Shown here piece after piece: positions 1 to 64,000 of a stretch of 64,000 nucleotides of DNA (positions are counted from its first letter, which is position 1; every line of letters starts with the position of its first letter). Source of the DNA: an uncultured Clostridium sp. (GTDB lineage: Bacteria > Bacillota > Clostridia > Clostridiales > Clostridiaceae). The stretch lies in the NCBI GenBank assembly GCA_934746785.1, contig CAKVFO010000001.1, positions 16,967-80,966 on the forward strand, given 5' to 3'. The notes below the pieces were generated by a model. That model was given only the letters and a program-made list of their open reading frames with translations, made no database searches and was not told the origin of the DNA. Made by a program: the position numbers and the translations under genes.

Positions 1-30
1 TTTAAAAATTTTATTAATGGTTAACATATA

Positions 31-66
31 AAAAATCAGCTGCTAAGTTTTAGCTGCTGATTTTTA
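31..66. terminator. Rho-independent terminator hairpin, bidirectional in appearance, ending a gene upstream of the window
   Basis: ATCAGCTGCTAA (35-46) pairs with TTAGCTGCTGAT (50-61), a 12-bp stem with one mismatch. An A-run precedes it and a T-run follows. Confidence 0.6.
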
Positions 67-423
67 AGAATTCTTTATAAGTATGTTGTCTTACCTATTT
101 AAAATAAGCTTATAATTGAATTCTAAATAATGAGTTAAGACATTTAAAAGCAAAAGTTTGATGCAAACAATATTATTATCTTGTAAGATGACAAGAATTA
201 TACGTAAGTATGATTATAGCTTTTAGATAGCTGTGTTAGGAAAGCTACTATAGTTTATTGAAAAAGTACATTTTACAAGTATAAAATGTTTGCAAAATTT
301 AAAGAACACCTCCTTCTTTTATATATGTTTTTGCAAGTACAGTATATAAAAGAAAACTTAAATAAAGCTTAAATATATTAGGTAGTCTTTTTATACTGAA
401 TAGTAAATTATGAGGTGATGAAT

Positions 424-968
424 ATGAGGATTTTAATTGTAGAAGATGAGGTTCAATTATCATAGGCTCTAGGTGTGATTTTAGAAAAGAGAGGATAGGG
501 ACTCCTATAATATTACTTACTGCTAAAGGAGATATATCTGATAAAGTGCAGGGGTTAGATTGCGGGGCGGATGATTATTTAGCAAAGCCTTTTTATACTG
601 AAGAACTTTTAGCAATGATAAGGGCTCTCAGCAGGAGAAAAGGAGAAGTTATTAGTAATAATTCATTGATATATGAAGACATAAGTTTAAATATATATAA
701 TTTGGAATTAAGTTCTGCTAATAAGAGTATAAAACTTACTGCTAAGGAGAGTGGACTTTTGGAACTTCTAATTAATAGAAGAGGTATTATTACGAGTAAG
801 GATGATATTATCAATAAATTATTGGGATATGAATCAGAGGCAGAGCATAATAATGTTGAGGTTTATGTATCTTTTATAAGAAGAAAACTTACTCATTTAA
901 AGTCAAAAGTTATAATAAAAGCGGTGAGAAACGTTGGATATATTCTAGAATATAAGGATGGAATATGA
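424..968 (+). pseudogene. OmpR-family response regulator, disrupted by a premature stop and an internal deletion of the receiver core
   Basis: ATG at 424 opens MRILIVEDEVQLS and then hits TAG at 463-465. LEKRG follows, then a second stop. Reading resumes in another frame at 501 with TPIILLTAKGDISDKVQGLDCGADDYLAKPF. About 45 codons are missing, including the phospho-acceptor Asp segment. The winged-helix output domain is intact in ORF 546..968. Confidence 0.8.
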
Positions 969-1902
969 TATAAAGGAATCTAAAGTACTATATAGAAGTG
1001 AAAATAACATGGATGATAGCGATATAAATAATGTAATAGGTGAAGTATTAAATAATAAAAAAGATAAGGGTTTTATAGAAAGTAATGATTATAATTTAGC
1101 TTATGTATATAGGGTTATTCCTATAGGAGTAGAAATAGCATTGAGAGATAACACTATATATCAAAAGACTATGAGAAAGCTTGTAATTTCTTCGATAGTT
1201 ATAGGAGCTTTTAGTATATTTTTAGCTTATTTAATTTCTTTATATATTGCTAATAAGGCTGTAAAACCAGTTGAAGAGGCTTATAATTCCCAAAAGAGAT
1301 TTATTGCAGATGCTTCGCATGAATTAAAAACTCCTTTGGCTGTTGTTAAAACAAATTTAGAGATATTAAAAGCAAATAGATATGAAAGTGTTGAGAGTCA
1401 AGAAAAGTGGATTGAATATATTTCATTTCAGACAGATAGAATGTCGAAACTTGTTAATGATTTGTTGTATTTAGCTAAAGCAGATAATAATGAAGTTTTA
1501 GGTGAAAAGTCAGAATTTAATATAAGTGATGTTATAATGAATCAATTATTAAGTTTTGAAGCTATAGTTTATGAGAATAGTCTTAGTTTAGATTATGATA
1601 TTCAAGATGAGATTAAGTTTTTTGGAAATAGAGAAGGTGTTAATCAAGTTGTAGGAATATTACTTGATAATGCAATTAAGCATTCTTATAAAAATAAAGA
1701 TATTATTGCGAAGTTGGTTGAGAATAAAGGAGTCATTACTTTTTCCGTTACTAATTATGGCGATACAATATCTAAGGAAGATTTGGATAGAATCTTCGAT
1801 CGTTTTTATAGGATTGATAAATCGAGATCTAGAGAAAAGGGAGGTCATGGATTAGGGCTATCTATAGCTAAAACAATAGTTGAAAAGGAAGGCGGGAATT
1901 AG
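958..1902 (+). CDS. Sensor histidine kinase (HisKA + HATPase_c), apparently truncated at both ends and possibly a pseudogene
   Basis: H-box FIADASHELKTPL, an N-box LLDNAIKHS and G-box GHGLGLSIAKTIV are present. Only one TM segment (LVISSIVIGAFSIFLAYLISLYIA) is present, with no TM1. The ORF stops right after the G2 box (..EKEGGN*), so the last ~25 aa of a normal ATPase domain are missing. Its partner regulator is dead. Confidence 0.6.
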   Translation: MEYDIKESKVLYRSENNMDDSDINNVIGEVLNNKKDKGFIESNDYNLAYVYRVIPIGVEIALRDNTIYQKTMRKLVISSIVIGAFSIFLAYLISLYIANKAVKPVEEAYNSQKRFIADASHELKTPLAVVKTNLEILKANRYESVESQEKWIEYISFQTDRMSKLVNDLLYLAKADNNEVLGEKSEFNISDVIMNQLLSFEAIVYENSLSLDYDIQDEIKFFGNREGVNQVVGILLDNAIKHSYKNKDIIAKLVENKGVITFSVTNYGDTISKEDLDRIFDRFYRIDKSRSREKGGHGLGLSIAKTIVEKEGGN

Positions 1903-2028
1903 GCATTTTATATAGTTTTATGTTTTTATAAGTATACATAATAAACAAAAAATAGTTATATAATTAAAAAGTGGGATATACTTTAAAAAATGTGGTATTA
2001 TGAGAATGTGTGTGAGGTGATATTTTAA

Positions 2029-4014
2029 ATGGTAAAAAAGGAAGAAAGTCGGAGAATAACAATAAAAAAGAAAATCTTATTTATTACTATGACATTGGTA
2101 GTATGTTCAATCTTTCTTTTATCGGCGGTATCAGTATATGGATTTATTAATAATGCTAAGACAAACTTTACTGAGAAGTCAGACGCAATTAATAATTATA
2201 TCAATGTATTGATAAACTCTAAATTTGATAGTATTGAAAGTACTATAAATAATTATGCATCAAATTTGAGTTTAAATAATTCCATTGAATTAAATAAGCA
2301 GCTAGAATCTATAAAAGAAAGTATAACAGAGGTTACAAGTGTGTATTATTGTAGTACAGATGATAAGAAAGTAGAGATATACCCATATTCAGATATATCA
2401 AATATAGATGTAACCAAAAGAGAGTGGTATATTAATGCAAAGGGAGCTAATGGTAAGTTCTGTATAACAGATGTATATTCTGATTCCTTGACAGGAGATT
2501 CTATCATAACATTTTCTAAAGCGATTATAGACAATGGAAAGTTGAAAGGAATATTAGCAGTAGATTATAATTTAAAACATTTAGCTTCAAGTATATCTAA
2601 GATAAGATTTGGAGAACAAGGATCTATTATTTTAGTAGATAAAAAAGGAACAATAATCACAGGTGAAGAGAAGAGTGCAAATATAGATAAGGGATTTATA
2701 GGTGAAGAATTATTTAATAAAGTTAATGAGGGTAATTCTGGAGAGATATCTTTAGGTGCAGATGAATATAAGGTGTCATATTACAATGTAGAAGGAATTG
2801 ATTGGAAAATTATATTAGAAATGTCTCATAGTGAGTTTAATTATGCAAGGAATAAATTTTTAATAGGTATGATTATCGTAGCAATTATGGCATTAATAGC
2901 ATCTATTATAGATTCACTATTATTTTCAAGCAAGATGACTAAAAAATTGAATGCAATTAATGAAGGTATATTTAGAAGTAGTAAAGGGGATTTTAGTCAG
3001 GAAGTTAATATTAAATCAAATGATGAACTAGATGAAATGGTTAAAAACTTTAATAGTATGCAAAAAAATATATCTAAGTTAATATCTGTGACAGATACTT
3101 CAGTAAAGAATGTAGATAAGTCATCTGTAACATTAGCTGATATGAGTGAGGAAGTATCAAAGGCTATGAGTAATGTTTCTACTACAATTACTGAGATATC
3201 AAAGGGAAGTATGGAATCTGCTCAGAGTTTAGAGACTTTATTAGCAGGTTTAGATAGTGTATCAAATCAAATTAATAATATTGATAATTTGAGTAATTCT
3301 ATAGAACATTTAGCTAGTGAAACTAGAGATTTAAGTAGTAATGGTTTAGGTTTAATTAATACTGTTATGGTTAAATCAAATGACACAAAGAGGAGCACTT
3401 TACAAGTAAGTGAAGTTGTTTTAAAGGTTAGAGAAAGTGTTGAAAATATAGCTATTTTAAATGAAACTATATCTAATATAACTGAACAAACAAATTTATT
3501 GGCTTTAAATGCTGCTATAGAAGCTGCTAGAGCAGGGGAATCTGGAAAGGGCTTTGCCGTTGTAGCAGAAGAAATAAGAGAACTTGCAGAACAGACATCA
3601 GTATCTGCAAAGAATATTGATGAGGTTATTAAAAATATTGTTAGTACTGTTAATGTTGCTGTTGATAATGTTGAAAAAACTAATGGAATTGTGGAAACTC
3701 AACAAGAAGTTGTTCAAGATGCTAAGGTTATTTTTGACAATATAAGTAATCAGATTAATATACTTACAGATAATTTGAAGGAGATAACTAATAACATAAG
3801 AATTGTTAATAAGAATAAGAATGATATTGTTAATGAGGCTGAAACTATTTCTTCAATTGTAGAAGAAACAGCAGCAGGTACTCAGGAAGTTAATGCAACT
3901 GCTGAGGAAGTTACAGCTTCTACAGAAGAGGTTGTAAGCCATGCTGATAGGCTTAAACAGTTAAGTGGTATTTTAAATAAAGAAATAGATAAGTTTAAAT
4001 TGAAAGAAGTTTAA
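2029..4014 (+). CDS. Methyl-accepting chemotaxis protein (N-terminal TM, Cache-like sensor, HAMP, MCP signalling domain)
   Basis: 661-aa ORF with the conserved signalling hairpin [38 protein letters not shown]. It has two TM segments around a ~250-aa periplasmic domain, and a HAMP-like segment after TM2. Confidence 0.9.
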
Positions 4015-4024
4015 TACTTTGCAA

Positions 4025-4060
4025 AAATCAGGTTGATTTAAATGAACCTGATTTTTTTTT
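4025..4060 (+). terminator. Rho-independent terminator of the chemoreceptor gene
   Basis: AAATCAGGTT (4025-4034) pairs with AACCTGATTT (4045-4054), followed by a T-run to 4060. Confidence 0.7.
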
Positions 4061-4215
4061 AATATATAGAAAGTTATTTTGTTTTTAGAATCTTTTAACA
4101 AAGCTAATTTGTTTTTGTATCTAATTAATAAAAAATTAATAAAGGAAAGGGCATTTTATGCTTTAATAAGTTTAGGCTATAATAATTTTATAAAACCTTA
4201 AGGGGGTAAATTAAT

Positions 4216-4899
4216 ATGTATAATGTTTTAGTGGTTGATGATGAAAAAGAAATCAGAGATGCCATAGAGATATATTTACGAGGAGAAAACATAAATGTGA
4301 TTAAAGCAGAGGATGGTCTTGAAGCTTTAGATATATTAGGCAGTAAACAAGTGCACTTAATTATATTAGATATTATGATGCCTAAACTTGATGGAATAAA
4401 AACTTGCATGAAAATAAGAGAAGATAATAATATTCCTATAATCATGCTATCTGCTAAAGGAGAAGACTCAGATAAGATTTTGGGACTTAATGTAGGTGCA
4501 GATGATTATATAGCAAAACCTTTTAATCATTTAGAACTTGTAGCAAGAGTAAAATCTCAGCTTAGAAGATATGAAAAGCCTTTAAATGTTGAAGATAAGG
4601 GTGTTGTTAAAGTAAGAGATTTAGAAATAGATACTCTTGCTAAAAAGATAACTGTAAGAGGTGAAGAAGTTAGGGTTACAGCTACTGAGTATAAGATTCT
4701 TTATTTACTTGCTTCTAACTTAGGACGTATTTTTTCTATAAAAGAAATATATGAAAAGGTGTGGGAAGAACCTTTCTATAAGAGTGAAAATACAGTAACA
4801 GTTCATATTAGACGAATAAGAGAAAAAATTGAACTAAATACTAAAGAGCCAGAATACATTAAGGTGGTGTGGGGTATTGGATATAAGATTGAGAAGTAA
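4216..4899 (+). CDS. OmpR/PhoB-family response regulator
   Basis: Receiver motifs VLVVDDE, LIILDIMMPKLDG and MLSAKGE are present, plus a winged-helix C-terminus ending VVWGIGYKIEK. An RBS GGGGG lies upstream. Confidence 0.9.
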   Translation: MYNVLVVDDEKEIRDAIEIYLRGENINVIKAEDGLEALDILGSKQVHLIILDIMMPKLDGIKTCMKIREDNNIPIIMLSAKGEDSDKILGLNVGADDYIAKPFNHLELVARVKSQLRRYEKPLNVEDKGVVKVRDLEIDTLAKKITVRGEEVRVTATEYKILYLLASNLGRIFSIKEIYEKVWEEPFYKSENTVTVHIRRIREKIELNTKEPEYIKVVWGIGYKIEK

Positions 4900-6694
4900 G
4901 ATTAGGAATTATCTTACCAACGTCTGGCTTATTGAAATAATAATATTAGCATTTATAGTTGGATATTTTGGAGTCGAAATTATTAAAAGTGTATCGTCAA
5001 ATTCGTATTCTAGAGTTATTTCAGCAGTGGAAGCTACATTAAATCCTAAAGATTATTATGAGGATTCTTTAGTAAATGATTCATATAATCTTATGAAGAT
5101 GATTTATACAGAGACTAATTCACTTCAAATTTTAGAGTATGGTGATGATAATGTAAGAACTATATTCAAAAAGAATTTTTTATATAAAACTTATGAAAAA
5201 CAAGGTTATTCGGTGAAGAATAACATTTTCTTTCTAATTAGAAATAGGGAGACTAATGATGTTTTTACCAATGATCCTAATCAGTATTTTCAGTTAAATA
5301 ATGTGGAGTATTCTAAAGAGGATATATTATCTTATTTCAATGAAAAGTATAATGGGAAAGAATTATATGTTTATTATGATAATAACGTAAGTTTTAATAC
5401 ACTTATTTCTAAGGAAGAGGTGGTTGCTGATAAAGATATAATTTCAAATTATGAAGAATATTATTATACATCTTTAGATAACTATGAGAATCCTTTAGAT
5501 AGAAAAATATTAAAGTTTTTAGTAATTCTAGTATTAATTGCAGCTTTGTTTGTAACTAAGTTAATTATATTTTTTACTAAAAGAGAAAAAGGAAAGTCAA
5601 TAAAGGGGAACTTCATTGTAAGTATAGTTTACATATTAAAATATGGATTTTCTTATAAACAGACTAGAAGAACTCTTATTGTAACAATTATATGTTCTGT
5701 TTTATTTTTTATTGTGTATTTATATTTATTAGCAATTGGAGGATATGAGAGTAATCTATTAGTAACTTTCTTTAGATTATATCCTTTTAAAGGCAGTATT
5801 TTGTTAATGACTTTGCCTACTATAGGAATTATGTATTCTATTAAGAAAACTATTGAAATATCTAGAGTTAATGATAGCCTTGAAAAGATTAATAATGGAA
5901 ATCTTGATTATCATATTGTTGAACAGGGAGGCCCTGAAATATTAGAACTTATAAATAATATTAATATGATACAAAGAGGATATGAAATTGCTGTTGAGGA
6001 TACTCTTAAAAATGAGAAGATTAAAACAGAACTTATATCTAATGTTTCTCATGACTTAAGAACTCCATTAACTTCAATAATTAATTATGTTAATATATTA
6101 AAATCTCCAGATTTAACTGATGAGGAGAGAAATGATTATTTAAAGATTGTTGAACAAAAATCTAAGAAGCTAAAGGTGCTAATAGATGATTTGTTTGAAA
6201 TGTCTAAGATTAATAGTGGTAAGATTGAGTTAGTTAAGGATAGAATTGATATTTTAGCATTGATTCATCAAGTTGTAGGTGAGTATGTTTATCTTTATGA
6301 AGATAAGAATATAGAGTTTAAAGTAGAGAGTGATTCAGAAGAAATATATATGAACTTAGATGGGAAGATGATGTCTAGAGTTATTGAAAATATAGTTATT
6401 AATGCTCTTAAGTATTCTCTTGAAAATACTAGAGTTTATATAGAAGTTATAGAAGATGACAATAGTGTAGAAATATCATGTAAGAACATTGCAAATTATG
6501 AGATGAATTTTGATAATACAGAAATCTTTGAGAGATTTGCAAGAGGGGATAAGTCAAGAAATTCTAAGGTTGAAGGATCGGGGCTTGGCCTTGCAATTAC
6601 TAAGAGTATTATTGAACTTCATGGTGGAAGTATTAATATATTAAGAGAAGGAGATATGTTTAAGATATTTATTCATATTCCAAAGGAAGATTAA
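4877..6694 (+). CDS. Sensor histidine kinase with a large N-terminal extracytoplasmic domain
   Basis: H-box ELISNVSHDLRTPLTSIINY, N-box and G-box (GSGLGLAITKSIIELHGG) are present. The TTG start overlaps the regulator stop, consistent with translational coupling. The exact start is uncertain. Confidence 0.85.
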   Translation: MDIRLRSKIRNYLTNVWLIEIIILAFIVGYFGVEIIKSVSSNSYSRVISAVEATLNPKDYYEDSLVNDSYNLMKMIYTETNSLQILEYGDDNVRTIFKKNFLYKTYEKQGYSVKNNIFFLIRNRETNDVFTNDPNQYFQLNNVEYSKEDILSYFNEKYNGKELYVYYDNNVSFNTLISKEEVVADKDIISNYEEYYYTSLDNYENPLDRKILKFLVILVLIAALFVTKLIIFFTKREKGKSIKGNFIVSIVYILKYGFSYKQTRRTLIVTIICSVLFFIVYLYLLAIGGYESNLLVTFFRLYPFKGSILLMTLPTIGIMYSIKKTIEISRVNDSLEKINNGNLDYHIVEQGGPEILELINNINMIQRGYEIAVEDTLKNEKIKTELISNVSHDLRTPLTSIINYVNILKSPDLTDEERNDYLKIVEQKSKKLKVLIDDLFEMSKINSGKIELVKDRIDILALIHQVVGEYVYLYEDKNIEFKVESDSEEIYMNLDGKMMSRVIENIVINALKYSLENTRVYIEVIEDDNSVEISCKNIANYEMNFDNTEIFERFARGDKSRNSKVEGSGLGLAITKSIIELHGGSINILREGDMFKIFIHIPKED

Positions 6695-6741
6695 TTTAAG
6701 TAAGCTGTGTATAGTTTTTTTGCTGTATGCAGCTTATTTTT

Positions 6742-6763
6742 TTCTTTCGAAATTCTTTCGAAT
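6742..6763 (+). promoter_or_regulatory. Tandem 11-bp direct repeat, a candidate OmpR-family response-regulator binding site upstream of the second two-component operon
   Basis: TTCTTTCGAAA (6742-6752) is followed directly by TTCTTTCGAAT (6753-6763). The repeat ends 14 nt upstream of a TATAAT-like hexamer at 6777-6782. Confidence 0.4.
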
Positions 6764-6870
6764 TTTATACAAGAATTTATAATTTTTCTCAGATATACTA
6801 AATTTATAGGGTTTATTAATATCTATGTTAAAATTAAGTGATAACAAGGGGGAAGGAATGAGAGTTTAAA

Positions 6871-7569
6871 GTGAAGCAATACAATGTTTTAGTAGTAGAT
6901 GATGATAAGGAAATTACAGAAGCTATAGAAATTTACTTAACAAATGAAGGATATAATGTATTTAAAGCTAATGATGGAATTGAGGCTCTTGAAATTATAA
7001 AGAATAATGAAGTTCATTTAGTTCTTCTTGATATAATGATGCCTAAGATGGATGGAACAAGAGTTACGGTTAAGATAAGAGAAGAATTAGAAATACCTAT
7101 AATAATGCTTTCTGCAAGGTCTGAAGATACTGATAAAGTTATGGGATTAAATTTAGGGGCAGATGACTATATAACAAAGCCTTTTAATCCATTAGAACTT
7201 ATAGCAAGGGTTAATTCTCAGATAAGAAGGTATACTAGATTTTCTAATTTTAAGAAGAAGGAAGATGAAATTGTTATTGGCACTTTAGTGTTAGATAAAG
7301 CTGCTAAAAAAGTATCTGTTGATGGGGAAGAGGTTAAGCTTACTCCAATAGAACTTAAGATACTTACTCTTTTTATGGAGAATGAAGGCAGGGTTTTTTC
7401 TATTGAGGAAATTTATGAAAGAGTATGGAATGAGCCAGCTTATAATGTTGATACTGTAGCGGTTCATGTGAGACACATAAGAGAAAAGATAGAGATAAAT
7501 CCTAAGGAACCAAGATATTTGAAGGTGGTGTGGGGAATTGGATATAAAGTTGAAGGGGAAAAAAAGTAA
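6871..7569 (+). CDS. OmpR/PhoB-family response regulator, paralogue of 4216..4899
   Basis: GTG start after a GGGGGAAGGA RBS. Motifs VLVVDDD, LVLLDIMMPKMDG and MLSARSE are present, and the C-terminus ends VVWGIGYKVEGEKK. Confidence 0.9.
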   Translation: MKQYNVLVVDDDKEITEAIEIYLTNEGYNVFKANDGIEALEIIKNNEVHLVLLDIMMPKMDGTRVTVKIREELEIPIIMLSARSEDTDKVMGLNLGADDYITKPFNPLELIARVNSQIRRYTRFSNFKKKEDEIVIGTLVLDKAAKKVSVDGEEVKLTPIELKILTLFMENEGRVFSIEEIYERVWNEPAYNVDTVAVHVRHIREKIEINPKEPRYLKVVWGIGYKVEGEKK

Positions 7570-9595
7570 ATTAAGTTTAATAGTATTTTTGCTATCAGCA
7601 TGTATAGCACTTGCTATTTGTTCTTGGATAACACTAAGGACTGCACAAATAGACATTGAAAGAAGTGCAGTTAATATGGATGAGTATTTTGAAAGTGTAT
7701 ATCAAGATGTTAACAATTTAATGGTATATACAGATGGATTTAATGGGGGATTAAGAAAAGATTCTATAGATTATGAAGTTAATAGATTAAAAAATGATGG
7801 TGGAATATATGATGGAGAAAAACGAAAAGAAGTTAGTGATAAAGAATTAGAGCAATATGTAATTAATAACTTTAATAGTTATGTACATGATGTATTAGTT
7901 AATATAAATCTTCGAAAAAATATTGAATTTTATTTTGATATAGATGAAGGAAGAAATTCATTTACTAATGTGGATGGTATATCAAAAGATGACTTTGAAA
8001 AAGATACTTTAGATAATTATAAAAAGTATATTATTATAAGGGCTGATGGAAAGCTTGAAACATCAGAAGGAATGAAGCAATTAGCTGATCATTTAGAATA
8101 CTCCTTTGATAAAAATTATAACGGTGATGTAATTCTAAGATTAGCACAGCCTTTGAAAGAAGGGGATTTAGTATATGAAAGAATAATGCTTGATAAAAAG
8201 AATGTTTCTATGAAATATACTTCAATAGTAATATTTATATTTAGCTGTATAGGAATTTTATATTCTGCTATTAAGTTAAAGAAAAATAACCTTAAGTTTG
8301 ATACAGAAAGAGGGCTTTTAAAGTTATTAGGAAAAATAGATATAGAAGCAAAATTATTAGCATTGGGTTTATCATATATCTATAAGATGAAGATAAAAAG
8401 AGGTGGTATAGAATATTCAATGTTCGAGAATTTAATATCAGTTATTGTTCTATTGCTTATTATATTTTTTGTGGTATTGGATTTTTATAGAATAAAATCA
8501 GTGTATAGTGGTTTTAAGTTAAGAACTATTATTTCAAGAGAGTCATTAATTAACAAGTTAAGAGTAATATTGGTGAGAGCTGGAATGGTTTTAAATCTAT
8601 TATTTATACTAGCAAATATAACTGTATGGTATGTGTCATTATTTATCTTTGTAGTATTGGCAAGAGATTTGAGTTGGGGGCTTTGTTATTCTCCAGCTGA
8701 TGCGATATTTGCAACATTTGCTACTATGTTATTTGATGAAGTAATAATAAGAAAGTTAAATCCAATAAATGATATAGTTAAGGGAATTAAAGAAATTTCT
8801 AAAGGAAATTATAATTTTAATGTTGATATAAAGGGCGCTAAGATTTTTAGGGACGTAGCAAAAGACTTAGATAATATACAAAGTGGACTAAAGGAATCAG
8901 TTGACAAAGCTGTTAAGAGTGAAAGAATGAAATCAGAACTTATAACTAATGTTTCTCATGATTTAAAGACTCCTTTAACATCAATAATTAACTATGTTGA
9001 TTTACTTAATCAAAAAAATATTACAGAAGAGCAGAGAAAGAAATATTTAGGTATTTTAAAGGACAAATCTAATAGATTAAAAGCTTTAATTGAGGATTTA
9101 TTTGAAGTATCAAAAGCTTCATCAGGTAGTATGAAACTTGATATGCAGGACTTAGATCCAGTTGCTTTATTAAGACAGACCTTAGGAGAGTTTGAAGATA
9201 AAATAGAAAGTTCTAATTTAAAGATTATAAAGAAGTTTCCAGAAGAAAAACTTGTGATTTATGCTGATGGAAGAAAGACTTTTAGAGTATTTCAAAATCT
9301 TTTATCTAATATATTTAAATATTCAATGGAAAGATCGAGAGTTTATATTGAAGTAAGTGATGCAGAGCAGTATGTTGAGGTAGTATTTAAAAATACTTCA
9401 AAAGAAGAGCTAGACTTTACAGAAGAAGAGATTCTTCAAAGATTTAAAAGGGGAGATATATCAAGAACTACGGAAGGATCAGGGCTTGGACTAGCTATAG
9501 CAAAGAGTCTTACGGAAGTTCAACAAGGTATATTTAATCTTAAGCTTGATGGAGATCTATTTAAAGTTACAGTTAAATTGAATAAAGTAAAATAA
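7538..9595 (+). CDS. Sensor histidine kinase with a large extracytoplasmic domain and a multi-TM region, paralogous in its kinase core to 4877..6694
   Basis: H-box ELITNVSHDLKTPLTSIINY and G-box GSGLGLAIAKSL are present. The TTG start overlaps the regulator stop in the same way as in the upstream pair. Confidence 0.85.
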   Translation: MDIKLKGKKSKLSLIVFLLSACIALAICSWITLRTAQIDIERSAVNMDEYFESVYQDVNNLMVYTDGFNGGLRKDSIDYEVNRLKNDGGIYDGEKRKEVSDKELEQYVINNFNSYVHDVLVNINLRKNIEFYFDIDEGRNSFTNVDGISKDDFEKDTLDNYKKYIIIRADGKLETSEGMKQLADHLEYSFDKNYNGDVILRLAQPLKEGDLVYERIMLDKKNVSMKYTSIVIFIFSCIGILYSAIKLKKNNLKFDTERGLLKLLGKIDIEAKLLALGLSYIYKMKIKRGGIEYSMFENLISVIVLLLIIFFVVLDFYRIKSVYSGFKLRTIISRESLINKLRVILVRAGMVLNLLFILANITVWYVSLFIFVVLARDLSWGLCYSPADAIFATFATMLFDEVIIRKLNPINDIVKGIKEISKGNYNFNVDIKGAKIFRDVAKDLDNIQSGLKESVDKAVKSERMKSELITNVSHDLKTPLTSIINYVDLLNQKNITEEQRKKYLGILKDKSNRLKALIEDLFEVSKASSGSMKLDMQDLDPVALLRQTLGEFEDKIESSNLKIIKKFPEEKLVIYADGRKTFRVFQNLLSNIFKYSMERSRVYIEVSDAEQYVEVVFKNTSKEELDFTEEEILQRFKRGDISRTTEGSGLGLAIAKSLTEVQQGIFNLKLDGDLFKVTVKLNKVK

Positions 9596-9600
9596 ATTTA

Positions 9601-9650
9601 AGCTATACAAAAGTAGGGTATAAGATTACTTTTGTATAGCTTTTCTTTTT
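9601..9650 (+). terminator. Rho-independent terminator
   Basis: AGCTATACAAAAGTA (9601-9615) pairs with TACTTTTGTATAGCT (9627-9641), followed by a T-rich tail. Confidence 0.7.
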
Positions 9651-9758
9651 GAAAAGGAAATATTTATTAACAATTATTATCCATATAGATAAAAAGAGAA
9701 AAAGGAAGAATACTAATAGTAGTTTAATTTATTTAATTTTAAATAGAAATTATAGATT

Positions 9759-9801
9759 TTACATATATAATCCATCCAAATATAATTACTATATATTGTA
9801 C
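9759..9801 (+). promoter_or_regulatory. Possible pair of NrdR-box-like AT-rich palindromes upstream of the ribonucleotide reductase operon
   Basis: TTACATATATAATCCA (9759-9774) and TTACTATATATTGTAC (9786-9801) resemble the NrdR box consensus acaCwAtATaTwGtgt. Centre-to-centre spacing is 27 bp, not the usual ~31-32 bp. Confidence 0.3.
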
Positions 9802-9854
9802 GATTGTGCGGATGAGTAAAGTGTGTATACAAGATGTTGTGGAGGGAAAAGGAA

Positions 9855-12086
9855 ATGAAAAATGTTACTGCCTTATGTGAATTTGCTTTAGAAGCAATAG
9901 AAGATAATGAGGGGATTTATATACAAGAAAGATTAATAGAGGCTTTAGACCATATTATAAGGCCAAATATGAATATGGCTGAAATAAGAGATTCGTTAAT
10001 ACAGATATCTTTAGAGTTAACTACAGATATGGAGCCAAAGTGGCAATATGCAGCTTCAAGATTATATGTTCAAAAGTTACATGATGAAGTAAGAAGAAAT
10101 AGAGGATTAAATAAGGAAGAAAATCTTTATTCTAACTTATATGCATTTATAAAGGAATTAACTGATAAGAATTTATACGGAAGATATATATTAGAAAATT
10201 ACTCTAAAGAAGATATAGCTGAATTAGAAAAAGAGTTAAAGCCTGAAAGAGATTATTTATTCACATATAGCGGTATAAATCTACTAAGTAAAAGATATTT
10301 AATTCATGATTTTAATAAAAATACAGTGGAATTGCCACAGCAGATGTTTATGGGGATTGCTATGCATTTAGCTATTCCTGAAAAGAAAGAAAATAGAGTT
10401 AAGTGGACAAAGAGATTTTATGATGTTCTAAGTACTTTAAGAGCTACTATGGCAACTCCTACTATGAGTAATGCTAGAAAGCCTTTTTATCAATTAAGTT
10501 CATGTTTTATAGATACAGTTCAAGATAGTTTGACTGGAATTTATAAGTCACTTGATAACTTTGCTGAAGTATCAAAGTTTGGTGGTGGAATGGGAATTTA
10601 TCTTGGAAAGGTAAGAGCTTTAGGTTCACCAATTAGAGGGTTTAAAGGAGCTTCAGGAGGAGTTATTCCATGGATTAAATTATTTAATGATACAGCAATT
10701 GCAGTAGATCAGCTTGGAGTTAGAAATGGTTCTGTTTCAATATGGCTTGATGCATGGCATAAAGATTTACCTGAGTTTTTACAAATTAGAACTAATAATG
10801 GTGATGATAGAAAGAAAGCTCATGATGTGTTCCCAGGTATATGTTATCCAGATTTATTTTGGCGTCTTGCAGAAACTGATATAGATGCTGATTGGTATAT
10901 GATGTGCCCTCATGAAATAAAGACTATAAAGGGATATTCTCTTGAAGATTTTTATGGAGCTGAATGGGAAGAAAAGTATTATGAATGTGTTAATGATGAC
11001 AGAATAACTAAGAAGGTTATGTCAGTTAAAGATATAGTTAGATTAATTATAAAGAGTGCAGCAGAAACAGGAACTCCTTTTGCATTCTATAGAGATGCTG
11101 CAAATGAGATGAACCCTAATAAACATGCAGGTATGATTTATTCTTCAAATCTTTGTACAGAAATTATGCAGAATATGAGTGAACTAAATGTGGAAAACAC
11201 AGAAATTGTTGATGAAAATGGGGATAAAGTTATAGTGCAAAAAATGAAGTCTGGAGATTTTGTTGTATGTAATTTATCTTCAATAGTTTTAGGAAATGTT
11301 GATGTATTAAAGGATAAAGAACTTGAGTATGTAGTTGAAACGCAGATTAGAGCTATGGACAATGTTATAGATTTAAATTATTATTCAGTTCCATATGCAG
11401 AGATAACTAATAAGAAGTATAGAGGTATAGGTTTTGGAACTTCAGGTTACCATCATATGCTTGTAAATAACAGAATTCATTGGACTTCTGATGAGCATGC
11501 TGAGTTTACTGATAAAGTTTATGAAAGAATAAATTATCATGCAATAAAAGCAAGTATGAATATAGCTAAGGAAAAGGGTAGATATTCTATGTTTGAAGGT
11601 TCTGACTGGGATAATGGAGATTATTTTAAAAGAAGAGGATATACTTCAGAGGAATGGATAGCTCTTAAGGAAGATGTTAAGAAGTATGGAATGAGAAATG
11701 GATACTTAATGGCAGTAGCACCTAATGGTTCAACAGCAACTATAGCAGGAACTAGCGAAGGTGTTGATCCAGTTATGTCTAGATTCTATTTAGAAGAAAA
11801 GAAGGGAAGTATAATTCCTAAAACGGCACCAGGACTTTGTGATGATAATTATTGGTATTATAATTCAGCTTATAATATAAGTCAGGATTGGTGTGTGAAG
11901 ATTAATGGAATAAGACAAAGACATATAGATCAAGGTCAGTCGTTTAATTTATATATAACAACGGATTATACAATGAGACAGATAATGAATCTTTATATAG
12001 AAGCTTGTAAGTGCAAGGTCAAATCTATATATTATGTTAGAAGTAAATCTCTTACAGTTGGAGATTGTGAAAGTTGTTCTGCTTAG
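9855..12086 (+). CDS. Ribonucleoside-diphosphate reductase, large (alpha) subunit, class I, with no ATP-cone evident
   Basis: Active-site-region motifs SSCFI, NLCTEI and APNGSTA are present, and the C-terminal Cys pair CESCSA. The start is moved to ATG 9855, 9 nt after GGAGGG at 9841-9846. The ORF track starts at 9834. Confidence 0.9.
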   Translation: MKNVTALCEFALEAIEDNEGIYIQERLIEALDHIIRPNMNMAEIRDSLIQISLELTTDMEPKWQYAASRLYVQKLHDEVRRNRGLNKEENLYSNLYAFIKELTDKNLYGRYILENYSKEDIAELEKELKPERDYLFTYSGINLLSKRYLIHDFNKNTVELPQQMFMGIAMHLAIPEKKENRVKWTKRFYDVLSTLRATMATPTMSNARKPFYQLSSCFIDTVQDSLTGIYKSLDNFAEVSKFGGGMGIYLGKVRALGSPIRGFKGASGGVIPWIKLFNDTAIAVDQLGVRNGSVSIWLDAWHKDLPEFLQIRTNNGDDRKKAHDVFPGICYPDLFWRLAETDIDADWYMMCPHEIKTIKGYSLEDFYGAEWEEKYYECVNDDRITKKVMSVKDIVRLIIKSAAETGTPFAFYRDAANEMNPNKHAGMIYSSNLCTEIMQNMSELNVENTEIVDENGDKVIVQKMKSGDFVVCNLSSIVLGNVDVLKDKELEYVVETQIRAMDNVIDLNYYSVPYAEITNKKYRGIGFGTSGYHHMLVNNRIHWTSDEHAEFTDKVYERINYHAIKASMNIAKEKGRYSMFEGSDWDNGDYFKRRGYTSEEWIALKEDVKKYGMRNGYLMAVAPNGSTATIAGTSEGVDPVMSRFYLEEKKGSIIPKTAPGLCDDNYWYYNSAYNISQDWCVKINGIRQRHIDQGQSFNLYITTDYTMRQIMNLYIEACKCKVKSIYYVRSKSLTVGDCESCSA

Positions 12087-12098
12087 GAGGATATAAAA

Positions 12099-13133
12099 AT
12101 GGATATAAAGAGAAAACCACTATTTAATGAATTTGGTGATATAGAATTAAGTAAAAAGAGAATGATTAATGGTAATACTACAAACCTTAATGATTTTAAT
12201 AATATGAAATATCCTTGGGTAAGTGATTGGTACAGACAGGCAATGAATAACTTTTGGATTCCAGAAGAAATTAATCTTGCTCAAGATTTAAAGGATTATG
12301 GAAAGCTTTCTGAGAGTGAGAGAACAGCTTATGATAAGATACTTTCATTCTTAATATTTTTAGATTCTATTCAGACGGCAAATTTAGGGAATATTTCAAA
12401 TTATATAACAGCTAGTGAAGTTAACTTATGCCTTACTATTCAAGCTTTTCATGAAGCTCTACATTCTCAGAGTTATAGCTATATGTTAGATACTATATGT
12501 TCACCTGAAAAGAGAAATGAAATATTGTATCAGTGGAAAGATGATGAGGTTCTTTTAAGGAGAAATAAATTTATTGGGGATTTATATAATAACTTTCTTG
12601 AAAATCCAAATAAAAGGAATTTAGTTAAGACAATTATGGCTAACTATATTTTAGAAGGAATATATTTTTATTCAGGATTTATGTTTTTCTATAACTTAGA
12701 GAGAAATGGTAAGATGGCTGGTTCTGCTCAAGAGATAAGATATATAAATAGGGATGAAAATACTCATCTTTGGTTGTTTAGAAACATAATTACTGAACTT
12801 CAGAATGAAGAGCCTGAATTATTTGATGAAGAAATGAAAAGAGAGCTAATAGACATGATGGTTACAGGGGTAGAAAATGAGATAGATTGGGGTAATTATG
12901 TCATAGGAGATACAGTACAAGGAATTAATAAAAAATTGATAAATGATTATATAAAATATTTAGGAAATTTAAGGTTAACAGCTATAGGATTGCCAAAAGT
13001 GTTTAAAAATATAGAAGAAAATCCAGCAAAATGGGTTGATCAACTAGCAGATGCTAATTCAGTAAAAACTGATTTCTTTGAAGGAAAATCAACGGCTTAT
13101 GCAAAGTCAGCTGTACTTATTGATGACCTATAA
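12099..13133 (+). CDS. Ribonucleoside-diphosphate reductase, small (beta) subunit
   Basis: Di-iron/tyrosyl radical motifs EALHSQSYSYM and RDENTHL are present. It sits 12 nt after the alpha subunit and has its own GGAGGA RBS. Confidence 0.9.
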   Translation: MDIKRKPLFNEFGDIELSKKRMINGNTTNLNDFNNMKYPWVSDWYRQAMNNFWIPEEINLAQDLKDYGKLSESERTAYDKILSFLIFLDSIQTANLGNISNYITASEVNLCLTIQAFHEALHSQSYSYMLDTICSPEKRNEILYQWKDDEVLLRRNKFIGDLYNNFLENPNKRNLVKTIMANYILEGIYFYSGFMFFYNLERNGKMAGSAQEIRYINRDENTHLWLFRNIITELQNEEPELFDEEMKRELIDMMVTGVENEIDWGNYVIGDTVQGINKKLINDYIKYLGNLRLTAIGLPKVFKNIEENPAKWVDQLADANSVKTDFFEGKSTAYAKSAVLIDDL

Positions 13134-13387
13134 TTTCATTTTTATTCGATGATTCAAACATACGTATAGAGTTAAAATAGAGAACTTATTATACTCTCAT
13201 TACAAATTTAATTTCTTATCGAATAAAAAATAAAATGAAGTTTCTGTTAACATGTAAAAAAATGTGTTATAATATTTGGGTGAACTTATAAAAAGGTTTA
13301 CTATAATGGGAACTTTAAAGAACATAAAAAAATATTTTTTAATCAAAGTTTTATTAAATATATTATTGTTGAGGAGGATCATTGATC

Positions 13388-15007
13388 ATGAAAAAAGGTA
13401 TTGCCGCTTCTAAAGGATATGCAATAGGAAAAGTATTTGTACAAGAACATGAAGAAATAGTAATCACTGATGCAAAGGTGTCAGATGTAGCTGCAGAACA
13501 AGCAAAATTAAAAACCGCTTTAGATGCTTCTAGAGAACAATTAGAAAATATAAAAGCTAAAGCAGCAGCAGAAATGGGCGAAGAAAAAGCAGCAGTTTTT
13601 GAAGCTCACATTACATTACTAGATGACCCTGAATTTACAGGTGCAATGAATCTTGAAATAGAAAATAATTCTATCAATGCTATGAAAGCTGTTGAAAATG
13701 TAACAAACACTTTTGTTATGATATTCGAATCTATGGAAGATGCTTATATGAGAGAAAGAGCAGCTGATATTAAGGACGTTTCAAAGAGAATAATCTCAAA
13801 TTTAGCAGGTAAAGGCGGAGATGCATTTGCAATAACTGAAGCAAACACTATAGTTGTTGCTCACGATTTAACTCCATCAGACACAGCTCAATTAGACAGA
13901 ACTAAAGTTATCGGATTTATGACTAACATCGGAGGTAGAACTTCACATGCAGCTATTATGGCTAGAACACTAGAGATACCAGCTGTATTAGGTTTAGGTG
14001 ATATAACTGATTCTGTTAAAAATGGTGATACAGTTATCTTAGATGGTATTACAGGTGATGTAATAATCAATCCATCAGAAGAAGTAATAGCTGAATATAA
14101 AGCTAAGAAAGAAAAGTTTACAGCTGAACAAGAAGAGTTAAAGAAATTAATAGATGTTAAAACTACTACTAAATCAGGTAAAAGAGTAGAAGTATGTGGT
14201 AACATCGGTAAGCCAGAAGATGTACTTGGTGTAATAGCTAACGGTGGAGACGGTGTTGGTTTATTCAGAACTGAGTTCTTATACATGGACAGAGATAATG
14301 CTCCAACTGAAGAAGAACAATATGAAAGCTACAAGTTTGTTCTTGAAAAAATGGAAGGTAAGCAAGTTGTAATCAGAACTCTTGATATCGGAGGAGATAA
14401 GACTTTACCATACTTACCATTACCAGAAGAAATGAACCCATTCTTAGGATATAGAGCAATAAGACTTTGCTTAGACAGAAAAGAATTATTCAAGGTTCAA
14501 TTAAGAGCATTATTAAGAGCTTCTGTATACGGTAAGCTTTGCGTTATGTTCCCAATGATTTCAGGAATTCAAGAATTCATGCAAGCTAAAGAAATCGTTG
14601 AAGAATGTAAGGCTGAATTAAAGGCTGAAGGAAAAGAATACTCAGATACTATTCAATGGGGTATCATGGTTGAAATTCCAGCAGCGGCAGTTATGGCTGA
14701 TGAATTAGCTAAGCACGTTGATTTCTTCTCAATAGGAACTAACGACTTAATTCAATATACATTAGCAGCTGACAGAATGAGTGAAAAGGTATCTTACCTA
14801 TACAACCCAATGCATCCAGCTGTATTAAGACTTATAAAGATGACTATTGATGGAGCTCACAAACACGGTAAGTGGGTTGGAATGTGTGGAGAAATGGCAG
14901 GAGACGAAGCTGCTATACCAACATTAGTAGAATACGGATTAGACGAATTCTCAATGAGCGCAACATCAATATTAACAGCTAAGAAGATAATATTAGATCA
15001 AGAATAA
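13388..15007 (+). CDS. ptsI: Phosphoenolpyruvate-protein phosphotransferase (PTS enzyme I)
   Basis: The phospho-His region GGRTSHAAIMAR is present, with LFRTEFLYM and a PEP-utilizing C-terminal domain (GMCGEMAGD). ATG 13388 lies 9 nt after GGAGGA. High-expression codon usage. Confidence 0.95.
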   Translation: MKKGIAASKGYAIGKVFVQEHEEIVITDAKVSDVAAEQAKLKTALDASREQLENIKAKAAAEMGEEKAAVFEAHITLLDDPEFTGAMNLEIENNSINAMKAVENVTNTFVMIFESMEDAYMRERAADIKDVSKRIISNLAGKGGDAFAITEANTIVVAHDLTPSDTAQLDRTKVIGFMTNIGGRTSHAAIMARTLEIPAVLGLGDITDSVKNGDTVILDGITGDVIINPSEEVIAEYKAKKEKFTAEQEELKKLIDVKTTTKSGKRVEVCGNIGKPEDVLGVIANGGDGVGLFRTEFLYMDRDNAPTEEEQYESYKFVLEKMEGKQVVIRTLDIGGDKTLPYLPLPEEMNPFLGYRAIRLCLDRKELFKVQLRALLRASVYGKLCVMFPMISGIQEFMQAKEIVEECKAELKAEGKEYSDTIQWGIMVEIPAAAVMADELAKHVDFFSIGTNDLIQYTLAADRMSEKVSYLYNPMHPAVLRLIKMTIDGAHKHGKWVGMCGEMAGDEAAIPTLVEYGLDEFSMSATSILTAKKIILDQE

Positions 15008-15036
15008 TTTTATAGATATATATTTATAAAAGTAAA

Positions 15037-15080
15037 AAACCTCACTATAACAGTTTTTAATTGTTATAGTGAGGTTTTTG
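15037..15080 (+). terminator. Rho-independent terminator of ptsI
   Basis: AAACCTCACTATAACA (15037-15052) pairs with TGTTATAGTGAGGTTT (15062-15077), followed by a T-run. Confidence 0.8.
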
Positions 15081-15190
15081 ATTTGATTTACAAAACAATG
15101 AAATAAATTACATTAAAAGTAAAAAGTGATATAATTAACTTAGGGTTGGGTGCATTACTTATTAAAAATTATAAAGGGGTGAGGAGTAGA

Positions 15191-16117
15191 ATGAGAGAGA
15201 TTGTTAGATGTAGAAATATAAAAAAGAAAATGAATAAAACTATCATCTTAAATTCTATAAATATGACTGTTTATGAGGGGGATATTTATGGATTTTTAGG
15301 TCCTAATGGAGCAGGAAAGAGTACAACTATTAAGGCTATGCTTGATTTAATGAATATAGATGATGGAGAAATTAGAATAAATAATTTTGATGTTAAAAAT
15401 GAAAGGATAAAAGCACTACAGTCAGTAGGAGCAATGGTTGAAGCTCCAAGTTTTTATTCATATCTTTCGGGTTATAAGAATCTAGTTTTATATGGAGAAT
15501 TATATAATGTAAAAAAAGATAGAGTTATGGAAGTTTTAAAAATGGTAGGACTTGAAAAGGATAAGGATAAGAAAGTAAGTAAGTATTCAGTAGGAATGAA
15601 ACAAAGACTAGCCATTGCAAGAGCCTTTTTAAATAGACCTAAAGTAGTAATATTAGATGAACCTACAAATGGACTAGATCCTCAAGGAGTAGTTGAAATA
15701 AGAAATTTAATAAAATCATTAAAGGAAAAAGAAAAGGTAACTTTTATATTATGTTCTCACATTTTAAACGAAGTTCAAGGTCTTTGTAATAGAATTGCTA
15801 TAATTAATCATGGTGAGGTTATAGTAGAAGGAGAATTAGATGAATTATTAAATGAAAATGGGCAGACTCTGATAATAGAAACTAAAGAATGTGATAAGGT
15901 TAGAAATTTATTATCTAAAGTTTCTGAAGTTGAAAAGATAGTTGAAGTTGAAAAGGGATTAAAAGTTATAAGTAATGATGATATATATTTAAAAGTAAAT
16001 AAATTAATCCTTAATAACAATATTGAATTTAGTGAAATAAAGAAAGAGGAAGTATCTTTAGAATCATTTTTCTTATCTAAAGTAGACGAGGCTAACAAGA
16101 ATGCAGCGAATTATTAA
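15191..16117 (+). CDS. ABC transporter ATP-binding protein (ABC-2/DrrA-like)
   Basis: Walker A GPNGAGKST, signature YSVGMKQRL and Walker B VVILDEPTNGLD are present. The start is moved to ATG 15191, after a GGTGAGGAG RBS. Confidence 0.9.
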   Translation: MREIVRCRNIKKKMNKTIILNSINMTVYEGDIYGFLGPNGAGKSTTIKAMLDLMNIDDGEIRINNFDVKNERIKALQSVGAMVEAPSFYSYLSGYKNLVLYGELYNVKKDRVMEVLKMVGLEKDKDKKVSKYSVGMKQRLAIARAFLNRPKVVILDEPTNGLDPQGVVEIRNLIKSLKEKEKVTFILCSHILNEVQGLCNRIAIINHGEVIVEGELDELLNENGQTLIIETKECDKVRNLLSKVSEVEKIVEVEKGLKVISNDDIYLKVNKLILNNNIEFSEIKKEEVSLESFFLSKVDEANKNAANY

Positions 16118-16817
16118 AAGTGAATTTATAAAATTTATTAATGGTTATATGGGCATTATTTTACTTAGTTTAATATTAGGTATGGAATTTATATATATTA
16201 TAGTAGGACTAAATGACAGTGGTTCTGTTATAGAAAATGTGGGAACAGAGGCTATGATTAAAATTTTAAGTCAATATATATTATATGTTCTGCCTATATT
16301 CATAATTATATTTACGTCATATATTACAGCCTATGATTATAAAAATGGAACTGCTAAGTTTTCATTAATTTCAAATATAAGTCGTTCTCAATTTATAATG
16401 GGGAAAATGATATTCATTTTATTATTAGTTGTAAGTTCATTAATAGTATCTTTTCTAACTAGTTTTTTGATAGTTAAAATATTGGGATTTGCTAATATTA
16501 ATATATTAGAGGTGTTAAAAGCCTATTTGTATTGTATACCTGCTTTAACTGGAATAGGTTTTTTAATTACTTTAATTTCAATAATATTAGATGACTTTCA
16601 GAACAGTATAATATGTGGTATATTTATGTACTTTTTAATGATAGTTCTAGATGTAGCAACTAAAGCAGGCGGTTATTTTACGTTAACATCATCTATAATT
16701 TTAGGATATAGCAGCGGCATGGATAGTGAAGCTTATATGATTACAGCGTTAGTATATATAGTTATCACATTTGTAATAAATATAGTATTTATAAATAGAA
16801 AGGATATAATGTTATGA
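16101..16817 (+). CDS. ABC-2 type transporter permease
   Basis: 238-aa polytopic membrane protein with ~6 TM segments. Its start overlaps the ATPase stop and its stop overlaps the next permease. Confidence 0.75.
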   Translation: MQRIIKSEFIKFINGYMGIILLSLILGMEFIYIIVGLNDSGSVIENVGTEAMIKILSQYILYVLPIFIIIFTSYITAYDYKNGTAKFSLISNISRSQFIMGKMIFILLLVVSSLIVSFLTSFLIVKILGFANINILEVLKAYLYCIPALTGIGFLITLISIILDDFQNSIICGIFMYFLMIVLDVATKAGGYFTLTSSIILGYSSGMDSEAYMITALVYIVITFVINIVFINRKDIML

Positions 16818-17626
16818 ATACAATGAAGGTTGCGAAACAGGAAGTTATTAAATTTATGCATCAAAAGAAGTTTATATTTTTGTTAATAGTATTTGTTATA
16901 TGCACATATATGATGGGTAACTGGATGGGAGATTTGATTGTTAAGATAAAAACTGAAACCTTAACTTCTGATATGGCTGATACTTTTAAGAATTTTTTAT
17001 TATCTTTAAATGGGGTTAGTTTTTCACATTATGTATGTCAGAATTTTATCTATAGAGATATGTTCCCTATATTTTTAATATTTATAAGCCTTATTGTTAT
17101 TTCATCAGTGAGTGATGATTATGAAGATGGAACTATGAAGTTTATACTAATTTCAAAGGTAAATAAAAAGGAACTTATTATGGGGAAGATGTTTGGAATA
17201 CTTTTTATAATAGCAGGAAGCACGTTAGTTTTTTTAATAGTATCAGTACTATTTGGAATATATAAATTTGGTATTACAGGAATTAATTTTGCTGATTGTT
17301 TAAGTTTAATATATTATTATGCAATAAGTCTTATACCAGAGATGGCATGGAGCCTATTATTGGTACTTATATGCCTGCTAATTAGAAATAAATTAGTAGT
17401 TACTTTTGCAAGCATTATTGGGGTTATACTTTTAAGTAATATAGATCGTTTAACAGTAACTAAAGGTTTTTCGCCAATAGGAATAATTCAAACATATACT
17501 AAGTTAAAGATTGAAGAAGTTAATATAAACAATACTATATTAGGGTTGGTTGTACCGATTATTTATATTGCATTATGTGCATTTATTTCTATAAGAAAAT
17601 TCAAAAAAGAAGACATTTTGTTATAG
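16814..17626 (+). CDS. ABC-2 type transporter permease, second subunit
   Basis: 270-aa polytopic membrane protein joined to the upstream permease by an ATGA overlap. It shares the motif DDYEDGTMKF with its neighbour's YDYKNGTAKF. Confidence 0.75.
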   Translation: MNTMKVAKQEVIKFMHQKKFIFLLIVFVICTYMMGNWMGDLIVKIKTETLTSDMADTFKNFLLSLNGVSFSHYVCQNFIYRDMFPIFLIFISLIVISSVSDDYEDGTMKFILISKVNKKELIMGKMFGILFIIAGSTLVFLIVSVLFGIYKFGITGINFADCLSLIYYYAISLIPEMAWSLLLVLICLLIRNKLVVTFASIIGVILLSNIDRLTVTKGFSPIGIIQTYTKLKIEEVNINNTILGLVVPIIYIALCAFISIRKFKKEDILL

Positions 17627-17825
17627 TTAAAAGTAAATTGTTTATAAAACAGATAATTAAAAATGTTCAAAGAATGGTGGGGATTTATAAGATTTTCATC
17701 TTTTTTTTCGTTTGTCAGGAGTAAAAGAGTAAGAGAGTAAAAGAATATATACTCTTTTACTCTTATATTCTTAAATCATAGGGTATAATAAATATAGACT
17801 ATAGATAAGGTTGCAGGAGGAATTT

Positions 17826-18359
17826 ATGAAGAAGTTATTAAAGATGTTTTTAGTATTTTTAAAAATAGGAGCTTTTACTTTTGGTGGAGGATATGCCATG
17901 ATTCCTCTTATTGAAGAAGAGATAGTTAATAAAAATAAGTGGGTAGATAAAGATGAGTTTGTAGATATGCTTGTAGTTGCTCAAAGCCTTCCTGGACCTC
18001 TGGCATTAAACTGTTCAGGTTTTGTTGGAGATAAAATAGCAGGGCTTTTAGGTCAGGTAATAGCTGTCCTTGGAATTACTCTTCCATCTTTCTCAATAAT
18101 ACTCCTTATAGCTGCCTGCTTTATGAAGTTTAGGGAAAACTATTATGTTAATCTTGTCTTTAAAGGTATATCAGCAGCAGTGCCAATGCTTGTACTTGTA
18201 GGAGTAGTAAGTATGGCTAAGAACGTAAAAAGAAATGTGGAAAATGTTTTGATATGTGCTGTGGCTTTATTTCTTCTTATAGTGTTAAAAATTAGTCCAG
18301 TATATGTGACTATTGGTGGAGCTATTTATGGAATGATTTTTTTTAGGAAGAGGGTATAG
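17826..18359 (+). CDS. Chromate transporter family protein (ChrA half-size, N-type)
   Basis: FTFGGGYAMIPLIEEEIV and SLPGP motifs are present. ATG 17826 follows a GCAGGAGG RBS. Confidence 0.85.
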   Translation: MKKLLKMFLVFLKIGAFTFGGGYAMIPLIEEEIVNKNKWVDKDEFVDMLVVAQSLPGPLALNCSGFVGDKIAGLLGQVIAVLGITLPSFSIILLIAACFMKFRENYYVNLVFKGISAAVPMLVLVGVVSMAKNVKRNVENVLICAVALFLLIVLKISPVYVTIGGAIYGMIFFRKRV

Positions 18360-18361
18360 AT

Positions 18362-18898
18362 ATGAACATACTTATACAATTATTTTTAGTTTTCTTTAAA
18401 ATAGGTGCCTTTAGTTTTGGTGGAGGCTATGCTATGATTCCTTTTATTCAGAAGGAAGTAATAGAAAGAAAGGGCTGGATAGATATAGGCAACTTTGTAG
18501 ATATAATTGGGATATCTCAAATGACTCCTGGACCTGTAGCTGTCAATTCAGCAACATTCATAGGATATAGAGTAAGTGGAATGTTAGGAAGTATGTTTGC
18601 AACTTTAGGTATAACAGCTGTTTCTTTTATCTTGATAGCAGTTACAAGCAAACTTATAAATAAGTTTAAAGAATCAAAAACATTAAACTCAGCTCTTTTA
18701 GGAATGAGACCAGTTTTAATTGCTTTAATAATAAATGCATTTTTTTCTTTAGCTAAGACTTCCTATACAGATATAAAATCTATTATAATAACATTGATAA
18801 TAGGTGCATGCTTGTTTACTAAAAAGGTGCATCCTATTTTAACTATTGGTATAGCAGCAGTATTTGGAATAATTATGTGGGGAGGATTCTTGGGTTGA
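18362..18898 (+). CDS. Chromate transporter family protein (ChrA half-size, C-type)
   Basis: FSFGGGYAMIPFIQKEVI and MTPGP motifs are present. It begins 2 nt after the first half. Confidence 0.85.
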   Translation: MNILIQLFLVFFKIGAFSFGGGYAMIPFIQKEVIERKGWIDIGNFVDIIGISQMTPGPVAVNSATFIGYRVSGMLGSMFATLGITAVSFILIAVTSKLINKFKESKTLNSALLGMRPVLIALIINAFFSLAKTSYTDIKSIIITLIIGACLFTKKVHPILTIGIAAVFGIIMWGGFLG

Positions 18899-20166
18899 AA
18901 ACTAATAAAAAGAAAAATAAGGATTATTTAAAAGCAGTTGAGTACTATGATAAAGGTGAACTTGATAAGGCTATAAAGTTGTGTGATGAATGTATTTCAC
19001 AAAACTTAAAGAATGGATCTGCTTTAAATTTAAAAGGATTAATATTATATATTAAAGGTGATTTAGAAGGCGCAAGGGCCCAATGGAAGATTAATTCTGA
19101 TTATAATGATGATACTATTGCTAAGAATTATTTGTTTGATTCTCTTAAGGATGCAGAGAGGTTAAAGTTATATAGAGAGGCAAAGTATGACATAAAAGAA
19201 ATAAGAATAAATGAAGCTATGAAAAAACTTTCTGTATGTAAAGAAAGTGATTTTAATTCAATAAAGGTTAATTTAGCATTAGCAGTATGCTGTTTTAGAA
19301 AAGCAGATTATTCGGGGTGTAGTGTATATTTAGCAAATGTATTATCGATGGATAAGAGGAATGAAACAGCTATAAAGCTTGCAAAAGATTTAAAGACATA
19401 TGATGGAGTTAAATTAAATGTAAGTTCAGATAAAGGCTATTTAAAATATATTGCAATAGGAGCAATGCTTTTAATTCTAGTTACTGCTGGTGGATTTACA
19501 GTTAAAAAATTATTAACAAAAAACAATGGGAAAATAGATAATATAGAAGCATCTGAACTAATAGAAGATAAAGAGGACAAGCCACAGGAAGAAATAGTGG
19601 AAAATGTGAATGATAGTGAGGATAAAGGTGAAACTAAAGTTGAAGAAACAATTAATTTCACTGAATTATCAAAGTTAATAAATGAAAAGAAATATGATGA
19701 TGTATATGATAAACTTCAAAAGGTGAATCCAAATTCATTAGCAGGACAAGAAAAGAGTATTTATTATAATGGCAAACAACTATTGACTAAAGATGGAGTA
19801 GAGTACTTTTATAAAAAAGGATATGACTTATATACAAAGAAACTTTTTGCAGAGGCTAGTGAAGAGTTTACTAAAGGATGTACATATGGAAAGGAAAATT
19901 ATTTATATCAACATTTAGTGTTTTTCAATGCAGCGTGTTATGAGGCGATTGAAGATTCAGATAAAGCTATTAAATATTATGAAGAATACTATAAGAATTT
20001 CAAGGAATCTGATTATATAGCAGAATGTATTTATAAACTTGCAATACTTTATAAAAATAAAGATATTGATAAATCGATAAAATATGCTGAGGAGTTAAAG
20101 TATGATTATTCATCATCAATGTATAATAATGATGTCATTTCTAATTTGATAGCCAGTGTAAAATAG
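18877..20166 (+). CDS. TPR-repeat protein with one central TM segment
   Basis: TPR-like repeats lie on both sides of a TM helix (YIAIGAMLLILVTAGGFTV), with an acidic linker. The true start may be TTG 18895, 8 nt after GGAGGA at 18881-18886. Confidence 0.7.
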   Translation: MGRILGLKTNKKKNKDYLKAVEYYDKGELDKAIKLCDECISQNLKNGSALNLKGLILYIKGDLEGARAQWKINSDYNDDTIAKNYLFDSLKDAERLKLYREAKYDIKEIRINEAMKKLSVCKESDFNSIKVNLALAVCCFRKADYSGCSVYLANVLSMDKRNETAIKLAKDLKTYDGVKLNVSSDKGYLKYIAIGAMLLILVTAGGFTVKKLLTKNNGKIDNIEASELIEDKEDKPQEEIVENVNDSEDKGETKVEETINFTELSKLINEKKYDDVYDKLQKVNPNSLAGQEKSIYYNGKQLLTKDGVEYFYKKGYDLYTKKLFAEASEEFTKGCTYGKENYLYQHLVFFNAACYEAIEDSDKAIKYYEEYYKNFKESDYIAECIYKLAILYKNKDIDKSIKYAEELKYDYSSSMYNNDVISNLIASVK

Positions 20167-20169
20167 GAA

Positions 20170-21333
20170 GTGATATTTTTGATTACTGTAATAAAAGATA
20201 TTAATGTTTATGCACCTAAAGCTTTAGGAAAAAAGAATGTAGTTATAGCTGGTGATAAGTTTGAAGGTATTTATGATGAATTAAATGTTCCTGATAACTT
20301 CATAAACATTAACATTATTGATGGAGCTGGGAAAATAATGTTTCCTGGATTCATAGATGCTCATATTCATTTGATTGGAGGCGGAGGTGAGGGTGGATTT
20401 ACTACACGTACGCCTGAATTAAATCTTTCGGAATTAACTACAGCAGGAATTACTACTGTTGTAGGATGTCTTGGTACGGATAATGTATGTAGAAGTATGA
20501 ATAGCTTAATTGCAAAAACAAAGGCTTTAAATGAAGAGGGAATAACAGCTTACTGTTATACAGGTTCTTATGAAATACCAGTAAAAACAGTTACAGGAAC
20601 TATAAAACAGGACATGATGCTTATAGATGAAATTATTGGAGTAGGTGAAGTAGCTTTATCTGATCATAGAAGTTCACAGCCAACATATAATCAGTTTGTA
20701 AATACAGTTGCAGAGGCAAGATGCGGAGGACTTCTTTCTGGAAAAGGAGGAATTGTAAATATACATTTAGGTGGAGGAGCAAGAAAACTTGATATGTTAT
20801 TTTCATTAATTGAAGATACAGAAATTCCACCTACACAGCTTTTACCAACTCATATTAATAGGAGTACTGAACTTTTTAATATGGGGATTGATTATATAAA
20901 AAAGGGAGGCTTTATTGATTTAACAACCAGTTCTGATCCGGATTTTTTAGAACCAGGAGAACTTAGGGCGAGCGAAGGGTTGAAGAAGGTATATGAAATG
21001 GGATTACCTGTTGAGTGTGTTACTTTTTCTTCTGATGGAAATGGAAGTATGCCTCTGTTTAATGAAAAGAGGGAACTTATAGGGCTTGGAGTATGCTCAG
21101 TAAAGTCTTTATACAATGAAGTTAAAAATGCAATATTAAATTATAATGTACCTATAGAAGAGGCAATAAAAGTGATTACATCAAATGTTGCTGATTTTTT
21201 AAAACTTAATCAAAAAGGTAGAATTGAAAAATATAAAGATGCAGATTTTGTATTAGTTGATGAAAAGACTTTAGAAATAAAAGATGTTTTTGCTAATGGT
21301 AAGTGTATTAAAAAAGATAAAAAGAAAATATAA
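20170..21333 (+). CDS. iadA: Isoaspartyl dipeptidase (beta-aspartyl peptidase)
   Basis: The amidohydrolase metal motif DAHIHLIGGGGEGGFTTRTPE is characteristic of IadA. Length is 387 aa. Confidence 0.85.
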   Translation: MIFLITVIKDINVYAPKALGKKNVVIAGDKFEGIYDELNVPDNFININIIDGAGKIMFPGFIDAHIHLIGGGGEGGFTTRTPELNLSELTTAGITTVVGCLGTDNVCRSMNSLIAKTKALNEEGITAYCYTGSYEIPVKTVTGTIKQDMMLIDEIIGVGEVALSDHRSSQPTYNQFVNTVAEARCGGLLSGKGGIVNIHLGGGARKLDMLFSLIEDTEIPPTQLLPTHINRSTELFNMGIDYIKKGGFIDLTTSSDPDFLEPGELRASEGLKKVYEMGLPVECVTFSSDGNGSMPLFNEKRELIGLGVCSVKSLYNEVKNAILNYNVPIEEAIKVITSNVADFLKLNQKGRIEKYKDADFVLVDEKTLEIKDVFANGKCIKKDKKKI

Positions 21334-21357
21334 TCATATTTATAGGAGGATATCATA

Positions 21358-21497
21358 ATGAATGAATTAACAATGTAAATGTTAGAAGAAGTTAATGGTG
21401 GAGGAAAAAACTTGCTTGGGTAATGGGTGTTGGCGGAGGAATCTGTGGTGCTTGCGGTGGAGCAGGTGCTGGATTTACAGCAGGTGCAGCATATTAA
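21358..21497 (+). pseudogene. Double-glycine-leader, glycine-rich class II bacteriocin-like peptide gene, disrupted by an in-frame stop and a frameshift
   Basis: An AGGAGGA RBS at 21344-21350 precedes ATG 21358, which reads MNELTM, TAA, MLEEVNGG GK. The frame changes at the A6 run 21405-21410. The continuation (21411-21497) reads LAWVMGVGGGICGACGGAGAGFTAGAAY*. Confidence 0.6.
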
Positions 21498-21712
21498 TAT
21501 TAAAGAGATAATAGGAAATTAAAAACTTTTTTTGAGAATAAGAATCTAATTATTACTTGTTTTTAGGTATGTAAGATACCTAATGCATAAAAGGATAATT
21601 GTCGTGTTACAACTGGTGTTATTGGATTTAAGCTATGTTAGTTGATTAGAATATTAAAAAATAAAAAGAAGAACTTATACTAAGTTTTTTTAACGTATAG
21701 GAAATTATTTTA

Positions 21713-21787
21713 CTTTTAGAACCTTTTGACAGGCTGTGACAAAGTGGCTTCCTGCGCTGAAAAGCGTGGCGTCAGCCACTTTGTACT
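21713..21787 (+). repeat. Copy 1 of a ~75-nt GC-rich hairpin-forming intergenic element
   Basis: Near-identical to 36350-36422 and 60696-60770. Outer stem 21739-21749 pairs with 21774-21784, and the inner stem carries a GAAA loop. Confidence 0.85.
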
Positions 21788-21814
21788 TTAGTATAAGCTC
21801 CATATAATTTAATA

Positions 21815-22348
21815 TTAACATCTAAAGAAGACATGATGCCCTATAGTTTTTACATTTTGTTTTTCTGTAGACTTCATCCATGAACATGTTGCTATAGATG
21901 GATTGTAAAAGTATAATGCTTCATTAGTAGGATCTGCACCACTTAAGGCAGCATAAACTGCTTGATAGCATTTTGCATCAGGAGTTGCTTTTATACATCC
22001 ATTTTTAACGCATGAAAATGCTTTGGGCTGATAAATAACTTCCTTAATGCTGTTAGGAAAACCGGGGGATATAACCCTATTCAGGACTACAGATGCAACT
22101 GCTACTTTACCTTCATCAGGTTCGCCTCTACTTTCGGCGTATACTAATTTGGCTAATAAATCTACATCTGATTGTGTCACATACAAAGATATCTGACCGT
22201 GATTAAATACTTCTACTACTTGATCTATATTAGTTTCTGTGTTTTCGGTTTTTTCAAAAGCTTTTACTTGAACTGTTAGTATATTGTTACAAAGAGCTAC
22301 AAATGAGAGGGCTACGTAAAGCAAAAATAATTTTAATAATTTTTTCAT
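21815..22348 (-). CDS. Cell wall hydrolase, SleB/CwlJ (Hydrolase_2) family, secreted
   Basis: The LLAKLVYAESRGEPDEGKVAVASVVLNRV motif and a signal peptide MKKLLKLFLLYVALSFVA are present. The start is moved to ATG 22348, after an AAGGAGG RBS. Confidence 0.85.
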   Translation of the reverse strand: MKKLLKLFLLYVALSFVALCNNILTVQVKAFEKTENTETNIDQVVEVFNHGQISLYVTQSDVDLLAKLVYAESRGEPDEGKVAVASVVLNRVISPGFPNSIKEVIYQPKAFSCVKNGCIKATPDAKCYQAVYAALSGADPTNEALYFYNPSIATCSWMKSTEKQNVKTIGHHVFFRC

Positions 22349-22407
22349 ATAAACCTCCTTTTCTAACCCGGTCAAAACATATTATGACCAAAAGCAGATT
22401 ATATATA

Positions 22408-23388
22408 CTATTTTTTATTAAAATTATCCAGTTCGCCTTTTAAGTTTTTTAAACTTTCTCTAAAATCTGTGAATTTAGAAAAACTATTTTCGTAGTTTTC
22501 TTCAATGTTCTTTTTGTTTTCGTCGAAATTAGATGTTTTTTCAATTACAAGTGAATGCTCTAGTGACGTAATGTATAGTTCATAATAATTTATGGTGTCT
22601 TGTAATAGATTGAAACAGTCATTTCCGTTTTCGGGAATAGAAATACAGTAAGACGTATTTTTTATTTCATTTAAAGCTGCTTTTTTATCTCTTACGTCTT
22701 TTATTAAAATATCTAAGTCTCTATTATCTTTTCTTATTTGATTAAGAGCAGGCTGTAGATCTTGATCAATTTTATCAAAGGATTCAATACAATCTTTTAA
22801 ATTTGAGATATAATTATTTTTTTGAGAAACTTTTATATCAGCATCTCTGCTTAAGCTTATTAAGGTGTTGAAATATTTAGAGGTGTATTCAAAAAAGCCC
22901 TTAACGCTGTCTGAAGGTTTTGTATTGATTCCAAAAGAGTTTAATAATGAGTAGTTTTTTAAAAGCATGTCATAAGTTTTTAAGTATTCACTATATTTAG
23001 ATGAAAAGTCCTTATCTTGAGGATTCTTTAAAAGAGATATACATAAGCTATTAATAGTTGAATTATAGCTTAAGTTTTCTTGGATGATATTTTTAGTATC
23101 TTCATCTTCTAAAGTAAGAGAGTCTAAAGAATTTTTTATAGATTCTAACTGTAAATTATTATTATTTAAGGTATCTATAACTTTAGTTATATCAAATTCA
23201 TCTGAATTTATTAAGTTATCAAAGTTCTTATTATAATTTTCAAGTTGAAAGGACACCTTATTTAAAGTACTTGAATTTTTTTTAGATGAAGTTAAATTGA
23301 TAAGTAAAATGATTAGTAAGGATGTAGAAAAAAATAATATTAAAAATATTAATAATTTCTTATTTATTTTTTGGCTTAAAAATTCCAT
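22408..23388 (-). CDS. Hypothetical membrane-anchored, coiled-coil-rich protein
   Basis: 326-aa ORF with an RBS, an N-terminal TM (LLIFLILFFSTSLLIILLI) and a long N/K/D/L-rich helical region. It lies upstream of the hydrolase on the same strand. No family recognised. Confidence 0.6.
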   Translation of the reverse strand: MEFLSQKINKKLLIFLILFFSTSLLIILLINLTSSKKNSSTLNKVSFQLENYNKNFDNLINSDEFDITKVIDTLNNNNLQLESIKNSLDSLTLEDEDTKNIIQENLSYNSTINSLCISLLKNPQDKDFSSKYSEYLKTYDMLLKNYSLLNSFGINTKPSDSVKGFFEYTSKYFNTLISLSRDADIKVSQKNNYISNLKDCIESFDKIDQDLQPALNQIRKDNRDLDILIKDVRDKKAALNEIKNTSYCISIPENGNDCFNLLQDTINYYELYITSLEHSLVIEKTSNFDENKKNIEENYENSFSKFTDFRESLKNLKGELDNFNKK

Positions 23389-23542
23389 TTTTGGATGCTC
23401 CTTTCTATAATGTTGGTATTTTATATAAAATATATATTAAGATAAAAATAAAAAAATGTTCATAAATTTGTAATTAGATTTATATTAAGGAAAAATGATT
23501 TGGTGTATAATTATAAATATAATTAGTAGTTGAGGTGACACC

Positions 23543-24394
23543 ATGAGTGATTATTATTCATTGATATTAAACACAATAAAAAATATATCAATTTGGTCGA
23601 TAGTAGATATTTTAGTTGTATCATATATTTTTTATAAGATATACATGTTAATGCAGGAGACTAGAGCTGAACAACTATTAAAAGGTTTAGTTTTTATTTT
23701 AGTTCTTTTGCCTATAAGCTATATATTAAAATTAGATATGCTTAACTTTATACTTAATAAGACTCTAACAATAGGAGTATTATCAGTAATAATTATATTT
23801 CAACCAGAGATAAGAAGAGCACTTGAACATTTAGGGAGAAGTGCTTTTGAAGATATTCATAGTATGCCTTCTGGGGAAAGTAGAGTAGAACTTGTGGATG
23901 AAATTGTAGCAGCTGTGGAAAATTTATCAGCTTCAAAAACTGGAGCGCTTATTGTTATTGAACAGGCTACAGGACTTGGAGAAGTTTTAGGATCTGGAAC
24001 TATACTAGATGCTAAGGTATCATCTGCATTATTAGAAAATATATTTGTTGTAAACACTCCTTTACATGATGGAGCGACAATAATAAGAAAAGATAGAATC
24101 CATGCTTCAGGATGTGTATTGCCGTTAACAACTAATAATTCTATCAATAAAAAGTTGGGAACAAGACATAGAGCAGCTATGGGATTATCAGAGAATTCAG
24201 ATGCATTGATTATAGTAGTATCTGAGGAAACAGGTATAATATCTCTTGCTGTAAATGGAAAGCTTACAAGGAATTTTGATAAAGATAAGCTAAAGTCTAT
24301 ATTAATAAAGATAATGGAAAATAGGGAAGCTAAGAGAGTTAAGACTCTAAGGGAAAGGGTGAAGACATGGATAAAGCAAAAAAACGAAGAATAA
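23543..24394 (+). CDS. cdaA: Diadenylate cyclase CdaA
   Basis: Three N-terminal TM segments precede a DAC domain with the motifs GALIVIE, LHDGATII and TRHRAA. Confidence 0.95.
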   Translation: MSDYYSLILNTIKNISIWSIVDILVVSYIFYKIYMLMQETRAEQLLKGLVFILVLLPISYILKLDMLNFILNKTLTIGVLSVIIIFQPEIRRALEHLGRSAFEDIHSMPSGESRVELVDEIVAAVENLSASKTGALIVIEQATGLGEVLGSGTILDAKVSSALLENIFVVNTPLHDGATIIRKDRIHASGCVLPLTTNNSINKKLGTRHRAAMGLSENSDALIIVVSEETGIISLAVNGKLTRNFDKDKLKSILIKIMENREAKRVKTLRERVKTWIKQKNEE

Positions 24395-25602
24395 TAGTTA
24401 AAGGCGTATGCCTTTTATTATCTTTTATTTTATGGTTGTATGTATCTAATGTTGAGAATCCTACAAGAACATCAGATTTAAAAGATGTATCAGTTGAACT
24501 TTTAAATGATGAAATTCTTAATTCATCAAACCTATATCTTTCAAAGAATCAGAATCCTTCAGTTGATTTGAAATTGGAAGGTAAGGCTAAAGATATATAT
24601 AGTGTAAAAAAAGGTGATTTTATTTTAAAGGCGGACTTAAGTAATTACGCATTAAAAAGTGGTGAAAACAATATTCCAGTAGAAATTATAAGTGCTCCTG
24701 ATAATATTGTTATAAAAAATAGATCTGTATTAACAGTAAAGGTTGATTTAGAAGAGGGAACTGAGAAGAATTTTAAAGTTCATTCAGGTGTAAAAACTAC
24801 TTTTAAAGAAGGTGTAAGTAAAAAATCAATAAAGGTATCTCCAGATTCAGTAAAGGTATCAGGACCTGAAAGTTTAATTAAGAGTATTGAATCGGTTGAA
24901 CTTAAAGGAGAACTATTAGAAATATCAAAGGATATAACTAAGACTTTTAATATTGTTGCATTAGATTCTGATGGAAATGAAATAAGTGGAGTTAAATTCA
25001 GTGAAAGTACAGGAAAGCTTATAGTAAGTGTTGGTGGTTCAAAGCAGGTAAAAGTTAATGTTGTTGAAAAGGGAAAACTACCAGCTAATTTAACTTTAAA
25101 AGCAATATCTCTATCAGTTAATAATATAAGTATAATAGGAGATTTCGATAAAATTAAATCTATACAGCAGATAGATACTGAACCTATTGATTTATCGAGT
25201 ATAACTGAAAGTAAATCCGTAAATGTAAATTTGAAGCTTCCTGATGGAGTATATTTAAGTGATAATATTAGCAATATAACAGCAAATATAGAAGTTGAGA
25301 AAAAGGAAGAAGAAAATGCAGACAAGGTGATGACCAAAAAGATTGATGAAATAAATGTAGAGCTTTTAGATAAAGTGAATTCTACTTTAACCTATAGTGT
25401 AAATAATATTAGTGTAGAAGTATCAGGAAATACAAATGAAGTTAGCGAACTTACTAAAGAAAATATAATAGCTACAGCTTCTCTTGCAGGAATAACAGCT
25501 GCTGGAGAACAAGAGATACCTTTAAATGTTTCTTTAAAAGGTTCAAATTCATCAGTTACTATAGTTAATAAACCTGAAAAAGTTAAAGTTATAGCCAAAT
25601 AA
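24367..25602 (+). CDS. cdaR: CdaA regulatory protein CdaR (YbbR-domain repeats)
   Basis: An N-terminal TM is followed by repeated YbbR-like beta-rich domains. It overlaps the cdaA stop, the canonical position for cdaR. Confidence 0.85.
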   Translation: MDKAKKRRIIVKGVCLLLSFILWLYVSNVENPTRTSDLKDVSVELLNDEILNSSNLYLSKNQNPSVDLKLEGKAKDIYSVKKGDFILKADLSNYALKSGENNIPVEIISAPDNIVIKNRSVLTVKVDLEEGTEKNFKVHSGVKTTFKEGVSKKSIKVSPDSVKVSGPESLIKSIESVELKGELLEISKDITKTFNIVALDSDGNEISGVKFSESTGKLIVSVGGSKQVKVNVVEKGKLPANLTLKAISLSVNNISIIGDFDKIKSIQQIDTEPIDLSSITESKSVNVNLKLPDGVYLSDNISNITANIEVEKKEEENADKVMTKKIDEINVELLDKVNSTLTYSVNNISVEVSGNTNEVSELTKENIIATASLAGITAAGEQEIPLNVSLKGSNSSVTIVNKPEKVKVIAK

Positions 25603-25610
25603 TACATTAA

Positions 25611-25636
25611 AAAAATCCCTATGGGGATTTTTTTAT
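25611..25636 (+). terminator. Rho-independent terminator after cdaR
   Basis: AAATCCC, loop TATG, then GGGATTT, followed by a T-run. Confidence 0.6.
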
Positions 25637-25679
25637 GATAAAATGCATAGAGAATCTTAAAAAAAGAGAGTGTGATTAA

Positions 25680-27281
25680 ATGACTATAAGAATTAATAAT
25701 ATAAATTTAAGTATAGATGAACCTAAAGAATTAGTTAAAAAAAAGGCTGCTAAAGCTTTAAGAATAAATGAAGATGAAATAATTGATTATACAATAATTA
25801 AAGAAAGCATAGATGCTAGAAAGAAAGACAATATAAAGTTTAATTATTGTATTGATGTAAATTGTAATGGAGAAAAGAGAATCTTATCAAAAGCAAAATG
25901 TAAGGATGCAAAATTAAAAGAAGAGGAGTTTATAGAAGATACTGTACATGGAACTAAGAAGATGAGTTCAAGACCAGTAGTAATTGGTTTTGGCCCTGCA
26001 GGAATCTTTGCAGCTTTAACTTTAGCTAAAGAAGGATATAAGCCAATAGTTTTCGAAAGAGGAGAAGATGCAGAAACCAGAACTAGAACTGTTGAAAGCT
26101 TCTGGAGAGGTGAATCAGATTTAAATCTAGAATCCAATGTTCAATTTGGTGAAGGAGGAGCTGGTGCTTTTTCTGATGGTAAATTAACTACTAGAATTAA
26201 GGATAAAAGATGTAGATTTGTATTAAAGGAACTTGTAAAGGCTGGAGCTCCTGAAGAAATAATGTATGAAGGAAAACCACATGTTGGAACAGATATATTA
26301 AAAGATGTTGTTATGAATATAAGAGAGCAGATTAAGGCACTTGGAGGAGAAGTTCACTTTAATTCAAAGTTAGAATCTATAAATGTTAAAGATGGAAGTC
26401 TTAGAAGTATAGTAGTAAATGGAGCAGAAATTCCTTGTGAAGCTTTAATACTAGCTATTGGACATAGTTCAAGAGATACATATGAAATGTTACATAAACA
26501 AGGAATATTCATGGAAAGTAAGGCTTTCGCAATAGGTGTTAGAATTGAACATCCGCAAGAAATAATAAATGTAAGTCAGTACGGTAAATATGCAAATCAT
26601 CCAAGGCTTAAAGCTGCTGATTATAGATTAGTATATCAATCAAAACTTACTAATAGAGGAGTATATTCTTTCTGCATGTGTCCAGGTGGAGTAGTGGTTG
26701 CAGCTGCGTCAGAAGAGAAAAGACTTGTTTCAAACGGTATGAGTTATCATGCTAGAGATCTTGAAAATGCAAATTCAGCTTTAGTTGTAACAGTAGGGCC
26801 AGAAGATTTTGAAGGAAGTTTGCCTTTAAAGGGAATGGAATTTCAAAGACATTATGAAAGCCTTGCTTATAATTTAGGTGGTGGAAATTATAAGGCCCCT
26901 GTTCAGCTTGTAGGGGATTTCTTAAAGGATAAGAAATCAACTAAAATAGGGAAAGTAAATCCGTCTTATACAGCAGGATATGAATTAAAGGACTTAAGAG
27001 AATGTCTTCCTAACTATGTTGTTGATACACTGAAGGATGGTATTGTGACTTTTGATTCAAGAATCAAGGGATATGCTATGAATGATGCTGTTCTTACAGG
27101 TATAGAAACAAGAACTTCAGCTCCAGTGAGAATAAGTAGAAATGACAATTTAGAAAGTATAAGCTCTAAGGGTTTATATCCAGCAGGAGAAGGTGCTGGC
27201 TTTGCAGGGGGAATAATTTCAGCAGCTGTTGATGGTATAAAAGTAGCTGAAAGAATAATTGCAGAATATAAAGAAATATAA
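25680..27281 (+). CDS. FAD-dependent protein (COG2509-type NAD(FAD)-utilizing dehydrogenase)
   Basis: A dinucleotide-binding motif VVIGFGPAGIFAAL is present, with a C-terminal GLYPAGEGAGFAGGI motif. Length is 533 aa. Confidence 0.8.
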   Translation: MTIRINNINLSIDEPKELVKKKAAKALRINEDEIIDYTIIKESIDARKKDNIKFNYCIDVNCNGEKRILSKAKCKDAKLKEEEFIEDTVHGTKKMSSRPVVIGFGPAGIFAALTLAKEGYKPIVFERGEDAETRTRTVESFWRGESDLNLESNVQFGEGGAGAFSDGKLTTRIKDKRCRFVLKELVKAGAPEEIMYEGKPHVGTDILKDVVMNIREQIKALGGEVHFNSKLESINVKDGSLRSIVVNGAEIPCEALILAIGHSSRDTYEMLHKQGIFMESKAFAIGVRIEHPQEIINVSQYGKYANHPRLKAADYRLVYQSKLTNRGVYSFCMCPGGVVVAAASEEKRLVSNGMSYHARDLENANSALVVTVGPEDFEGSLPLKGMEFQRHYESLAYNLGGGNYKAPVQLVGDFLKDKKSTKIGKVNPSYTAGYELKDLRECLPNYVVDTLKDGIVTFDSRIKGYAMNDAVLTGIETRTSAPVRISRNDNLESISSKGLYPAGEGAGFAGGIISAAVDGIKVAERIIAEYKEI

Positions 27282-27293
27282 TTTATAAAAAAC

Positions 27294-27329
27294 AATGCTC
27301 TGAAAACTTTGCTTTTTAGAGCATTTTTT
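27294..27329 (+). terminator. Rho-independent terminator
   Basis: AATGCTCTGAAAA (27294-27306) pairs with TTTTAGAGCATT (27314-27325), followed by a T-run. Confidence 0.7.
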
Positions 27330-27499
27330 GTTAAAATAAATTTAGCATAACTGGAAATTTTTTTAACTAAATTTGTTACAAAATTAACATAGTGCTTATA
27401 GACAAAAATCAGAATCACTATTTTTCGAGTTAGACAAACCCAGAAAAACTGTAAGTGACTCCATAAGTAAATAATAAATTTAATAAGAGGTGCATATAA

Positions 27500-28405
27500 A
27501 TGAGTAAAAATTTTGATGATTTATTGTCAAAGGTTAAGGAATGTAAAAGAAAAAAATTAGCTGTTGCAGTAGCACAGGACAAGCCAGTTCTAGAAGCCGT
27601 AAACGAAGCTAAGAGAATGGGGATTGCAGATGCAATTTTAGTTGGTGATAAGGATAAAATAAAAGAAGTAGCAGATTCAATTGGTATGGATTTAAATCAA
27701 TTCGAAGTTCATCATGAAGCAGATCCTAAGAAAGCAGCTTTAGATGCTGTTCAATTAGTATCAGCAGGTAAAGCTGATATGGTTATGAAAGGATTACTTG
27801 ATACAGCTACATTCTTAAGAAGTGTTTTAAATAAAGAAGTTGGTTTAAGAACAGGAAAATTAATGTCTCATGTAGCAGTATTTGAAATAAAGGGATTTGA
27901 TAGACTAATATTCTTAACAGATGTTGCATTTAACACATATCCAGAATTAAAGGATAAAGTTCAAATTGTAAACAACGCTGTAAAAGTAGCACATGCTTGT
28001 GGAATAGATTGTCCAAAGGTAGCACCTTTATGTGCAGTAGAAGTAGTAAATCCAAATATGCAACCTACTCTTGATGCAGCATTATTATCAAAGATGAGTG
28101 ATAGAGGACAAATAAAGGGATGTATCGTTGATGGACCTCTTGCTTTAGATAATGCATTATCAGAAGAAGCAGCAAAACATAAGGGAGTTACAGGACCAGT
28201 TGCTGGTAAGGCAGATATATTATTATTACCAGATATCGAAGCAGGTAACATAATGTATAAAACATTAACTTATACAGCAGACGTTAAGAATGGATGTGTA
28301 TTAGTTGGAACATCTGCACCAGTTATTTTAACTTCAAGAGCTGACAGCTTTGAAACAAAAGTTAACTCAATTGCATTAGCAGCTATAGTTGCAGAAGCTA
28401 AATAA
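27500..28405 (+). CDS. ptb: Phosphate butyryltransferase
   Basis: 301-aa phosphate acyltransferase (PTA_PTB) directly upstream of butyrate kinase, the canonical ptb-buk pair. Confidence 0.9.
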   Translation: MSKNFDDLLSKVKECKRKKLAVAVAQDKPVLEAVNEAKRMGIADAILVGDKDKIKEVADSIGMDLNQFEVHHEADPKKAALDAVQLVSAGKADMVMKGLLDTATFLRSVLNKEVGLRTGKLMSHVAVFEIKGFDRLIFLTDVAFNTYPELKDKVQIVNNAVKVAHACGIDCPKVAPLCAVEVVNPNMQPTLDAALLSKMSDRGQIKGCIVDGPLALDNALSEEAAKHKGVTGPVAGKADILLLPDIEAGNIMYKTLTYTADVKNGCVLVGTSAPVILTSRADSFETKVNSIALAAIVAEAK

Positions 28406-28430
28406 TATTAAATACCAGGGGGAGTAAGTT

Positions 28431-29498
28431 ATGTCATATAACATTTTAATAATAAATCCAGGTTCAACATCAACAAAGATTGGTGTATATAAAGATGAAA
28501 AAGAAGTTTTAGAAGAAACTATAAGACACACTAATGAAGAAATAAAGAGATATGCTACTATATTTGATCAATTTGGTTTCAGAAAAGAATTAATCTTAAA
28601 AGTATTAGCAGAAAAGAATTTTGATATAAAAACATTAGACGCTGTAGTAGGTAGAGGTGGAATGCTTAAACCAGTAGAAGGTGGAACTTACGCAGTAAAT
28701 GATGCTATGGTTGAAGATTTAAAAGTAGGAGTACAAGGTCCTCATGCATCTAACCTAGGAGGAATACTTGCAAGATCAATAGGTGATGAATTAGGAGTAC
28801 CTTCATTCATAGTTGACCCAGTTGTAACTGATGAATTATCAGATGTAGCTAGATTCTCAGGAACACCTGATATCCCAAGAAGAAGTAAGTTCCATGCTTT
28901 AAACCAAAAAGCTGTTGCTAAGAGATATGGTAAGGAATCAGGAAAAGGATATGAAAATCTTAACTTAATTGTTGTTCACATGGGCGGTGGAGTTTCAGTT
29001 GGAGCTCATAAGAATGGTAAAGTTGTAGATGTAAACAACGCTTTAGATGGAGATGGACCATTCTCACCAGAAAGAGCTGGTTCTGTTCCTGCTGGAGACT
29101 TAATAAAGATGTGTTTCAGTGGTAAATATACTGAAAATGAAGTATACAGCAAAGTTGTTGGAAAAGGTGGTTTCGTAGGTTATTTAAATACTAACGATGT
29201 TAAGGGAACTATCGATAAAATGGGTGAAGGAGACAAAGAATGTACAGCAATCTACAATGCATTCCTTTATCAAATAGTTAAAGAAATCGGTGCTATGGCA
29301 GGAATCTTAGAAGGTAAGGTAGATCAAATCGTTGTAACTGGAGGCATTGCATATTCAGATGTATTAATTCCAGACCTTATAGAAAAAGTTAAATGGATAG
29401 CTCCTGTAACTGTATATCCAGGAGAAGATGAACTATTAGCATTAGCTCAAGGTGCTATAAGAGTTCTTAGCGGAGAAGAAGAAGCTAAAGTATACTAG
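28431..29498 (+). CDS. buk: Butyrate kinase
   Basis: 355-aa acetate/butyrate kinase fold starting [16 protein letters not shown], with [12 protein letters not shown]. It is paired with ptb. Confidence 0.95.
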
Positions 29499-29529
29499 AA
29501 TATTATTTTAGGTGAATAATGTTAAAAGA

Positions 29530-29569
29530 AATGTGGATATCTTATTGTGTTTAATAAGATATCCACATT
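29530..29569. terminator. Bidirectional terminator shared by buk (+) and the convergent chemoreceptor gene (-)
   Basis: AATGTGGATATCTTATT (29530-29546) pairs with AATAAGATATCCACATT (29553-29569), flanked by A- and T-runs. Confidence 0.8.
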
Positions 29570-29573
29570 ATTT

Positions 29574-31571
29574 TTATATATTAAATTTAGATATTGATTC
29601 TGATAAGTTTTTAGCAATCTCTTTATTATTGTTAGATATTTTTGATATAGAATTACCATTATCATTAATTGAAGAAATACTAGAAGATATAGTAGATGCC
29701 GAGTCTGCAACAGTTGACATTGATTTTGATAAGTTAGATATTGTGTTAGAAATATCAACTATAGATGATGCTGCAGAGTTAAACATATCGTTATAATTTA
29801 ATAATAATTCTTTTACAGACTTAGAATTTTCTTTATAGATAGCTGTATAGCTGCTTAAAGAGTCATATTCGCTAAGTATAATATCTTCAAAGATAGATGC
29901 AAGTTCTTTAGAAGATGAAGTTAATTCATTAACAGCAGAGAAAACTTCTGTTATGTTATTTTGTATAGAAGAAACAGTTTCAGATGATTGTTCTGCTAAT
30001 TTACGGACTTCATCTGCAACAACAGCAAAGCCTTTTCCGTTTTCACCAGCTCTAGCAGCTTCAATAGCAGCATTTAAAGCTAATAAGTTAGTTTGTTCAG
30101 CTATTTGCAATATTTCATTAGACATTAAAGAAATATTATCAATTACTTTAACTCTCTCTATAGAATTCTTTAATTTTTCATTGCATGAAGCATAAGTTTT
30201 CTTTAAGTATATTTTTGTATCTTCTGATTTATTTAGAAGTTCTGATGAACTATTCTCAATAGAATCTGCAAGACTTAATCCAGTTTGAATACTTTCTTTA
30301 GAAGTAATTATATTATCTTTTATATCTGTAGAAGTACTATCAAGTTCAATTAATGAAGTTGAAGATTCTTCAATAAGGGCAGATATATTTTCAAGAGAAT
30401 CAGAAGCAGAACTTAATTCATCAAACATACTTGAAATCATAGTATCCATTTTATTAGTACTGTCAGATAAGTCTGAACTTCCAGTATAAACAGATTTAAT
30501 AGTTGAATTTAAAACTGTAACTGAATCATTTAAAGAAGTAATAACTTGAGAAAATTCATCATTTCCAGAAGTATCTTCCTTATGTGTAAGGTTACATTCA
30601 GATAGTTCAAGTGAGAACTGTTTAATCTTATTAATTTCATTAGTAATCCATCTATTTATATAAAGACATATAATTACGCTAATTATTACAGAAACTATAG
30701 AAATAATAATTAATGTTTTAATTGTTCTATTTGTAGCTGAATAAACTTCACTCTCAGCCATTGATATACATAAAGTCCAGCTAGTATTTGGAATACTTGC
30801 ATATGAAGTGAAGTATTTTTTACCGTTTATAGAAAAAACTTCAACGTTAGTTTTTAGGTTATCATAAGAATTTACTAATGGTAAAAGAGAATTGTAATTC
30901 TTATTATCTTTATTAATTTGGTCACCATTATAAACTAGAGTCATATCTTTATGTGCAACAAAGTTACCATGCTTATTTATTATGTATGCAAAACCTGTGT
31001 TACCTAATTGTATATTTTGAATAGTATTGTTAACATTATGTAAGTCAATTACTCCACAGAGATTTCCTAAAAATTTATCTCCATCCATAATAGGAACAGT
31101 TAAAGTAATTATTGAAAGCTCATTGTCAGGAATAACAAAAGGCTCCGTTATAGTTTTTTTATTCCCAGTTATATCTTTATAAAATTGTTCAGAAGATTGA
31201 TCTTTTATTGTATTGTTTTCTGCATAATAAGATATTCCATTAGGATCCATGATGAACAGATGTTTAAATCCCCAATCACTAGCTGACTTTACAAGCGTAG
31301 GATATTGTAAGTTCCAATCCATAGATTGAATATTATCCATTTTAGATATAGTATATAATGCTGTAAACCTATTTTCTAATTCATTAGAAATTAATTCTGA
31401 TGAATCTACAACCTTGTTCAAAAGGTTTTCATTAGTTGTAGATAAGACGCCATCTTTTAAATATACAGCAGACATTGTTACAGAAATAATACTGCTTAGT
31501 ATTATTAATGTTGAAAATATTAATAAAATTTTTTTCCCTATCGTTTTCGACTTGAAAACTTTAATTTTCAT
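29574..31571 (-). CDS. Methyl-accepting chemotaxis protein (Cache-like sensor, HAMP, MCP signalling domain)
   Basis: The signalling hairpin [38 protein letters not shown] is present. Two TM segments flank a ~260-aa sensor domain. Confidence 0.9.
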
Positions 31572-31733
31572 AGATTATCCCTCCCTTTATATGTTATTTT
31601 CGTAAAAATTAAATTAAAACTTAATAGTTCTTGAAAAATACTTTCAATTCATGAAATTGAATAGTTATGTATATTTATGAGATAAAAGGTAATATTTTAT
31701 GATAGAATTAAGCAGTAAGAAGGTGGGGAATTT

Positions 31734-32558
31734 ATGAGAACAAATATTAATTCGGAAAATAAACTTACAATGCTGTCTCAGATGTGTAATGATGCAAAGT
31801 TTCAAGTTTTAGAATATGATAAACTAGAAGGCGCTACAGATATGGAAACTGCTTTAGGACTTAATATTATGAATGATGCAGGAATAAAGTTAAGACAAGT
31901 AAGAATAATATTACAGGATAGTGCCATTAAACTAGAACCAGGAGCTTTAAGTTATATGAAGGGTAATATAAGTATAAAAACTAAAACTGGTGGAGTGCTG
32001 GGGCTAGGTAAGAAGATTTTTAGCGGTAAGGTGACAGGTGAAGAGATGTTTAAGCCTACATATGAAGGAAGTGGAGAAATATTTTTGGAGCCATCCTTCG
32101 GACATTTTGCATTAATAGAGCTTGAAGATGAGGAAATCATAGTAGATGATGGTATGTTTTATGCTTGTGAAGATAGTATAGAAGTAGGAGTGGCTATTCA
32201 AAAGACTATATCTGCATTTACACTAGGAAATGAGGATATTTTTCAGGTTAAGTTAAAGGGAAGTGGAATAGTTGTTTTAGAAATACCTGTTCCTGAATCA
32301 GAGGTATTTAAGTGTAAATTATCAAATGATACATTAAAGGTGGATGGTGATTTTGTAGCTTTGAGATCAGGGAGAATTGAATTTACTGTAGAAAAATCAT
32401 CAGGGGGTATAGGATCATTAACGAATGGAGAAGGATTTTTAAATGTTTATTCAGGAATAGGAGAGGTATGGATTCTACCAACTAAAGGGGTATATTCTGA
32501 TTTAAAGACAATAGGAATAAATAAGGGAATTTACATTAAACAAAAAGATGATTTTTAA
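31734..32558 (+). CDS. AIM24 (DUF124) family protein
   Basis: 274-aa beta-rich protein with repeated G-x-G segments (EPGALSYMKGNI, GSGEIFLEPS, LKGSGIVVLE, GIGEVWILPT) typical of AIM24/DUF124. Confidence 0.65.
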   Translation: MRTNINSENKLTMLSQMCNDAKFQVLEYDKLEGATDMETALGLNIMNDAGIKLRQVRIILQDSAIKLEPGALSYMKGNISIKTKTGGVLGLGKKIFSGKVTGEEMFKPTYEGSGEIFLEPSFGHFALIELEDEEIIVDDGMFYACEDSIEVGVAIQKTISAFTLGNEDIFQVKLKGSGIVVLEIPVPESEVFKCKLSNDTLKVDGDFVALRSGRIEFTVEKSSGGIGSLTNGEGFLNVYSGIGEVWILPTKGVYSDLKTIGINKGIYIKQKDDF

Positions 32559-32641
32559 GTTTAGCATAATAAAGTTGTGAATTATTAAAGCTTTAAGTAT
32601 AATAGGATGTGAAATTACAATTATTAATAGGGAGTGAGAGA

Positions 32642-32947
32642 ATGAATTCCTATGAATCAAAGTTAAAAAGTGAGGAAATGGATTTGTTATTTAATGCTAT
32701 ATTAACTTTAAAGGATACAGAAGAATGTTATAAGTTCTTTGAAGATGTAGCAACTATAAATGAAATAAAGGCATTAGCTCAGAGGATACATGTGGCAAAA
32801 TTATTAAGTGAAAAGAAGACTTATACAGAAATAGCTGAAGTTACAGGAGCAAGTACTGCAACTATAAGCAGAGTAAATAGATGTGTTAATTACGGTAGTA
32901 ATGGATATAATATTGTTCTTGAAAGAATTAAAGAAGGTAAAAGTTGA
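32642..32947 (+). CDS. TrpR-like YerC/YecD family protein
   Basis: ~100-aa protein with ECYKFFEDVATINEIKALAQRIHVAKLL and a TGASTATISRVNRCLNYG-type HTH. ATG 32642 follows a GGGAGTGAGAG RBS. Confidence 0.8.
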   Translation: MNSYESKLKSEEMDLLFNAILTLKDTEECYKFFEDVATINEIKALAQRIHVAKLLSEKKTYTEIAEVTGASTATISRVNRCVNYGSNGYNIVLERIKEGKS

Positions 32948-33021
32948 TATAAAGTATAATAAAGTTTATACTATTCATAGTAAAAAAATAGATTATTTAG
33001 AAATAATGGTGAGGTAAAAAA

Positions 33022-34380
33022 ATGAGTAGAATGTTTGGAACTGATGGAGTTAGAGGCATTGCTAATACAGAATTAACAGCTGAGTTAGCTTATAATTTAG
33101 GAAGAGCAGGAGCTTTTGTTTTAACAGAAGGTACACACAAGCCTAAAATATTAGTTGGTAAAGATACTAGACTTTCTGGAGATATGCTAGAAGCAGCACT
33201 TGTTGCAGGTATATTATCAGTTGGAGCAGAAGCAGTTGTATTAGGAGTTGTGCCAACACCAGCAGTAGCACATTTAACAAGAGAATATGGAGCAGATGCA
33301 GGGGTTGTTATATCAGCATCTCATAATCCAGTTGAATATAACGGAATAAAGTTCTTCGATGCTAGAGGATATAAACTTTCTGATGAATTAGAAGATCAAA
33401 TTCAAAGCGTAATAGAAAGTGGTTTTGAAGGAGTGCCTAGCCCAATAGGAGAAAATTTAGGAAGAGAATATGTTAAGAAGAGCGCATTAGATGACTACAT
33501 AAAATTTGCTAAGAGTACAACAACTGTAGACTTAACAGGTCTAAAAGTTGCTTTAGATTGTGCTAATGGAGCATCTTATGAAGCTTCAGTTAAAGCATTT
33601 AAGGAATTAGGAGCTGAAGTACATGTAATTAACAATACTCCAGATGGAACTAATATAAATAAAAAGTGTGGATCAACTCATCCAGAAGAATTAATGGAAT
33701 ATGTGGTTAAAAATGGATGTGATGTAGGTTTTGCTTATGATGGTGATGCTGACAGATGTTTAGCAGTAGATGAAAAAGGAAAGTTAATTACTGGAGATTT
33801 TATTTTAACTATCTGTGGAAAGTACTTAAAGGAAATGAATAAGTTACATGATGATACTATAGTTGTTACAGTAATGAGTAACTTAGGATTAGATATAGCT
33901 TGCCAAGAACAAGGAATGAAGACTTTAAAAACTAAAGTTGGAGACAGATATGTTCTTGAAGAAATGATTAAGGGTAAATATGTGCTTGGTGGAGAACAAT
34001 CAGGACACATTATATTCTTAGACTACAATACAACTGGAGATGGTCTTGTAACTTCATTACAAATTGCATCAATAGTTAAGAAGGAAAATAAAACTTTAAG
34101 TGAATTATGCAGCATAATGAAGGAACTACCACAAGTTTTAGCAAATGCTAAGGTTCCAAATGAAATGAAAAATATTTACTTAGAAGATGAAGAAATAAAG
34201 GCTGAAATAGTTAGAATAGAAGAAAGCTTACATGGAAGAGGAAGAGTTTTAATAAGACCTTCTGGAACTGAACCACTAGTTAGAGTTATGCTTGAAGGTG
34301 AAAATCAAGAAGAAATAGATAAGATGGCTCATAACTTAGCAGATATGATAGTAGCTAAATGTAAGTATTGGAAGATATAG
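33022..34380 (+). CDS. glmM: Phosphoglucosamine mutase
   Basis: MFGTDGVRG is present, with the phospho-Ser loop [15 protein letters not shown], the Mg loop [10 protein letters not shown] and the GEQSGH sugar-binding motif. Confidence 0.95.
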
Positions 34381-34396
34381 ATGCAGGTCTTGCCAA

Positions 34397-34705
34397 ATGT
34401 TAGATAACCAGCTTAGAAACGTAAAAGAGAATAATAATTATGATATTTATGTAGCTATTATAAACTCAAATGAGCAGTCTAATGCAGAAACAAGTTTGTA
34501 TTATTATTTCTTAGAACAAGGACTTTCAAATGAAAAAGCACTTGCATTTTCAGCTATGGCAGATGAAGAAACGGCAGACTTAATAAAAAAGTATTCAGAA
34601 ATGAGTTCTAGTGAATTTAAAACAGCAATAGATTTATTAAAAGATATTATATTAATGATGTTGGAGATTGCTGGGATTCATTATGGTGGTAAAATATTTA
34701 TTTAA
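34397..34705 (+). CDS. Hypothetical protein (weak call)
   Basis: 102-aa ORF with no convincing RBS. It overlaps the next ORF by 38 nt. No family recognised. Confidence 0.35.
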   Translation: MLDNQLRNVKENNNYDIYVAIINSNEQSNAETSLYYYFLEQGLSNEKALAFSAMADEETADLIKKYSEMSSSEFKTAIDLLKDIILMMLEIAGIHYGGKIFI

Positions 34706-35393
34706 TGATATAGAATATCCAGATGATTTTAAATCAAGAGAGAAAATTTTCAAACAATATCATGAAAAAATAAATCAAATTTCAGGAAGTGAAATGAAGA
34801 AAAAAGATTTTAGTATGGCAATATTATTAGATCTTTTTGCAATTATAGGAGTGATAGCAGTATTTATGTATGGGGAAGCATCTATAATTTTAAAAGCTGT
34901 TTATATTATTCCATCAATAATATTTGCAATATATGACTTATCATTGGCATGTAAAGTAAAATATAAAGAATGTAATAAAAAGAATTTATATAAGAAACAA
35001 GTTTCAATGCTGATGTTAGTAAATGTATATATTTTTTTAGGAACATATATCTTTCAAGTAATAAGCTTAGGGGATAAGTTTACAAATCAAATATGTATTT
35101 TTTCTTTAATAGCTTTTATAGTTTTAACTTTAGGATTAATATTAAAAGCAGGAAAAGATTCACCAAAAAGATTTATAAATGATTTTTTATATAAGGAAAA
35201 TAAATATCATAGTCAGTCATCATGGGTACTTAATATTACCAGAGTATTAATTGTTTTAATATCTTTATTTAAACCATACATGTTAGTTATGGCTATAGGT
35301 TATATACTTCTTTCACCTTATACGTATTATATAACTTATGCTTATTATATATATTTACAGTATGATAATGTTCAACAATTACACCAATATTAG
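34668..35393 (+). CDS. Hypothetical polytopic membrane protein
   Basis: 241-aa ORF with ~5-6 hydrophobic segments. The start is uncertain (TTG 34668, ATG 34683 or GTG 34686). No family recognised. Confidence 0.5.
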   Translation: MLGFIMVVKYLFNDIEYPDDFKSREKIFKQYHEKINQISGSEMKKKDFSMAILLDLFAIIGVIAVFMYGEASIILKAVYIIPSIIFAIYDLSLACKVKYKECNKKNLYKKQVSMLMLVNVYIFLGTYIFQVISLGDKFTNQICIFSLIAFIVLTLGLILKAGKDSPKRFINDFLYKENKYHSQSSWVLNITRVLIVLISLFKPYMLVMAIGYILLSPYTYYITYAYYIYLQYDNVQQLHQY

Positions 35394-35496
35394 AATTGTA
35401 GGATATCAAGATGAAGAAGAGATAATGTATTCTTTATCAGCTACTAAACAAAAAGAAATAGAAAAGCAAAGGTTAGAAGAAGATAATTAATATAAG

Positions 35497-35537
35497 AATC
35501 TGTATCAAAAGAGAGAATTTTGATACAGATTTTTTTC
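35497..35537 (+). terminator. Rho-independent terminator
   Basis: AATCTGTATCAAAA (35497-35510) pairs with TTTTGATACAGATT (35518-35531), followed by a T-run. Confidence 0.75.
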
Positions 35538-35864
35538 TGATTACTAAATTTATTTTTATAAATTAAAAAGCTAAAACTTAACTCATAAATTTTCTTTACT
35601 GGTATAATTTATAAATATTTAAGCCTTAAAAATAAAAAGAATGGTTCTAAGGATGGAATTAATGGCATAAGATGCTTATTATGAGATGATAAAGAGAAAT
35701 GCGATAATAATAAAAAAATGAAGGTAAATAAAGAAAAGTACTATGTAAAATAAACTGAGGATAATAAATTATTAAAAAAATGGCATTGTTTTTGAAAAAG
35801 TACAATAAATCAATAGTAGCTACAAGTAATAAAATATTAAAATTGTAAAAATAATGTTTAAATG

Positions 35865-35893
35865 TTGACTTTATGAAAAAACACGAGTAAAAT
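35865..35893 (+). promoter_or_regulatory. Sigma-A-type promoter of the ilv/leu leader
   Basis: TTGACT (35865-35870), a 17-nt spacer, then TAAAAT (35888-35893). Confidence 0.5.
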
Positions 35894-35899
35894 CATAAC

Positions 35900-36192
35900 T
35901 AAGCGAAAAGTGAATATTTCCTAGTATTTAAAAGCTACGATGGAGAAGGTTATTTAATGTTACAAAAGGTTCAGAGAGTCAGTGGTTGGTGTGAACTGAT
36001 GCTTTTAGTTAAATAGGTATCACTCCTGAGCTGAATCCAGAAAACTTTGCTTTGTAGCATTGTGAGTAAGCGATATCCGGTGAGCATCCGTTATATGTAA
36101 GGGTTTGTTGGAACCGATTATGTTATATTTAGGCGGAGTTTTATCCCACTTTTTATGATATATTTATCATTCATAAAGGTGGTTTTTTTTAT
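35900..36192 (+). promoter_or_regulatory. T-box leader (tRNA-sensing riboswitch) with an intrinsic terminator; the specifier reads as AUC (Ile)
   Basis: The stem I base has a GA/K-turn-like CGATGGAGAAGG. AGAGAG is at 35973-35978 and GGTGTGAA at 35988-35995. The specifier-loop context is GGT-ATC-A-CTCC at 36016-36026. A T-box-like GTTGGAACCG is at 36107-36116. The terminator hairpin is at 36146-36182, followed by T8. Confidence 0.75.
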
Positions 36193-36349
36193 TCTTAGAT
36201 GAATTATATTCATATAAAAGATATGTATAATGTGCTTGTTTATGCGTTCTAAGTATGTTTTATGCAAAGAATAAAAAATGAAATTATAGTGCCGCAAAAG
36301 AACCGAAAAGAAAAATAATTAAATGGTATTTTTATAAGGAATTATTTTT

Positions 36350-36422
36350 CTTTTAGAACCTTTTGCATGGCTGACAAAGCGGTTTCCTGCGCTGAAAAGC
36401 GTGGCGTCAGCCACTTTGTGCT
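36350..36422 (+). repeat. Copy 2 of the ~75-nt GC-rich hairpin element, inside the ilv/leu 5' UTR
   Basis: CTTTTAGAACCTTTTGCATGGCTGACAAAGCGGTTTCCTGCGCTGAAAAGCGTGGCGTCAGCCACTTTGTGCT. It has a 2-nt deletion and a few substitutions relative to copy 1. Confidence 0.85.
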
Positions 36423-36474
36423 ACTTTATTAAAAAATATATAATGTTCCGTTTCGTAAATAAGGAGGGGGAAAG

Positions 36475-36987
36475 ATGGAGCAAAAGCATGTATTATCAGT
36501 TCTTGTACAAAATTCATCAGGGGTTTTAAGTAGAATAGCAGGATTGTTTTCAAGAAGAGGTTACAATATTGATAGCTTGACAGTTGGGGCAACAGATAAT
36601 GAAGAAGTATCAAGAATGACAATCACAATAACAGGTGATAATGATGTACTTGAACAGGTTACAAAACAGCTTGATAAATTAGAAGAAGTTATTAGAGTTA
36701 TTAACTTAAAGGCTGATAATTCAGTTTATAGGGAACTTGTTTTAATTAAAGTAAAAGCTGGGGCAGATAAGAGAGCTGATATTAATGAAATTGTTAAGAT
36801 ATTTAGATGTAAGATAATAGATTTATCTACAGAAACATTAACAATTGAATTAACAGGAGATGAAAGTAAGATATCCGCATTAATCAAATTAATGGAGGAA
36901 TATGGAATAGAAGAACTTGTAAGGACAGGTGTTACAGCACTTGAAAGAGGAGATAACACTATAACAAGTTATACTGAATATGAATAA
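36475..36987 (+). CDS. ilvN: Acetolactate synthase small (regulatory) subunit
   Basis: The ACT domain N-terminus HVLSVLVQNSSGVLSRIAGLFSRRGYNIDSLTVG is present. Length is 170 aa, with a GGAGGGGG RBS. Confidence 0.9.
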   Translation: MEQKHVLSVLVQNSSGVLSRIAGLFSRRGYNIDSLTVGATDNEEVSRMTITITGDNDVLEQVTKQLDKLEEVIRVINLKADNSVYRELVLIKVKAGADKRADINEIVKIFRCKIIDLSTETLTIELTGDESKISALIKLMEEYGIEELVRTGVTALERGDNTITSYTEYE

Positions 36988-37022
36988 AAATTGCAATTGG
37001 CTAATAGAGGGGGGCAGCTTTA

Positions 37023-38621
37023 ATGACCAATAATAAAATAAGCATCTTTGATTCTACCTTAAGAGATGGGGCTCAAGGGCAGGGAATTTCCTACTCTGTA
37101 GAAGATAAAATTAAGATAGTCAAAGCCTTAGATGATATTGGAGTCACATATATAGAAGCAGGAAATCCAGGATCTAATCCAAAAGATATGGAATTCTTCA
37201 AAAGAATAAAGGAAGTAAGTTTAAAAACATCAAAAGTTGCAGCTTTCGGTTCAACAAGAAGACCAAAAATAGAAGTAAAGGATGATAATAATATAAAAAA
37301 TATATTATTAGCAGATACCGATGTGGTAGTAATATTCGGTAAAGCATGGGACTTCCAGGTTAAAGATATATTAAAAACCACTTTAGATGAAAATTTAAAA
37401 ATGATAGAAGAGACAGTACATTTTTTAGCTGAAAGGGGAAAAGAAGTAATATTTGATGCAGAACATTTCTTTGATGGCTATAAGGAAAATAAAGAATATG
37501 CAATGCAGACTATTAAAACAGCTAAAGAAGCAGGTGCTAAAACTGTAGTTCTATGTGATACAAATGGAGGTACACTTCCAAATGAGATAGAAACTATAGT
37601 AAAAGAAGCAATAAGCAATGTAGGGGGCAATGTAGGTATACATTGTCACGATGATATAGGAATGGCAGTAGCAAATTCAGTCGTGGCAGCACAATCAGGG
37701 GCAAATCACATTCAAGGAACCTTTATAGGAACAGGTGAAAGATGTGGTAATTCAAATCTTAGTGCAATAATTCCAACTTTAAAACTAAAGCTTGGAATAG
37801 ACGTTATAGATGAAGAGAACCTTTCTAAATTAACTAGTGTTGCTAGATTCATAGCAGAAATTTCAAACATTACTTTAAAAGATGATTCACCATATGTGGG
37901 CAATTCAGCATTTGCACATAAAGGTGGAATGCATATAGATGCTGTTTGTAAAGATTCTAAATCTTATGAACATGTTAAACCAGAAGTGATAGGAAATGAA
38001 AGAAGATTTTTAATATCTGAAGTCAGTGGTAAAAGCACGATTTTATCACAGATAAAAAAGATATTTCCTAATGTTTCCAAAGAAAGCAAAGAGATTCAGG
38101 TTATTACAGATAGATTAAAAGAACTAGAATATGAAGGCTATCAATTTGAAGGCGCAGAAGGAACTGTAGAGCTTGTAATGAGAAAGATAATGGGTAAATA
38201 TAAACCTTTCTTTAAGTTAAATCATTTCAAAGTATTTGCAGAACAGTCTTCAAATGGAATAAAGGAATTTACCTCATCAGTAATGATTAATGTTACTGTT
38301 GATGGAAAGGAACAGATAAGTGCAGCTGAAGGTGAAGGACCTGTAAATGCATTAGATAAAGCACTTAGAAAAGCATTAGAAGTCTTTTATCCACAATTAA
38401 GTGATGTAAGACTTGTAGATTACAAAGTAAGGGTTTTAGACTCTGAAAGTGCTACTGAAGCAAAAGTAAGAGTTTTAATAGAGTCTACAGATGGTGATGA
38501 AAGCTGGAGTACAGTTGGGGTATCAAGAGATATTATCAAAGCTAGCTGGATAGCATTAGTTGATTCTATAGAATATAAACTGATAAAAGATATAGAAAAA
38601 AAAGTAAAAACATATTTTTAG
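37023..38621 (+). CDS. cimA: Citramalate synthase-type member of the LeuA/HMGL family
   Basis: The N-terminus reads IFDSTLRDGAQGQGISYSVEDKIKIVKALDDIGVTYIEAGNPGSNPKD (DGAQ rather than DGEQ, and GNPGSNPKD). A 532-aa length with a C-terminal LeuA-dimer-like domain is typical of the CimA subfamily. A LeuA assignment cannot be excluded by eye. Confidence 0.7.
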   Translation: MTNNKISIFDSTLRDGAQGQGISYSVEDKIKIVKALDDIGVTYIEAGNPGSNPKDMEFFKRIKEVSLKTSKVAAFGSTRRPKIEVKDDNNIKNILLADTDVVVIFGKAWDFQVKDILKTTLDENLKMIEETVHFLAERGKEVIFDAEHFFDGYKENKEYAMQTIKTAKEAGAKTVVLCDTNGGTLPNEIETIVKEAISNVGGNVGIHCHDDIGMAVANSVVAAQSGANHIQGTFIGTGERCGNSNLSAIIPTLKLKLGIDVIDEENLSKLTSVARFIAEISNITLKDDSPYVGNSAFAHKGGMHIDAVCKDSKSYEHVKPEVIGNERRFLISEVSGKSTILSQIKKIFPNVSKESKEIQVITDRLKELEYEGYQFEGAEGTVELVMRKIMGKYKPFFKLNHFKVFAEQSSNGIKEFTSSVMINVTVDGKEQISAAEGEGPVNALDKALRKALEVFYPQLSDVRLVDYKVRVLDSESATEAKVRVLIESTDGDESWSTVGVSRDIIKASWIALVDSIEYKLIKDIEKKVKTYF

Positions 38622-38636
38622 GGAGATGATTAAACA

Positions 38637-39899
38637 ATGGGCATGACAATGACACAAAAAATATTAGCAGCACATGCAGGATTGGAAAGCGTTAAAGCAG
38701 GACAATTAATAGAAGCTAATTTAGATTTAGTTTTAGGGAATGATATTACAACACCAGTTGCTGTAACTGAGTTTAAGAAGTTTGGTGCAGACAAACAAGT
38801 ATTTAGCAAGAGTCAAATAGCAATCGTTCCAGATCACTTTACTCCTAATAAGGACATAAAGGCTGCAGAACAAGTTAAATACATAAGAGGATTTGCACAT
38901 GAAAAAGGAATTGAAAACTTCTTCGAAGTTGGAGAAATGGGTATAGAACACTGCTTAGTACCTGAAAAAGGATTAGCTGTAGCAGGAGATGTTGTAATTG
39001 GAGCTGACTCACATACTTGTACTTATGGAGCACTTGGTGCATTCTCAACAGGTATTGGATCAACAGATATGGCTGCTGGTATGGCAACAGGTAAGTGCTG
39101 GTTTAAGGTACCATCTGCTTTAAAATTTGTTCTTAAGAATAAACCTGCTAAATGGGTAAGTGGTAAGGACATTATTTTACACATAATAGGAATGATTGGT
39201 GTTGATGGAGCACTTTACAAATCAATGGAATTCGTTGGAGATGGATTACAATACCTTTCAATGGACGATAGATTTACAATGGCTAACATGGCTATAGAAG
39301 CTGGTGGAAAGAATGGTATATTCCCAGTAGATGATAAGACTGAAGAATATTTAAAAGAACATGCTAAGAGAGAATGGAAGAAATTTGAATCTGATGAAGA
39401 TGCAGAATATGATGAAGTTTATGAAATAGATTTAAGTACATTAAGACCAACTGTATCATTCCCACACTTACCAGATAACACAAGAACAATTGATGAAGCT
39501 CAAGGTCTTGAAATAGATCAAGTTGTTATTGGATCTTGTACAAATGGTAGAATCTCAGATTTAAGAATTGCTAGAGATATTCTTAAAGGAAAGAAAACAA
39601 ACAAGAATATAAGAACAATCGTAATTCCTGGAACTCAAAAGATTTACCTTCAAGCATTAGAAGAAGGAATAATCAAAGATTTAATTGAAGCAGGAGCAGC
39701 AGTATCTACACCAACTTGTGGACCATGTCTTGGAGGTCATATGGGTATATTAGCAAAAGGTGAAAGATGCGTATCAACAACAAACAGAAACTTTGTAGGA
39801 AGAATGGGACACGTAGAATCAGAAGTTTATCTAGCAAGCCCAGCTGTAGCAGCAGCATCAGCTATAACAGGTAAAATAACTGACCCAGAAACAGTGTAG
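38637..39899 (+). CDS. leuC: 3-isopropylmalate dehydratase large subunit
   Basis: The aconitase-family Fe-S ligand motifs [11 protein letters not shown] and GSCTNGR..PCLGG are present. Length is 420 aa. Confidence 0.9.
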
Positions 39900-39912
39900 G
39901 AGGTAAAAAATA

Positions 39913-40398
39913 ATGAGCGTTAAAGGTAGAGTATTCAAATATGGAGATAATGTAGATACAGATGTAATCATTCCGGCAAGATATTTAAACACTTCAGATC
40001 CAAAGGAACTTGCTGCACACTGTATGGAAGATATAGATATAGACTTTGTTAAAAAAGTTAAACCAGGAGATATCATAGTTGCAAATAAAAACTTTGGCTG
40101 TGGCTCTTCAAGAGAACATGCACCACTAGCAATAAAGACAGCTGGAGTTAGCTGTGTTATAGCATCAACATTTGCAAGAATCTTCTATAGAAACTCAATC
40201 AATATTGGGTTACCAATACTTGAATGTGATGAAGCTGTTAAATCTATTGATGCAGGGGATGAATTAGAAGTAGATTTCAAATCAGGTGTAATTAAGAATT
40301 TAACAAAGAATGAAAGTTATCAAGGTCAAGGATTCCCAGAATTCATGCAAAGAATCATTGATAATGATGGATTAATTGGATATATAAAATCAAAATAA
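39913..40398 (+). CDS. leuD: 3-isopropylmalate dehydratase small subunit
   Basis: 161-aa swivel domain with [11 protein letters not shown]. It lies immediately after leuC. Confidence 0.9.
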
Positions 40399-40428
40399 GC
40401 AATAAGAATAAATCGGGGGGTTAAACAT

Positions 40429-41508
40429 ATGAAATATAATATAGCAGTAGTTGCTGGAGACGGTATAGGTCCAGATATAGTAGATGAAACAATAAAGGTT
40501 TTAAATGTAGTAGGAGAAAAATTCGGACATGAATTTGCTTATACTCATGCATTAGCAGGTGGATGTGCAATAGATAAATTTGGAACAGCACTTCCAGATG
40601 AAACATTAGAAGTTTGTAAGAAATCAGACGCAGTACTTTTAGGAGCAGTTGGAGGACCAAAATGGGATGACCCAGATGCAAAAGTAAGACCAGAGCAAGC
40701 TCTTATGGGATTAAGATCAGGATTAGGTCTTTACTGTAACTTAAGACCTGCAACATTATATGCACCACTTAAGAATGCATCTCCTTTAAAGGAAGAATTA
40801 GTAGACAAGGGAATAGATATTGCAATAGTTAGAGAATTAACTGGTGGTATCTACTTTGGTAAAAGAGGAAGAGAAGTAGTTGATGGTGTTCAATCTGCTT
40901 ACGATACAGAAAGATACAATGTAAATGAAATAAAGAGAATTGCTAAAATAGGTTTTGAAACAGCAATGAAGAGAAAGAAAAAGTTAACTTGTGTTGATAA
41001 AGCTAACATACTAGAAAGTTCAAGACTTTGGAGAGTTGTTCTTGGTGAAATGGCTAAGGATTATCCAGAAGTTGAATTAAACTATTTATATGTTGATAAT
41101 GCAGCAATGCAAATAGTTAAAGAACCATCTCAATTTGATGTTATTGTAACTTCAAACATCTTTGGAGACATCCTTTCAGATGAAGCTAGTATGGTTACAG
41201 GATCAATTGGTATGTTACCATCAGCATCACTTGGTGATGGAACTAGAGGAATGTATGAACCAATCCACGGAAGCGCTCCTGATATTGCAGGACAAGGTAT
41301 TGCTAACCCACTAGCAACAATTCTTTCAGGTGCTATGATGCTTAGATACAGTTTCAACCTAGAAAAAGAAGCTCAAGCTGTAGAAAAAGCAGTTCTAGCT
41401 GTACTTGAAGATGGATACAGAACTGGCGACATAATGAGCGAAGGAATGAAAAAAGTCGGAACAGTTGAAATGGGTAAATTAGTAATAGATAAAATAAAGG
41501 AGATGTAA
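40429..41508 (+). CDS. leuB: 3-isopropylmalate dehydrogenase
   Basis: [39 protein letters not shown] and [12 protein letters not shown] are present. Confidence 0.95.
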
Positions 41509-41513
41509 TTAAT

Positions 41514-43175
41514 ATGAGAAGTGACGTTGTAAAAAAAGGTCCTTCAAGGGCACCACATAGATCACTATTTAAGGCATCTGGTCTAACTGATGAAGAAATA
41601 GATAGACCATTAATAGGTGTTGTAACATCTCAAAATGATATAATTCCAGGTCATGTTAATCTAGATAAGATTGTTGAAGGAGTTAAGAAAGGAGTACTAA
41701 TTGGTGGGGGAACACCATTAGTATTCCCAACAATAGGTGTTTGTGATGGTATTGCAATGGGACATGAAGGAATGAAATATTCCTTAGTAACAAGAGAACT
41801 TATAGCAGATAGTATTGAATGTATGGTTAAAGCTCATGGTTTAGATGCTTTAGTTTTAATTCCTAATTGCGATAAAATAGTTCCAGGAATGATGATGGCA
41901 GCTATGAGATTAAATATACCTGCTGTTGTTGTAAGTGGAGGACCAATGCTTCCAGGTAAATTTAAGGGTACAGATGTTTCATTAACTACTGTATTTGAAG
42001 GCGTTGGGGCTTTCGAAAATGGTACAATGCTTGAAGCTGACCTTAAAGAACTTGAAAATAATGCATGTCCAACATGTGGATCATGTTCAGGTATGTTTAC
42101 AGCTAACTCAATGAACTGTTTAGTAGAAGTTCTTGGTATGGCGTTACCTGGAAATGGTACTATACCAGCTGTTTATTCAGAAAGAATAAGACTTGCAAAA
42201 CATGCAGGTATGGCTGTTATGAATCTTTTAGAAAAAGATATAAAACCAAGAGATATAGTAACTAAGGAATCAATAGAAAATGCTTTATCAGTAGAAATGG
42301 CACTAGGATGTTCTTCAAATACTGTTTTGCATTTAACTGCTATAGCTAATGAGGCAAAAGTGCCAATAAATTTGGACATTATAAATGAAGTTTCAGAAAG
42401 AGTCCCAAATCTTTGTCATTTAGCACCAGCATCTCAAACTCATATAATTGATTTATATGCAGCTGGTGGAATTGGGGCAGTTATGAATGAACTTTCTAAG
42501 AAAGATTTACTTCACCTTGATTGTATAACTGCAACAGGAAAAACTCAAAGAGAAAATATAGAAGGTAAGCATGTATTAGACTATGAAATAGTAAGACCAA
42601 TAGATAATCCATACATGACTACTGGTGGAATTCAAATATTAAGAGGTAACTTAGCAGTAGATGGAGCAGTTGTTAAGAAATCAGCTGTTGCACCAGAAAT
42701 GCTTGTACACGAAGGACCAGCTAAGGTATTTGATTCAGAAGAAGAAGCTATTGCAGCAATTATGGGTAAAAAGATAGTTGCTGGAGATGTTGTAGTTATA
42801 AGGTATGAAGGACCAAAGGGAGGTCCAGGAATGAGAGAAATGCTATCTCCAACATCAGCAATAGCTGGTATGGGATTAGATAAAGATGTAGCCCTTATAA
42901 CAGACGGAAGATTTAGTGGGGCAACTAAGGGTGCATCAATAGGTCACGTATCACCAGAAGCAGCTGAAGGAGGAATTATCGCATTAGTTGAAGATGGAGA
43001 TTTAATTTCTATAGATATCAACAACGGTAAGTTAGACCTAAAGGTATCAGAAGAAGTACTAGACCAAAGAAGAAAGAACTTAAAACCATTTGAACCAAAA
43101 GTTAAAGATGGATATTTAGCAAGATATTCTAAACTTGTTACATCTGCTAGTACAGGTGCAGTATTCAAATACTAA
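41514..43175 (+). CDS. ilvD: Dihydroxy-acid dehydratase
   Basis: [27 protein letters not shown] and [12 protein letters not shown] are present. Confidence 0.95.
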
Positions 43176-43239
43176 TTTGGTGAAAGGCTTTAAGCTTACT
43201 TAGGGGTAAGTAAATTTTTATGATAAGGAGGGGGCTTAT

Positions 43240-44907
43240 TTGTTACTATCAGGATCGGATATAGTTGTTAAATCTTTAATAGATGAAGGTGTTAAAATAG
43301 TCTTTGGTTATCCAGGCGGACAGGTTATAAATATCTATGACTCGCTATATAAATATCAAGATGAAATAAAGCACGTATTAACATGCCATGAGCAAAATGC
43401 CGCTCATGCAGCAGATGGTTATGCAAGAGCTACAGGTGAGGTAGGTGTTTGTATCGCAACTTCAGGCCCAGGTGCAACTAATCTTGTAACTGGAATTGCA
43501 ACAGCTTATATGGATTCAATACCACTAGTAGCGATTACAGGAAATGTTCCAATGAACCTTCTAGGAAAAGATAGTTTCCAAGAAGTTGATATAAGAGGAA
43601 TTACAATGCCTATAACAAAGCATAATTACATTGTTAAGGATGTAAATAAACTTCAGGAAGTAATTAGTGATGCTTTCCGTATTGCAAAGGAAGGCAGACC
43701 AGGCCCAGTTTTAATTGATATTCCTAAGAATATTCAGATTGAAAAAGCTGAGTATAAAAATATAAGTAAAGCAGAGCCAAAGAAGTTTAAAGTAAACCAA
43801 GATAAAATTAAGACAGCCATTGAAATGATTAATAAGGCTAAGAAACCTTTTATATATGTTGGTGGTGGTGCAGTTGCATCAAATGCAGCTGAACAAGTTT
43901 TAGCTTTAGCTGAAAAGATAAATTCACCAATATGTAATTCATTAATGGCTAGAGGTGTAGTTCCAAGTAATCATCCGTTATATACAGGTATGATTGGTAT
44001 GCATGGAACAAAAGCTTCCAATATAACAGCTACAAAATGTGATTTATTTATAGCATTAGGTGCAAGATTCTCTGATAGAGTTATCTCTAATCCAGAAAAC
44101 ATCAGCAATGCTAATATAATTCATATAGATATAGATCCAGCTGAAATTAATAAAAATGTTAAGGTAGACTTATCAATTGCAGCAGACTTAAAGGATGCTT
44201 TAGAGCTTATCGTTCCAGCAATTAATGAGAAGAATAATGAAGAATGGTTAGAAAACATGAATTCATTAAAGAAACTACCTGCATATAAGGCTGAAGGAGA
44301 AGATGTATTAAGTCCAAAGGTATTATTTGATGCTTTAAATAAAGTAAAAGATAAAGAGTTAATAATATCTACTGAAGTTGGGCAGCATCAGATGTGGACT
44401 GCTCAATATTATAACTTTAAGAAACCAAGAACTCTTATAACATCAGGTGGACTTGGAACAATGGGATTTGGACTAGGAGCAGCCATTGGTGCTCAGTTTG
44501 GAAGGCCAGATTGTAAAGTTATTAATATAGCAGGAGATGGAAGCTTCATGATGAATTGTCAAGAAATTGCTACTGCTGTCTCCAATAAATTGCCAATTAT
44601 CATGATTATTATGAATAATAATGTTCTAGGAATGGTTAGACAATGGCAGACTCTTTTCTTTGATAAGAGATACTCTAATACAACACTAAATAGAAAAACT
44701 GATTTAGTTAAACTTGCTGAAGCTTTTGGGGCTGAAGGTTATAGAGTAAGAGAAAAGGATGAACTTGATGATGTCTTAAGTAAGGCATTAGAAGCAGAGG
44801 GACCAGTTCTTATTGATTACAGAATTGATAGCGATAAGAATGTATTCCCAATGGTTGCTCCAGGAGCACCAATTAATCAAATAATCACTGAAAGTGATCT
44901 TGATTAA
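43240..44907 (+). CDS. ilvB: Acetolactate synthase large (catalytic) subunit
   Basis: A ThDP enzyme with GYPGG, TSGPGATNLVTGIATAYMDSIP and GLGTMGFGLGAAIGA...GDGSFMMN. TTG start after AAGGAGGGGG. Confidence 0.9.
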   Translation: MLLSGSDIVVKSLIDEGVKIVFGYPGGQVINIYDSLYKYQDEIKHVLTCHEQNAAHAADGYARATGEVGVCIATSGPGATNLVTGIATAYMDSIPLVAITGNVPMNLLGKDSFQEVDIRGITMPITKHNYIVKDVNKLQEVISDAFRIAKEGRPGPVLIDIPKNIQIEKAEYKNISKAEPKKFKVNQDKIKTAIEMINKAKKPFIYVGGGAVASNAAEQVLALAEKINSPICNSLMARGVVPSNHPLYTGMIGMHGTKASNITATKCDLFIALGARFSDRVISNPENISNANIIHIDIDPAEINKNVKVDLSIAADLKDALELIVPAINEKNNEEWLENMNSLKKLPAYKAEGEDVLSPKVLFDALNKVKDKELIISTEVGQHQMWTAQYYNFKKPRTLITSGGLGTMGFGLGAAIGAQFGRPDCKVINIAGDGSFMMNCQEIATAVSNKLPIIMIIMNNNVLGMVRQWQTLFFDKRYSNTTLNRKTDLVKLAEAFGAEGYRVREKDELDDVLSKALEAEGPVLIDYRIDSDKNVFPMVAPGAPINQIITESDLD

Positions 44908-44941
44908 CAAATTAATTAGCTAAAAATAATATATATAAATA

Positions 44942-44990
44942 AAAACAGACTATTTCAGGAAACGTAACTCCTAAAATAGTCTGTTTTTTT
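44942..44990 (+). terminator. Rho-independent terminator of the ilv/leu operon
   Basis: AACAGACTATTT pairs with AAATAGTCTGTT around an inner AGGA/TCCT pairing, followed by T7. Confidence 0.8.
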
Positions 44991-45184
44991 GCTTCAATTG
45001 AGTCAGAAACAATGTTTTTATCATTTATAATAATTTCTTTCGATGTGGGTTCAATAATTCAAACAGTCATCTAAAAGGTTTGCTGAGAAGAATCTTTATA
45101 AAATGTTATAAAAATTTTTAAAGGGAAGATACTAATAGATATTAAAAGAAAGTTCTTGGTTTAAAAAAAGATTTGTTATTTTAG

Positions 45185-45196
45185 TTAGCTGGCTAA
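45185..45196. promoter_or_regulatory. Candidate MarR operator half-site pair (distal)
   Basis: TTAGC-TG-GCTAA palindrome, related to the perfect palindrome at 45313-45324. Confidence 0.3.
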
Positions 45197-45312
45197 ATTA
45201 GTACATACAAAAAATGATATTTTTATATTGAAATTATATTAAATTTATATTACTATTTTCAATAGTAGCCACAAACTATTAAAATATGTTATTTTATAGA
45301 GTGATATTATTG

Positions 45313-45324
45313 TTAGTCGACTAA
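45313..45324. promoter_or_regulatory. Candidate MarR operator (proximal)
   Basis: Perfect 12-bp palindrome TTAGTCGACTAA, 20 nt upstream of the MarR start codon and next to the RBS. Confidence 0.4.
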
Positions 45325-45343
45325 ATAAAAGGAGGGGGAATTA

Positions 45344-45811
45344 TTGTTTGTTAATAAGTCATTATTAGGATTGTTCCTTCAAACTGCAAGACTTCAGTTT
45401 TTAAGAACTCATAGCTTATCAGGAAAAACTGAGGCACATCATGGGCAAGGAGGCTTGCTTGTAGCACTTCACTTTAAGGATGGTCAGACTCAAAAAGAAT
45501 TAGCACAGCTTATGGGAAGAAAACCAGCAACTATGACTGTTATGATTCAAAGAATGGAGAAAAATGATCTAGTGAAGAAGGAGCAGGATAAAGAAGATCA
45601 AAGAACTACTAGAATCTATATAACAAAGAAAGGAGAAGAAGAATATAAAAAAGTAAGAGAGATATTCGAGCAAATGGAGGAAGAGATGTTTGCAAACTTT
45701 TCTGTTGAGGAAAAGATTGTTTTTAAGCGGCTTTTAATGCAGATACAAGATAATTTTTTAGAAAAGATGCCAGAGGTAAAGTTATTTTGCCAAGAAAGTA
45801 ATGAAAAATAG
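45344..45811 (+). CDS. MarR family transcriptional regulator
   Basis: The winged HTH QTQKELAQLMGRKPATMTVMIQRMEKNDLVKKEQDKEDQRTTRIYITKKGEE is present. TTG start after GGAGGGGG. Confidence 0.85.
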   Translation: MFVNKSLLGLFLQTARLQFLRTHSLSGKTEAHHGQGGLLVALHFKDGQTQKELAQLMGRKPATMTVMIQRMEKNDLVKKEQDKEDQRTTRIYITKKGEEEYKKVREIFEQMEEEMFANFSVEEKIVFKRLLMQIQDNFLEKMPEVKLFCQESNEK

Positions 45812-45830
45812 GACAGGAGGATATTACTAG

Positions 45831-48023
45831 ATGTTAAAGTTAATTAAATACTTAAAAAGTTCAGTAGGTGCAGTATTAATGATTGTATTGTTATTACTGG
45901 TACAAGCTTTTTGCGATCTTTCATTACCTGATTACACATCTAACATAGTTAATGTTGGAATTCAGCAAGGGGGAGTAGAGGATGCTGTCCCAGATGTAAT
46001 TAGAAAGACAGAATTAGATAGGATTTTATTATTTACAAATGAAGATGATAAAAATAATATTTTGGATAATTATACATACTTGGATAAAGGGTCATTAAGT
46101 GAAAGTGAATTTAATGATTATAAAAAGGATTATCCAGAATTGGAAAGTGAATCTCTATATAAATTAAATGATGTTAATAATGAAGAGAGGGATTCATTAA
46201 ATAATATATTTGGAAAACCTATAATGATTGTTTCTACTTTAGAAGGTCAAGAAAATAGTGATCAAGTATTTATGGGAATTTCTATGATGTTAAAGGAACA
46301 ACGTGATGCACAGTTTGCTCAAATGGCAGATAAATTTGATGATATATCAGATAGCATGGTTACTCAAGCAGCAACTACTTATATTAAAAATGAATATAAG
46401 GCTATAGGAATTGATACTGATAAGATGCAGATTAATTACATTTTATTTACTGGAGCTAAAATGATAGGAATAGCACTTGTAAGTATGGCTGCAGCTGTAG
46501 TAGTAGGCTTTATAGGTGCAAGAGTAGCGGCTAAGATTGCTAGAGAGCTTAGAGGTAAGGTATTTAGTAAGGTTATGAGATTTTCTAATGAAGAAATGGA
46601 AAAATTCTCAACAGCTTCATTAATTACTCGTAGTACAAATGATATTCAACAAATACAAATGTTTATTGTTATTTTCCTAAAGGTTGTGTTATATGCACCA
46701 ATATTAGGACTTGGAGGAGTATATAAAGTATTCCAGACAGATGTATCAATGTCATGGATAATAGCTTTAGCTGTAGGGGTAATATTTGTAGTTATCCTAG
46801 GTTTATTCACAATTGTAATACCAAAGTTCAAAGTTGTTCAAAAATATGTGGATAAATTGAACTTAGTTACTCGTGAAATAGTAACAGGTATTCCAGTAAT
46901 AAGAGCTTTTAGTACCCAAGAGCATGAATATGAAAGATTTGAAGCTGCTAATAAAGATTTAACTAAAACAAATCTTTTTGTTAATAGAGTAATGGCAGGA
47001 ATGATGCCATTGATGATGCTTATTATGAATGCTGTAACAGTACTTATTGTGTGGAATGGTTCAAAGGCAATAGATGCTGGAAACATGCAAGTTGGAGATA
47101 TGATGGCATTTATGCAGTATGCAATGCAGATAATTATGGCATTCTTAATGATTTCTATGATATCAATATTACTTCCAAGAGCTTCAGTTTCAGCAGCACG
47201 TGTTAATGAAGTTTTAGATACAGACATAGTATTAAAAGATATAGAATCACCTAAGAAATTTATAGAAAGCAGAAAAGGATATGTTGAGTTTAAGGATGTT
47301 TCATTTAAATATCCAGATGGAGATGAAGATGTTCTTCAAAATATATCATTTACTGCAAGACCAGGAGAAACTACTGCCTTTATAGGAAGTACTGGTTCAG
47401 GAAAATCTACATTAGTAAATTTAATTCCACGTTTCTATGATGTAACTGAAGGTGAGATATTAGTAAATGGAGTTAATATTAAAGAAGTTTCTCAACATGA
47501 TTTAAGAGATAAGATAGGTTATGTACCTCAAAAAGGTATATTATTCTCAGGAACTATTGAATCAAATCTTAAGTATGGTAAGATGGATGCTTCAACAGCA
47601 GATGTAGAAAAGGCTGCTGAAATTGCTCAAGCTACAGAATTTATTAATTCTAAACCAGAAGGATTTGAATCACCTATAGCACAAGGTGGTACTAATGTAT
47701 CAGGAGGTCAAAAACAAAGACTTTCAATAGCTAGAGCTATAGCTAAAGAGCCTGAAATATATATATTTGATGATAGTTTTTCAGCTCTTGACTATAAGAC
47801 TGATGCTACTTTAAGAAGAGCTTTAAAGAAAGAAACAGGTGATAGCACTGTTCTTATAGTTGCACAAAGAATAAGTACTATTTTACATGCTGATCAAATA
47901 GTTGTTTTAGATGAAGGTAAGGTAGTAGGCAAGGGAACACATAAAGAACTTTTAAAGACTTGTGAAGTTTATAGAGAGATAGCTGAATCACAACTTTCAA
48001 AGGAGGAACTTGCAAATGAGTAA
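45831..48023 (+). CDS. ABC exporter, fused permease/ATPase subunit (heterodimer partner A) with an enlarged first extracytoplasmic loop
   Basis: Walker A GSTGSGKST, signature VSGGQKQRLSIARA and Walker B IYIFDDSFSALD are present. A ~165-aa hydrophilic segment lies between TM1 and TM2. Confidence 0.9.
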   Translation: MLKLIKYLKSSVGAVLMIVLLLLVQAFCDLSLPDYTSNIVNVGIQQGGVEDAVPDVIRKTELDRILLFTNEDDKNNILDNYTYLDKGSLSESEFNDYKKDYPELESESLYKLNDVNNEERDSLNNIFGKPIMIVSTLEGQENSDQVFMGISMMLKEQRDAQFAQMADKFDDISDSMVTQAATTYIKNEYKAIGIDTDKMQINYILFTGAKMIGIALVSMAAAVVVGFIGARVAAKIARELRGKVFSKVMRFSNEEMEKFSTASLITRSTNDIQQIQMFIVIFLKVVLYAPILGLGGVYKVFQTDVSMSWIIALAVGVIFVVILGLFTIVIPKFKVVQKYVDKLNLVTREIVTGIPVIRAFSTQEHEYERFEAANKDLTKTNLFVNRVMAGMMPLMMLIMNAVTVLIVWNGSKAIDAGNMQVGDMMAFMQYAMQIIMAFLMISMISILLPRASVSAARVNEVLDTDIVLKDIESPKKFIESRKGYVEFKDVSFKYPDGDEDVLQNISFTARPGETTAFIGSTGSGKSTLVNLIPRFYDVTEGEILVNGVNIKEVSQHDLRDKIGYVPQKGILFSGTIESNLKYGKMDASTADVEKAAEIAQATEFINSKPEGFESPIAQGGTNVSGGQKQRLSIARAIAKEPEIYIFDDSFSALDYKTDATLRRALKKETGDSTVLIVAQRISTILHADQIVVLDEGKVVGKGTHKELLKTCEVYREIAESQLSKEELANE

Positions 48024-49857
48024 TAGGAAACCAGGAATGGGCCATGGACCAATGGGTAGAATGCATGGCGAGAAAGCTAAGGATTTTAAGGGAACATTAA
48101 GTAAATTACTTAAGGAAATGAAACCTTTTAGAGTTGGTGTAGCAGCTGTAATTCTTTTTGCTATTGTAAGTACAGTTTTTTCAATAGCAGGACCAAAGAT
48201 ATTAGGTAAAGCTACAACTGAAATATTTAGAGGATTAGTTGCTAAAGTTTCTGGAAGTGGACTTGGAATAGATTTTGATTATATAGCTAAAATTCTAATT
48301 ACTATATTAGGACTTTATTTAGTAAGTTCTATATTCCAATTTATGCAGAGTTATATAATGAGTGGTATTTCTCAAAAGTTATGTTATAACCTTAGAAATG
48401 AAATGGAACATAAACTTGATAGAATGCCAATGAATTATTTTGAAACTAGAACTCATGGTGAGGTCTTATCAAGATTTACTAATGATATAGATACGTTAGG
48501 ACAAAGTTTAAATCAAAGTATAACTCAAGTAATTACTTCAGTAACAACTTTAATTGGTATTTTAATAATGATGCTTTCTATAAGCGTTAAGATGACTTTA
48601 GTTGCAATACTTGTACTTCCAATTGCAGGAGGATTAATAGCAGGAGTAGTTAAGAAATCACAAAAATATTTTAAGTCTCAACAAGAATACTTAGGTCATG
48701 TAAATGGTCAAGTTGAGGAAGTGTATGGAGGCCATAATATAGTTAAGGTATTTAATGCTGAGGAAAGATCCATAGAAGAATTTAATGAAGTAAATAATAA
48801 GTTATATGATTCAGCGTGGAAATCACAATTTTTATCAGGTATGATGATGCCTATTATGACTTTTGTAGGAAACTTAGGTTACGTTGGTGTTTCTATAATG
48901 GGTGGATATCTTGCAGTTAAGGGATCTATTGAAGTAGGAGATATTCAATCATTTATTCAATATGTAAGAAACTTTAATCAACCAATAGCACAACTTGCTC
49001 AAGTATCAAATATGTTACAAACTACAATGGCAGCTGCTGAAAGAGTTTTTGAATTTTTAGAAGAAGAGGAAGAAGAACAATTTGTTAAGAATCCAGTAAG
49101 TATAAAAGGACTTAATAGCAGTGTTGATTTTGAAAATGTTCATTTTGGATACAATCCTGATAAGATAATAGTTAATGACTTTAGTGCTCATGTTAAACCA
49201 GGACAAAAGGTTGCAATTGTTGGACCAACTGGTGCAGGTAAGACTACAATGGTTAAGCTTTTGATGAGATTCTATGATGTTAATAGTGGTGCAATTAAAA
49301 TTGATGGTCATAATATTAAGGACTTTAATAGAGCAGAACTAAGAGAAATGTTTGGTATGGTTCTTCAAGAAACATGGCTATTTAATGGAAGTATTGCTGA
49401 TAATATTAAGTATGGAAAACTTGATGCTACTCAAGAAGAAATAGAAGAGGCAGCTAAGGCAGCACGTATTCATCATTTTATTAAGACTTTACCTGGTGGA
49501 TATAATATGGAACTTAATGAAGAAGCAACGAATGTATCTCAAGGTCAAAAGCAGTTATTAACTATAGCAAGAGCTATTTTAGCTGATCCTAAGATATTAA
49601 TATTAGATGAAGCAACAAGCTCAGTTGATACTAGAACAGAACTTTTAATTCAAGAAGCTATGGATCATTTGATGGAAGGAAGAACAAGTTTCATCATTGC
49701 ACACAGGTTATCCACAATTAGAAATGCAGATATCATTTTAGTAATGAAAGATGGGGATATAATTGAGCAGGGTAATCATGAGGAGTTACTTAAAAAGAAA
49801 GGTTTCTATTATAACCTTTATAATTCTCAATTTGAAAAAGAAGAAAGTGTTTGTTAA
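48016..49857 (+). CDS. ABC exporter, fused permease/ATPase subunit (heterodimer partner B)
   Basis: Walker A GPTGAGKTT, signature VSQGQKQLLTIARA and Walker B ILILDEATSSVD are present. ATG 48016 lies 9 nt after GGAGGA. Confidence 0.9.
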   Translation: MSNRKPGMGHGPMGRMHGEKAKDFKGTLSKLLKEMKPFRVGVAAVILFAIVSTVFSIAGPKILGKATTEIFRGLVAKVSGSGLGIDFDYIAKILITILGLYLVSSIFQFMQSYIMSGISQKLCYNLRNEMEHKLDRMPMNYFETRTHGEVLSRFTNDIDTLGQSLNQSITQVITSVTTLIGILIMMLSISVKMTLVAILVLPIAGGLIAGVVKKSQKYFKSQQEYLGHVNGQVEEVYGGHNIVKVFNAEERSIEEFNEVNNKLYDSAWKSQFLSGMMMPIMTFVGNLGYVGVSIMGGYLAVKGSIEVGDIQSFIQYVRNFNQPIAQLAQVSNMLQTTMAAAERVFEFLEEEEEEQFVKNPVSIKGLNSSVDFENVHFGYNPDKIIVNDFSAHVKPGQKVAIVGPTGAGKTTMVKLLMRFYDVNSGAIKIDGHNIKDFNRAELREMFGMVLQETWLFNGSIADNIKYGKLDATQEEIEEAAKAARIHHFIKTLPGGYNMELNEEATNVSQGQKQLLTIARAILADPKILILDEATSSVDTRTELLIQEAMDHLMEGRTSFIIAHRLSTIRNADIILVMKDGDIIEQGNHEELLKKKGFYYNLYNSQFEKEESVC

Positions 49858-50117
49858 TGAACTACGTATATATAATTAAATGTGGGGATGGTTCATTATA
49901 TACAGGATGGACTAATGACTTGAAGAAGCGATTTAAAAATCATTGTGAAGGAAAAGGTGCTAAATATACAAGAGGAAGAGGACCTTTAGAACTTGTATAT
50001 TTTGAAACTTTTGAAGATAAAAAAGAGGCGATGAGAAGAGAATACGCTATTAAAAAATTAAAAAAATTGAAGAAGGAAAAATTAATAGAAGGTTTTAGAA
50101 AACCAAAGTTAGTTTAA
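49857..50117 (+). CDS. GIY-YIG nuclease superfamily protein (UPF0213-type)
   Basis: YVYIIKCGDGSLYTGWTNDLKKRFKNH..GKGAKYTRGRGP is present. The ATG overlaps the TAA stop of the ABC gene (TAATG). Confidence 0.85.
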   Translation: MNYVYIIKCGDGSLYTGWTNDLKKRFKNHCEGKGAKYTRGRGPLELVYFETFEDKKEAMRREYAIKKLKKLKKEKLIEGFRKPKLV

Positions 50118-50121
50118 AGGA

Positions 50122-50163
50122 AGTATCAGATGGTTAAGTCTCTTAGCTATCTGATATTTTTTT
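50122..50163 (+). terminator. Rho-independent terminator
   Basis: TATCAGATGG pairs with CTATCTGATA (9 of 10 positions), followed by T7. Confidence 0.65.
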
Positions 50164-50279
50164 AATTTAGTTAATTTCAGGTAAAAAAAGTTAATAGTTT
50201 ACGAAAAAATGTTATTTAATAAGAAGATAAAAGATATAATTTAGTTTGTTACAAGAATCGATTCTGTAGAACTAAAGAT

Positions 50280-51690
50280 GTGAGTATTATTTTATCTACA
50301 CTTATTGCTGTATGTACATGTTTTAGTACAGCTGTAACACCCAAGGCTGCACAAGTACCAAGTAATGCAACTTTACTTAATACTTATGGTAAAACTTTTG
50401 GGAAGTCTGGAGTTGCAATACCAGCTTACAAGATGAGGGATAGAAATGTAATTAACTTTACAAAGAAAGAATATAATAGTGTTACGGCTGAAAATGAAAT
50501 GAAACCAGATGCTGTATTAGGAAGAAATCCAAAGACAATTTCTGTAGCACAAGCTAAGTCAATGGGATACTATATTCCAGCTGGATATTTAGAAAGTACA
50601 GTACCTCAACTTAACTTTTCTTCAACAGACAGTATGTTAACTGGAGCAGGTTATGTAAGCCAATCAGTTATGGATAAGAGAATGGAAATGTATATCAAGA
50701 CTGTTTTAGGACACATTTATAAATCAAAATACAAAGATGTAATTTATGCATGGGATGTTGTTAATGAATATTTACATGCTAATAAATCAGGATGGTTAAA
50801 TTCATCAATCAGGGTCAAGCTAATAAGATTTGTGCTGGTGTTGAAATTCAAATTACAGAATTAGATATTTCAGGATCTAATCAAGAATCGTATTGCTATA
50901 ATCTAATGAAATCAATTATTGATCAAAAGAATAAAGGTGCTAATATTTCTGCTATTGTTTGGTGGGGACTTTCAGATGACGTTTCATGGCGTAAAAATAA
51001 TAAGCCATTATTATTCTCTAGACTTGGTGTAAAGAAAGGTATGTATCAAAAAGTTTTACAAGCATACTATGATTCAAATATTAAGCAAACTTCCAAACCA
51101 CAACAGCCTTCAGAACCACAACAACCTTCAAAGCCGGAACAAACTCCAACTACTACAGGACAAGTTAATCCTTCAGTTGGAGAAACTGCTAAAATAGCTG
51201 ATGGATGGTATTATATTAAAAATGCAAATGCAGGTAAATACCTTCAAGTTGCTGGTAATGCGGCTAAGGCTATTACTAATGTATGTCAATGGACTTATAA
51301 AGGAAAGGCTAACCAGCAGTGGATATTTGAATCAGTTAGTTCAGAACCAAAAAATTCAGAACCAACAGAACAATAAATCCACAACCAAGTACTCCAGTTT
51401 CAGCAAATTTAAAACTTAATTATAATATAAATAATTGGGGCTCAGGATATCAAGTTAATTTCAAAGTTAGTAATGAGACATTAGCTGATGTTTCAGGATG
51501 GACATTAAAGATTAAGAAGAGTGATATTAATATTGGTTCAAGCTGGAATGTTACAGTTAACGAAGTAGGAGATTATTATGTAATTACTCCACTTAGCTAC
51601 AATTCAAATGTTGCTAAAGGTAGAAGTGTTGAATTTGGAATTCAAGGTTCAGGAAGAATAGGAAATACTATAAACTATACGTTAAGCTAA
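50280..51690 (+). pseudogene. GH10 endo-xylanase with ricin-type (CBM13-like) and CBM2-like modules, degraded by multiple lesions
   Basis: GH10 motifs TAENEMKP, WDVVNE (acid/base) and ITELDI (nucleophile) are present. The two Glu lie only ~30 codons apart instead of ~105, and they are in different frames. The signal peptide is truncated (ATG-TGA just upstream). A single QxW ricin repeat is present. There is a further frameshift at ~51376 into the C-terminal module (NNWGSGYQVNFKVSN...SSWNV), which ends at TAA 51688-51690. Confidence 0.8.
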
Positions 51691-51803
51691 TATTATAAAT
51701 AATAAAAAGCCGTATTCAGATATTAAATCTGGGTAGGGTATTTTTTACGTATATTACGTATATATTGTAACTATAATTTAAGAATTTAAATAGTATAAAT
51801 ATA

Positions 51804-51831
51804 TGGACAATTTAATTTTTTATGATAAAAT
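51804..51831 (+). promoter_or_regulatory. Candidate glmS promoter with an extended -10
   Basis: TGGACA (51804-51809), a 16-nt spacer, then TGATAAAAT (TG at 51823-51824, TAAAAT at 51826-51831). Confidence 0.45.
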
Positions 51832-51916
51832 GTCTGTAGGTATAAAATCTAACAAAGAAAGGAAGGAAGTGGCAATAACTTACGTATTTAAAAAGGTATT
51901 TAGTTAATTATAATAA

Positions 51917-52290
51917 AGCGCCAGGACTTAAGGTAAAATAGATAGTATGAGAAAATAAAAAAGGAAACTCAGCTTGAGAGCTGAGTAAGTTCGTATAACC
52001 AAATCATAGATTTGTAATGGGAAAAAGGAAACTCAGCTTGAGAGCTGAGTAAGTTCGTATAACCAAATCATAGATTTGTAATGGGAAAAAGGAAACTCAG
52101 CTTGAGAGCTGAGTAAGTTCACCTAAACCAAATCATAGATTTGGAGGTTCACTTAAGTTGACGAGGATGGGGAGTATCGAATTCTTCGGCGGGTGCCCCA
52201 CGGTATCGCACTACCGTAAATGACTGACAAAGCTATGAAGTGATTTGTAGTACAAATTCAGTCTGGTGTTAAAACCTTCATTAGGGCTTT
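51917..52290 (+). promoter_or_regulatory. glmS ribozyme (GlcN6P-dependent), with an unusually large insertion in the P1 region
   Basis: The cleavage-site strand A|GCGCCAGGACU is at 51917-51928. The core TAAGTTGACGAGGATGGGGAGTATCGAATTCTTCGGCGGGTGCCCCACGG is at ~52153-52202, followed by P3/P4-like sequence. It lies upstream of glmS. Confidence 0.85.
51958..52144 (+). repeat. 64-nt tandem repeat, 2 identical units plus a third diverged unit, inside the glmS ribozyme
   Basis: Units 51958-52021 and 52022-52085 are identical 64-mers. The third unit, from 52086, shares the first 35 nt and the CCAAATCATAGATTTG hairpin. Confidence 0.95.
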
Positions 52291-52399
52291 TTGATTTTCA
52301 GGATTATTATACCTAAAAGATTTTTGCTGAAACAAAAGTTTTAAGAAGAGTAACTTAAAATTAAATAAATTTGCATAAACAAGGAAGGAAGATTTTTAT

Positions 52400-54226
52400 A
52401 TGTGCGGAATAGTTGGATATTTAGGAAAGAGACAGGCAACATCTTTTTTAGTTGATGGATTATCAAAACTTGAATATAGAGGATATGACTCTGCAGGTGT
52501 TGCTGTTGAAGATGAAAATGGAAGTATTACTGTTGTTAAGCATAAAGGTCGTTTAACAAATCTTAGTGAAGATTTAGATAAGAATCCTGTACACGGAAGT
52601 ATTGGTATAGGACATACAAGATGGGCAACACATGGAGCTCCATCAGATGTTAATTCACATCCACATAAGAGTTCAAAAGGTAATATAACAGTTGTTCACA
52701 ACGGAATTATTGAAAATTATCTTGAACTTAGAAAGTTCTTAATAGGTGAAGGATATGAATTCAAATCACAAACTGATACAGAAGTAATACCAAACCTTGT
52801 TCACTATTACTTTGAAGGAGATCTTTTTGAAGCTGTAGTTAAAGCAACTAAGAAGTTACAAGGAAGTTATGCTATAGGAGTTATCAGTGGTGATGATCCT
52901 AATAAGTTAGTAGCAGTAAGAAAAGACAGTCCATTAATAGTTGGCCTTGGAGAAGATGAAACTTTCATAGCTTCAGATATTCCAGCTGTAATAAGCTATA
53001 CAAGAGATGTATATCTTTTAGAAGATAATGAATTTGTATTAATCACTAATGAAGGTGCAGAAGTATTTAATAGTGATAAATCTAAGATAGATAAGGAAAC
53101 TTACCATGTAACATGGAGTGCAGATGCAGCTGAAAAGGGTGGATATGATTCATTCATGATGAAGGAAATTCATGAACAGCCAAGAGCAGTAAGAGACACT
53201 TTAACTGGTAAAATAACAGATGGAAAAGTTACATTTGAAGATTTCAAATTAACTAAAGAAGAGCTTCAAGGTATAGATAGAATTTACATTGTAGCTTGTG
53301 GTACTGCATATCATGCAGGTTTAATGGGAAAAGTAGCAATCGAGAAGTTTGCTAAGATTCCAGTAGAAGTTGATATAGCATCAGAATTTAGATATAGAGA
53401 GCCATTAGTGACTGATAAGACTTTATTAATTACTGTAAGTCAATCAGGAGAAACTGCTGATACTCTTGCGGCTTTAAGAGATTGCAAGAAAGCAGGAGCT
53501 AGAACTTTAGCTATAACTAACGTTGTTGGAAGTACTATTTCAAGAGAAGCTGATCATGTAATTTACACAATGGCAGGCCCTGAAATAGCAGTTGCATCTA
53601 CTAAGGCATATACAACTCAAGTTGTTGTTATGAACTTAATAGGTATGTACTTTGGACAATTAATGGGAACAATAACTGCTGAAGAAGAAAAAGCTTTAGA
53701 AGAAGGATTACAATTAATTCCTGAAAAGATAGAAGAAGTTCTAAGTGAAGAAAGAAAGATAGAAGAAATAGCTAAGGTTTTAGCTGATGAACAAGATCTT
53801 TTCTATTTAGGTAGAGGAGCAGATTTTGCTCTAGCTCTTGAAGGATCATTAAAGCTTAAGGAAATAACTTATATTCACTCAGAAGCTTATGCAGGTGGAG
53901 AACTTAAGCATGGACCAATCGCTTTAATTGAGGATGGAACTAAGGTTATAGCTCTATTAACTCAAGAAAGATTAAGAGAAAAGATGGTAAGTAATATAGT
54001 AGAAGTTAAAGCAAGAGGAGCACATGTTATAGGTGTAGCTTACGAAGGTGATGAATTAGATGAAACTGTATTTGATGAAGTTATTAGAATACCAAGAATA
54101 TTAAATATGGTTGCACCAGTAGTTGCTGCTGTATCTTTACAATTATTATCTTACTTCACAGCTAAGGAAAAAGGATTCGATATAGATAAGCCAAGAAACT
54201 TAGCTAAGTCAGTTACAGTTGAATAG
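52400..54226 (+). CDS. glmS: Glutamine--fructose-6-phosphate aminotransferase
   Basis: The N-terminal nucleophile MCGIVGY is present, with two SIS domains and the C-terminus PRNLAKSVTVE. Confidence 0.97.
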   Translation: MCGIVGYLGKRQATSFLVDGLSKLEYRGYDSAGVAVEDENGSITVVKHKGRLTNLSEDLDKNPVHGSIGIGHTRWATHGAPSDVNSHPHKSSKGNITVVHNGIIENYLELRKFLIGEGYEFKSQTDTEVIPNLVHYYFEGDLFEAVVKATKKLQGSYAIGVISGDDPNKLVAVRKDSPLIVGLGEDETFIASDIPAVISYTRDVYLLEDNEFVLITNEGAEVFNSDKSKIDKETYHVTWSADAAEKGGYDSFMMKEIHEQPRAVRDTLTGKITDGKVTFEDFKLTKEELQGIDRIYIVACGTAYHAGLMGKVAIEKFAKIPVEVDIASEFRYREPLVTDKTLLITVSQSGETADTLAALRDCKKAGARTLAITNVVGSTISREADHVIYTMAGPEIAVASTKAYTTQVVVMNLIGMYFGQLMGTITAEEEKALEEGLQLIPEKIEEVLSEERKIEEIAKVLADEQDLFYLGRGADFALALEGSLKLKEITYIHSEAYAGGELKHGPIALIEDGTKVIALLTQERLREKMVSNIVEVKARGAHVIGVAYEGDELDETVFDEVIRIPRILNMVAPVVAAVSLQLLSYFTAKEKGFDIDKPRNLAKSVTVE

Positions 54227-54281
54227 AAAATGATATATATTTAATATTAATTGTAAGAGTTTAAAAAAGTCGGTAAGAAAA

Positions 54282-54322
54282 AATAAGATGAAAGAAATTA
54301 TTTCTTTCATCTTATTTTTTTT
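54282..54322. terminator. Strong bidirectional terminator downstream of glmS
   Basis: A perfect 16-bp stem, AATAAGATGAAAGAAA (54282-54297) with TTTCTTTCATCTTATT (54301-54316). An A-run precedes it and T-run follows to 54322. Confidence 0.85.
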
Positions 54323-54376
54323 CTAAAACTACAAATACTAGATTATAATTGTAAAATTATGATTTGAGGTGATTAT

Positions 54377-55044
54377 ATGATAACAATTTTTCCTAAAGTG
54401 TACAAAGATGAATTGTTATATAGTTGGATGGCTAGATATACTTTTATTAATGGTAATGTTAAAGCTTCTTATGATAAAGAAGACTTATTTGGAAATCCTA
54501 AGTGGGTATTTGATTTGTTTAGACAAAACAATTTGGAGTATTTTGTTAATTGTTTTCCTGAACAATTAGGTTATACAGCAGAAGATATTATTTATAGAAA
54601 TACTATTTTCCCAGTATTCTTTAAGTTTATGGATAATGAAAGAAAAAATAATATTACAAAAAAGATATGCTCTTCAAATTTTTCTACTTTGATAAAAGAA
54701 ATAGGAATTAATATTAGAAATAGTACAGAAGTAAGAAATCACATAAATATATGTCCTTTGTGTTATGAAGAAGACAAAGAGACTTATAATGATGCATACA
54801 TACATAGAAATTATCAAGTACCTGTTAGTTATATTAAGTTTAAAGACGTTATATATATATTTATAAAGAAAATTCAATCAATAGGTATATGTTAAAAAAT
54901 AGTTTATCATTTAAATCATTATCAAGTGAAGTAGGAAATATAATAAGTATATTTAATCAGTATTTTGATGAATATTCTATTAAAGATAGTAAGTTCTATT
55001 TTGAAAATTGGGAAAACGTAATTAGAGAGTGTAGAGATGAATAA
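54377..55044 (+). pseudogene. TnsD/TniQ-family transposition target-selector remnant, truncated and frameshifted
   Basis: The N-terminus IFPKVYKDELLYSWMARY resembles NFPVPYSNELIYSTIARA in Tn7 TnsD. IIYRNTIFPVFFKF resembles LIYEHTLFPLYAPF. The zinc-finger start ICPLCYEE....AYIHRNYQVP is present, but the second C..H pair is lost. The ORF ends at 172 aa. A 51-aa continuation in another frame covers 54889-55044. A full TnsD is ~500 aa. Confidence 0.65.
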
Positions 55045-55516
55045 GAAAAATATTTTTATGGTTAAAATAGGTGTTTGTCTAGTTTTTTCATTATTAATAT
55101 ATTTTTTGATACTAGCAAGACCTGAGTCAATTGTATCATTTAGTGAAAGAAATAATTATATACTTTATCCAATATTATTTCAAATAATTATAATTTCTTA
55201 TACTGGAGCAATTTTTTTAGATGATATAAAGGGACGGTTATTTGAAAGTCCTAAGTTGATCTTCAACTTTATGGATATATTAGTTGTGCAATTATATATT
55301 TTTTCAGTAATTTATTTAATCAGTAATTTATCATTTATTAAGTATGTAGATTACTTGAATACTTATTTTGGAAAGTATCAAATATTATTTCAATGTGCAG
55401 CTTTATTATTTATGTTCGTTAAAGGATTCTTAAAGAATAAGTCTATTGATAAAAAAATATATTATCTATTTGAAAGGATTATTCATATAAAAAAGGATAC
55501 ATATATAATAAAATAA
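55037..55516 (+). CDS. Hypothetical small polytopic membrane protein (~4 TM)
   Basis: 159-aa hydrophobic ORF. No family recognised. Confidence 0.55.
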   Translation: MNKKNIFMVKIGVCLVFSLLIYFLILARPESIVSFSERNNYILYPILFQIIIISYTGAIFLDDIKGRLFESPKLIFNFMDILVVQLYIFSVIYLISNLSFIKYVDYLNTYFGKYQILFQCAALLFMFVKGFLKNKSIDKKIYYLFERIIHIKKDTYIIK

Positions 55517-55591
55517 GTAAAATCATTGTGATTATACTATCTTTTACTATAATATTATATATATATTGTTAAAATAGAAATTATAGATTTA

Positions 55592-55610
55592 CTATCAATA
55601 CTTTTGATAG
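55592..55610. promoter_or_regulatory. Operator-like inverted repeat upstream of the small-ORF/ABC cluster
   Basis: CTATCAA-TACTT-TTGATAG, perfect 7-bp arms. Confidence 0.3.
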
Positions 55611-55676
55611 AGATAGTAATAGGATTGTTATATTGGTGCTTGATCAAAAAAGTAAATAATTATAGGAGTGATTATA

Positions 55677-55841
55677 ATGAATGAAAACAGTAGAAAATAT
55701 TTTAGAATTATAATGGCAATCGTATGGATTGTAGCAGGTGCAGTGTTTGCTTTTACATCAAATTTTATTAATGCTATATTATTTGTTGCAGTTGGAATTA
55801 TATTTGGATTAAATGCATTTAAGTCTGGAAAGAAGGAATAA
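55677..55841 (+). CDS. Small two-TM membrane protein (54 aa), absent from the supplied ORF track
   Basis: ATG 55677 lies 8 nt after AGGAGTG and reads MNENSRKYFRIIMAIVWIVAGAVFAFTSNFINAILFVAVGIIFGLNAFKSGKKE*. The stop is 3 nt before the GTG start of the ABC ATPase. The antisense 86-aa ORF 55628..55888 is judged spurious. Confidence 0.6.
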   Translation: MNENSRKYFRIIMAIVWIVAGAVFAFTSNFINAILFVAVGIIFGLNAFKSGKKE

Positions 55842-55844
55842 CTT

Positions 55845-56543
55845 GTGTTATCAGTAAAGGATTTAGAAGCATGGTATGTAAAAGGCACTACTATTATTAA
55901 AAAAGTGTCTTTTGATTTGAAAAAAAATACTGTTATTGGTTTATTGGGATTAAATGGTGCCGGAAAAACAACATTAATAAATACTTTGTCAGGTGTACAT
56001 TCTAATTATAAGTATTCTACTTTGAAGTATGATGATAAAGATATAACATTTAAAGATGCATGTTGGAAAAGCAATAGATATACTATATTTACAGAAGAAC
56101 AAGCTTTTTCTTATTGGTCATTCAATGAATATTTACCTTTTATAGAAAAAGTGTATAAAAAAAAGTTAAATACTCAACGTATTGAAGAACTTATAAAGGG
56201 ATTTGGATTTGAAAAGTATGTTAATTATCCTATGAAGGAATTATCTACAGGAAATAAAAAGAAGGTATTTTTAATTACAGGTTTTGCTCTAGAACTTCCA
56301 TTACTAATTTTAGATGAACCTTTAGATGGATTAGATTTCTTAGCATCAGAGTTTTTATATCAAGAAATTTTGAGATATAAAAAGGTTGGTTCAGTTTTAA
56401 TGAGTTCTCATATTGCAGAAAGTATTGAAAAGACATGTGATGAAGTGATGATATTGAGAAATGGATCTTTGAAATCTTATGAGTTTGAAACTAATAGAGA
56501 TATTCGAGAGTTACTGGAAGGGTGGTTAGATGATAGCAACTAG
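55845..56543 (+). CDS. ABC transporter ATP-binding protein
   Basis: Walker A GLNGAGKTT, a degenerate signature LSTGNKKK, Walker B LLILDEPLDGLD and H-loop SSH are present. GTG start. Confidence 0.85.
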   Translation: MLSVKDLEAWYVKGTTIIKKVSFDLKKNTVIGLLGLNGAGKTTLINTLSGVHSNYKYSTLKYDDKDITFKDACWKSNRYTIFTEEQAFSYWSFNEYLPFIEKVYKKKLNTQRIEELIKGFGFEKYVNYPMKELSTGNKKKVFLITGFALELPLLILDEPLDGLDFLASEFLYQEILRYKKVGSVLMSSHIAESIEKTCDEVMILRNGSLKSYEFETNRDIRELLEGWLDDSN

Positions 56544-57687
56544 AATATTTCTTAAAGATATGATAACTAAGAAAAAAGTAAAAAATTATTTAATATTTAT
56601 ATTTATATTTTTTATTATTGCTTATGAAGCATTTGGGGAATTTATAAGACAGACATTTGGAATGAGTAATATTTCATATATAACTATGGCTGTGATGATT
56701 ACTTCTACAGCATATCTTATACATACTTATTCTTTATATGAAAAGGTTAAAAACTACATTTCTTTGCCAATTAGTAATTCAAGGCTTCTTTTAGGATTTG
56801 TTTTTAGTTTGATCTTGGTGTCTCTATTAGAACGTATTTCTTTTTTGCTTATAGTTGTATTCATAAGTAATAATAATCTATTAATAAATATTCCAGTGGT
56901 TATTATTGTGTCTATACTGTCTATTTTAATTAATGTATGGATTCTTATTCTAATTAATAAAAAGAGAAAGTTAGAATGGATATTGGTAGTAACAGTTTTG
57001 TTAAGTTATATACTTATTTCTTATTTTAATTTTTCAGTTTTTATTAATATAGCTGTAATGCTATTATGTTATATTATATCTCTAATTGGTATCTTCAAAG
57101 AAGATTCTTTGTATATAGCTATAAATAGAAATAAATCTGCATTGATTACTAGATTTAAATATGGAGGAAATTACTTCTTTAAAGTTTTAATGAATGAGAA
57201 GATTTATATTATTAATACATTAATGTTGTTAGTTTTGATTGTATTTTTATCAGCTATACAGATGGATAACTTTATTGTATCTAGTATGGTTTGGGCAATA
57301 GGTGCAGTTAATACACCAGTTCTAACAATGTTATCATCAGATCCGCATCTTAGAAGACAAGCAAAAATGCTTTCTACTAAACAGCAAGGAATATGGAGTA
57401 TGTATAAAAGGTTTATTTTTATATACTTCTTGTTAGTTAATGGATTTATATTAGCGTTAAATATATTTTTTAAGAATAATGACATAGTAATTAATATATT
57501 TATATTTGCAGTTATATCAGTTATAGAGCCTATTATTGCATTTTTCTTAGAGGATAAGTTTGTGTTAACAAACTGGCAGACTAAGCAGGAATTATGGAAA
57601 CATCCTAGAAAATATATATTACCGCTAATAGTGTTTCTAGGTATAACAATAGTATTTATACTTATTGAAACATTTAAAGTTTTATAG
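56530..57687 (+). CDS. Polytopic membrane protein, putative permease partner of the ABC ATPase (family not recognised)
   Basis: 385-aa ORF with ~10 or more hydrophobic segments. It overlaps the ATPase stop by 14 nt. Confidence 0.65.
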   Translation: MIATRIFLKDMITKKKVKNYLIFIFIFFIIAYEAFGEFIRQTFGMSNISYITMAVMITSTAYLIHTYSLYEKVKNYISLPISNSRLLLGFVFSLILVSLLERISFLLIVVFISNNNLLINIPVVIIVSILSILINVWILILINKKRKLEWILVVTVLLSYILISYFNFSVFINIAVMLLCYIISLIGIFKEDSLYIAINRNKSALITRFKYGGNYFFKVLMNEKIYIINTLMLLVLIVFLSAIQMDNFIVSSMVWAIGAVNTPVLTMLSSDPHLRRQAKMLSTKQQGIWSMYKRFIFIYFLLVNGFILALNIFFKNNDIVINIFIFAVISVIEPIIAFFLEDKFVLTNWQTKQELWKHPRKYILPLIVFLGITIVFILIETFKVL

Positions 57688-57761
57688 GTTAGTAGTAAAA
57701 TATATTACTTTGATTTAAGGTGAAAGTATAGAAAAAAATTCATAAAGGTGTGAGAATTTAT

Positions 57762-58301
57762 ATGAAAAGATATATAGCCTTATTAAGAGACATTAACATA
57801 AGCGGGAAAAATAAAATATCTATGACAGAACTTAAATCAAGTTTTATTGAACTTGGTTATGAAGATGTTCGCACATATCTCAACAGTGGAAATGTTATGT
57901 TTTCCATTGATGAGAGACATGAAAATATTATTGCAGATGAAATTAAGACAATGATAAAAAAACAGTTTGATTTAGATATTCCTGTCTTTGTTATTTTACA
58001 GAAAGATTTAGTGGATTTATTAAGTAAAGCACCTGAGTGGTGGGGAACAGATGACAAAGAAATATATGACAATTTGATTTTTGTACTGCCTTCATCTACT
58101 GCTGAAGGTATAGCTGAGAAAATAGGAGAACCAACGAGGGAACTAGAAAAGATATTTATCTATAGGAATGCTATTTTCTGGTCTTTTGATAAAAAGAAAT
58201 ATGCTAAGGCAAACTGGTGGAAAAAAACAGCAAGTGTTGGTATTGGAGAAATGATTACAATTAGGACTGTTAATACTTTAAAGAAGATAGTTGAAATGTG
58301 A
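57762..58301 (+). CDS. DUF1697 domain-containing protein
   Basis: YIALLRDINISGKNKISMTELK...YLNSGNVMF is the characteristic N-terminus. ATG 57762 follows an AAAGGTG RBS. Confidence 0.8.
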   Translation: MKRYIALLRDINISGKNKISMTELKSSFIELGYEDVRTYLNSGNVMFSIDERHENIIADEIKTMIKKQFDLDIPVFVILQKDLVDLLSKAPEWWGTDDKEIYDNLIFVLPSSTAEGIAEKIGEPTRELEKIFIYRNAIFWSFDKKKYAKANWWKKTASVGIGEMITIRTVNTLKKIVEM

Positions 58302-58425
58302 CTTTTATATAAATTAAGGTTTGAAGAGATAAGTAGTTTATGACAAGTTAGATTTGTTATATATTGTATAGAAATGGGCAGAAACAAGAAAAGTAGGCTG
58401 CCCATTTATAACTAATCATATAAAT

Positions 58426-59400
58426 TTATTTTAAATATACATTGAAAAATTCTTCTATCTTGTCAAATGGAATTACATCCAGTTTATCGTATAAATCTGT
58501 ATGTACTGCATTTGGAATTATCAGTAATTCTTTGTTATCTCCTTTTAGTTTCTTAAAGGCATCTTGACTAAAGTAAAGAGAATGTGCCTTTTCTCCATGA
58601 ATAAGAAGAACTGCATTACGTATTTCACTTGCATAGCAGTGAATTGGCATGTTAGCAAAGGATAGAGAAGATGTCATGTTCCATCCACCGTTAGAATTTA
58701 GACAGCGTGCGTGGTATCCACGTTTTGTTTTATAATAGTCAAAGTAATCTTTTAAGAAGAAAGGTGCATCTTCAGCTACTACGTCAGGGAGACCACCAGC
58801 AAGTACATAGTTTCCTTCTCTATAATCAACTGTACGTTGTGCATTTAATTGTTCTTTCATATGATATCTTTGATTTTCGTCCATAGAATCAAAGTATCCA
58901 TTTGCAGTTACACGACTCATATCATACATAGTAGAAGTAACTGTAGCCTTAATTCTAGTATCCATAGAAGCAGCATTTAGTGCCATACCACCCCAGCCAC
59001 ATATTCCAATAATACCGATTTTCTCAGGATCTACATTTTCTTGAACAGATAAGAAATCTACAGCAGCACTGAAATCTTCTGTATTGATATCTGGAGAAGC
59101 TACATATCTTGGTTCACCACCACTTTCTCCAGTATAAGATGGATCAAATGCAATAGTAATGAAACCACGTTCAGCCATTGTTTGAGCATAAAGACCAGAT
59201 GCCTGTTCTTTTACAGCACCAAAAGGTCCTGCAACTGCAAGTGCAGCAAGTTTACCTTCTACATTCTTTGGAACATACATATCTGCGGCTAATGTAATTC
59301 CATAGCGATTATGAAATGTAACTTTACTATGTGTTATTTTATCGCTTTTAGGAAATGTTTTATCCCATTCTTGTGTTAATTCAAGTTTCATATTTTTCAT
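58426..59400 (-). CDS. Alpha/beta hydrolase
   Basis: A nucleophile-elbow-like GICGWGG is present, with a C-terminal His region (PNAVHTDLY). The start is moved to ATG 59400, after an AGGAGGA RBS. Confidence 0.8.
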   Translation of the reverse strand: MKNMKLELTQEWDKTFPKSDKITHSKVTFHNRYGITLAADMYVPKNVEGKLAALAVAGPFGAVKEQASGLYAQTMAERGFITIAFDPSYTGESGGEPRYVASPDINTEDFSAAVDFLSVQENVDPEKIGIIGICGWGGMALNAASMDTRIKATVTSTMYDMSRVTANGYFDSMDENQRYHMKEQLNAQRTVDYREGNYVLAGGLPDVVAEDAPFFLKDYFDYYKTKRGYHARCLNSNGGWNMTSSLSFANMPIHCYASEIRNAVLLIHGEKAHSLYFSQDAFKKLKGDNKELLIIPNAVHTDLYDKLDVIPFDKIEEFFNVYLK

Positions 59401-59472
59401 TTCAATATCCTCCTGTTGTTTTAATTTATTTTGTTTTATAACGTAACCAGACACTTCCGCCATCCCTGACTT

Positions 59473-60057
59473 CTACGTGTTCAAGGAAAAACTTTTTGCT
59501 TTATTATCTGCTAATACTTTTTGTGCTGAAAATAGAGCTGGTGTATCTGTGCTTCCATCTGCTGATGCGGCAATAACAACACTAATTTCATCACACATTC
59601 CAGCCTGTATAAAAGACCAGTTCAACACACCACCGCCACCCAGCATTAAAGTGTGAATGTCAAATAGTTTATAAAGTTTTTCCATGGCAAGTGAATAATC
59701 TAGTTCATCTTTCCCAGCAATAATATAAGGGATTTCAAGTTTACGAAGAAATGCCTTATAAGAATTACTTGCTTTTTCTGTTAGTATTTCAATTACGTGA
59801 GCTGTTGTATCTACATAATGAAGAATATTACTTTTCCAGCCAAGCTTACCGGAAGGATCAACAGAAACATAATACATTGGTATATCTGATTTTATTATGA
59901 AATCTCCTTCTGGTACTTTATCTGAGTTTTCATCCAAAGTTGGTTTTTCATAAAATACATTTCCTGCTGCGTTTCCTTCAGGTGTTCCCATGTAATCTCC
60001 CATGATTTTCCCATCAAGAGATGTCATCATGTGGCAAAAGATATACGGTCTATTCAT
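59473..60057 (-). CDS. Dihydrofolate reductase-like (RibD C-terminal domain) family protein
   Basis: The N-terminus RPYIFCHMMTSLDGKI and the motif LMLGGGGVLNWSF are typical of the RibD_C family. Confidence 0.75.
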   Translation of the reverse strand: MNRPYIFCHMMTSLDGKIMGDYMGTPEGNAAGNVFYEKPTLDENSDKVPEGDFIIKSDIPMYYVSVDPSGKLGWKSNILHYVDTTAHVIEILTEKASNSYKAFLRKLEIPYIIAGKDELDYSLAMEKLYKLFDIHTLMLGGGGVLNWSFIQAGMCDEISVVIAASADGSTDTPALFSAQKVLADNKAKSFSLNT

Positions 60058-60199
60058 ATTCCATTCCTCCTGTTGACTATTGTTTGTTAAAGAAATATAA
60101 TTCCTCTATGCTACTATTAACTCTACAACTTAAAGTTAAGTTTAAGTCAATAGCTTTTGTTTATTCTTTTATAGTATTTTTCAGGAGGAAAATTTTATT

Positions 60200-60610
60200 A
60201 TGTTGTATACAGTAGGTGAAATGGCAAAATTATTAGATATTCCAGCGCCTACTTTGCGTTATTATGATAAAGAAGGGCTGCTCCCTTTTGTAGAACGCTC
60301 TTCTGGTGGAATCCGCATGTTTAAGGAACAGGATTATGAGTGGCTTAAAATCATTGAATGTATGAAAAAGGCTGGAATGCCTATAAAAGATATAAAAAGA
60401 TATATTGAACTAACAATTGAAGGGGATAAAACTATTCACGAGCGATTAGAGCTTTTTAAGAAGCAAAAACAATTATTAGAAACTAAGCTTAAATCTTTGC
60501 AGCATGCTTTGGAAGTTCTTGATTTTAAGTGCTGGTATTATGAAACAGCAGAAGAGGCAGGGACAGTTGATGTTCCGCAGAATATGTCATTAGAGGATTT
60601 AGCAAAATAA
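60200..60610 (+). CDS. MerR family transcriptional regulator
   Basis: YTVGEMAKLLDIPAPTLRYYDKEGLLPFVERSSGGIRMF is present, followed by a coiled coil. It is divergent from the reductase-like/hydrolase pair. Confidence 0.9.
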   Translation: MLYTVGEMAKLLDIPAPTLRYYDKEGLLPFVERSSGGIRMFKEQDYEWLKIIECMKKAGMPIKDIKRYIELTIEGDKTIHERLELFKKQKQLLETKLKSLQHALEVLDFKCWYYETAEEAGTVDVPQNMSLEDLAK

Positions 60611-60695
60611 ATTTAGGAATGCACATTTTCAGAGATTGAAGGTTATTCAAAAATAGAAATAGGCATAAAAATATTACTTCTATTCTCCAATTTTG

Positions 60696-60770
60696 CTTTT
60701 AGAACCTTTTGACAGGATGTAACAAAGTGGCTTCCTGCGCTAAAAAGCGTGGCGTCAGTCACTTTGTACT
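60696..60770 (+). repeat. Copy 3 of the ~75-nt GC-rich hairpin element
   Basis: CTTTTAGAACCTTTTGACAGGATGTAACAAAGTGGCTTCCTGCGCTAAAAAGCGTGGCGTCAGTCACTTTGTACT. Confidence 0.85.
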
Positions 60771-60894
60771 AACATTTTGAAGTCGGGAGAAATTTTTTAG
60801 AATTATATTGACATTTTTATAATTTTAATTTATATTGTACTTTAAGCGAAGACATATGACTTTTATAGAAATACATAAGCGAGTGGGGGATTAT

Positions 60895-62055
60895 ATGAAA
60901 AATATATCTTTAATAAGTAGAATAATATTTTTTCTTATAGTAGGCATAAGTATAGGTTTAGTTTGTTCTCAATTTGAACTGCTTATTCCTATAAAAATAC
61001 TTTCAACTTTTAGTTCATTATTTAAAAACTTTTTATCTTTTGTTATACCTTTAATTATTATTGGATTTATAGTGCCTGGCATAGCATCTCTTAAAGGTAA
61101 GTCTGGAAGGGGACTTTTTATTACAACTGCTATAGCATATACATCAACAATTTTTGCGGGATTGTTAGCATATATTGTGGGATCTAATATCTTACCAGGC
61201 TTAATAACAACTGGTAAGTCTTTAGAAGACTGCGCTTCAGAGGTAACACCTATGTTTACTGTAGATATTCCTCCAGTTATGCAAGTTATGTCAGCATTAG
61301 TTCTTGCATTTATTCTTGGAATAGGTTTATCAAGAATTAAAGATAGTGTCTTTTTAAAAGTTGTTGAAGAATTTAATGAAATTATATCAATGGTTGTTTC
61401 TAAAATTTTAATACCATTAGTTCCAGTTTATATTGGATGTATATTTGCACAGTTAAGTTATAGTGGTGAAATATTTAATACTCTTAAAACTTTTGGTATT
61501 GTATACATAATACTTTTAATTTTACAGATTATTTATTTAGTTATTCAATATTCAATAGCAGGAGCTATTCTTAAAAAGAATCCATTATCTTTATTAAAAA
61601 ATCAACTTCCAGCGTATATGACAGCTGTAGGAACACAATCGTCAGCAGCTACTATTCCTGTGAATTTAGAATGTGTAAAGAGTAATGGAGTAAGTGAAGA
61701 AGTTACAGATTTTGTTGTGCCATTATGTGCTACTATTCATTTAGCAGGAGATACTATAACTTTGGTTATTACTTCAATAGCAGTTATGTGCATGAATGGT
61801 CAAGTACCTTCTATAGTGGATTTTATACCATTTATTCTTATGCTTGGAGTTACGATGATAGCAGCACCAGGAGTACCAGGAGGCGGAGTTATGGCAGCTC
61901 TTGGACTTTTACAGGATATGTTTGGATTCGCAGAAGTTCAGCAATCATTAATGATTGCATTACATGCGGCACAAGATAGTTTTGGAACAGCAACAAATGT
62001 TACTGGTGATGGTGCAATAGCTATTTTAGTTGATAAAATTTTAAATAGAAAATAA
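60895..62055 (+). CDS. Dicarboxylate/amino acid:cation symporter (DAACS family; SstT-like serine/threonine transporter is plausible)
   Basis: GTQSSAATIPVNLECVKSNGVSEEVTDFVVPLCATIHLAGDTITLV matches the SstT/DAACS signature region. ATG 60895 follows a GTGGGGGA RBS. Confidence 0.8.
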   Translation: MKNISLISRIIFFLIVGISIGLVCSQFELLIPIKILSTFSSLFKNFLSFVIPLIIIGFIVPGIASLKGKSGRGLFITTAIAYTSTIFAGLLAYIVGSNILPGLITTGKSLEDCASEVTPMFTVDIPPVMQVMSALVLAFILGIGLSRIKDSVFLKVVEEFNEIISMVVSKILIPLVPVYIGCIFAQLSYSGEIFNTLKTFGIVYIILLILQIIYLVIQYSIAGAILKKNPLSLLKNQLPAYMTAVGTQSSAATIPVNLECVKSNGVSEEVTDFVVPLCATIHLAGDTITLVITSIAVMCMNGQVPSIVDFIPFILMLGVTMIAAPGVPGGGVMAALGLLQDMFGFAEVQQSLMIALHAAQDSFGTATNVTGDGAIAILVDKILNRK

Positions 62056-62095
62056 ATATTAAGGCAGGGTTAAAGATGTAAGAGAAATTAAACCA

Positions 62096-62333
62096 AAGGC
62101 GGCTTTTGCCAAAAAAGCTATGGCCATATTTGCAAAGGAAATGTCGTAACAAACATTGATTATAGAAGAAAGGATTTGCAGAAAGATGCATATATGAAGT
62201 GATAAAGAACTGTATGGATATGAATAAAGAAATAGTATTAAATGTTTTAAAAAGTAACACTAAAGCTTATAATCTTTATAATAAAATGGGATTTGAAGTT
62301 ATAGGAGAATTTGAAGAAGTAATATTTGAATAA
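62096..62333 (+). pseudogene. GNAT acetyltransferase remnant (C-terminal fragments only)
   Basis: KAAFAKKAMAIFAKEMS* is followed, in another frame, by NKEIVLNVLKSNTKAYNLYNKMGFEVIGEF..*, which contains the GNAT motif N..A..LY.K.GF. Confidence 0.55.
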
Positions 62334-62387
62334 TAGAAAAGCAGGATTATGTATAAATTATAGATACTTAATCCTGCCTTATCTATA

Positions 62388-62651
62388 TTATTTTTTCCAA
62401 CGTTTTAAAGTAGGAAAGAATGACTTCATCATATTTCTAGCTTCATCATCAGTCATTCCTTCATTACTTTCTGTCATATGAGGAATACAGAATTCAATTA
62501 ATTCATCCATTGATCCATTAAAGGTGAAGTTTCCATCTTTAAAACAGTACTTACAGTAATCTGTATTCTTAGTTCCATCAGCATTTAATCCATACATTTC
62601 ATCTGTGTCTCCCATTGGCATACCACAGCATTGACAAAAATTTTTATTCAT
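62388..62651 (-). CDS. Small zinc-ribbon domain protein
   Basis: MNKNFCQCCGMPMG....YCKYCF carries CxxC...CxxC. The start is moved to ATG 62651, after a GGAGGG RBS. Confidence 0.75.
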   Translation of the reverse strand: MNKNFCQCCGMPMGDTDEMYGLNADGTKNTDYCKYCFKDGNFTFNGSMDELIEFCIPHMTESNEGMTDDEARNMMKSFFPTLKRWKK

Positions 62652-62723
62652 GTTTAACCCTCCGAAATTCAATTTGCAGTTATTTACATTTATAGTGTAC
62701 CAAAGATACCTTGACACCTTGTG

Positions 62724-63620
62724 TCAGGTTTTATACTTTTGATAAATTTTTCTAGCTGCTTCTTTTAAAGTATTGCGCAATTCTTCAGGTTTTATAATTT
62801 CAACTTGAGTTCCAAAAGATAATAAATAACCTATAAGCCAATCATCTTCAGGCATTTCACTTGTAACAATCAGTCTGCCATCTTCACATTTTTCTATTTG
62901 GTTGTTTTCAAATTCATCATAAACACGATAAGCCATTTCTTTTGGGAAGGATAGAGTTATTTTTCTATAAGTTATATTAGGAGCTTCTTGTGATTTAGGA
63001 AATGAAAGTGGAGTAAAACTTTCATCTAAAAGTTCGAAGTTTATAATTCTATTGAATTTAAATATACGGAAGGTTTCTCTTTTGGTGCAGTAAGCTTTCA
63101 AGTACCATGCTCTTGATTTATATAAGAGTTTTAAGGGATATATTTTTCTTTCACATTCAAGTCCTTGTGTATTAACATATGTAATTAGTAATGCTCTATG
63201 ATTAATAACTGCATTCTTTAGTAATTCAAACTTTTCATTATCTTCAGTTTTAGGTCCCCAGCGTGAAAAGTCTACTTCATACCAATCTTCTGATTCAATA
63301 TTAAAAAGTGCAGATAGTTTTGTAAGCATATCTTTATTAAATGTACTTCCTATAAGAGATAAACTTTGTAATGCTGATAATATATCTTGTTTTTCTTTTT
63401 TAGATAGTAATGCCTTGTTTAGAACAAAGTCATCCATTAAATGAATACCGCCAGTTCGTCCTGTTGTAACATAGATTGGAATTCCAGCACTGCTTATAGT
63501 ATCAATATCTCTATAGATTGTGCGGACAGATACCTCAAGTTCTTTTGCTAGTTCTGGTGCAGTAGCACTGCCTTTATCTAATAAATAGTAAAGAATTTTA
63601 AATAGTCTGCTTTCTTTCAT
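62724..63620 (-). CDS. YafY-type transcriptional regulator (HTH + WYL + WCX domains)
   Basis: The N-terminal HTH LFKILYYLLDKGSATAPELAKELEVSVRTIYRDI is present, with a central WYL-like RAWYLKAYC. Confidence 0.85.
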   Translation of the reverse strand: MKESRLFKILYYLLDKGSATAPELAKELEVSVRTIYRDIDTISSAGIPIYVTTGRTGGIHLMDDFVLNKALLSKKEKQDILSALQSLSLIGSTFNKDMLTKLSALFNIESEDWYEVDFSRWGPKTEDNEKFELLKNAVINHRALLITYVNTQGLECERKIYPLKLLYKSRAWYLKAYCTKRETFRIFKFNRIINFELLDESFTPLSFPKSQEAPNITYRKITLSFPKEMAYRVYDEFENNQIEKCEDGRLIVTSEMPEDDWLIGYLLSFGTQVEIIKPEELRNTLKEAARKIYQKYKT

Positions 63621-63720
63621 TAAATCATCTCCCTAGAGACAATTATAATAAAAATTATAAGTTACAAATCATAAATTGGGATATAATTTAAAAAGAAATA
63701 TAATTTGTAAGGAGTAAGTT

Positions 63721-64000
63721 ATGAATAAAATTAATTATCAAAAACAATTAGATAAAGTTATAGATAGTCTTCAAAGTAAAAATGAAGTACCTAAGTTATT
63801 ACTTCATAGTTGTTGTGCACCTTGTAGCAGTTATGTTTTAGAATATTTATCAAATTATTTTAAGATAACAGTTCTATATTATAATCCCAATATTTATCCA
63901 AAAGAAGAATATGAAAAGAGACTAAAGGAGCAAAGAGGATTAATAAAAGATATGGTCTTTACGCATAAAGTTAATATTATAGAAGGTAAATATAATAGCG
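63721..64000 (+). CDS. queH: Epoxyqueuosine reductase QueH (DUF208), 5' part only, cut by the window end
   Basis: The LLLHSCCAPCSSYVLEYL motif is characteristic of QueH. An AAGGAG RBS lies upstream. Confidence 0.8.
   Translation, partial: MNKINYQKQLDKVIDSLQSKNEVPKLLLHSCCAPCSSYVLEYLSNYFKITVLYYNPNIYPKEEYEKRLKEQRGLIKDMVFTHKVNIIEGKYNS

Follow-up and report, generated by a model that had tools for sequence, protein, structure and literature searches.

The GC-rich sequence of about 75 nt that recurs three times in the window (the whole 64,000-nt stretch of DNA analysed here) is probably the right-end module, made up of the 3′ arm of hairpin H2 together with hairpin H3, of a 228–233-nt non-coding, non-autonomous mobile DNA element. 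The element is an inserted mobile sequence, as empty sites in close relatives demonstrate, and its insertions, recent and repeated, share one orientation and lie where the T tract of a terminator ends. We are highly confident that this is a mobile, terminator-targeting element with the 75-nt sequence as its right end. The family is unannotated and confined to a small clade comprising the uncultured human-gut Clostridium of the window, Clostridium sp. DSM 8431, isolated from the rumen, and a small number of MAGs; our literature search found no description of it.

The window copies and the full-length element

The initial annotation had proposed a structured element in three copies at 21713–21787, 36350–36422 and 60696–60770. 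All three were found there, on the + strand and between genes, confirming the observation of a real, recurring, hairpin-forming element. The leading 16-mer, CTTTTAGAACCTTTTG, has exactly three exact matches in the window, all at copy sites, a count reached in 0 of 100 shuffles, and a repeat search of the window placed the three copies in one family. A covariance model of the kind that had been suggested, run on the window with filters off, recovered the three known copies at 91–97 bits and none further, the next match scoring 17.6 bits; given this gap, the window contains exactly three copies. The copies are GC-rich as described (44–51%), but the background is about 30% rather than well under it, the GC content of the window being 29.9%. 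The fold that had been drawn, with an 11-bp outer stem, an asymmetric internal loop, an inner stem and a GAAA loop, is the RNAfold minimum-free-energy structure (z-scores of −3.8, −1.7 and −3.0 for the three copies), and the listed differences between copies were confirmed, namely a U·G pair and a C·A mismatch in copy 2 and a G·U pair and an AAAA loop in copy 3. No known RNA class had been recognised, and a check against Rfam matched no family: at the gathering threshold of Rfam 15 the sole match in the window was glmS, elsewhere in the window, and E-value scans of copy 1 and one full DSM 8431 copy returned only chance hairpin matches (E ≥ 2e-4), far below gathering.

The interpretation of the 75 nt as a free-standing structured element was only partly supported; they are the 3′ third (right end) of a dispersed element of 228–233 nt. 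Flank comparison placed a sharp right boundary at ...CAGCCACTTTGTTC|, beyond which all copies differ, and conservation extends much further leftward than 75 nt. The full-length element is non-coding and carries three hairpins. From left to right it consists of the left end, (A)TGCATAGGAAA..., followed by H1 (TTGACTGGCTTTC...GGAAGTTGTCAA), the long AT-rich H2 (arms GCAAAAGAACCTAAAAGCAAAATAATT and AATTATTTTACTTTTAGAACCTTTTGC), H3, and the right end, ...GTGGC-GTCA-GCCAC-TTTGT(T/A/G)C; the terminal sequences can also be written ATGCATAGG on the left and ...GTGGCGTCAGCCACTTTGTTC or ...CACTTTGTTC on the right. H3, which is GC-rich and 46 nt long, is the best-conserved part. The consensus folds into three hairpins (z = −4.5). 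It has stops in all six frames and no ORF, which excludes a small ORF or type I toxin. It also has no terminal inverted repeat, the left ATGCATAGGAAAG being unrelated to the reverse complement of the right end, GAACAAAGTGGCTG.

Ten full copies from DSM 8431 are 80–98% identical in pairwise comparisons (mean 91%). Five short variants (L001, L005, L008, L034 and L030) have internal deletions and retain both ends, and L016 is shortened on the left with its right end intact. A subfamily carries extra sequence in the H2 loop, with the 302-nt copy L067:17658-17959 as its full example.

The three window copies differ in how much of this structure they keep (Table 1). In copy 1, the left end ATAGGAAATTAAAAAC begins at 21511, with the left boundary good to about 3 nt, and nhmmer aligned profile positions 19–111 to 21511–21604 and 61–244 to 21620–21787. 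The H2 5′ arm of this copy is replaced or degenerate, and the 75 nt originally reported constitute its right end; within its H3 lies a small hairpin, GTGGC-GTCA-GCCAC (21766–21779), followed by TTTGTAC to the end of the element. Copy 2 follows the ilv T-box terminator and precedes the ribosome-binding site of ilvH, with boundaries exact to 1 nt (an equivalent parse is 36193–36422); its H1 has strongly diverged, and H2 and H3 are intact. The T-box leader upstream spans 35928–36106 (Rfam T-box, E = 1.1e-11), and the target itself is laid out as a hairpin (36146–36182), a T8 tract (36183–36190) and then A, an arrangement conserved in relatives without the insert. Copy 3 has neither H1 nor the H2 5′ arm; the sequence on its left, CATAAAAATATTACTTCTATTCTCC (from 60663), corresponds to an internal part of the 302-nt copy, with weaker similarity back to about 60628.

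Table 1. Coordinates of the element copies and associated features in the window
Feature	Position	Strand	Basis
Copy 1, decayed full-length element of ~280 nt	~21508..21786	+	nhmmer and alignment with full copies
H3 of copy 1, GC-rich hairpin with GAAA loop	21739..21784	+	RNAfold, terminator-like scan
Copy 2, complete 230-nt insertion	36192..36421	+	Empty sites; nhmmer match 36272-36423
Insertion target of copy 2, ilv T-box terminator and T tract	36146..36191	+	Sequence, relatives
Copy 3, 5′-truncated remnant of the extra-H2-loop subfamily	~60628..60769	+	nhmmer match 60690-60770

Distribution among genomes and databases

Scanning 185,579 species genomes for the core CCTGCGCTNAAAAGCGTGGCG identified 34 loci in the draft genome of DSM 8431 (about 35 copies), three loci in two MAGs and two obvious chance matches in GC-rich genomes. 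Dozens of copies in random orientation, with target-site duplications, had been named beforehand as the mark of a selfish repeat. The number is largely of that kind, with about 35 near-identical copies in one related genome, but when the orientation of the copies was tabulated it proved not to be random, each copy being strictly co-oriented with the terminator upstream of it. In gut-metagenome contigs of the window species all three window copies are present, and we saw no presence/absence polymorphism: every contig that reaches a site and carries the exact ilvH, MerR or SleB-like protein is occupied. The three copies are thus fixed within the species; for one protein, the closest named relatives of this species reach only about 70% identity. 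Several short-read contigs of the window species end inside or just before the element, and contigs of both this species and DSM 8431 often break within it, as expected of a multi-copy repeat.

Exact-core scans of IMG/VR viral contigs, exact-core scans of JGI metagenome contigs with two different cores, and BLASTN searches of PLSDB plasmids and INPHARED phages with the consensus returned no match. These scans gave no sign of a plasmid or phage origin or of an annotated relative, and no ORF-bearing relative of the element was found among the plasmid, phage, viral and JGI metagenome sequences. Nor was a mobilising gene found, the 8-kb DSM 8431 loci sharing no insertion sequence beside the element; an all-against-all BLAST of 39 loci likewise revealed no shared insertion sequence that could point to an autonomous partner. 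The sole segment shared among the 39 loci is a left flank of 370 nt that four copies have in common and that contains a 57-nt tandem repeat. This flank, which had no Rfam match in four loci carrying it, resembles sequence found upstream of a divergent paralogous gene, and the four DSM 8431 copies concerned may be segmental duplicates and not independent insertions. At L062, a symporter homologue with 77% identity has other neighbouring genes, and the element is absent.

Empty sites, targets and orientation

Two T-box leaders provide well-resolved pairs of empty and occupied sites. The ilvH leader is occupied in the window and in L071 and empty in L073–L077, whose CimA proteins are 93% (L076 and L077), 90% (L073 and L074) or 84% (L075) identical to that of the window. 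The empty site reads GGTGGTTTTTTTTAT|AC(A/T)TTATT... without interruption, and in the window and contigs of its own species 230 nt are inserted at that point. The valS leader is occupied in DSM 8431, where the copy lies between the T-box terminator (Rfam T-box, E = 3e-6) and the valS ribosome-binding site, and is empty in five relatives (L065–L069) that have the same leader without the element and a ValS protein 92–96% identical. At this locus the empty site is CTCTTTTTTA-T-TGTAATAAATAA and the occupied site is CTCTTTTTTA followed by the element (ATGCATAGG...CCACTTTGTTC) and then TGTAATAAATAA; as the two differ by one T, the junction is exact only to 1–2 nt. There is no target duplication at ilvH or valS, the two well-resolved sites, with junctions exact to 1–2 nt, and the terminator hairpin and T tract are intact at both when occupied. 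Both insertions fall between A and T (TTTTTTTTA|TAC... and TTTTTTA|T(T)GTAAT). At a third locus, the ssb terminator is occupied in L067, and in L065 the terminator has no element after it; beyond the terminator the L065 sequence diverges, and this pair therefore does not fix the right junction. These comparisons of empty and occupied sites confirm the reported absence of terminal inverted repeats and target duplications. The earlier statement that the sequence is not an obvious MITE therefore stands as far as its anatomy goes, with no inverted repeats and no duplication, but not in spirit, the empty sites marking it as an inserted mobile sequence.

Across the family, a hairpin of −8 kcal/mol or stronger and then a T tract precede 20 of 26 distinct left junctions, and the remaining six have no clear hairpin. 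By the same hairpin measure, only 4.9% of 1,375 T5+A control sites in the same DNA and 12% of the 469 intergenic ones scored positive (p = 1e-10 and 8e-14), so a T run alone is insufficient to explain the association. The usual junction is ...stem-TTTTTTA|ATGCATAGG, with a T tract of T6–8 and then A. The target hairpins are all different from one another and are located just past stop codons or at the ends of T-box leaders, which identifies them as host terminators, in agreement with the empty sites. T-box terminators serve as targets at L010, in the window and, by eye, at L005, and gene-end terminators are used as well.

Two copies lie directly behind the H3 of another copy (L024:1422 and L002:7399), with head-to-tail junctions of GCCACTTTGTTC|ATCTATAAG at L002 and GCCACTTTGTC|ATGCATAGG at L024, indicating that the right end of the element itself, a GC hairpin followed by TTTGTTC, is an acceptable target. 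Inspection of the junctions puts the insertion point about 7 nt beyond the G+C-rich stem segment in host targets, and the element's own end shows the same distance. The spacer between hairpin and junction, when measured automatically, spreads over 1–8 nt, a value blurred by A/T pairs that extend the terminator stems.

Orientation is similarly constrained. At the junctions examined, the top strand of the element is always on the strand of the terminator; the ORF upstream runs in the direction of the element in 23 of 26 cases, and the ORF downstream does so in 25 and is convergent in 8. The element also occupies the G-rich strand of the locus in 40 of 41 copies. In these genomes the G-rich strand is the usual coding strand and, as is established for Firmicutes, has the leading-strand sequence, serving as the lagging-strand template. 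As nearly all neighbouring genes lie on this same strand, a replication bias and a transcription bias are inseparable here.

Possible routes of movement and relation to known systems

Several readings would explain such a repeat, and the preferred one begins from the likeness between the right end and the target. In the mechanism that we propose, a trans-acting enzyme would recognise, on a single strand of DNA, a hairpin followed by about 7 T-rich nt, with single-stranded DNA at the replication fork as its probable substrate, and would cut both at the right end of the element, freeing that end, and at the target. That one enzyme would cut both could explain why the right end mimics the target. 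The best-fitting class of enzyme would be HUH, whether Y1 transposases (IS200/IS605, RAYT), rolling-circle transposases or relaxases, with a structure-specific tyrosine recombinase as the alternative. Enzymes of this class recognise hairpins, cleave a short distance from them and favour the lagging-strand template (PMC6006769). For the host, the element would be a largely neutral passenger; its location inside the leaders of essential operons implies that transcription has to pass through it. No candidate gene was found, and the mechanism is therefore set out here as a proposal. A single-strand DNA, hairpin-recognising (HUH-like) mechanism is a plausible candidate that we hold tentatively, and it is possible, if rather doubtful, that the element is a non-autonomous member of an undescribed class of structure-guided transposon with a terminator mimic (GC hairpin plus TTTGTTC) as its right end.

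That the repeat instead serves its host, as a structured regulatory RNA (an sRNA, a cis leader or a 3′ UTR element) present in many copies because several genes use the hairpin, appears very unlikely. The folds are stable, with z down to −3.8, the ilv operon carries copy 2 in its 5′ leader, and start codons follow many copies at a distance of 20–120 nt. A lack of compensatory base changes in a larger alignment had been named in advance as evidence against such a role, and across 35 distinct sequences none of the 19 H3 pairs has compensatory changes, the inner H3 stem being uninformative on covariation because it was fixed by the search pattern; two pairs of the outer stem are mismatched in 24 and 28 of the 35, respectively. 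In H2, one or two positions covary (C-G, A-U and a C·A mismatch), which hints at some selection on H2 pairing, as DNA or as RNA. Overall, the alignment argues against the element being a conserved RNA structure. The genes flanking or downstream of the copies are unrelated, revealing no link to a gene family, and the same ilvH and valS leaders exist without the element in close relatives. Neither the window copies nor the DSM 8431 consensus has a sense σ70-like promoter; the only promoter match, in the DSM 8431 consensus, is antisense (10 of 12 positions) and is not conserved in the window copies. Rfam holds no matching family, and some 35 copies at about 91% identity in one genome are a signature of transposition. 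A lenient terminator scan flagged GTGGCGTCAGCCAC plus TTTGTACT as weakly terminator-like in a window copy and also GTGGCGTCAGCCAC plus TTTGT(A/T/G)C; in the favoured fold the UUUGU is paired inside H3, and no T tract follows H3. Copies located between T-box leaders and ilvH or valS argue against efficient termination by the element, which is thus unlikely to act as an efficient terminator, and the initial annotation was right to set it apart from ordinary terminators, since copies lie between T-box leaders and the genes that those leaders control.

Other routes of movement share features with the proposed cutting of single-stranded DNA. The element could be an attC-like site or cassette, with a tyrosine recombinase of the integron-integrase or Xer type pairing a folded H3 with folded terminator hairpins. 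Integron integrases do recombine folded single-stranded hairpins, class C group II introns have attC sites as well as terminators among their targets (PMC4424553), the target here is a structure and not a sequence, one strand and one orientation are used, and H3 is the best-conserved part of the element. We nevertheless consider this route improbable, given right ends (GTTCT(A/T), GTACT and GTGCT) unlike an R′ box (GTTRRRY), no R″ or L boxes by inspection, no integrase gene or cassette array near any copy, and copies that are dispersed instead of arrayed. A route through RNA could take either of two forms: RNA of the element could be inserted at terminators in the manner of class C group II introns, or be reverse-transcribed and joined at the 3′ ends of terminated transcripts by a reverse transcriptase acting in trans. 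Target class and fixed sense orientation match those introns (PMC4424553), the junction falls at the end of the U tract, where intrinsic termination releases the RNA, and two copies, L016 and window copy 3, have lost sequence on the left but retain an intact right end. The other short variants examined, by contrast, are the internal deletions described above, with both ends present. Moreover, the element has no group II domain or other ribozyme (Rfam, E ≤ 10), no reverse-transcriptase ORF, no A-rich tail and no target duplication, and a group II ribozyme is far larger than 230 nt, all of which makes the RNA route distinctly improbable. A classical MITE moved by a DDE transposase, or a derivative of a hairpin-targeting element of the IS1182/IS1272 type, would account for a small, non-coding, multi-copy, intergenic repeat, and terminator hairpins are among the known targets of IS1272 (PMC4923244). 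The junction data already contradict this reading, which is extremely unlikely: the ends share no inverted repeat (ATGCATAGGAAAG versus GAACAAAGTGGCTG), there is no target duplication, hairpins are not deleted and terminators remain intact, and a single orientation is seen in place of the two used by IS1272 (PMC4923244).

Among the closest described systems are class C group II introns, which insert just downstream of terminator stem-loops in sense orientation, recognising DNA structure and a few bases, so that their landing does little harm (PMC4424553). The element likewise inserts after intrinsic terminators in sense orientation. It differs from these introns in being about 230 nt long, with no ribozyme domains (Rfam, E ≤ 10), no reverse-transcriptase ORF and no GUGYG...AY boundaries; the Intron_gpII and group-II-D1D4 models matched neither copy 1 nor a full DSM 8431 copy at E ≤ 10. 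It thus resembles class C introns in behaviour only and is not a member.

HUH elements offer further comparisons. As in IS200/IS605, their non-autonomous derivatives (PATEs) and REP/RAYT, all of which use Y1 enzymes, the element has no inverted-repeat ends, produces no target duplication, carries a subterminal hairpin a few nucleotides from the cleavage point and inserts strand-specifically 3′ of a short motif, here a T tract and then A. Its preference for the G-rich strand parallels the bias of HUH Y1 elements to the lagging-strand template (PMC6006769). In IS200/IS605 a single TnpA recognises similar subterminal hairpins at the left and right ends, whereas H1 and H3 share neither sequence nor shape, and the target is 'hairpin plus T tract' in place of a tetra- or pentanucleotide of fixed sequence. 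The 46 nt of H3 also exceed the usual length of IS200/IS605 or REP hairpins, and no tnpA or RAYT gene was found near the copies. The Y2 families IS91/ISCR and Helitron have asymmetric ends without inverted repeats, a GC-rich hairpin a few nucleotides before the 3′ terminus, and insertion between A and T without duplication, all of which are found in the element. Its ends do not consistently match those of Helitron (5′-TC...CTRR-3′) or IS91 (GTTC/CTTG), the window copies ending in GTAC or GTGC, and no Rep/helicase gene was found near the copies. We know of no description of terminator targeting for IS91/ISCR or Helitron families.

Terminators are also targeted by IS1272/TnSha1, a member of the IS1182 family in staphylococci, which recognises DNA secondary structures, often terminators, without sequence specificity or duplication (PMC4923244). 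IS1272 has inverted-repeat ends, cleaves inside the stem with partial loss of the hairpin, and can insert in either orientation (PMC4923244). The element shares with it the targeting of terminator hairpins without target duplication, and differs in that hairpin and T tract are left intact and orientation is fixed.

The repeats of Firmicutes and enterobacteria known as pneumococcal BOX, ERIC and Bacillus cereus bcr are short, non-coding, hairpin-rich, intergenic, multi-copy and modular, with variants that have no internal modules. The element is of the same general kind, being short, hairpin-rich, intergenic and multi-copy with variants missing internal modules, and has no sequence similarity to those families. 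Target duplications accompany bcr1 and RUP. For BOX we likewise know of no mobilising enzyme, and we are aware of no report of a precise junction with terminator T tracts for BOX, ERIC or bcr.

Small non-autonomous repeats are a known kind; precise, non-destructive and oriented targeting of terminators without a ribozyme is unusual, and the literature that we found describes no DNA-element counterpart. Fixed-orientation targeting of the distal T-tract end is, to our knowledge, established only for class C group II introns, and the terminator targeting of IS1272 is, by contrast, destructive. Small non-coding repeats are common in bacteria, and for many of them the mode of movement and the choice of site are not known; the present family offers clean empty-site evidence and a precise, structure-defined target. 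Were a protein enzyme responsible, it would be a generic recogniser of DNA hairpins, a property relevant to the biology of mobile DNA and perhaps useful as a tool. If the structure-guided reading is true, every terminator on an exposed strand would be a safe landing site, and the element would follow, with DNA alone, a strategy so far known from class C group II introns. Judging from sequence, the element sits in the ilvH and valS T-box leaders apparently without inactivating them. It breaks short-read assemblies of these clostridia, and it can be mistaken for a regulatory RNA; masking or modelling it is advisable in screens for non-coding RNAs in this clade.

Rearrangements and joins at element copies

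Two contigs from relatives, compared at valS/ssb, encode identical ValS proteins. Behind the ssb terminator, L067 carries a full 302-nt copy of the element, whereas in L066 nothing but a diverged left module stands there, and an ABC-transporter operon comes next. The breakpoint of a strain-level rearrangement is thus marked by the element at this terminator. In L045, a metagenome contig of the window species, a canonical full-length left part of the element, with a different gene and terminator upstream, runs on into the right-hand portion of copy 2, the copy at ilvH. Either the assembly is chimeric, having passed from one copy to another within the repeat, or two element copies have recombined. 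L045 shows that the window species has canonical full copies of the element.

Coordinates of element copies and neighbouring features
Feature	Sequence	Position
Full element copy	L067	17658-17959
Diverged left module	L066	17658-17850
Element join	L045	1-476
Copy without first ~8 nt	L008 (DSM 8431)	5946-6215
Copy without first ~8 nt	L020 (DSM 8431)	1-266
Copy without first ~8 nt	L029 (DSM 8431)	
Copy without first ~8 nt	L039 (DSM 8431)	1-56
Skipping-rope RNA	L008	2669-2752
Purine riboswitch	L008	4011-4111
Stretch similar to DSM 8431	Window	3458-3593
Stretch similar to DSM 8431	Window	29945-30106
Bacteriocin-like frame	Window	21359-21497
T-box leader (model match)	Window	35928-36106
T-box terminator	Window	36146-36190
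64-nt tandem array	Window	51958-52149
glmS ribozyme match	Window	52080-52274

Sequence shared with Clostridium sp. DSM 8431

Four copies in DSM 8431 that lack the first ~8 nucleotides of the element have in common a left flank of ~370 nt, containing a 57-nt tandem repeat. Segmental duplication may account for this sharing, or the whole may be a composite repeat; the flank itself resembles sequence upstream of a paralogous gene that is divergently transcribed. In one of these loci, L008, Rfam models also match a purine riboswitch (78.7 bits) and a skipping-rope RNA (79.7 bits), which lie in the neighbourhood of the element copy and have no connection with the element.

Two window stretches have 77–82% nucleotide identity to segments of several loci from DSM 8431. 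Both lie within ORFs of ~660 amino acids each, on opposite strands, and the similarity therefore probably reflects a protein domain conserved among paralogues.

Surroundings of the window copies

Upstream of copy 2, the ilv/leu operon has a T-box leader that matched the Rfam T-box model with 56.8 bits (E = 1.1e-11), below the gathering score of 93, and is therefore missed by a default scan; the terminator of this leader lies outside the span of the model match. The left junction of copy 1 has no terminator hairpin. Immediately upstream of this copy is a short, glycine-rich, bacteriocin-like reading frame broken by stops, which the initial annotation had called a decayed bacteriocin gene.

Elsewhere in the window, a tandem array of three 64-nt units, of which two match each other at 100% identity, overlaps the glmS ribozyme at its 5′ side. 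The array has the look of a recent tandem duplication that took in part of the ribozyme, namely its 5′ region.

Follow-up and report, generated by a model that had tools for sequence, protein, structure and literature searches.

We identified, in a 64,000-nt stretch of DNA from an uncultured Clostridium sp. (the window), a glmS ribozyme whose P1 loop is filled by three copies of a short structured repeat. On balance (probability roughly 0.72), we regard it as a working ribozyme in which the P1 loop is a tolerated expansion segment, built from a repeat that is dispersed throughout the genus and present in varying copy number. The ribozyme proper would then own only the 8 bp at the foot of P1, with the remainder of the loop forming the tolerated segment.

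The initial annotation recognized a glmS ribozyme at this locus by eye, and the Rfam RF00234 covariance model agrees, with 85.8 bits against a gathering score of 37, directly 5' of the gene for a 608-aa GlmS on the same strand (core end at 52274, glmS start at 52400). Membership of the ribozyme family rests on the covariance model; self-cleavage and regulation are presumed. The features of the leader and the gene are as follows.

51804..51831, + strand: candidate promoter of the glmS leader (TGGACA, 16-nt spacer, TG-extended TAAAAT; 10 of 12 consensus matches, by pattern only)
51917..51924, + strand: cleavage-site strand A/GCGCCAG, with the invariant AGCGCC of the Rfam consensus
51925..51932, + strand: P1 5' strand GACUUAAG, predicted to pair with 52152-52159
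51933..51957, + strand: A-rich spacer from the P1 5' strand to unit 1, read from the sequence and unchanged in all conspecific alleles
51958..52021, + strand: unit 1, a truncated copy of the dispersed element (repeat detection and nhmmer match to the element profile)
52022..52085, + strand: unit 2, 100% identical to unit 1 (H1 at 52031-52050, H2 at 52064-52078; nhmmer match)
52086..52151, + strand: unit 3, the only complete element copy of the array (element covariance model R1)
52152..52159, + strand: P1 3' strand CUUAAGUU, by predicted pairing, which doubles as the conserved 3' end CACTTAAG of the repeat element
52160..52274, + strand: catalytic core and peripheral domain with P2/P2a, P3, and P4 (Rfam alignment)
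52400..54226, + strand: glmS coding sequence, 608 aa (open reading frame), the putatively regulated gene

The strand A/GCGCCAGGACT occupies 51917-51928, with AGCGCC at 51917-51922, and the scissile bond is predicted to lie between A51917 and G51918. Sequence comparison identified the identical cleavage strand in C. vincentii, C. cibarium, C. lapidicellarium, and C. subterminale. The core GACGAGGATGGGG begins at 52160, with CTTAAGTT directly 5' of it at 52152-52159. In the Rfam alignment of the window, every strongly conserved consensus position between model positions 41 and 167 is matched, non-canonical pairs occur in the core only where the alignments of relatives are also non-canonical, and the core closely matches those of related species. 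The L4 tetraloop is GUGA (52240-52243), of the GNRA type. The active site of glmS ribozymes is a double pseudoknot of P2.1 and P2.2, and the conserved, putative pseudoknot-forming segments GCGCC, GACGAGG, UCGGCGG, and CCGUAA are all present in the window; the Rfam model and ViennaRNA are pseudoknot-free, and the predictions given here cover nested helices. With the cleavage strand, P1 base, and core all kept, the modeled ribozyme looks intact. Downstream, the GlmS proteins of conspecific contigs, identical to that of the window, carry the Pfam domains GATase_6/7 and SIS, and the window protein shares 84% identity with GlmS of C. cibarium. By the cofactor-dependent self-cleavage established for glmS ribozymes (PMC11602151, PMC2258182), binding of GlcN6P would lead to cleavage between A51917 and G51918, and less GlmS would be made. 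Upstream, a promoter consensus scan of the leader region returned 6 sites against 4.0 expected, and the candidate listed above might tentatively place the transcription start about 80 nt 5' of the cleavage site.

Tandem Repeats Finder identified a sole array, at 51958-52143 (period 64, 2.9 copies, 96% matches, score 342), and the three 64-nt units span 51958-52149, between the cleavage strand and the core, within a loop of 219 nt that separates the two P1 strands. The description of two identical 64-nt units followed by a diverged third was thus accurate: the 64-mer recurs exactly at 51958-52021 and 52022-52085, which none of 100 shuffles matched, and unit 3 (52086-52149) is 70% identical overall, its first 35 nt being identical and its last 29 nt diverged. 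Each unit carries two hairpins, also as described, with H1 (ACTCAGCT-TGAG-AGCTGAGT) at 51967-51986, 52031-52050, and 52095-52114, and the short H2 (CAAATC-ATA-GATTTG) at 52000-52014 and 52064-52078. Unit 1 combines its H1 with the conserved GAGTAAGTTC (51983-51992) and its H2, without the closing strand TCACTTAAG. In unit 3, H1 and GAGTAAGTTC (52111-52120) are followed by an extended H2 (ACC-TAAA-CCAAATC-ATA-GATTTGG-A-GGT, 52121-52148) that abuts the P1 3' strand directly, and the R1 model matches this unit over its full length at 52089-52156 with 70.3 bits. The extended hairpin and the simple P1 hairpin seen in other Clostridium ribozymes are homologous; the proposal that unit 3 is the ancestral P1 holds for this second hairpin, whose homologue in C. 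luticellarii, C. liquoris, and C. cibarium is the entire P1 hairpin. An nhmmer profile scan of the 64-kb window identified no other element copies outside P1, and in this species the repeat family may lack dispersed copies altogether. None of the species-representative genomes, a collection from which the species is absent, matched an exact 30-mer of the unit. Retention of the invariant GAGUAAGUUC and of the short hairpin in the internal units might be a mark of function instead of recent duplication.

The copy-number instability anticipated from the identity of the first two units was found among conspecific leaders. Contigs with identical GlmS and flanks 98.6-100% identical to the window carry 1 unit (L201), 2 units (L204 and L207), 3 units (L202), or 3 diverged units (L203 and L205); L204 and L207, with only two units, match the window at 100% identity in their flanks. 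Unit 2 is the one missing from L204 and L207, and diverged units take its place in L203 and L205. The 1-, 2-, and 3-unit alleles do not differ in the AGCGCC strand, in the P1 base, or in the core as aligned from the P1 3' strand on. Copy number is polymorphic within the species, while the difference between two and three units may be collapse or expansion in short-read assembly. Slippage or unequal recombination between units would yield such 1-, 2-, and 3-unit alleles and is the mechanism we infer; changes in unit number were observed only within P1 and fit slippage or recombination rather than transposition. The window unit resembles a recombinant of the two diverged internal units of L203 and L205. 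A 29-mer specific to the leader of this species had no match in JGI metagenomes.

Two readings would make the array, or its position in the ribozyme, illusory. An assembler that looped round the repeat in a genome with only one or two units could have produced the triplication, and the 100% identity of units 1 and 2, the two-unit contigs with flanks 100% identical to the window, and a conspecific contig (L206) that ends inside the leader, as expected at a repeat, all suit such an artefact. It is nonetheless improbable. The identical three-unit version occurs in a separate record (L202, though this is possibly the source of the window), the three-unit allele with diverged units in L203 and L205 is impossible as an assembly loop, and isolate genomes of other species normally have multi-unit arrays. 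The one-unit junction of L201 would not be buildable from multi-unit reads at the usual k either, because a word would have to join the spacer, the 35-nt shared prefix, and the part specific to unit 3. The other reading takes the Rfam placement at face value. In the window, as in L203, the model sets its positions 1-37 on 52080-52116, so that the 5' strand becomes AAAAAGGAAACUCAGCU in unit 3 and P1 becomes the H1 hairpin. The initial annotation had named an Rfam search as something that might put the repeat outside the ribozyme, and the 5' strand was indeed displaced to unit 3, but this placement is an artefact of the insertion penalty and the repeat still lies inside the ribozyme. The segment in unit 3 reads GGAAAC instead of the invariant GCGCC and lacks the P2.2-forming and cleavage-site bases, and relatives all have AGCGCC followed by ACUUAAGU. 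With one or two units fewer, the same model picks the strand at 51917 with higher scores: the two-unit allele reaches 93.2 bits and the one-unit allele 105.3 bits, both aligned with the true AGCGCC strand and with P1 as ACUUAAG/CUUAAGU, which places the repeat between cleavage strand and core as first described. The model switches to unit 3 because the insert is too long to pay for, and we give the literal placement practically no credence.

The same scores bear on whether the insertion, by parting the cleavage strand from the core, has disabled the ribozyme and left glmS to be regulated otherwise. A fall from 105 to 86 bits as units increase, together with a true 5' strand that the covariance model misses in the window, could be taken in favor of this, but the drop is a mere insertion penalty, and the cleavage strand, P1 base, and core stay the same across alleles. 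Dozens of species have longer arrays alongside conserved cores, which would be unexpected for dead ribozymes. Closure of P1 is also predicted: the 8 bp between 51925-51932 and 52152-52159 appear in both the minimum-free-energy and the centroid structures, and their probabilities are 0.96-0.99 when the P1 domain is folded alone (z-score -6.45) and 0.82-0.93 in the full leader. The P1 pair probability is about 0.98 for 1, 2, 3, or 5 units, the local alternative being 2.7 kcal/mol worse, and in growing transcripts the P1 5' strand is predicted to remain free of the units and to pair with 52152-52159 once that segment is made. Up to eight deletions, mostly in P1, leave a glmS ribozyme active, and catalysis is little affected by mispairs at the P1 base (PMC7125110). 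Loss of function is thus very unlikely, and we retain a working ribozyme as the preferred reading, with neutrality of the loop as an assumption.

We compared 95 distinct Clostridium glmS ribozymes that share this P1 base, a set chosen by matching the P1 3' strand. At least 1 repeat module (range 1-4) was identified in 75 of them and none in 20, and the distance from AGCGCC to the core had a median of 175 nt and a maximum of 671 nt. In a separate set assembled by GlmS, the ribozymes of L002, L003, and L005 were also without any module. The P1 5' strand is common to the clostridial ribozymes compared. Those of other Clostridium sensu stricto, including C. tetani (L238), C. butyricum (L248), C. 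saudiense (L224), C. lapidicellarium (L007), C. subterminale (L009), and C. sartagoforme (L117), resemble the window in the P1 base ACUUAAGU, in the module AAGGAAACUC-H1-GAGUAAGUUC-short hairpin, and in arrays of 1-4 units (periods of 59-73 nt) of which only the last unit carries UCACUUAAG. They differ from it in that every species has its own unit sequence and linker, which points to concerted evolution inside each array, and in that some arrays are inverted or mixed and reach 671 nt; whole arrays are inverted in L280, L008, L117, L304, and L315. Exactly one P1-closing strand was identified in 37 of 38 multi-unit arrays, in the last unit only. A long, repeat-filled P1 loop is therefore the rule in Clostridium and no oddity of the window strain. 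We found no published description of a repeat-filled P1 in the literature searched, outside which lay McCown et al. 2011, the main consensus paper.

The glmS model ribozymes of Bacillus subtilis, B. anthracis, and Thermoanaerobacter tengcongensis share with the window the A/GCGCC strand, the P1 link, P2/P2a, P3, P4, and a GNRA L4, and they too occupy the 5' leader of glmS; by analogy, the same mechanism would be expected. They have a short P1 hairpin, whereas the window has a 219-nt loop with three repeat copies, a length that defeats standard covariance-model alignment of the true 5' strand.

Outside the ribozyme, the repeat is a structure of about 75 nt with two hairpins, AAGGAAACUC-hairpin H1-GAGUAAGUUC-hairpin H2-UCACUUAAG. 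A 22-base motif matched at least 120 stretches, almost all from Clostridium and on both strands, with many matches in several genomes (C. culturomicium and the MAG MP_MU_2_bin.93 among the matches listed). The covariance model R1 identified 170 copies in 831 kb of selected motif-bearing loci plus the window, and in the selected loci only 9 of 262 nhmmer copies overlapped an open reading frame, nearly all being intergenic. The structure comprises 24 pairs, with 93.5% of cells paired. Changes on both sides were identified in 19 pairs (454 cells vs 147 in shuffles), and the covariation score of 0.308 exceeded that of shuffles (0.102) and those of slid partners (0.05 or less). Departures of the G-U and A-C types, compared as a possible sign of a role at the RNA level, had similar counts (100 vs 79), with no strand preference evident. 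The left boundary is T-rich followed by WAA, and the right end is CACTTA[A/T]G. No target-site duplication was evident in 72 copies, and clustering of 1022 ORFs from 120 loci revealed no recurrent transposase-like family near the copies, a comparison that a distant single-copy gene would escape. Phages yielded no match and plasmids a single one, which marks the element as chromosomal. Rfam searches, of the insert at permissive E-values and of 18 element-rich loci at the gathering score, returned only glmS and T-box matches besides chance microRNA matches; the element thus belongs to no curated RNA family. The literature searched by sequence and keyword yielded no name for it. Judged from its distribution, the family may be mobile.

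In sequence and shape, the second hairpin of the element equals the simple P1 hairpin found in Clostridium glmS ribozymes, which makes P1 a place where copies sit and multiply. A tentative extension, possible but not our leading account, is that the two are one shared helix, AAGU-UC-NNN-UAA-CCAAAUC-loop-GAUUUGG-A-NNN-UC-ACUU: in one version a mobile-element end was domesticated as P1 of the ribozyme, in the other the repeat was born in a glmS leader and then spread. The ribozyme would then sculpt the arrays, leaving internal units without a closing strand and with a shortened H1, and copy number would tune the speed of P1 nucleation. A more doubtful proposal makes the array itself regulatory, with a longer loop and extra UAAGU strands delaying or weakening P1 nucleation and so setting the speed of folding and cleavage; unit number (1-3 in the species, 1-4 or more in the genus) would be a heritable dial for GlmS, or the units would bind a protein. 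P1 has been proposed to nucleate folding of the core and its double pseudoknot (PMC7125110), and a 219-nt loop could on that account slow folding. Arrays are retained in those 75 of 95 ribozymes, from about 90 species, and every unit has the invariant GAGUAAGUUC, which is able to pair with either P1 strand. Modules in P1 stand apart as a class by their shorter H1, whose inner length is 12-15 nt in 15 of 25 against 16-21 nt in 48 of 48 dispersed copies, and canonical head-to-tail junctions number 24 outside P1 and 0 inside, which, with the single closing strand, resembles selection shaped by the ribozyme.

Against a regulatory array stand the predicted P1 probability, unaffected by unit number, and the units' capture of the P1 5' strand in just 3-4% or so of the ensemble. 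The inverted whole arrays are hard to square with a sequence-specific role of the RNA, and module-free ribozymes occur in both comparison sets. When complete units were rebuilt in silico, no misfolding appeared at equilibrium: the correct P1 still formed with p = 0.86, and in truncated rebuilt transcripts the 5' strand paired with the first decoy with just p = 0.04. The notion that internal P1-closing strands would trap the ribozyme found no support in these predictions. Because the rebuilt units fold correctly, equilibrium folding leaves the selection explanation for the single closing strand unsupported, and internal duplication is an equally good origin for it. We keep the tolerated expansion segment as the preferred reading.

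Small repeats of comparable kind include the BOX elements of Streptococcus pneumoniae, which have a modular A-Bn-C organization, REP/BIME and REPIN sequences with their RAYT transposases, MITEs, and palindromes derived from IS200/IS605. The Clostridium element is like the BOX, REP, and MITE types in its short intergenic copies (tens to hundreds), occurrence in both orientations, modular or tandem arrangement, and compensatory changes in hairpins. Its two subterminal hairpins, without obvious inverted ends, recall the ends of IS200/IS605 elements as generally known (for the family, PMC6006769). It differs in that no cognate transposase was identified nearby and no target-site duplication was evident, and the likeness drawn here is one of features. 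To our knowledge, no such small-repeat family forms part of a ribozyme helix. Expansion segments are familiar from rRNA, and insertions from the peripheral loops of RNase P RNA and group I/II introns. As in these cases, judged from general knowledge, the sequence in the peripheral loop is variable and lineage-specific and the conserved core is unchanged; unlike them, the insert in the window is a recognizable copy of a dispersed repeat, with a unit number that varies within the species.

For annotation, once P1 is longer than about 200 nt, standard covariance models misplace the 5' half of clostridial glmS ribozymes or give it too low a score, and automatic cleavage-site predictions in those genomes would be off by hundreds of bases. 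GlmS is encoded by an essential gene and its ribozyme is an antibiotic target, which makes variation of the clostridial architecture of practical interest. Across the genus, the P1 loop of this one ribozyme ranges naturally from 4 to about 650 nt, and alleles within a species differ by exact 64-nt steps; the series is ready material on whether P1 nucleation limits folding and regulation. The genus also harbors an apparently unnamed, highly structured repeat family of about 75 nt that is abundant in intergenic DNA. Between co-directional genes, 91 copies were antisense and 43 sense, and a further 39 copies lay between divergent and 10 between convergent genes. Copies often adjoin ribosome-binding sites, and the other strand of the element can mimic terminators.

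Tandem Repeats Finder identified one array in the glmS leader, at 51958-52143, with a period of 64, 2.9 copies, and 96% matches. An exact 64-mer occupies 51958-52021 and 52022-52085 (units 1 and 2), a match that 0 of 100 shuffles produced, and a third copy at 52086-52149 (unit 3) has the same first 35 nt as the other units, with a divergent remainder and 70% identity overall. Every unit carries two hairpins, the second being longer in unit 3, where ACC/GGT is added across a TAAA/A internal loop. The layout described in the initial annotation, comprising array, both hairpins, 5' strand, and core, was confirmed. The features of the region are as follows:

50280-51376, + strand: GH10 xylanase gene with a ricin-type lectin domain, upstream of the leader
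51917-51928, + strand: cleavage strand A|GCGCCAGGACT
every unit: palindromic hairpin H1, ACTCAGCT-TGAG-AGCTGAGT
every unit: second hairpin, CAAATC-ATA-GATTTG
from 52160, + strand: core strand GACGAGGATGGGG
52400-54226, + strand: glmS ORF
54377-54895, + strand: 172-aa ORF with a TniQ domain (PF06527, 52 bits), directly downstream of glmS

On the minus strand, TTCCTTTTT comes after each H1 (51967-51986, 52031-52050, and 52095-52114), giving 3 intrinsic-terminator-like sites where 0.2 were expected.

The glmS ribozyme was the sole Rfam family in the whole window (52080-52274, 85.8 bits), with the 5' part of the model aligned onto AAAAAGGAAACUCAGCU in unit 3. We compared 7 metagenome contigs of the same species, with an identical GlmS protein and flanks 98.6-100% identical to the window. 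By covariance model, the 1-unit allele L201 (105.3 bits) and the 2-unit allele L204 (93.2 bits) both use AGCGCC for the 5' strand and form P1 from ACUUAAG/CUUAAGU, whereas in the 3-unit allele L203 the placement flips to unit 3 (85.8 bits). A model placing the site elsewhere was the outcome that the initial annotation had named as speaking against its reading; it does appear in the window, but we rejected it as an insertion-cost artefact and consider it unlikely to be correct, as the invariant GCGCC is missing there and the shorter alleles align AGCGCC and score higher. The model also spans inserts of 100-170 nt at the same place in C. vincentii, C. lapidicellarium, and C. subterminale.

In ViennaRNA, P1 (51925-51932 with 52152-52159) closes whether 1, 2, 3, or 5 units are present (pair probabilities 0.96-0.99); its strongest competitor, in which the last hairpin is extended locally, is 2.7 kcal/mol worse, and the z-score of the P1 domain is -6.45. 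When the transcript is folded at increasing lengths, the units do not capture the P1 5' strand, which pairs with 52152-52159 once the latter exists. Because the shorter alleles, the relatives' inserts, and P1 folding agree, the repeat is the loop of P1 and the conserved parts of the ribozyme are undamaged, in line with the earlier claim that it lies inside the ribozyme, between cleavage strand and core. Every sequence-level hallmark of a glmS ribozyme is present in the window, and the conserved parts predict an ordinary member of the class.

The number of units is polymorphic in the species, which is well supported: L201 has 1 unit, L204 and L207 have 2 each, L202 has 3 identical-type units, and L203 and L205 have 3 diverged units each, while the contig end of L206 falls inside the leader. 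The copy-number instability proposed from the window alone was thus borne out. The window unit joins the 5' part of the first internal L203/L205 unit to the 3' part of the second, a mosaic as would be expected from unequal crossing-over and then re-duplication. Between contigs that match in all else, a difference of 2 versus 3 perfect units could stem from an assembly loop, and L202 may itself be the source of the window; exactly 3 units in the window are likely but not proven.

The unit is not confined to this leader, as a comparison of relatives revealed: its conserved blocks recur in distinct tandem units of C. lapidicellarium and C. subterminale, and in C. vincentii the conserved block is reversed. 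The 22-base motif GAGTAAGTTC-N5-9-AAATCAWAGATT, derived from the unit, matched at least 120 stretches, nearly all in Clostridium genomes, on both strands and many per genome in frequent cases. The full element of ~75 nt comprises AAGGAAACUC, hairpin H1 (ACUC-NNNN-UC-NN-loop-NN-UC-NNNN-GAGU), GAGUAAGUUC, hairpin H2 (AAGU-UC-NNN-UAA-CCAAAUC-ANA-GAUUUGG-A-NNN-UC-ACUU), and UCACUUAAG. A covariance model built on 21 copies identified 170 copies in 831 kb of selected loci; the window's own are only the 3 in P1. The secondary structure is strongly supported: across 150 aligned copies, 93.5% of cells were paired, 19 of 24 pairs had changes on both sides, double-change cells numbered 454 vs 147 in shuffles, and the paired fraction collapsed to 24-43% with slid pairing partners. 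As copies in the selected loci are nearly always intergenic and in both orientations, G-U and A-C departures from pairing are about equally frequent, and no Rfam family matches, a DNA-level repeat is favoured over an RNA motif. We found no transposase enrichment near copies in the loci examined and no evident target duplication at them; the element is rare on plasmids and was absent in the phage search. It behaves like REP-, BOX-, or MITE-type small repeats, is not assigned to any named family, and has no name in the literature searched.

Between co-directional genes, 91 copies were antisense and 43 sense, with 39 between divergent and 10 between convergent genes. Given this 2:1 bias and a position ~75 nt past the preceding gene, antisense copies may act as terminators. 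Sense copies frequently stop right at a ribosome-binding site (CACTTAAGGAGG) with the start codon a few nt on (L087, L088, L090, L093, L121, L128, L167, L184, and L188), and the element may provide Shine-Dalgarno sequences, hide them, or fold into a protective structure at the 5' end. Both hairpins share a symmetric UC/UC internal loop (consensus from alignments A2 and A3); H2 also has a conserved asymmetric loop of 3 nt (mostly UAA) versus a single A, recalling the UAA/GAN motif. Both invariant stretches, GAGUAAGUUC and UCACUUAA, may be recognised by proteins.

A genus scan for the P1 3' strand and core start yielded 95 distinct clostridial ribozyme 5' parts, a set biased to ribozymes with the ACUUAAGU P1 base, of which 75 had at least 1 module. 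The AGCGCC-to-core distance had a median of 175 nt and a range of 26-671 nt, so the window (243 nt, 3 units) is mid-range for the genus. Arrays were present in 3 of 10 Clostridiaceae gathered through GlmS similarity. Arrays follow a fixed design, n x (H1 + GAGUAAGUUC + short hairpin) with A-rich linkers, and UCACUUAAG occurs on the last unit only, doubling as the P1 3' strand; 37 of 38 multi-unit forward arrays had exactly 1 closing strand. The canonical head-to-tail junction CACTTAAGGAAACTC occurred 24 times outside P1 and 0 times inside, and H1 inner length was 12-15 nt in 15 of 25 P1 modules vs 16-21 nt in 48 of 48 dispersed copies. P1 at its simplest (C. luticellarii L270, C. liquoris L208, and C. 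cibarium L001) consists of H2 itself; the suggestion that unit 3 may be the ancestral P1 therefore holds for its second hairpin. Whole P1 arrays are inverted in some species, and C. sartagoforme and 2 other genomes of its group (L117, L304, and L315) have mixed arrays of 550-670 nt in P1 loops of 546-671 nt, the largest P1 inserts in the survey, with inverted modules beside the 5' strand, direct modules beside the 3' strand, and a common, unrelated middle part of ~300 nt between. L096, a 2.3-kb contig labelled as a Croceicoccus MAG (alphaproteobacterium bin), starts a Clostridium-type glmS leader and ends inside an array of at least three 59-nt modules; it probably belongs to Clostridium, with the wrong bin assigned and the break falling at the repeat.

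The glmS ribozyme is cleaved in a GlcN6P-dependent manner, followed by message decay (PMC11602151, PMC2258182), and by that mechanism cleavage at A51917|G51918 would lead to decay of this glmS message. No part of the core tolerates change better than P1, where activity survives multiple deletions and catalysis is little affected by mispairs at the base (PMC7125110). That base is still the proposed nucleation point for folding (PMC7125110) and the proposed receptor of the L4 tetraloop (PMC11602151). In the window, P1 retains an intact foot, and its loop can vary freely. We consider the loop a tolerated expansion segment of a genomic repeat, whose unit number would drift by slippage or unequal recombination (probability about 0.7).

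An assembly artefact is unlikely, since the 1-unit and diverged 3-unit conspecific alleles cannot be assembly loops, and so is a dead ribozyme, with the conserved parts undamaged and P1 predicted to close. Under the main rival, which we regard as improbable, P1 would nucleate at a rate tuned by the length of the loop and the extra UAAGU strands, and the number of units would thereby determine GlmS expression. Arrays with a single closing strand and a shortened H1 are hints of constraint by the ribozyme, but complete units restored in silico retained the correct P1 (p = 0.86) with little early mispairing, which does not support it, and the single closing strand may instead stem from the way in which arrays form, through duplication of an internal segment.

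Consensus drawings of glmS depict P1 as a variable-length hairpin, and alignments have presumably included long P1s from clostridia, C. tetani among them, for years. In the literature searched, which did not include the main survey by McCown et al. 2011, we found no description of glmS P1 loops as arrays of a genus-wide dispersed repeat, of the repeat's own hairpin as P1, of arrays with a single closing strand, or of within-species variation in unit number. The finding is solid, somewhat surprising natural history with clear experiments attached; the mechanism is not new.

Downstream, the TniQ ORF recurs in conspecific contigs at several lengths (144-172 aa), with no TnsA/B/C-like domains in the next ORFs scanned; the ORF may be what is left of a Tn7-like element, for which glmS is the classical attachment site. 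Upstream, the GH10 gene is split into 2 overlapping ORFs (50280-50864 and 50792-51376) and is probably a frameshifted pseudogene, because conspecific contigs share the split at varying lengths. Three copies of TTACGTAT(A/T)T(A/T), 2 adjacent at 51745-51764 and 1 at 51880-51890, contain the palindrome TACGTA and flank the candidate glmS promoter; they may represent an operator or chance in AT-rich DNA.
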